The notes beneath the pieces were generated by a model. The model was not told where the DNA came from. It did no database searches and worked only from the letters and a program-made list of their open reading frames with translations. A stretch of 64,000 nt of DNA from Escherichia coli (GTDB lineage Bacteria; Pseudomonadota; Gammaproteobacteria; Enterobacterales; Enterobacteriaceae): assembly GCF_003334255.1 (NCBI RefSeq), contig NZ_QOWU01000002.1. One strand, 5' to 3'. Each line of letters starts with the position of its first letter. The stretch's first letter is position 1. Positions 1 through 64,000 of this stretch are shown here, piece after piece. The position numbers and the translations under genes are program-made.

Positions 1-350
1 TCTTCCGGTGCAGCTTGCAGTCGGTTAACCAGGACTGATACTGGCGCACACAAATAAACCACGATCCCGTTATTTTGCATGAAGTGACGATTAAATTCCG
101 TCAGAATAATGCCGCCGCCTGTAGCGATAACGGTGGATGGCGCAGTTACCGCTTCCAGCGCCGCCGTTTCTCTGGCGCGAAATCCCGCCCACTCTTCCCT
201 TTCGACGATCTCCGCGACCGTCATATTGAGCTGTGATTGCAACCACTGATCGGTATCGACAAACCGACGGTTAAGCGAATCGGCAAGGGCCATTCCGACC
301 GTTGTTTTACCACAGCCCCGAGGCCCGATCAGAAAAAGAGGTTGTGTCAT
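1..350 (-). CDS. aroL: shikimate kinase II, partial (gene continues beyond window start)
   Basis: Reverse translation from 350 gives [26 protein letters not shown] with a P-loop; recognised from memory. Confidence 0.9.
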
Positions 351-532
351 CGTGGGTTTTCCCCAATAGGTCGCAATGCGGCGAAAGCCGGTGTCATGGG
401 AATAGCGATCATACCATCAAACTAGTACAATTTCTATTGTAAAGAAAAAATTCCACTTAAAGTGAAAATCTCAATACACCCCTTACTATACCAATAAATA
501 TTCAAGAATGAAGTGTAAATAATAAATTACAT

Positions 533-991
533 TTAGCCACGACTACGTTGCACTTCCAGCCACCACTTCTCCAGCTCCGCGGCAAAGGCCTGGCGGTCAC
601 GTTGTGAAAGGCTATCTGGTCCGCCGGTCTGGATCCCACTGGCACGTAAGGTATCCATAAAATCGCGCATCGTCAGGCGCTCACGAATGGTCGCTGGCGT
701 GTAACGTTCGCCGCGCGGATTAAGCGCCGCAGCGCCTTTCTCGATGGCTTCAGCAGCCAAAGGTATATCTGCGGTGATCACCAAATCGCCCGCTTCACAC
801 TGCCGGACAATTTCGTTATCGGCAACGTCGAAACCTGCCGCGACGCGCAGCGTACGAATAAATCGCGATGGCGGCACGCGTAAACTCTGGTTTGCTACCA
901 GTACCAGCGGCATCTGCATACGTTCCGCCGCGCGATACAAAATCTCTTTAATTACATTGGGACACGCGTCGGCATCCACCCAAATTGTCAT
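533..991 (-). CDS. yaiI: UPF0178/DUF188 family protein YaiI
   Basis: ORF 533..1111 trimmed to internal ATG giving [23 protein letters not shown]..., 152 aa. Confidence 0.85.
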
Positions 992-1110
992 AAAGTCATC
1001 CTTTGTTGGGTAATCCTCTATTGTGTCGCGCTTTTGCCTTCCGGCATAGTTCTGTTTATGCTTCTGCCAGCGATTATCAAAACAATGAATTTCACGGCAG
1101 GAGTGAGGCA

Positions 1111-1920
1111 ATGGAAAAGAAAATCGGTTTTATTGGCTGCGGCAATATGGGAAAAGCCATTCTCGGCGGTCTGATTGCCAGCGGTCAGGTGCTTCCAGGG
1201 CAAATCTGGGTATACACCCCCTCCCCGGATAAAGTCGCCGCCCTGCATGACCAGTTCGGCATCAACGCCGCAGAATCGGCGCAAGAAGTGGCGCAAATCG
1301 CCGACATCATTTTTGCTGCCGTTAAACCTGGCATCATGATTAAAGTGCTTAGCGAAATCACCTCCAGCCTGAATAAAGACTCTCTGGTCGTTTCTATTGC
1401 TGCAGGTGTCACGCTCGACCAGCTTGCCCGCGCGCTGGGCCATGACCGGAAAATTATCCGCGCCATGCCGAACACTCCCGCACTGGTTAATGCCGGGATG
1501 ACCTCCGTAACGCCAAACGCGCTGGTAACCCCAGAAGATACCGCTGATGTGCTGAATATTTTCCGCTGCTTTGGCGAAGCGGAAGTAATTGCTGAGCCGA
1601 TGATCCACCCGGTGGTCGGTGTGAGCGGTTCTTCGCCAGCCTACGTATTTATGTTTATCGAAGCGATGGCCGACGCCGCCGTGCTGGGCGGGATGCCACG
1701 CGCCCAGGCGTATAAATTTGCCGCTCAGGCGGTAATGGGTTCCGCAAAAATGGTGCTGGAAACGGGAGAACATCCGGGGGCACTGAAAGATATGGTCTGC
1801 TCACCGGGAGGCACCACCATTGAAGCGGTACGCGTACTGGAAGAGAAAGGCTTCCGTGCTGCAGTGATCGAAGCGATGACGAAGTGTATGGAAAAATCAG
1901 AAAAACTCAGCAAATCCTGA
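1111..1920 (+). CDS. proC: pyrroline-5-carboxylate reductase
   Basis: [21 protein letters not shown] Rossmann N-terminus, 269 aa; divergent from yaiI. Confidence 0.95.
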
Positions 1921-1928
1921 TGACTTTC

Positions 1929-1980
1929 GCCGGACGTCAGGCCGCCACTTCGGTGCGGTTACGTCCGGCTTTCTTTGCTT
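1929..1980 (+). terminator. candidate proC terminator hairpin with T-rich tail, overlapping the dgcC stop
   Basis: gccggacg (1929-1936) pairs with cgtccggc (1962-1969), followed by tttctttgcttt; loop is long so weak. Confidence 0.35.
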
Positions 1981-3052
1981 TGTAAAGCGCCAAATCTGCC
2001 GATTTCAACCACTCACGATAGTGACTCATTTGTGGGTTCAGCGGCGCAACCCCCACACTAATCCGTAAAGTTACCTGTGGCGTATTCGGCAAACGTAATG
2101 TATTTAGCCCTTCATGCACCCGTAACATGGCGGTAATGGCGCTCTCAGCTGGCGTACCGGACATGATTACTGCAAACTCATCGCCGCCAAACCGACCAAT
2201 CACATCGCTACCGCGCAGGGTAATTTGTAACTGTCGGGTAAGCGCCACAATCGCTTCATCGCCCACATCATGGCCCCAGGTATCGTTGATGCTCTTGAAA
2301 TGGTCGATATCGATAATCAGTAACGTTGCATCGCGATTATGCCGCCGACAGTTATCAAATTCATTGCGTAACATAGTTTCCCAATGACGTCGGTTATACA
2401 CGCCCGTCATGCCGTCGCGGGTACTCATGACCTGCAACCTGCGTTTATGTTCCGCCAGTTTGGTTGCCGTCTGGTAGCTGACCCAGCCAAACAGCAGAGG
2501 ATAAATGACAATAATGGGAAGGGAGAGCCACCATTCCAGCGGCGCACTATTGAACGACACGGTAATGCCCGTCAGCTCGAGGGTGACAAGGCAGGAAACC
2601 ACCATCAACACCAGACCCGCGACAAACAGACGGGGGCCGCCTGCCCCCATCAAATTCAGACACATAATCATCAACATCGCGGTGGAAGGCAGCACGTTTA
2701 CGCCCATTACGCCTACCCACATTCCCGCTAATACTGCATCGGTTTTTAAGTTGTAAATTTCCCGGCTAAGCGGATCGACGGCCCTGCTCGCTATCTGCCA
2801 GGCTAAATGCGGCCAGACGAACGCCCAGCCGACCAACACCAGCCACCACCAGCCCGGCGGCGGGTGTGAAACCAGCGTTGAAGCAATCGGTAAGAACATG
2901 CCAGCCAGGCCAACCGCACGGGGTAGTCTGACGCGACGGGCGAAGCGCAGCCCGGACCGCTGATGTTCGTTTTGAGGAGTTAAAGGAGGTTCCTCCCCGT
3001 GCGCCGCCGCTTTTTTGAAAAAGTTTTCATCATTCATTATTTTTGGGAACAT
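1937..3052 (-). CDS. dgcC: diguanylate cyclase (GGDEF domain, membrane-anchored)
   Basis: 371 aa ORF with N-terminal TM segments and RFGGDEF motif; matches YaiC/AdrA. Confidence 0.9.
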   Translation of the reverse strand: MFPKIMNDENFFKKAAAHGEEPPLTPQNEHQRSGLRFARRVRLPRAVGLAGMFLPIASTLVSHPPPGWWWLVLVGWAFVWPHLAWQIASRAVDPLSREIYNLKTDAVLAGMWVGVMGVNVLPSTAMLMIMCLNLMGAGGPRLFVAGLVLMVVSCLVTLELTGITVSFNSAPLEWWLSLPIIVIYPLLFGWVSYQTATKLAEHKRRLQVMSTRDGMTGVYNRRHWETMLRNEFDNCRRHNRDATLLIIDIDHFKSINDTWGHDVGDEAIVALTRQLQITLRGSDVIGRFGGDEFAVIMSGTPAESAITAMLRVHEGLNTLRLPNTPQVTLRISVGVAPLNPQMSHYREWLKSADLALYKAKKAGRNRTEVAA

Positions 3053-3153
3053 TCAGAAACAATTTTCCCAAATTATAGAGACGGAGCTAAAGGCAGAAGT
3101 ATGATATTTCGGGTGAGCCATTTTCGTAGCTCACCCGTTAGCACTATCAGGTA

Positions 3154-3474
3154 TCAGGCGGCTTTCTTGAGGCAGGCACTCATAAACTTATTACGATCAT
3201 CACCTTTCAGAGATTGTTGTGTTGCTTGATTATTGCATTCGCGCATCTTTTGCTGCTGTGGCGTCAAACTTTTTTCGCCAGGCGCAGACTTGCTGTTCTT
3301 CAGGCAATCACTCATGTAGGTCTTACGAGCATCCCCTTTCAACGCCTGCGCCGTCGCCTGCTGATTACAGGAGGTCATACGCTGTTGTTGTGGGGTTAAA
3401 GTTCTCTCGGCAGCGCCGACGGTGGTTAAAAAAACCAGACCGAAAAGCAAGGTAACCAGTAATGTTATTTTCAT
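3154..3474 (-). CDS. psiF: phosphate starvation-inducible protein PsiF
   Basis: MKITLLVTLLFGLVFLTTVGA signal peptide, internally duplicated LTPQQQ..CNxQA motif, 106 aa. Confidence 0.85.
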   Translation of the reverse strand: MKITLLVTLLFGLVFLTTVGAAERTLTPQQQRMTSCNQQATAQALKGDARKTYMSDCLKNSKSAPGEKSLTPQQQKMRECNNQATQQSLKGDDRNKFMSACLKKAA

Positions 3475-3549
3475 AGCACCATCCCTCTTCATGTTTTAAC
3501 CATGAGCGTATGCGCCCGTGATCTGCCATTAAGTCTGGTTGCTAACAGC

Positions 3550-3585
3550 AAAAAAACCACCCGGCAGCGAAAATTCACTGCCGGG
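3550..3585 (-). terminator. rho-independent terminator downstream of phoA
   Basis: On minus strand, stem cccggcag/ctgccggg (3560-3567 with 3578-3585) followed by a U-run (plus-strand aaaaaaacca 3550-3559). Confidence 0.5.
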
Positions 3586-3592
3586 CGCGGTT

Positions 3593-5008
3593 TTATTTCA
3601 GCCCCAGAGCGGCTTTCATGGTGTAGAAGAGATCGGTCTGGTCGGTCAGTCCAACAACATTGGCGGCATGCGGGCCATACGCCGCAATACGCAACTGACT
3701 GCCGGTATGTTCTTGTGAATCCTCTTCGGAGTTCCCGTAACTCATCACCATCACTGCGCCATCTTTGGTATTTAGCGCCTGGGTGAGGCCCGGAGCTTTG
3801 GTATCCGGCGCAACAATCTGGCTGGCGTGGGCGTGATCAGCGGTGACTATGACCAGCGTGTTACCCTCCTTTTTAGCGAATTCCAGCGCCCGTTGTACGG
3901 CTTCATCGAGATCGACCGTCTCGCCAATTTGCCCACAAGGATTCGCAGCATGATCCTGTTTATCGATTGACGCACCTTCAACTTGCAGGAAAAAGCCTTT
4001 CTCATTTTTACTCAACAATTCAATGGCTTTGTCGGTCATCTGCGCCAGGGTTGGTACACTGTCATTACGTTGCGGATTTGGCGTACAGGTGACTGCGGGC
4101 TTATCGATATTGCCATGGTACGTTGCTTTCGGTCCTAGCCAGCGCACTGGCATATTGCCGTCAGCAAACAGGCCAAGCAGGGGTTTTTGCTGATTCGCTT
4201 CCGTCACCGAATTCAGTGAGGCAGCATCGCTCACCAACTGATAACCACGCGCCTGTGCCTGTTCACGCAGCGTTTTTCCCTGCCATTCACCAGCGGTTGC
4301 CGTTTCAGCAAAGGTTTTTGCGCCGCCGCCAAGCGTAACGTCGGCACGAGCGTTAAGCAGCTGTTCGGTAATCGATCCTTTTCCGCCTTTTTCCAGAGCG
4401 TTACCCGGACATTTTTCACTGGTCGCGCTCGGACCGTAGCATTTGCGCGAGGTCACATGTGCCACCAGCGCAGCGGGCGTGGCATCCTGCAACTCTGCGG
4501 TAGAAACGTTACCGGTCGCCAGACCTGCGGCTTTTGCCATTTCCAGAATCGTTGGGTGATCTTTTTCGTGAATATCGACGCCCAGCGCGCCGTTATAGGT
4601 TTTGACACCGGTTGACCAGGCGGTTGCTGATGCAGCCGAGTCGGTGACGTAGTCCGGTTTGCCGGTTTTTTTATTCAGCGCATAGTGAGTGTATTGCCCG
4701 GTAAGCGGTAAGGCATCTATACCTTTAAAAAAGCCGCCCGCACCTTCGGCATAATTACGTGCGGCAGTAATTTCCGAGTCCCCCATCCCATCGCCAATCA
4801 GCAAAATAATATTTTTTGCAGGTTTATCGCTAAGAGAATCACGCAGAGCGGCAGTCTGATCACCCGTTAAACGGCGAGCACCGCCGGGTGCAGTAATATC
4901 GCCCTGAGCAGCCCGGTTTTCCAGAACAGGCATTTCTGGTGTCCGGGCTTTTGTCACAGGGGTAAACAGTAACGGTAAGAGTGCCAGTGCAATAGTGCTT
5001 TGTTTCAC
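3593..5008 (-). CDS. phoA: alkaline phosphatase, GTG start
   Basis: [38 protein letters not shown]... matches PhoA; start is GTG (cac at 5006-5008). Confidence 0.95.
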
Positions 5009-5054
5009 TTTATTTTCTCCATGTACAAATACATTAAAAAATAAAAACAAAGCG

Positions 5055-5088
5055 ACTATAAGTCTCGGCCGTGACAACTTTATGACAG
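5055..5088 (-). promoter_or_regulatory. phoA promoter with Pho box (PhoB site) and -10
   Basis: Minus-strand reading CTGTCATAAAGTTGTCAC (5071-5088) then TATAGT (5055-5060); matches the Pho box consensus. Confidence 0.7.
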
Positions 5089-5108
5089 CTGTTGAAAAGA
5101 TTAACTTT

Positions 5109-5369
5109 TTACTGACGAGGATGCTTCAATAACTTCTTTACGTAATCGCGCAGCAGCTCCGTATCGTCGTCAGGAATGCTGGCATCGGGCTTTACCTCGT
5201 ACAGCGCCCCCTCTACCTGATCAATCAACCGCTGTTGGTCATTTTGCGCCATATTGCGAAGCATTGCAGTGACGATAATCTCCAAAGCTTCTACCTGCGC
5301 ACACAGTTCTTTCGACTCTTCTTCTTTTTGGGCAAGCTTAAATAACAACTCAGCAATGAGATTTTTCAT
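5109..5369 (-). CDS. iraP: anti-adaptor protein IraP (RpoS stabiliser)
   Basis: 86 aa [30 protein letters not shown]... Confidence 0.85.
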
Positions 5370-5831
5370 GTCTGTATTTCCTTATCCAAAGTATGGAGAA
5401 GTTAACATTATGTTTCACAACTTCATAGTGTCTGGAAGTATTATTTTTATGACAAAGGAAATACTTTGCGCAAATATTTTTTGTTTGATTACCAGCGAAA
5501 CGTTTCTCTTATTTAAATAATTACCCACACAAAATATAGGCTTTTAATTATCAACCTTTATTATAAATAAAAGTTATGAAATATATTCTCTTCGTTAACT
5601 TATAATTAAGAGAAAAAAACTCACCGCATGGCCATTTAAGCCAGGAATAAATTAGCTTCCCGTTCATCATTTTTGTGATCTTGCGCACATCTTTGAGATA
5701 ACGCACTTTCTTCACCAGTACGTTGCACGCTTTGTCAGCAGAAGATTGCAACAATCTTTCAGAAGGCCGCGAATCCCCCGTTTTGTCGTGGTAATGTATG
5801 CACTTTGTGTTAGACGGGATAGGTTTTTAAG

Positions 5832-6926
5832 ATGGAAAAACTGCGGGTAGGAATCGTTTTTGGTGGTAAATCAGCGGAACATGAAGTGTCTCTGCAATCG
5901 GCAAAAAACATTGTCGATGCCATTGATAAAAGTCGCTTCGACGTTGTGCTGCTGGGCATTGATAAACAAGGGCAATGGCACGTCAGCGATGCCAGCAATT
6001 ATCTGCTAAATGCAGACGATCCTGCCCATATTGCGTTGCGCCCTTCGGCGACCAGCCTTGCGCAGGTGCCAGGTAAACATGAGCATCAGCTTATCGACGC
6101 GCAAAACGGTCAGCCGTTGCCGACGGTGGATGTCATTTTCCCGATTGTCCACGGTACGCTGGGCGAAGATGGTTCCTTGCAGGGAATGCTGCGGGTCGCC
6201 AATTTACCGTTTGTAGGTTCTGATGTTCTGGCTTCAGCAGCCTGTATGGACAAAGATGTCACCAAACGTCTGCTACGCGATGCCGGGCTGAACATTGCGC
6301 CATTTATTACCCTGACGCGCGCCAATCGTCACAACATTAGTTTTGCCGAAGTGGAGTCTAAACTGGGGTTACCACTGTTTGTAAAACCGGCTAATCAGGG
6401 CTCTTCTGTTGGTGTCAGCAAAGTAACCAGTGAAGAACAGTACGCAATTGCCGTCGATCTGGCGTTCGAGTTCGATCATAAAGTGATCGTTGAGCAAGGG
6501 ATCAAAGGTCGTGAGATCGAATGCGCAGTTCTGGGCAACGACAATCCGCAAGCCAGCACCTGTGGAGAGATCGTACTCACCAGCGATTTCTATGCCTACG
6601 ACACCAAGTACATTGACGAAGATGGCGCGAAAGTGGTAGTTCCGGCAGCCATTGCGCCAGAAATCAACGATAAGATCCGGGCGATTGCCGTTCAGGCTTA
6701 TCAAACGTTGGGATGCGCAGGCATGGCGCGTGTAGACGTGTTTTTAACCCCAGAGAACGAAGTGGTGATCAACGAGATCAACACCCTGCCTGGCTTCACT
6801 AATATCAGTATGTATCCGAAGCTGTGGCAAGCCAGCGGTCTGGGTTACACCGATCTGATCACACGTTTGATTGAACTGGCGCTGGAGCGTCACGCTGCGG
6901 ATAACGCATTGAAAACCACAATGTAA
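5832..6926 (+). CDS. ddlA: D-alanine--D-alanine ligase A
   Basis: 364 aa, [29 protein letters not shown]-grasp fold. Confidence 0.95.
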
Positions 6927-6949
6927 TATTTTAACGCCCGATAATATTC

Positions 6950-7162
6950 TTATTGGGCGTTTTCAGTTTCTTCATCGCGACGACGAATAATCAACCCCGC
7001 CAGCCAGAAACTAATCACCCACGTCACCAGACCGACGGCATAGGTCTGCCAACCTTTTGCTTCAAATCCCAGTAACCCCACCACGCCATTAAGAATGAAT
7101 ATAAGGCCAATGGCGAACGCATAGTAGTGCCAGTCACGGCGGATTTTTACAGGCAGATTCAT
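6950..7162 (-). CDS. yaiZ: small inner membrane protein YaiZ
   Basis: ORF trimmed to MNLPVKIRRDWHYYAFAIGLIF..., 70 aa, two TM helices. Confidence 0.6.
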   Translation of the reverse strand: MNLPVKIRRDWHYYAFAIGLIFILNGVVGLLGFEAKGWQTYAVGLVTWVISFWLAGLIIRRRDEETENAQ

Positions 7163-7421
7163 GGCAGCTCCGTTAACGAAAAACAACATCCTTGCATATT
7201 CTGCAACAACCGTCTGTGGTGTAGACAACATTTTCGTAATTGTTAATAAATTTAACTTAAGGTTGCCATTTTGTGACTCACAACGAAGATTCACGCTTCG
7301 GGAATATTCCCAACATCAATTTACCATGATTCTGATATTGACAATCTAAATGACCTGTCAGACTTGCCATAAGCCGCTGGTATCACACCAGAAGAGAAGC
7401 AGATGACTTCCGGAGGTTTTT

Positions 7422-7730
7422 ATGGCTGATTTCACCCTGTCAAAATCGCTGTTTAGCGGAAAATATCGCAATGCCTCTTCAACGCCTGGCAACATTGCCT
7501 ATGCGTTGTTTGTGCTGTTTTGCTTTTGGGCTGGGGCGCAATTGCTGAACCTGTTAGTGCATGCGCCCGGCGTCTATGAGCGTTTAATGCAGGTCCAGGA
7601 AACAGGTCGCCCACGGGTGGAAATTGGTTTAGGTGTCGGCACCATTTTCGGGCTGATCCCGTTTTTAGTAGGCTGCCTCATTTTTGCAGTGGTGGCGCTA
7701 TGGCTGCACTGGCGACATCGCCGCCAGTAA
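7422..7730 (+). CDS. yaiY: inner membrane protein YaiY (DUF2755)
   Basis: 102 aa hydrophobic ORF. Confidence 0.7.
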
Positions 7731-7788
7731 GTTTTACATTGTCAGATGCGGCCTGAAACGCCTTATCTGGCCTGACATTCCTGTTTGA

Positions 7789-8883
7789 TCACTGTTTCAT
7801 ACAACGCGCCCGCCGTTCGTCTACGCGCTTCGCAAACCAGGCCGTAGTCAGGTTGCGGGTGATTTTCGGGCTTTCCAGTTGAATGCCAGGCAACATTTCG
7901 CGGGGGAGTGATTTACCCGTTTTCGTTTCGGCAAGTTGATAAACTTTCTTGTACAGCGCCGTCTCCTCAAAAGAGAAGCTGTCACCTTTCTCTAACTGAC
8001 GGCGAATTTCGCTGTCGCTCATCCCCAGTTTTGCAGCCAGTTTGCGCGTTGCCAGTTCGGTTTTCCCGGGTTCTTTACTGTCGTAACGAATTAAATCACC
8101 GTCCAGTGCCAGCTTCACGCCGCTGGCCTTACTGACCGCGTTCTGAAACGCGGCATTACGGCTGGCGTACCAGCCAGCGTTAAAATCAGCAAAACGGTAT
8201 ATCGGTGCGCTATAACTGGCGGGATAATTCAGTAAATGGTAAGTACCAAACCACAACCCGCCGCGGCGACTGAAGACTTCCTGACGGACTGTACCGTCCA
8301 TTTTCCACGGATACCCTTTGGTATGCTGTTCGGCAAAAGCAATGCTGACCTGCATCGGCCCACCGGTGCGCACCGGATTGAGCGAACCAAACAGCGTCTG
8401 CCCCATTGGCACCATGTTGATCAGATCGTCAAAAATCGCGCTCAATTGCTTTTCTGTACGCACCGAATCTAACCGTTCGCTATAACTTTTGCCGTTTGGC
8501 GATTTGATTTTTAGCGCGGTATGAACCAGAAAAGCAGGAATGTGCATCCGTTCAGCACGACGGTCAATCTCTTGCCAGGCGATCTTGCTTAAGCCCGGAA
8601 CGGCCGGATCTGCCTGATAATTTGACTCCTGCTGCGCCACCGCCAGCACCGAGCAGACGTTTTCCAGCGTCGGTGCCAGCCCCTGACTTTCAAAGGTGGT
8701 GGCGAGATCTTTCGCCCAGGCATCGCGGTCTTTCACGCTCGCAGGCATCTTCTGCCGCACGACGCTCGCTACATCTATCGCTTTTTCGCCCTTTTTCAAC
8801 GGTTGCGGAGCCTGACTACTACACCCCGCTAAAACCAGAACCGCCAACAATGACAGCGAAGATAGAGGATTGACGCGCGACAT
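7789..8883 (-). CDS. yaiW: lipoprotein YaiW (DUF1615)
   Basis: 364 aa with lipobox LLAVLVLAGC; downstream of sbmA on same strand. Confidence 0.8.
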   Translation of the reverse strand: MSRVNPLSSLSLLAVLVLAGCSSQAPQPLKKGEKAIDVASVVRQKMPASVKDRDAWAKDLATTFESQGLAPTLENVCSVLAVAQQESNYQADPAVPGLSKIAWQEIDRRAERMHIPAFLVHTALKIKSPNGKSYSERLDSVRTEKQLSAIFDDLINMVPMGQTLFGSLNPVRTGGPMQVSIAFAEQHTKGYPWKMDGTVRQEVFSRRGGLWFGTYHLLNYPASYSAPIYRFADFNAGWYASRNAAFQNAVSKASGVKLALDGDLIRYDSKEPGKTELATRKLAAKLGMSDSEIRRQLEKGDSFSFEETALYKKVYQLAETKTGKSLPREMLPGIQLESPKITRNLTTAWFAKRVDERRARCMKQ

Positions 8884-8895
8884 TACTTCTCCTTT

Positions 8896-10116
8896 TTAGC
8901 TCAAGGTATGGGTTACTTCCTGAATTTTGTCACCATCCAGCTCATGTTCAAAGCTGCGCAGACGTTTGTAGATAGACATCAACTCAACCAGTGTGGTCCA
9001 TGAGTTAATCAGGTACTGGAAAGCACCGCGAACCTGACCAAAAACGTTGGTAATCTGCGTCATCAGGCCGAGCGTAATCGTACCGGCAACAATTGACGGA
9101 AACAGCAAGAACAAACCGAAAACGTTATCGACCTGCAAATAGAGAATGCGGGCGATGTTGAAATACATATAGTGAAAATAGAGGCGGAAATAGTTTTTCC
9201 GTACGGCGCTAAACAGCTCGCGTACCGTAGGCGGCGTCGCGCGCGTGGCATCGTCTTCACCATAAACCAGCTCTTTACGGTAGGCAGCCTCTACACGCTG
9301 GTTTTTAAACTCCAGCCCCGGCAGTTTGATCCCTACCACTGCCAGCAATCCGGTCCCCATCAGCGACCAGACGATTGTGGCAATCACCAGACCATACGGA
9401 ATGTGCCCGATAATCGGCAGCTCCGGCACATGCGCGGAGAGCGTTACCAGCACCGGCAGGAAGGCGATCAACGTCATGATGGCGTTGATAAAACTGACGC
9501 CCATATTCTCCAGCGTTGAAGCAAAACGCATGGTGTCTTCCTGCACACGCTGTGCGGCCCCTTCGATATGACGCAGTTGTTGCCAGTTCGCCATGTAATA
9601 TTCGTTCATCGCTGTACGCCAGCGGAACACGTAGTGACTGACAAAGAAGTTGTTCAGCACACTGATCACCACAGCGATCAGCGCAATCCCCAGAAAGACG
9701 CCCACTTCGCGGTAAAATTGTTCGATGGTGACTTTATGCGGCGAACTTAGCGCGGTTTGAATCAGATCATAGAACGGCGCATACCAGGCGTTGACGGCGA
9801 CCCCGACTTCCACCAAAAACCAGGTGACGAAGATGATCAGTGCAGTACCGAGTATTGACCAGTATTGCCAACGATGCGGGCTGTAGATAAACCAGAACAA
9901 TGCAAAAAGTCCTACGCAAACAATGTAGTAAGCGTAAAAAATCAGGAAATCCAACGACCAGAAACGCGCGGCGCTAATCGGGATCTGCCCGGAAGCGCCG
10001 GTGATACGCGCCACCCAGTCACCCCCACCGGCTTGCCAGAAGATAACGGCAATCAATGCCCAAACGAAGGCCGAGAGAAAAAACGTTCCCGGCTTTGGGA
10101 AAAAAGACTTAAACAT
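8896..10116 (-). CDS. sbmA: peptide antibiotic / antimicrobial peptide transporter SbmA
   Basis: [31 protein letters not shown]..., 406 aa polytopic membrane protein. Confidence 0.9.
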
Positions 10117-10467
10117 ATGCACTCCTGCTAACTTCTTATCGTTTTAACAACTGCTGTGTATTAACCGCATGACCGCTACAAAGCGTCAGCCAAATGAAAC
10201 CGCCCATTGTGACCCATAGCAAGGCGCTTAGTTCGCCAGCCTGACCATAAGAATTGTTTCGACGGATTTCACAAACCAAAGATTGTTTACATAAGCGGAT
10301 TAACACGCGCAGGATCACAAATGCAGGCATTGGTGAGCAGGAAAAAGATCGTGTTTACGCGCCGTTACGTTTTTAACACTATTATTGCACTAATTCGCCC
10401 TTTGCAATCTATCAATGAGTAGTATAAATACGCTCAGTTACCTTCATTCAATCTATGGACACCACCG

Positions 10468-11625
10468 TTGAAACGTAGTCTGCTTTTTTCTGCCGTGCTG
10501 TGTGCGGCGTCATTGACCTCCGTCCATGCGGCGCAGCCGATCACTGAACCGGAGTTTGCCTCTGATATTGTCGATCGTTATGCCGATCATATTTTTTACG
10601 GCAGCGGTGCCACGGGGATGGCTCTGGTTGTTATCGACGGTAACCAGCGCGTCTTTCGCAGTTATGGCGAAACGCGACCTGGTAATAACGTTCGCCCGCA
10701 GCTGGATTCGGTCGTGCGTATTGCTTCCCTCACCAAGCTAATGACCAGTGAGATGCTGGTGAAATTGCTCGACCAGGGGACCGTGAAGTTAAACGATCCG
10801 CTAAGTAAATATGCTCCGCCAGGCGCACGCGTGCCAACCTACAATGGGACGCCCATTACGCTGGTCAATCTGGCAACCCATACCAGCGCCCTGCCCCGTG
10901 AACAGCCCGGTGGCGCGGCACATCGTCCGGTGTTTGTCTGGCCAACGCGCGAGCAACGCTGGAAATACCTTTCTACGGCGAAGCTGAAAGCCGCGCCAGG
11001 CAGTCAGGCGGCGTACTCTAACCTTGCGTTCGACCTGCTGGCAGATGCACTGGCGAATGCGTCCGGCAAGCCTTATACCCAGTTGTTTGAAGAGCAGATT
11101 ACCCGTCCATTGGGGATGAAAGACACCACCTACACCCCCTCACCGGATCAGTGCCGCCGTTTAATGGTTGCTGAGCGCGGTGCCAGTCCGTGCAATAACA
11201 CGCTGGCGGCAATTGGCAGCGGCGGCGTCTATTCCACGCCTGGCGATATGATGCGCTGGATGCAGCAGTATTTGTCATCTGATTTTTATCAGCGCAGTAA
11301 CCAGGCAGATCGCATGCAGACGTTGATTTATCAGCGCGCGCAGTTTACGAAAGTGATTGGCATGGATGTCCCCGGCAAAGCGGATGCGCTTGGTTTAGGT
11401 TGGGTATATATGGCCCCGAAAGAGGGTCGTCCGGGGATTATTCAGAAGACAGGCGGTGGTGGCGGTTTCATTACCTATATGGCGATGATCCCGCAGAAGA
11501 ATATTGGCGCGTTTGTGGTGGTCACTCGTTCGCCGTTGACGCGCTTTAAAAATATGAGCGATGGCATCAATGACCTGGTGACCGAGCTAAGCGGGAATAA
11601 ACCGTTGGTTATCCCCGCGTCCTGA
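10468..11625 (+). CDS. ampH: penicillin-binding protein AmpH (class C beta-lactamase family)
   Basis: 385 aa with signal peptide and SxxK active-site motif (IASLTK). Confidence 0.9.
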   Translation: MKRSLLFSAVLCAASLTSVHAAQPITEPEFASDIVDRYADHIFYGSGATGMALVVIDGNQRVFRSYGETRPGNNVRPQLDSVVRIASLTKLMTSEMLVKLLDQGTVKLNDPLSKYAPPGARVPTYNGTPITLVNLATHTSALPREQPGGAAHRPVFVWPTREQRWKYLSTAKLKAAPGSQAAYSNLAFDLLADALANASGKPYTQLFEEQITRPLGMKDTTYTPSPDQCRRLMVAERGASPCNNTLAAIGSGGVYSTPGDMMRWMQQYLSSDFYQRSNQADRMQTLIYQRAQFTKVIGMDVPGKADALGLGWVYMAPKEGRPGIIQKTGGGGGFITYMAMIPQKNIGAFVVVTRSPLTRFKNMSDGINDLVTELSGNKPLVIPAS

Positions 11626-12314
<689 letters not shown>

Positions 12315-12315
12315 T

Positions 12316-15237
<2,922 letters not shown>

Positions 15238-15760
15238 TTGTCATCCCTCCTCAGGGACGTAATAAGTTGATCCATCAATTATCAATGCATAGAAAACATA
15301 TTATGTTTCGCGCTAACGATTATGCTGCGTTACAGACGAATGGTTCAATTATTCTTTCCCCTAAGTCCGAATGTGGACATATATAATTTATGGAGAAAAA
15401 CACGCATCAAATTCATAAAAGCACAGTATTTCAACATATTGCAGATAATTTTGTTTTTGAAGCATACGCATAATAAATATCACAAACACAAACCAGATAA
15501 ATATCCTATGAATATGCAACAAAGTTTTAATTATTCAATTTATAGCAGCGCAACCAAACTCCAAAAAATAATAACCAACAGCTATAAATAAAGATTAAAA
15601 ATATTTTCAGTGAATATAAAATTATTGCTGTTTCTATTAAAAAGATGTCCTGGCCTCTCTTCCATTCTCTTCTTGTCAACATCGCGACAACTTTCGTAAA
15701 ACATCCCTACCCTGCTTCAGGTATACTATGCCCCTCGATTCCACAAACATCAGGCAGACC

Positions 15761-44492: not shown

Positions 44493-45152
44493 TTACGCTG
44501 CGGTCGGTTGGCGTAGCGGTATGGCACAAACGCGAGGATTAGCGGCCAGTGGCACAAACTGGCGGGTTGCGCCGTCAAAAGCTGCGATGCTGCCGCTTTC
44601 AATGTCGTAGACCCAGCCGTGCAGGGCGATCCGCCCCTCTTCGAGCGCCAGGCGCACCGATGGATGAGTTTGCAAATTAGCCAACTGAGCAATGACGTTT
44701 TCACGTACCATCGCCGCAGCTTTTGACGGTAAATCGGAATGCGGGCGCGCCTCATTAACGACGCGGGCTGAATCGGCATAACGCAGCCAGTGGGAGACGG
44801 CAGGCATATGGTCCATGCACTGACAGCTGGCAATGGCGGTCATCGCGCCACAGTTGGAATGACCACAAATCACAATGTCAGATACCCGAAGCGCAGCGAC
44901 GGCATACTCCACCGAAGCAGAAACGCCACCGGGTTCCGGCCCGTAGGAAGGGACGATATTGCCCGCGTTGCGAATAACGAACAGATCGCCAGGCTCACGT
45001 TGCGTCACCAGCTCAGGGACCAGACGGCTGTCGGAGCAGGAGATAAAAAGTGTGCGCGGGCTTTGCTGTGTCGCCAGCTGTTTAAACAAGGCTTCCCGCT
45101 TCGGAAATGCCTCGCGCTGGAATTTAAGGAATCCATCAATAATCTCTTTCAC
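44493..45152 (-). CDS. cynT: beta-class carbonic anhydrase
   Basis: 219 aa with CSDSR and HSNCG zinc-ligand motifs. Confidence 0.9.
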
Positions 45153-45260
45153 CGTTAACCTCTGTCTGTCTCTGGAATGAGAGGCAGACTACTCGCCGAT
45201 TGTCATAAGGTAAAAGTCTCATTTATGATGAGTTCCATTGGATTTACTTATAGGTTGCGA

Positions 45261-46160
45261 ATGCTCTCTCGACATATCAATTATTTTCTTGCCGTGGCTG
45301 AACATGGCAGCTTCACCCGTGCCGCCAGTGCGTTGCACGTCTCCCAACCTGCGCTTTCCCAGCAGATTCGCCAGTTAGAGGAGAGTTTAGGCGTGCCGCT
45401 GTTTGACCGTAGCGGGCGAACGATTCGTCTCACTGATGCAGGAGAAGTCTGGCGACAGTACGCCAGCCGGGCGTTACAGGAACTGGGGGCGGGTAAACGG
45501 GCGATTCATGATGTTGCCGATCTGACGCGAGGATCGCTGCGTATCGCCGTCACCCCCACCTTTACGAGCTACTTTATCGGCCCCTTAATGGCGGATTTCT
45601 ATGCGCGCTATCCCAGCATCACGCTCCAGCTACAGGAAATGTCGCAGGAGAAAATCGAGGATATGCTTTGCCGCGACGAGTTGGACGTTGGGATTGCCTT
45701 CGCGCCTGTGCATTCGCCGGAGCTGGAGGCAATTCCTTTACTGACAGAAAGTTTAGCGTTAGTCGTGGCGCAACATCATCCGCTGGCCGTCCATGAACAG
45801 GTGGCGTTGAGTCGCTTGCATGATGAAAAACTGGTCCTGCTCAGCGCGGAATTTGCCACCAGAGAGCAAATTGACCACTACTGCGAGAAAGCGGGGCTAC
45901 ATCCACAGGTGGTCATTGAGGCGAACTCAATTAGCGCGGTTCTGGAGCTGATTCGCCGCACTTCCCTTTCCACATTGTTACCAGCAGCGATTGCCACACA
46001 ACATGACGGGCTTAAAGCTATTTCTCTTGCCCCGCCACTACTGGAGAGAACGGCGGTTTTGTTGCGGCGGAAAAATAGCTGGCAGACAGCCGCCGCGAAG
46101 GCATTTTTGCACATGGCGTTGGATAAATGCGCGGTTGTTGGCGGAAATGAATCACGGTAG
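45261..46160 (+). CDS. cynR: LysR-family regulator of the cyn operon
   Basis: [44 protein letters not shown]..., 299 aa, divergent from cynT. Confidence 0.9.
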
Positions 46161-46476
46161 CCGCTGACACAGGTCTGCGGCTGGAATTGCCTGATGCGCT
46201 ACGCTTATCAGGCCTACGAGTTCAGTGCTCTACGTAGGCCGGATAAGGCGTTCACGCCGCATCCGGCATAAACTACAGCTGGCAGACAGCCGCTGCGAAG
46301 GCATTTTTGCACATGGCGTTGGAGGAATGCGCGGTTGTTGGCGGGAATGAATCACGGTAGCCGCTGACACAGATCAGCGGCTGGAATTGCCTGATGCGCT
46401 ACGCTTATCAGGCCTACGAGTTCAGTGCTCTACGTAGGCCGGATAAGGCGTTCACGCCGCATCCGGCATAAACTAA
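46077..46476. repeat. tandem direct duplication, 2 x 200 bp (cynR 3' end plus REP pair)
   Basis: agctggcagacagccgc...atccggcataaacta occurs at 46077-46276 and again at 46277-46476 with a handful of substitutions. Confidence 0.85.
46277..46360 (+). pseudogene. duplicated cynR 3'-terminal fragment
   Basis: Second copy of the last ~84 bp of cynR including the ...gaatgaatcacggtag terminus, no upstream ORF. Confidence 0.5.
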
Positions 46477-46496
46477 GCTCGCTGTAACCCAGTCGT

Positions 46497-47780
46497 TCAA
46501 CGTTTGTAATCGATGGCTTCTGGCTGCTCCAGATATACGGTGGTTTGTGCCGGTTGTGTGCTGGCAATCACCTTGCCGCCACGTACCGAATAACGTACCG
46601 GAACCTGACGGCGCAGCGCATCAAACCCATTTTCAGCCGGCAGGATAATCAGGTTGGCGCTGTTTCCGGCGGCAATGCCGTAATCCTGCAAATTCAACGT
46701 CCTTGCGCTGTGGTGGGTGATTAAATTCAGGCCATCGTTAATCTGCCCGTAGCCCATCAACTGGCAAACATGCAGCCCCATATGCAGCACTTGCAGCATA
46801 TTCGCCGTTCCCAGCGGATACCACGGATCGAAGACATCATCGTGACCAAAGCAGACGTTAATGCCGGACTCCAGCATCTCTTTAACGCGCGTGATGCCGC
46901 GACGTTTTGGATACGTATCGAAACGTCCTTGCAGATGAATATTGACCAGCGGGTTGGCGACAAAGTTAATACCGGACATTTTCAGCAAGCGGAACAGGCG
47001 TGAGGTATACGCCCCGTTATAGGAGTGCATTGCCGTGGTGTGGCTGGCGGTGACTCGCGCGCCCATGCCTTCATGGTGCGCCAGGGCAGCAACGGTTTCG
47101 ACAAAGCGCGACTGCTCGTCATCGATCTCATCACAGTGAACGTCGATGAGACGGTCGTATTTTTGCGCCAGGGCGAAGGTTTTATGCAGCGACTCCACGC
47201 CGTATTCACGGGTAAATTCAAAATGCGGAATCGCCCCCACTACATCTGCCCCTAAGCGTAACGCCTCTTCCAGCAACGCTTCACCGTTGGGATACGACAA
47301 AATCCCTTCCTGAGGGAAGGCGACGATTTGCAGATCAATCCACGGCGCGACTTCCTGCTTCACTTCCAGCATTGCTTTCAGCGCAGTTAGCGTTGCATCC
47401 GAAACATCGACATGGGTACGCACATGCTGAATGCCGTTGGCAATCTGCCATTTCAGCGTTTGCCATGCGCGTTGTTTCACATCGTCATGGGTTAATAACG
47501 CTTTGCGCTCGGCCCAGCGTTCAATGCCTTCAAACAGCGTGCCGGACTGATTCCAGTTCGGTTGTCCGGCGGTTTGCGTGGTGTCCAGGTGAATATGTGG
47601 CTCCACAAACGGCGGTATAACTAAACCTTGTTCGGCATCCAGGCTGTTTTCAGTTATGGGCATCACGCCGGATTGCGCATCAATGGCGCTGATTTTTCCG
47701 TCCTGCAGATGAATCTGCCACAGCCCCTCTTCGCCTGGTAACCGGGCGTTAATAATTGTTTGTAAAGCGTTATTCGACAC
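46497..47780 (-). CDS. codA: cytosine deaminase, GTG start
   Basis: (V)[37 protein letters not shown]..., 427 aa; start overlaps the codB 3' end. Confidence 0.95.
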
Positions 47781-49029
47781 TGTTAGCCTCCACATGCGTC
47801 ATTGCTGCTGTCGTTTTACGATTCAAAATCGGGTTAAGGATCAGATAGCTCAGCGCGCCACCTAATACCGCGTTGACCGGAACAATTCCCGGTAACCAGT
47901 GGCCTGCAGCAATCCCCAAGGCGACCGCCAGAATCGCCACCCAATTGACACTCATCATACGCGTGGTCGCAAAGTGCTCATAGCGGCGACGGTTCATCAG
48001 ATAGTCGGCGATGATCACGCCACCCACTGGAGGAATAGCTGCCGAAAGGAAGGTCAACCAGCCGACAAAATTGTTATACAGCCATAATGCGCAGACCGTA
48101 CCGATAATACCGTTGATTACCGAAAGGGTTTTGCTCGACATCCCGGTAATGTTGGCGAAACCTAAACCCGACGCATAGAGTGCGTTATCGTTGGTGGTCC
48201 AGATATTCAGCCCCAGCACCACAATCGCAGGCAGCAGCAGGCCCTGAGCAATCATCACATCAGAGATATCCGCCATGCCCAGTGCCGCAGCGCCCGCTGC
48301 ACCGAAAATAAACATCAACGAGTTGCCGAGGAAAAAGGCCACCATCGCCACCAGCACCGCCAGTTTGGCATTGCGACCAAACCGGACAAAGTCAGCGGTG
48401 AGCGTACCCGCACTGATAAATGACCCCACAACCAGCGCCAGCGCGACATTGAAATCTAACGGTTGTGCGGGAACGACCGCTTTTAATGCGTCCAGGCCGC
48501 CCATGCCGTTAACAGCCAGCCACACGGAATAACCGCCCAGGCAGGCGATAGCCGGAACCGCAATCACCGAAAGAACCGTCAGCGCCGAAATGCCAAAAAA
48601 GACGGTGACGGTCATCAGTAAACCGGAAACGGCAATCAGCAAATTAATATCCAGCCCGGTTGCCTTACCCACCGGAATGGCAAACATCGCCACACCGACG
48701 CCAAACCAGCCAACCTGAGTTCCGCCCAGTAGCAGTGAAGGCAGCCATGAGCCTTTAACACCAAACGAGAAGCGAGCAAGAAGATGAGTGGTCAGGCCGG
48801 TTTTTGCGCCAATGTAACCGAGAAATGAAGTGTAAATACCGAGGAGAAGATTACCGATGAGAACTGCGAGGAAGAAATCATGATAGCTAAGACCGGTTCC
48901 GAGAGTGCCGCCGGTCCACATACTGGCGGAAAAGAAGGTTAATCCCAGCATGACGAACGTCAATGCCAATACCCCTTTCCGCGCCGACTGCGGGACTGGC
49001 CCCTGGCTAAAGTTGTTATCTTGCGACAC
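47770..49029 (-). CDS. codB: cytosine permease
   Basis: 419 aa [33 protein letters not shown]... Confidence 0.95.
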
Positions 49030-49181
49030 GAAATTCCCCCTTTTTGCTGTTTGAAACCCAAAAAATCCGCCGCATTCTATTCATCTGAAGATAAAAAGCA
49101 ATCGTTTTCGTGGGGAAATATATTTTTTATATGAATGAGTGCAAAAAGGTGGGGGAAAAATTATCGGTGTAAAAACAGTGG

Positions 49182-49350
49182 GTAGGCCTGATAAGACGCG
49201 TCAGCGTCGCATCAGGCATCTGAGCATGGTGTCGGATGCGACGCGAGCGCCTTATCCGACCTACGGTTCAGGTCCGTAGGCATGATAAAACGCGTCAGCG
49301 TCGCATCAGGCATCGGCACACAGTGCCGGATGCACCGCGCGACGCATCCG
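49182..49350. repeat. REP/BIME cluster between codB and prpE
   Basis: Alternating gtaggcctgataagacgcg... and ...cggatgcgacgcgagcgccttatccgacctac units. Confidence 0.8.
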
Positions 49351-49358
49351 ACAATAAC

Positions 49359-51245
49359 CTACTCTTCCATCGCCTGGCGGATCTGATCCAACGACGCAGG
49401 ATCATCAATGGTCGTCAGATCTCCAGGATCGCGTCCTTCGCAAATCGCCTGGATCGTGCGGCGCAGCATTTTTCCGGATCGCGTTTTTGGCAATTGCGAG
49501 ACAAACCAGACGTGCGCCGGGCGGCCAAAGTTGCCAATCTGGCTGTCCACCAGCGCCATAATCGCCTTCTCTTGCGAGTGCGCCACATCACGATCTTCCA
49601 GACTGTCGCTCTCTTTCGGAATGACAAACGCCACCGCCACCTGCCCTTTCAGCGCATCTTTCACCCCAACCACCGCCACTTCGGCAACGCCCGGATGGCT
49701 GGAGATACTCTCTTCAATCTCGCGCGTCCCCAGCCGATGCCCGGCAACGTTAATTACATCGTCAGTGCGCCCGAGAATAAAGTGATAACCGTCAGCGTCA
49801 CGGATGCCCCAGTCAAAGGTGGCGTACACCGGGCGGGAAAACAGCGACCAGTAAGTCTTCACAAAGCGGCCGTCGTCGCCCCAGATGGTCTGAATACACC
49901 CCGGCGGCAGCGGCCCTTCCACCACCAGCATCCCTTTCTCGTTGACGCCACACGGTTCGCCGGTGACTTCATTAAGCAACTGCACGTTATAGCCATACAT
50001 CGGCACACCGGGGCTTCCCAGACGCGTCGGCCTGTCGTCCAGACCGCGAGCAATCGCCATAATCGGCCAGCCGGATTCGGTCTGCCAGTAGTTGTCGATG
50101 ACCGGCACATCCAGCGTATTGCTCACCCAACTGGCGGTCGGCTCGTCCAGCGGTTCTCCAGCCAGATAGAGCACTTCCAGCGACGAGAGATCGTGTTTGC
50201 GAATTTCAGCGGTAGGGAATTTTTTCAGCACGCGAATGGCGGTCGGCGCTGAGAACATCCGGCTAACCTGATATTTCTCGACGATTTTCCACCACACGCC
50301 GCAGTCCGGCCAGGTCGGCAATCCTTCGTAAACGATAGTCGCCATCCCCGCCAGCAGCGGCGCGTAAACGATATACGAATGCCCCACCACCCAGCCGATA
50401 TCCGATGCGCAAAAGAACACGCTGCCCGCTTTGCCGCCAAAAATGGTGTCCATCGAGGTCGCCAGCGCCACCGCATATCCGCCGACGTCACGCTGCACGC
50501 CTTTAGGTTTGCCGGTCGTGCCGGAAGTGTAGAGAATGCAGGAGGTTTCGTTGGATTCCAGCCACGCCACCGGTACCCGCGCGCCGATGTGTTGATGGCG
50601 CAACGACGCGAAATCGACATCCCGCCCGCTGACGCGCGCCATTTTCGCCAGCCCGCGATCCACCAGCAAAACATGGCGTGGCTGGTGCTGCGCCTGACTT
50701 ATCGCATCGTCGAGCAATTTTTTATAGGGAATGATTTTGCCACCGCGCGCTCCGGCATCAGCCGAGACAATCAGCACCGGTTTAGCGTCATCAATTCGCG
50801 CCGCCACGCTGTGCGAGGCAAATCCACCAAACACCACCGAGTGAATAGCGCCAATGCGCGCGCAGGCCAGCAGAGTAATATGCGCTTCGGCAATCATCGG
50901 CATATACACCAGCACCCGATCGCCGCGCTGCACACCCAATGAACGCAACATTGAGGCCACCGCGTTCACTTCGTCATGCAGCTGACGAAAGGTAAAGGTG
51001 CGCTCTTCTTCTGTTTCCGAAGAGACGGCAATCAGCGCCAGCGCCTCTGGCTGTTTCTCCAGCCAGCGGTCGATGGCGTTGTGGCACAAGTTGGTTCGGC
51101 CTTCACAAAACCAACGGGCAAACGGCGGATTGCTGTGATCGAGCGTTTGCGTAAAGGGCGTCTGCCAGTCAATACGCCGGGCCTGCTCGGCCCAGAACTG
51201 CTCCGGTTCGTTAATCGAACGCTGATAAAATTCGCTAAAAGACAT
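49359..51245 (-). CDS. prpE: propionate--CoA ligase
   Basis: 628 aa MSFSEFYQRSINEPEQFWAEQARRIDW... acyl-CoA synthetase. Confidence 0.95.
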   Translation of the reverse strand: MSFSEFYQRSINEPEQFWAEQARRIDWQTPFTQTLDHSNPPFARWFCEGRTNLCHNAIDRWLEKQPEALALIAVSSETEEERTFTFRQLHDEVNAVASMLRSLGVQRGDRVLVYMPMIAEAHITLLACARIGAIHSVVFGGFASHSVAARIDDAKPVLIVSADAGARGGKIIPYKKLLDDAISQAQHQPRHVLLVDRGLAKMARVSGRDVDFASLRHQHIGARVPVAWLESNETSCILYTSGTTGKPKGVQRDVGGYAVALATSMDTIFGGKAGSVFFCASDIGWVVGHSYIVYAPLLAGMATIVYEGLPTWPDCGVWWKIVEKYQVSRMFSAPTAIRVLKKFPTAEIRKHDLSSLEVLYLAGEPLDEPTASWVSNTLDVPVIDNYWQTESGWPIMAIARGLDDRPTRLGSPGVPMYGYNVQLLNEVTGEPCGVNEKGMLVVEGPLPPGCIQTIWGDDGRFVKTYWSLFSRPVYATFDWGIRDADGYHFILGRTDDVINVAGHRLGTREIEESISSHPGVAEVAVVGVKDALKGQVAVAFVIPKESDSLEDRDVAHSQEKAIMALVDSQIGNFGRPAHVWFVSQLPKTRSGKMLRRTIQAICEGRDPGDLTTIDDPASLDQIRQAMEE

Positions 51246-51284
51246 AATGCTCTCCTGTTGAACTTACGCCTTACCGCCGTTTAC

Positions 51285-52736
51285 TTAAATGACGTACAGG
51301 TCGAGATACTCATTGACCGGCATCTGTTCCAGGCGAGCTCTGTCGAGAGAAACCTCCAGAATGCGCTGCTGTTGGCGAGTCGGGAACTGGCGCGCGAGAT
51401 TGATTTTGAATTTATCGACCAGTTTCGGAATACCATCCTGACGGCGGCGAGCATGACCAATGGGGTACTCCACCACCACTTCTTCAAATCGTGTGCCGTC
51501 GGTGAACTCAAGGGTAATGGCATTGGCGATGGCGCGTTTTTCCGGGTCGTGGTAGTCAGCGGTAAATGCCGGATCTTCAAAGCAATTGATCTTCTCGCGC
51601 AGGGCGTCAATGCGTTTATCTTGCGCAACGTTGTCCTCGTAATCTGCCGCCGTTAAGCGCCCGAATAGCAGCGGGATCGCCACCATGTACTGAATGCAGT
51701 GATCGCGGTCTGCCGGGTTATTGAGCGGCCCTTTTTTGTCGATGATGCGAATACAGGCTTCGTGGGTGCGAATGGTCACTTTTTCGATATCCGCCGCCGT
51801 TTTGCCTGCTGCCTGCATCTGTTCATAGAGCGTCATCGCTGCTTCAACTGCCGTCTGGGAGTGGAACTCCGCCGGGAAGGAGATTTTGAACAGCACATTT
51901 TCCATAACGTAGGAACCGTACGGGCGCTGGAAGCGGAACGATTCACCTTTAAAGGAGACGTCGTAGAAGCCCCACACCGGCGCAGTCAGGGCTGACGGGT
52001 AACCCATTTCGCCCGTTTTCGCCATCAGTGCCAGACGTACCGCGCGGGAAGTGGCATCGCCCGCCGCCCAGGATTTACGCGTGCCGGTGTTCGGCGCATG
52101 GCGATAGGTGCGCAGCGACTGACCGTCCACCCACGCCAGCGAAACGGCGTTGAGAATTTCCTCGCGGGTCAGGCCGAGCATTTCGGCGACCACGGCGGTG
52201 GAAGCCACTTTCACTAACAGAACGTGGTCGAGGCCGACGCGGTTAAAGGAGTTTTCCAGCGCGATGCAGCCCTGAATTTCATGGGCTTTGATCATTGCGG
52301 TCAGCACCTGTTTCATGGTCAACGGCGCTTTGCCGCTGGCGACCGCGTTGCGCGAAAGCCAGTCCGCCGTTGCCAGAATGCCGCCGAGGTTGTCGGAAGG
52401 ATGGCCCCACTCCGCCGCCAGCCAGGTATCGTTGAAATCGAGCCAGCGGATCATCGCGCCGATGTTAAATGCCGCCTGGACGGGGTCGAGCTGGAACTGA
52501 GTTCCGGGGACGCGCACGCCGTTGGGTACGACGGTGCCGGGAACAATTGGCCCCAGCAGTTTTTTACAGGCCGGGTATTCGAGAGCTTCCAGACCGCAGC
52601 CGAGCGTGTCGAGCAGGCAGTAATGTGCGGTGTCGTAGGCCACTTTAGAGCTGATTTCGTAGTTCATGACGTAATCGACGATATCAACGATTTCACGATC
52701 AAATTCCGGGCGGATGTTGTTGATTTGAGCTGACAT
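51285..52736 (-). CDS. prpD: 2-methylcitrate dehydratase
   Basis: 483 aa [31 protein letters not shown]... Confidence 0.95.
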
Positions 52737-52769
52737 TGGGTACGTTTCCTTATTGTTATTCGTAGAGGT

Positions 52770-53939
52770 TTACTGGCGCTTATCCAGCGCGACAAACGGG
52801 CGGTCTTCCGGTCCAACATAATTGGCGGAAGGACGGATAATTTTGTTGTCCTGACGTTGTTCGATAATGTGCGCCGCCCAGCCGGTGACGCGGGCGATAA
52901 CAAACAGTGGTGTGAACATCTCGGTGGGAACGCCCATCATGTTGTAGGAAACAGCAGAGAACCAGTCGAGATTGGGGAACATCTTTTTGCTCTCCCACAT
53001 CACCGTTTCCAGGCGATCGGCGATGTTGTACATCTTCAGCGAGCCGCCTTCCTGCGAGAGCTGCTTCGCCACACGTTTAATCACCTGGTGGCGCGGGTCA
53101 GCGATGGTGTAAACCGGATGACCAAAACCAATGACCACTTCTTTGTTTTCCACGCGCTTGCGGATATCTGCTTCGGCTTCGTCCGGCGTTTCGTAGCGTT
53201 GCTGGATCTCCAGCGACACTTCATTCGCCCCGCCGTGTTTTGGCCCGCGCAGTGCGCCAATCGCGCCAATAATCGCGGAATACATATCAGAGCCGGTGCC
53301 CGCAATCACCCGACTGGTAAAGGTGGAGGCGTTAAACTCGTGTTCGGCGTACAGCACCAGCGAGATATGCATCGCCTTTTCCCAGCTTTGCGATGGCTTT
53401 TCGCCGTGCAGCAGATGCAGGAAGTGACCGCCGATGGAGTCGTCATCGGTTTCCGGTTGGATGCGTTCGCCGTTGTGGCTGTAGTGATACCAATAAAGGA
53501 GAATCGAGCTAAGCGACGCCAGCAGTTTGTCGGCAATATCCCGCGCGCCAGAGACGGTATGCCCCTCTTTTTCTGGCAGCGTGCAGCCGAGCGCGGAAAC
53601 ACCGGTGCGCATAACATCCATCGGGTGCGACGCCGCCGGTAAGGCTTCCAGCACGGTACGCACGTTAGCCGGTAAACCGCGCAGGGCTTTCAGTTTCGTT
53701 TTGTAAGCGGCGAGTTCGTCACGGGTCGGCAGTTTGCCGTGGATCAGCAGATGCGCCACTTCTTCAAATTCGCAATGTTTCGCCAGATCAAGAATATCGT
53801 AGCCGCGGTAATGCAGGTCATTGCCACTTTTACCCACGGTGCAGAGCGCCGTATTGCCCGCCGGAACGCCAGAAAGTGCCACAGATTTTTTCGGTTTAAT
53901 GACATGGGTACTGTTTTGCAGGATCGTTGTGTCGCTCAT
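52770..53939 (-). CDS. prpC: 2-methylcitrate synthase
   Basis: 389 aa citrate-synthase family. Confidence 0.95.
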
Positions 53940-53974
53940 GTTGTCCTCGTCATTGTTATCATTTGTAGGGTCGA

Positions 53975-54262
53975 GATTGTTGTCGGATGCGACGCTATGC
54001 GTCTTATCCGACCTACAGTTCAGTTCACCCCGTAGGCCTGATAAGTCGCGTCAGCGGCGCATCAGGCATCGGTTGTCGGATGCGACGCTATGCGTCTTAT
54101 CCGACCTACAGTTCAGTGCACCCCGTAGGCCTGATAAGTCACGTCAGCGGCGCATCAGGCATCGGTTGTCGGATGCGACGCCATCCGTCTTATCCGACCT
54201 ACAGTTCAGTGCACCTCGTAGGCCTGATAAGTCGCGTCAGCGACGCATCAGGCATCGGCTGT
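53975..54262. repeat. tandem REP/BIME array, 3 units of about 93 bp, inside the prpBCDE operon
   Basis: gtcggatgcgacgctatgcgtcttatccgacctacagttcag...gtaggcctgataagtcgcgtcagcggcgcatcaggcatcggtt repeated with starts at 53982, 54075, 54168. Confidence 0.85.
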
Positions 54263-54285
54263 CGAATACAATCAACGGGCGTTTT

Positions 54286-55176
54286 TTATTTCACCTGGCT
54301 ACGGGCAAACAGGTTGTCGAGCTTCTCTTCGTACTGGTAGTAGTTGATGCTTTCGTACAGCTCGTTGCGGGTCTGCATGGTGTCGATGACGCTTTTCTGC
54401 GTGCCTTCCTGGCGCAGGACGTTGTAGACATGTTCAGCGGCGCGGTTCATGGCGCGGAACGCTGAAAGTGGGTACAGCGCCATTGCGACATGGGCGCTGC
54501 GTAATTCGTCGGTGGTAAACAGCGGCGTGGCACCAAATTCGGTGATGTTGGCGAGGATCGGCACCTGCACCGCATCGGCAAACTGGCGGTACATGGCGAG
54601 TTCGGTAATCGCCTCCGGGAACAACATCTCGGCACCCGCTTCAACATAGGCCTGCGCACGCTCGATCGCCGCATCCAGCCCCTCTACCGCCAGAGCATCG
54701 GTGCGCGCCATGATCACAAAATCAGGATCGGTTTTCGCATCCACCGCCGCGCGGATCCGATCCACCATCTCTTCTTTCGAGACGATCGCTTTATTCGGAC
54801 GATGACCGCAGCGTTTCGCACCAACCTGATCTTCAATATGCAATCCTGCCGCACCGGCTTTAATCATCGATTTCACGGTGCGCGCCACGTTAAAGGCCGA
54901 AGAACCAAAACCGATATCCGCATCCACCAGCAGCGGCAGCGAACAAACGTCGGTGATACGGCGAATGTCGGTCAGCACATCATCAAGGGTAGAAATACCG
55001 AGATCGGGCAGCCCCAGCGAACCTGCCGCCACGCCACCGCCAGAAAGATAAATTGCCTGATATCCGGCACGCTGCGCCAACAGCGCATGATTAGCGTTGA
55101 TGGTGCCAACAATCTGCAATGGATTTTCTTTAGTCAGTGCAGCGCGAAACGCTTTACCTGGAGAGTGTAGAGACAT
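54286..55176 (-). CDS. prpB: 2-methylisocitrate lyase
   Basis: 296 aa [48 protein letters not shown]... Confidence 0.95.
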
Positions 55177-55222
55177 AGCCCATCCTTTGTTATCAACTTG
55201 TTATTTGCGTTGATAAAGACAA

Positions 55223-55238
55223 AGCAAGGGGTGTGCCA
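55223..55238 (-). promoter_or_regulatory. sigma-54 (-24/-12) promoter of prpBCDE
   Basis: Minus-strand TGGCAC-ACCCC-TTGCT matching TGGCAC-N5-TTGCW, upstream of prpB and divergent from the sigma-54 activator gene prpR. Confidence 0.6.
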
Positions 55239-55414
55239 CAATTGCCTTAATAAAATTAAATGTTTAATTTCAATTTGTTAGAGATAAAGTCATGAACTAA
55301 TCCGCAAATATGCGTTTCAGTTAACGTTTCAGGCAATGTTTCACCGCGTTTCATTGCAACAATTATGAAACAAGACTAAACCCAATATTCGGTTTCTTAA
55401 CTTTGCGGTGCGCT

Positions 55415-64000: not shown

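Follow-up and report, generated by a model that had tools for sequence, protein, structure and literature searches.

A strain-variable 200-bp tandem repeat of the cynR 3' end and a BIME between cynR and codA in Escherichia coli

Between the convergent genes cynR and codA of Escherichia coli, a 200-bp segment that includes the end of cynR can be present more than once in succession. How did this tandem repeat arise, how does its copy number vary among strains, and does the extra unit do anything for the cell? We addressed these questions in a 64,000-nt stretch of E. coli DNA (hereafter the window, with positions counted from its first nucleotide), reading the same interval in 27 other genomes and counting diagnostic structures in 5426 complete E. 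coli genomes.

Tandem Repeats Finder placed an array at 46077-46479 (period 200, 2.0 copies, 96% matches, no indels, score 755), and a repeat search of the window matched 46077-46275 with 46277-46475 at 97% identity. Pairwise alignment of unit 1 (46077-46276, plus strand) and unit 2 (46277-46476, plus strand) yielded 193/200 identical positions. A sequence-only reading of the window had described two consecutive, nearly identical 200-bp units here, located between the convergent cynR and codBA, and both statements are borne out. The units form a true tandem duplication. The cynR coding sequence (299 aa plus stop), delimited by open reading frame and translation and annotated as cynR in MG1655 and other genomes, occupies 45261-46160 on the plus strand, and codA, at 46497-47780 on the minus strand, is convergent with it, its stop codon lying 20 nt past the end of unit 2.

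Each unit is composed of the final 84 nt of cynR, a hairpin with a stem of 9-10 bp and a REP pair, putatively z1/y, that is, a BIME. The earlier description of the unit as the last 84 bp of cynR followed by a REP pair agrees with the position of the cynR stop codon, TAG at 46158-46160, and with the recurrence of both REPs in the window; unit 1 opens exactly at the last 84 nt of the gene (46077-46160). In unit 1 these nucleotides are the functional cynR tail (the 'DK' allele), and in unit 2 they recur as a promoterless 84-nt 3' fragment with TAG at its end (46277-46360, plus strand; the 'EE' allele). The second copy had indeed been called a promoterless cynR tail, and translation together with PGAP calls elsewhere identifies it as an N-terminally truncated relic; in many genomes, the PGAP label of the equivalent stretch is that of an incomplete pseudogene with its N-terminus missing. 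A small ORF in unit 2 was considered and rejected: the sole in-frame ATG opens 15 codons and is without a ribosome-binding site. A non-REP hairpin, AGCCGCTGA...TCTGCGGCT, lies over the cynR stop codon at 46159-46182 on the plus strand, with one stem mismatch and a folding energy of -15.9 kcal/mol, and its copy in unit 2 (46359-46382, plus strand) has a perfect 10-bp stem and -17.2 kcal/mol.

The seven mismatches between unit 1 and unit 2 fall at columns 18, 48, 49, 69, 97, 100 and 200 of the alignment, four of them in the cynR coding tail, two in the non-REP hairpin and one at the final base of the unit. Across columns 101-199, the BIME half, the two units of the window do not differ. Therefore, the differences are a few point substitutions, as the sequence-only reading had it, but their supposed presence in the REP spacer was mistaken, since none lies in the REPs or in the spacer.

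The two REPs of a unit form an inverse pair with a 16-nt linker, GAGTTCAGTGCTCTAC. The first, GCCTGATGCGCTACGCTTATCAGGCCTAC, has CTAC at its end on this strand and occupies 46189-46217 in unit 1 and, by sequence match, 46389-46417 in unit 2 (both plus strand). The second, GTAGGCCGGATAAGGCGTTCACGCCGCATCCGGCA, has GTAG at its start and is located at 46234-46268 in unit 1 and, again by sequence match, at 46434-46468 in unit 2 (both plus strand). With up to three mismatches allowed, GCCTGATGCGCTACGCTTATCAGGCCTAC has 6 matches in the 64-kb window and GTAGGCCGGATAAGGCGTTCACGCCGCATCCGGCA has 8, against 0 expected in either case. Because both recur elsewhere in the window far above chance, they are genuine REPs; they are imperfect palindromes with a GTAG/CTAC foot, fold as stem-loops and recur at dispersed places. 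They are probably of the z1 and y types, respectively, and on that typing the pair, a z1+y with a short linker, would be an 'atypical' BIME. PMC3333891, from which the z1/y nomenclature comes, defines REPs as imperfect palindromes, 30-40 nt long, whose foot carries a conserved GTAG (CTAC in the opposite strand), and it describes BIME-1 as z1+y with a long L linker in single copy and atypical BIMEs as other combinations, often multi-copy. An Rfam scan of the array returned no curated RNA family; the only matches were sub-threshold ones to naRNA4, a REP-derived RNA, at the y-type REP of both units.

A false duplication created during assembly can be dismissed. Window positions 45851-48651 are the reverse complement of MG1655 355300-358100 with no differences; the repeat has the MG1655 coordinates 357475-357874, and a 451-nt stretch is identical there. 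The join between units is found in 1541 independently assembled complete genomes, and the units differ from each other at 7 positions. The repeat is in fact ordinary and has been noted before: codA-cynR is cited by Ton-Hoang et al. (2012), and the repeat is present in the K-12 reference. Our search of the literature on cynR repeats and BIME polymorphism found no further paper on the cynR-codA locus.

The origin of the duplication is recorded in its join. We read ten multi-unit alleles (K-12, G5, E189, EC-107, RM9088, A27, NRZ106056, PRO_A-1420, GPEC1366 and QA-1986 630), and the join AAACTAC|AGCTGGCAG is the same in 10/10. In the window it occupies 46270-46285 on the plus strand, with the break between 46276 and 46277. 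The left boundary in cynR reads AAAAAT|AGCTGG, the right boundary in most single-unit alleles reads AAACTAC|GCTCGC, and the duplicated segment is exactly AGCTGG...AAACTAC. Some single-unit right boundaries end in AAACTAA (ws5-3 and the contraction products described below), and the right end of K-12, AAACTAA|GCTCGC, is one substitution away from the C of the G5, E189 and RM9088 arrays. At the endpoints, in-register microhomology amounts to 0 nt. A GCT is common to both boundaries, 1 nt out of register and within an imperfect repeat of 12/19 in a by-eye alignment; a join aligned on this GCT would yield a period of 199 nt, not 200. RecA-independent slippage normally uses a few bases of microhomology, and a blunt join would be unusual for it, a point that weighs against the account favoured below. 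A microhomology-mediated (slipped-strand) tandem duplication was considered and is ruled against by the lack of in-register identity.

The sequence-only reading had called the duplication REP-mediated. REPs are indeed present in every unit, REP-REP exchange reportedly gives rise to large tandem duplications in Salmonella, and REP-level recombination seems to occur nearby, where related BIMEs flank cynRTSX on both sides and a single BIME takes the place of this block in B2 strains. However, the 200-bp duplication has no REP at either endpoint: the left one is in the cynR coding sequence, with no REP near it, and the right one falls 8 nt after the y REP has ended. The Salmonella duplications of Shyamala, Schneider and Ames (1990) reportedly join within REPs and span many kilobases, whereas the join studied here is outside the REPs and the duplication is 200 bp long. 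We judge it very improbable that REP-REP recombination made the tandem duplication.

An origin through TnpA-REP, the REP-associated tyrosine transposase or RAYT (yafM in K-12), would place the breaks outside the REPs. The enzyme would cut single-stranded DNA on either side of the BIME, in one case at a distance and inside cynR, and rejoin the ends; in the view of Ton-Hoang et al. (2012), a BIME unit would thereby be amplified together with a 'sequestered' cynR tail. Their paper (NAR 40:3596, PMC3333891) names codA-cynR as a BIME unit with a gene fragment and reports in vitro cleavage by TnpA-REP at a distance from the REP. Each unit of our array has an intact GTAG-bearing y REP, which TnpA-REP needs, and the other four tandem arrays of the window are all BIME arrays, which suggests that tandem amplification is general to BIMEs. 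The join is nevertheless of the wrong kind. PMC3333891 gives the central C|T dinucleotide as indispensable for cleavage in vitro, whereas the observed join, ...CTAC|AGCT..., reads C|A along the top strand and T|G along the bottom one. Had the closest C|T sites been used, AGC|T within cynR and ACGC|T beyond the BIME, the period would be 199 nt and the join ACTACGCTGG, neither of which is observed. An ancestor that would rescue the model, with the right end ACTACAGCTCGC that an in-register AGCT or C|T join calls for, had no match at >=99% in the 5426 genomes. Moreover, the later changes from two units to three and from two to one are fully covered by homologous exchange, with crossovers spread along the unit. 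A TnpA-REP origin is unlikely in our estimation. That the array is a natural TnpA-REP footprint, made of a BIME and a host gene fragment, and that its present copy-number changes depend on TnpA-REP and not on homologous recombination, we hold to be quite unlikely.

Because the same join is present in all ten alleles and unit 1 carries the 'DK' tail wherever that tail is intact, the comparison points to a single illegitimate duplication behind all arrays examined. The 'DK' tail ends in the derived C-terminus ALDKC (Asp-Lys), which was found in unit 1 of 8/10 multi-unit alleles, these being all the alleles with an intact unit 1 tail. The DK/EE site is at 46122-46127 in unit 1 and 46322-46327 in unit 2. 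Glu-Glu (ALEEC) is present in the relic copy and in most single-copy or BIME-less strains, and the unit 2 tails are ALEEC variants equal to real CynR tails of other lineages. The changed copy is the functional cynR tail, not the relic. The two-unit array is also found on divergent flanks, as in FT130, with 70 differences in 9 kb to the left and 23 in 2.7 kb to the right. For RM9088-type arrays of two 186-nt units, the single-origin view needs several later recombination or conversion events.

We next consider how many units E. coli strains carry. The 5426 complete genomes over-represent laboratory and clinical lineages, and the counts that follow are not population frequencies. The cynR 3' part was found in 4206 of them. 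A 39-nt cynR-codA spacer without a BIME is present in 1706 genomes (31%), the one-unit allele in 934 and the two-unit allele, the commonest of the BIME-bearing alleles, in about 1340. The unit-to-unit join, which marks two or more units, was counted in 1541 genomes (28%), and a longer query, running from the last part of unit 2 through unit 3 into the right flank and again diagnostic of two or more units, matched 1531. About 200 genomes carry three units (198 extra join places; 208 records for a query lying within a three-unit array). None of the 5426 genomes has more than two joins, i.e., there is no array above three units. In a further 986 of the 5426, cynRTSX is absent and the order lacA-BIME-codA is found instead. 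The allele classes add up to 4181 of the 4206 cynR-bearing genomes, and the rest includes IS621 insertions. The sequence-only reading had proposed a survey of E. coli genomes for copy-number variation, and this survey revealed a clear polymorphism of one to three units in addition to BIME-less and cyn-less alleles. Its description of the duplication as fixed does not hold, as genomes have 0, 1, 2 or 3 units and only 28% have two or more.

The alleles form a length series when the spacer is measured between the cynR and codA stop codons. In B7A the spacer is 39 nt and contains the hairpin only, without a BIME; in strains of this type a 10-bp-stem form of the same hairpin makes up the whole cynR-codA separation. 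Spacers of 120 nt (E500002), 132 nt (O157:H7 and GMF054) and 146 nt (VREC0761) contain one unit, some with small deletions. Two 200-nt units give 336 nt (K-12, G5, E189, EC-107), two 186-nt units, both missing 14 nt of the hairpin, give 308 nt (RM9088, A27), and three 200-nt units give 536 nt (NRZ106056, PRO_A-1420). In RM9088, with its 2 x 186-nt array, codA is annotated as a frameshifted pseudogene in the extracted interval 887-1360. IS621, an element of the IS110 family, is inserted in a unit 1 REP of two strains, the y REP in GPEC1366 and the z1 REP in QA-1986 630; IS621 targets REP sequences.

An exact search of 100,044 species-representative genomes with the 23-mer spanning the join found no match. 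This fits a polymorphism internal to E. coli and gives no date; the E. coli entry among these representatives is presumably the B2 type strain, which would be without cyn. Strains of group B2, such as Nissle, have no cynRTSX and show the lacA-BIME-codA arrangement, in agreement with Touchon et al. (2009).

How did copy number change once two units existed? The three-unit alleles are u1-u2-u2 in both alleles read fully and in seven sampled, where u1 and u2 denote the patterns of unit 1 and unit 2, and their middle unit combines the u2 pattern with the join base C at its end. This is the product expected from unequal exchange within columns 101-199. Four three-unit genomes are all on the common K-12-like haplotype (9-kb and 2.7-kb flanks), and the single flank SNP that they carry is also present in a two-unit genome. 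At window position ~41740, 4325 nt left of unit 1, K-12 shows a single A/T difference over 9 kb from five K-12-like genomes outside K-12, perhaps a substitution of the lac region that is private to K-12.

On K-12-type flanks, one-unit alleles have the patterns 1111112, 1111222 and 1112222 at the seven diagnostic columns, and each is a single u1-to-u2 switch in a different interval, for instance between columns 69 and 97 in 2011EL-1370-2 and between 49 and 69 in CT29. The three crossover intervals imply that homologous exchange contracted the array several times independently. The one-unit contraction product, constructed in silico as the reciprocal of the three-unit exchange, has matches of 100% over 360 nt in at least 24 genomes. 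Among these are the laboratory strain OV2, in which the 2-kb flank on either side equals that of the window, and AS19, a derivative of E. coli B; two units are present in the strains labelled BL21 and E. coli B. In an individual genome, a one-unit contraction could be an assembly collapse. A different one-unit pattern, 1222112 or 1222111 (ws5-3, OW1E2, VREC0761), is not a simple u1/u2 recombinant and probably resembles the pre-duplication allele; in its 1222112 form (ws5-3, OW1E2), the A of column 200 is present on this ancestral-looking single unit too.

The units of an array also evolve together. The BIME half (columns 101-199) is homogeneous within each array, save for one SNP in EC-107, and differs between arrays; in RM9088, for example, both units show two substitutions in the REPs and have lost the 14 nt of the hairpin. 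Identity within arrays combined with difference between them indicates concerted evolution.

Several features of the locus are shared with known repeat systems. As in other tandem BIME arrays (BIME-2 and atypical), inverse REP pairs are arranged head to tail in an intergenic region, and copy number varies among strains both here and, according to PMC3333891, in those arrays. However, ordinary BIME arrays have a period of 93-101 nt and contain REPs and linkers only, whereas the cynR-codA unit is 200 nt long and contains a coding tail and a non-REP hairpin, so that it falls outside the classical BIME array of REP, iREP and linkers with a unit of ~90-100 nt. The window holds four other tandem arrays, at 26624-26832, 28788-29029, 53979-54264 and 63743-64000, all pure BIME with a period of 93-101 nt and 2-3 copies; the last of them, which continues beyond the window, shares its z1 and y REP sequences exactly with the cynR-codA units. 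The RAYT capture model of Ton-Hoang et al. (2012) cites the same locus, but the join found here is off C|T and the later changes are of the homologous type. The repeat qualifies as a VNTR, with head-to-tail copies whose number (1, 2 or 3) differs among strains. Like bacterial VNTR/MLVA loci, in which unequal recombination or slippage alters the copy number, it has strain-variable tandem copies and homogenised units; unlike them, it has a narrow range of one to three units and a gene fragment in the unit. No paper using the cynR-codA repeat as a typing marker was found in the literature searched.

Related BIMEs also lie on either side of neighbouring genes. In the lacA-cynX spacer (42703-42804), lacA is followed by a z1 REP, which a similar 16-nt linker separates from a truncated y REP. 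The cynRTSX genes are thereby bracketed by two related BIMEs (42703-42804 and 46183-46496), and the Nissle extract (2993-3112) has exactly one, running from lacA to codA. It looks as if the cyn operon was lost or gained by recombination between BIMEs or by insertion into them. The codB-prpE spacer (49030-49358) is 330 nt long in the window and in the four three-unit genomes and 236-237 nt in FT130 and GDSC2BY4G, a difference that is probably one of BIME copy number.

We then asked what the extra unit contributes. Selection might keep it if it worked as an additional terminator or stabilised RNA, or if it insulated codBA and cynR, which converge, by limiting read-through and antisense interference. 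On either strand, each unit folds stably into a hairpin and REP stem-loops (z-scores -3.2 to -5.4), and the two-unit allele is the commonest of the BIME-bearing ones and occurs on divergent flanking haplotypes. However, a BIME-less spacer of 39 nt suffices for 31% of genomes, alleles with one, two and three units exist side by side in closely related backgrounds, and the array contains no canonical intrinsic terminator and no curated RNA family. Maintenance by selection seems to us unlikely. A promoter scan of the interval found no promoter-like site. Terminator-like sites were confined to the minus strand, where two weak hairpins overlap each other and straddle the left boundary of unit 1 (46067-46094). 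The minus-strand hairpin at 46067-46094 is on the codBA-sense strand, within the cynR coding sequence, and is followed by ATTTTT; its T-run is just outside the repeat and is not duplicated. Judged from its sequence, the extra unit most likely adds a second hairpin/REP stem-loop module and 200 nt of spacing between the convergent transcripts, and little else. Because 31% of genomes have the 39-nt spacer and alleles of one, two and three units occur in near-identical backgrounds, we infer that the extra copy is close to neutral.

Taken together, the repeat is probably a low-copy minisatellite that was created by one illegitimate join and then shaped by homologous recombination between its units, with an extra unit that does little. 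From the allele set, we propose that the ancestral spacer was ~39 nt long with the hairpin only, and that the addition of a BIME gave the one-unit spacers of 120-146 nt. A single, essentially blunt illegitimate event would then have produced the observed join of ...AAACTAC to AGCTGGCAG inside cynR. The outcome would have been a 200-bp duplication whose second unit begins with a dead cynR tail. Once two units existed, homologous recombination between them could account for the allele structures: unequal exchange in the 99-nt identical BIME half would produce three units (u1-u2-u2), unequal exchange or slippage would produce the one-unit recombinants, and gene conversion would keep the BIME halves of one array alike. 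Recombination with imported DNA may have put the array on other flanking haplotypes and altered the relic tail.

The cynR-codA repeat is of little import for biology at large. Within E. coli, it accounts for the PGAP pseudogenes annotated as 'hypothetical protein, missing N-terminus' between cynR and codA, and it serves as a warning that assemblies can collapse or expand this interval. Because the spacer measures 39, ~136, 336 or 536 nt, its length is also a cheap marker for separating E. coli lineages, and the repeat is a possible test locus for RecA-dependent versus RAYT-dependent change in BIME copy number. If the reading of the array as a TnpA-REP footprint were true, the locus would be a PCR-scorable in vivo reporter for an enzyme never observed active in cells.

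Follow-up and report, generated by a model that had tools for sequence, protein, structure and literature searches.

REP25, a three-unit BIME-2-type array in the prpB-prpC gap of the Escherichia coli prpBCDE operon, and its possible effect on the prp mRNA

Palindromic repeats that lie between the first and second cistrons of an operon raise the question of what, if anything, they do to the message that carries them. We examined such a case in a 64-kb stretch of E. coli DNA, the whole of which is called the window below. The element is REP25 in MG1655 numbering, a BIME-2-type array of three y/z2 REP pairs in the untranslated gap between prpB and prpC. In our preferred reading, to which we give a probability of roughly 0.6, the array is transcribed within the prpBCDE mRNA and would stall 3'-to-5' decay, so that the prpB segment outlives prpCDE.

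The prpB-prpC gap of the window measures 346 bp, and the array lies wholly inside it (extragenic). Tandem Repeats Finder (TRF) places the array at 53979-54264 with a period of 93, 3.1 copies, 95% matches, no indels and a score of 523. A repeat search finds three in-register copies of the 93-bp unit (53979-54081, 54072-54174 and 54165-54267; 93-98% identity to the reference copy), and the three units agree pairwise at 84-88 of 93 positions. The preliminary description of this DNA had reported three tandem units of about 93 bp between the first and second cistrons at 53975-54262. Both searches recover these units, and the earlier coordinates fall within 4 bp of those of TRF. Three points have to be added to that account: the operon is on the minus strand, each unit consists of two inverted REPs (six in all), and next to prpB there is a stub of about 16 nt from a fourth unit (54254-54269). 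The genes around the array, all identified as ORFs with NCBIfam scores far above the equivalog cut-offs, and the promoter element found by motif match are as follows.

54286-55176, minus strand: prpB, 2-methylisocitrate lyase, first cistron; its TAA stop is 32 nt before the first REP
52770-53939, minus strand: prpC, 2-methylcitrate synthase, second cistron
51285-52736, minus strand: prpD
49359-51245, minus strand: prpE
55403-57001, plus strand: prpR, divergent
55223-55238, minus strand: sigma-54 -24/-12 promoter element of prpBCDE, TGGCACACCCCTTGCT, upstream of prpB

The element TGGCACACCCCTTGCT, read from 55238 to 55223, is the only match to the sigma-54 consensus with one mismatch in the whole 64 kb, in keeping with the earlier view of a sigma-54-driven operon. 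Neither a sigma-70-like promoter nor, on either strand, an intrinsic terminator (a GC-rich hairpin with a U tract) was found in 53500-55500, and the array should therefore be transcribed from the sigma-54 promoter. prpBCDE is described as polycistronic in PMC7360682, which cites Simonte 2017 for it. The stretch from the sigma-54 element to the prpB start codon contains an exact match to the IHF consensus, TATCAACTTGTTA (55191-55203, plus strand); this match may be due to chance, there being 9 such matches in the window against 3.9 expected.

The features of the array itself are listed below. REPs were identified by pattern match, and the energies are those of the single REPs folded as RNA.

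53979-54267, minus strand: BIME-2-like REP array, REP25 in MG1655 numbering; 3.1 tandem units of 93 bp in prp mRNA sense (TRF, repeat search and preprint supplement)
54254-54269, minus strand: left-over part of an additional unit toward prpB, with linker-like ATCGGCT and then GTCGAATAC (read from the sequence; TRF 3.1 copies)
54218-54253, minus strand: z2-type REP of unit 1, GCCTGATGCG...TTATCAGGCCTAC; -21.4 kcal/mol
54168-54202, plus strand: y-type REP of unit 1, GTCGGATGCG...TTATCCGACCTAC on the plus strand and GTAG... in the mRNA; -16.3 kcal/mol
54125-54160, minus strand: z2-type REP of unit 2; -14.4 kcal/mol
54075-54109, plus strand: y-type REP of unit 2; -17.8 kcal/mol
54032-54067, minus strand: z2-type REP of unit 3; -16.3 kcal/mol
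53982-54016, plus strand: y-type REP of unit 3; -17.8 kcal/mol; its end is 42 nt before the prpC ATG
54035-54106, minus strand: head-to-head REP pair matching Rfam naRNA4 (RF02564); 63.1 bits against a gathering score of 59.5

A REP is an imperfect palindrome of about 35 nt with GTAG/CTAC at its foot and a stem mismatch. The six pattern matches in the array alternate in orientation at a period of 93 bp, each ends in CCTAC, and each folds with an internal mismatch or loop; there are six because each 93-bp unit is made of one y-type and one z2-type REP in inverse orientation. REPs also occur in many copies across the 64-kb window, with 19 pattern matches in total. In mRNA sense, every unit runs from a z2 REP (36 nt, GCCTGATGCG...CTTATCAGGCCTAC) through a tail-to-tail linker (15 nt, GGGGTGCACTGAACT) to a y REP (35 nt, GTAGGTCGGATAAG...GCATCCGAC) and a head-to-head linker (7 nt, AACCGAT). 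The GTCGAATAC of the remnant on the prpB side resembles the first 9 nt of the y REP. The y REPs of the array are of the form GTCGGATG...CATCCGAC, compared with GCCGGATG...CATCCGGC in the canonical y REPs elsewhere in the window; both sides of one stem pair are changed and the pairing is kept.

This arrangement is that of the BIME-2 family as set out in PMC3333891, with inverse y and z2 REPs, short linkers and tandem copies that vary between strains and are alike within a locus. Here the plus strand carries y REPs of the GTCGGATG type, interleaved with 36-nt z2 REPs of the GCCTGATG type on the minus strand, and the units, which resemble one another, number 3.1 in the window, 4.1 in MG1655 and 0 to 5 among E. 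coli. For the BIME family (Gilson, Bachellier and Hofnung), copy-number variation and RayT-catalysed strand exchange are documented (PMC3333891). The inner stem of the REP25 y REP resembles that of z2 (GACGC/GCGTC), and under a strict classification the element may count as 'atypical'. A BIME-1/RIP element, which is a single y and z1 pair with a long L linker holding an IHF site, was considered and rejected, the REPs here being z2 and the linkers 7 and 15 nt; the IHF consensus WATCARNNNNTTR has no match within 53940-54285. Only the REP pair at 54035-54106 passes the naRNA4 gathering score, the other two scoring 57.7 bits (54128-54199) and 35.1 bits (54221-54293), both below 59.5. The match reflects a REP pair of like shape and is not evidence of HU binding. 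Together, the REP pattern matches, the Rfam match, the flanking genes and the promoter element confirm the preliminary identification of a REP/BIME array inside a sigma-54-driven prpBCDE operon.

The window contains further repeats of this kind. Directly after prpE are the REP pairs of REP26 (49182-49264 and 49279-49353), the former being the best naRNA4 match in the region at 71.6 bits; the prp mRNA accordingly has REPs both behind its first cistron and at its 3' end. An array at 63743-64000, cut by the end of the window, has a 93-bp period and at least 2.8 copies, in which a short z1-like REP (GCCTGATGCGCTACGCTTATCAGGCCTAC) alternates with canonical y REPs; it is a tandem z1/y array and not a single BIME-1 pair. 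At 46077-46479, a 200-bp unit is present 2.0 times with 96% identity and carries one canonical y REP per copy (46234 and 46434).

Two open reading frames run across REP25 on the strand opposite to the operon:

53821-54465, plus strand: spurious 214-aa ORF, antisense to the prpC start, the array and the prpB end
53987-54340, plus strand: spurious 117-aa ORF, antisense to the array and overlapping the 3' end of prpB

ORFs of such lengths do exist on the plus strand, and the probability that they encode real proteins is nevertheless close to nil. A unit of 93 bp holds exactly 31 codons; a frame without a stop in one unit therefore runs on through all of them, and both translations repeat every 31 residues. 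An NCBIfam search of the two returned nothing significant (the best E-values, 0.0015 and 0.34, correspond to 17 and 10 bits, far short of the curated cut-offs). The gap is without an annotated CDS in MG1655 and in the eight other genomes inspected, and the ORFs cannot exist in the 39% of genomes that have no array (see below). The judgement that these ORFs are artefacts of the repeat, made before any search, is well supported by the 31-aa periodicity, the antisense overlap of prpB and prpC, the lack of a family match and the lack of an annotated CDS. The locus tags of MG1655 skip b0332 between prpB (b0331) and prpC (b0333), from which we infer that an ORF was once called in the gap and later withdrawn. 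The name yahH, considered for the skipped tag, is ruled out, as yahH is b0322.

As RNA, the gap is highly structured. The predicted folding energy is -14.4 to -21.4 kcal/mol for single REPs and -152 kcal/mol for the entire gap, shuffles of which give -113 +/- 6 (z = -6.7). The ribosome-binding site of prpC, GAGGA at 53944-53948, is predicted to be essentially unpaired; the one pairing seen is a weak 4-bp helix in the minimum-energy structure, which the centroid lacks. The sense RNA has a C/G ratio of 0.97, C exceeds G by at least 10% in 0% of its 78-nt windows, and its unpaired linkers are G-rich (GGGGTGCACTGAACT) and not C-rich.

By analogy with REP325, which is described next, we propose that the six stable hairpins would act in the mRNA as a barrier to the 3'-to-5' exonucleases PNPase and RNase II. 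Decay begun downstream would stall in the array, and the prpB segment would outlast prpCDE. Clearing the structured fragments left behind would require RNase R, or PNPase with RhlB and poly(A) polymerase (background in PMC10100675). Read-through into prpC may also be reduced modestly. PrpB would end up in excess of PrpCDE, to a degree set by the unit number. As DNA, the array would grow and shrink when near-identical units recombine or slip, or by the action of the REP-associated transposase RayT; this would explain the 0 to 5 units seen among strains.

The closest parallel is REP325, the naRNA locus between yjdM and yjdN in E. coli K-12. It too is a tandem z2/y array between the first and second genes of an operon, and along the mRNA its elements follow one another in the same order and direction (a z2 REP ending in CTAC, a tail-to-tail linker, a y REP starting with GTAG and a head-to-head linker). 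REP25 likewise separates two genes of one operon that point the same way, and its y and z2 REPs have that orientation to the transcript. The hairpin stabilities are comparable, and Rfam naRNA4, which is built on the REP325 REP pair, matches REP25 pairs. The two differ in detail. REP325 has 5.8 units of 100 bp, while REP25 has units of 93 bp, three here and four in MG1655; the linkers of REP325 are 17 and 13 nt and those of REP25 are 15 and 7 nt and unrelated in sequence; and REP25 has y REPs of the GTCGGATG...CATCCGAC form. C is enriched in the sense RNA of REP325 (C/G of 1.29, with C over G by at least 10% in 41% of 78-nt windows), which has AAATTCCCGCACCCTCC linkers, whereas the sense RNA of REP25 lacks this C-rich, G-poor character. 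Finally, REP325 has been characterized by deletion, Northern blot and bicyclomycin treatment, and REP25 is known here from sequence. When REP325 was deleted, the mRNA of yjdM, upstream, fell about 3-fold and that of yjdN, downstream, rose about 10-fold (bioRxiv 10.64898/2026.03.23.713779). The same preprint emphasizes that REP effects are strongly context-dependent and that mRNA half-lives are not generally extended by terminal REPs.

A further precedent is the REP stabilizer between malE and malF. It has two to three hairpins, compared with six in REP25. As related in PMC12306157 and the REP325 preprint, the malE-malF element (Newbury et al. 1987) also places REP hairpins between an upstream, more highly expressed cistron and the cistrons downstream; it and other intra-operon REPs have likewise been proposed as 3'-to-5' exonuclease barriers. 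Stabilization of the upstream segment and uncoupling of the first cistron from the others, as the preliminary description suggested, is the standard REP role. The deletion of REP325 has now demonstrated it for a structurally equivalent array, and for prpB and prpCDE it would fit the indirect published hints.

REP25 is already catalogued, and earlier publications cover its repeats, how these differ among strains and a possible RNase R connection. The supplement of the REP325 preprint (bioRxiv 10.64898/2026.03.23.713779) lists REP25 at MG1655 349606-349970 as 'Tandem', with prpB upstream and prpC downstream, next to REP24 between prpR and yahO and REP26 after prpE. This entry belongs to a table of Rho-binding peaks, the one place in the supplement that lists REP25, and the main text makes no mention of prp. 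"Repeats between prpB and prpC" have been discussed in two papers. RT-qPCR on one isolate showed a stronger induction of prpB than of the prp genes behind it, and RNase R was implicated at prp (PMC7360682); the comparison of ZvL2 with MG1655 in that study is confounded by a prpR promoter change. Simonte et al. (2017, Mol Microbiol 103:55), as summarized in PMC5371410 and PMC10240344, found that the prp transcript is degraded by RNase R and that an rnr mutant gains anaerobic growth on propionate. A full-text literature search on the prp operon with REP or tandem-repeat wording returned nothing relevant.

The number of units differs widely among strains, a comparison that the preliminary description had named as a check. 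Units were counted with a flank-only query, the span of each match giving the array length, and records were sampled in even steps down a ranking of 5,223. Two samples of 59 records each (118 pooled) gave the following counts:

0 units: 24 in sample 1, 24 in sample 2; 48/118 pooled
1 unit: 16 in sample 1, 16 in sample 2; 32/118 pooled (about 27%)
2 units: 1 in sample 1, 0 in sample 2; 1/118 pooled
3 units: 3 in sample 1, 3 in sample 2; 6/118 pooled (about 5%)
4 units: 13 in sample 1, 15 in sample 2; 28/118 pooled
5 units: 2 in sample 1, 1 in sample 2; 3/118 pooled

In agreement with the samples, an allele-specific junction query found the array-free allele in 2,053 of 5,214 E. coli genomes (39%). 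With no array, prpB and prpC are 44 bp apart (AACACAACGAAAAATATCTCGACCCTACAAATGACGAGGACAAC). One and four units are the commonest occupied states, and the three-unit allele of the window is in the minority. O157:H7 and ST131 have one-unit alleles, and BL21 derivatives and ST69 have five-unit alleles. Four of the five ST69 units read GCGGCTTATC where K-12 reads GCGACTTATC; such private variants common to the units of one array point to local amplification or homogenization. As 39% of genomes are array-free and about 27% have a single unit, the operon works without the array.

The window is colinear with MG1655 339,858-381,259 by BLAST, and over 25 kb it is 100% identical to E. coli K-12 substr. 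GM4792. The MG1655 array has four units (5595-5973 of the locus record) in a gap of 439 bp, so that the window is without one internal unit. Dozens of independent complete genomes carry the identical three-unit allele, as do the K-12 derivatives GM4792, MG1655-pvir and OV2; with four units in MG1655, this implies either 4-to-3 changes in laboratory lineages or assembly differences. A second BIME-2-like array, REP31 between mhpE and mhpT (28788-29029; MG1655 about 374,931-375,366; period 101), has 2.4 copies here versus 4.4 in MG1655. That both arrays are shorter than in MG1655 may reflect either real instability and deletion or the collapse of repeats in the source assembly, which is K-12 GM4792-like. 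In E. coli SCU-171 (NZ_CP054363.1), only the 5'-proximal part of prpB matches and adjoins a cytosine permease gene; the array and prpCDE appear to have been lost there by deletion.

Repeats occupy the same gap in related genera. We scanned one genome per species with PrpB and measured and read the prpB-prpC gaps of the resulting 80 loci. E. albertii has the same array with the same flanks (about 3.5 units in a gap of 405 bp), and a cryptic Escherichia lineage has one unit, again with the same flanks. Gaps of 80-125 bp in Citrobacter species and of 93-111 bp in Salmonella enterica subsp. arizonae and diarizonae hold one REP or a head-to-head REP pair, which begins 0 to about 10 nt past the prpB stop; this distance is inside the range in which REPs reportedly stall terminating ribosomes, and that mechanism could apply there. 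The Kluyvera gap holds half a REP. No REPs were found in the short gaps (about 0-65 bp) of Pseudocitrobacter, Shimwellia, Photorhabdus, Xenorhabdus, Providencia and Janthinobacterium. Two Morganella psychrotolerans loci have an unrelated long imperfect hairpin (136-187 bp) in the gap instead of a REP, an independent occupation of the gap by a different palindromic element. Conservation of the prpC leader ACCCTACA..ATGATAA.AATGACGAGGACAAC (53940-53975 of the window, minus strand) extends from Escherichia to Salmonella and Kluyvera. In E. coli alleles with no array, 9 nt of this leader are missing (TAACAATGA), and array loss and the 9-nt deletion travel together. Since part of a conserved leader is missing and the outgroups carry the array, the array-free allele is probably a derived deletion rather than the ancestral state.

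Several other explanations have to be weighed against a barrier to mRNA decay. The array could be a selfish or neutral repeat that follows its own dynamics (RayT, slippage) in a tolerant gap, with no selected effect on prp expression, and we hold this main rival to be plausible, if less probable than the decay barrier. It would readily accommodate the 39% of genomes without an array and the range of 0 to 5 units, the mhpE-mhpT array that is also off its MG1655 count (2.4 versus 4.4 copies), the frequency of REPs in the window (19 in 64 kb) and the known variation of BIME number per locus between strains (PMC3333891). However, REPs have occupied this gap since before the split of Escherichia, Citrobacter and Salmonella, or have re-occupied it repeatedly; the array-free allele looks derived, being without 9 nt of the conserved prpC leader; and the structurally equivalent REP325 has strong measured effects on its own operon. 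Those effects include termination, which at REP325 is partial, bicyclomycin-sensitive in part and confined to the full array (bioRxiv 10.64898/2026.03.23.713779). REP25 might likewise be a partial Rho-dependent terminator whose main effect is attenuated transcription into prpCDE across a long untranslated structured gap. We consider this unlikely, even though the 346-nt untranslated gap uncouples translation from transcription and no intrinsic terminator was found in 53500-55500. The sense RNA has no region with C>G, its unpaired linkers are G-rich (GGGGTGCACTGAACT), and in the in vitro screen of the preprint the only Rho-binding peak at REP25 among the rows listed is antisense. With an RNA that is not C-rich and an antisense peak only, the Rho-dependent component is expected to be weak, and strong Rho-dependent attenuation at REP25 is less likely. 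Strong termination would also be counter-productive, because prpC, prpD and prpE are all needed for the pathway. The antisense peak, an in vitro Rho-binding (rut) peak with NusG, is listed in the supplement at MG1655 349,966-350,088 on the minus strand. It corresponds to about 53865-53985 on the plus strand of the window, antisense to the prpC 5' end and touching the edge of REP25, and it could terminate antisense transcripts entering the array.

More doubtful still is a role at the DNA level, with the array serving either as a BIME-2 site where gyrase binds and cleaves, and so controls supercoiling in or near a strongly inducible operon, or as a nucleoid-organizing naRNA/HU site. BIME-2 elements are enriched for in vivo gyrase cleavage sites, mainly at y-type REPs, but gyrase binds only some of these elements, and the main text of that study does not name prp in this group (PMC6379681). 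A gyrase role would accordingly be nothing particular to this locus. Similarly, Rfam naRNA4 does match REP pairs of the array, but the HU-naRNA4 model of nucleoid compaction was not supported for REP325 itself (bioRxiv 10.64898/2026.03.23.713779). Either role would also have to do without the site in 39% of strains. Control of prpB translation, in which a REP near the stop codon stalls terminating ribosomes and leads to tmRNA tagging (Liang, Rudd and Deutscher 2015), is very improbable in the window. In the summary of that work in PMC12306157, a REP no more than 15 nt from a stop reduces translation of the gene before it, and the REPs of Citrobacter and Salmonella start close enough to the prpB stop; in the window, however, the first REP is 32 nt past it, beyond the 15-nt limit.

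As an annotated REP element, REP25 is of modest significance. What is added here is the population picture, in which 39% of 5,214 genomes are array-free, and the contrast with REP325 in a sense RNA without a C-rich stretch. Since natural alleles with 0, 1, 3, 4 and 5 units exist, as in JS316, ST131, the window, MG1655 and BL21 respectively, the locus offers a convenient dose series for relating REP number to the ratio of cistron expression. It is also conceivable, if improbable, that the number of units (0 to 5) is a heritable and quickly mutable dial for the PrpB:PrpCDE ratio, with expansions and losses that are adaptive and not neutral. In that case, the array would set how far 2-methylcitrate, a toxic intermediate and the co-activator of PrpR, builds up, how long growth on propionate is delayed, and the anaerobic, RNase R-dependent shut-off of the pathway, and both the expansions to four or five units in particular lineages (K-12, BL21 and ST69) and the losses in 39% of genomes would be adaptive.
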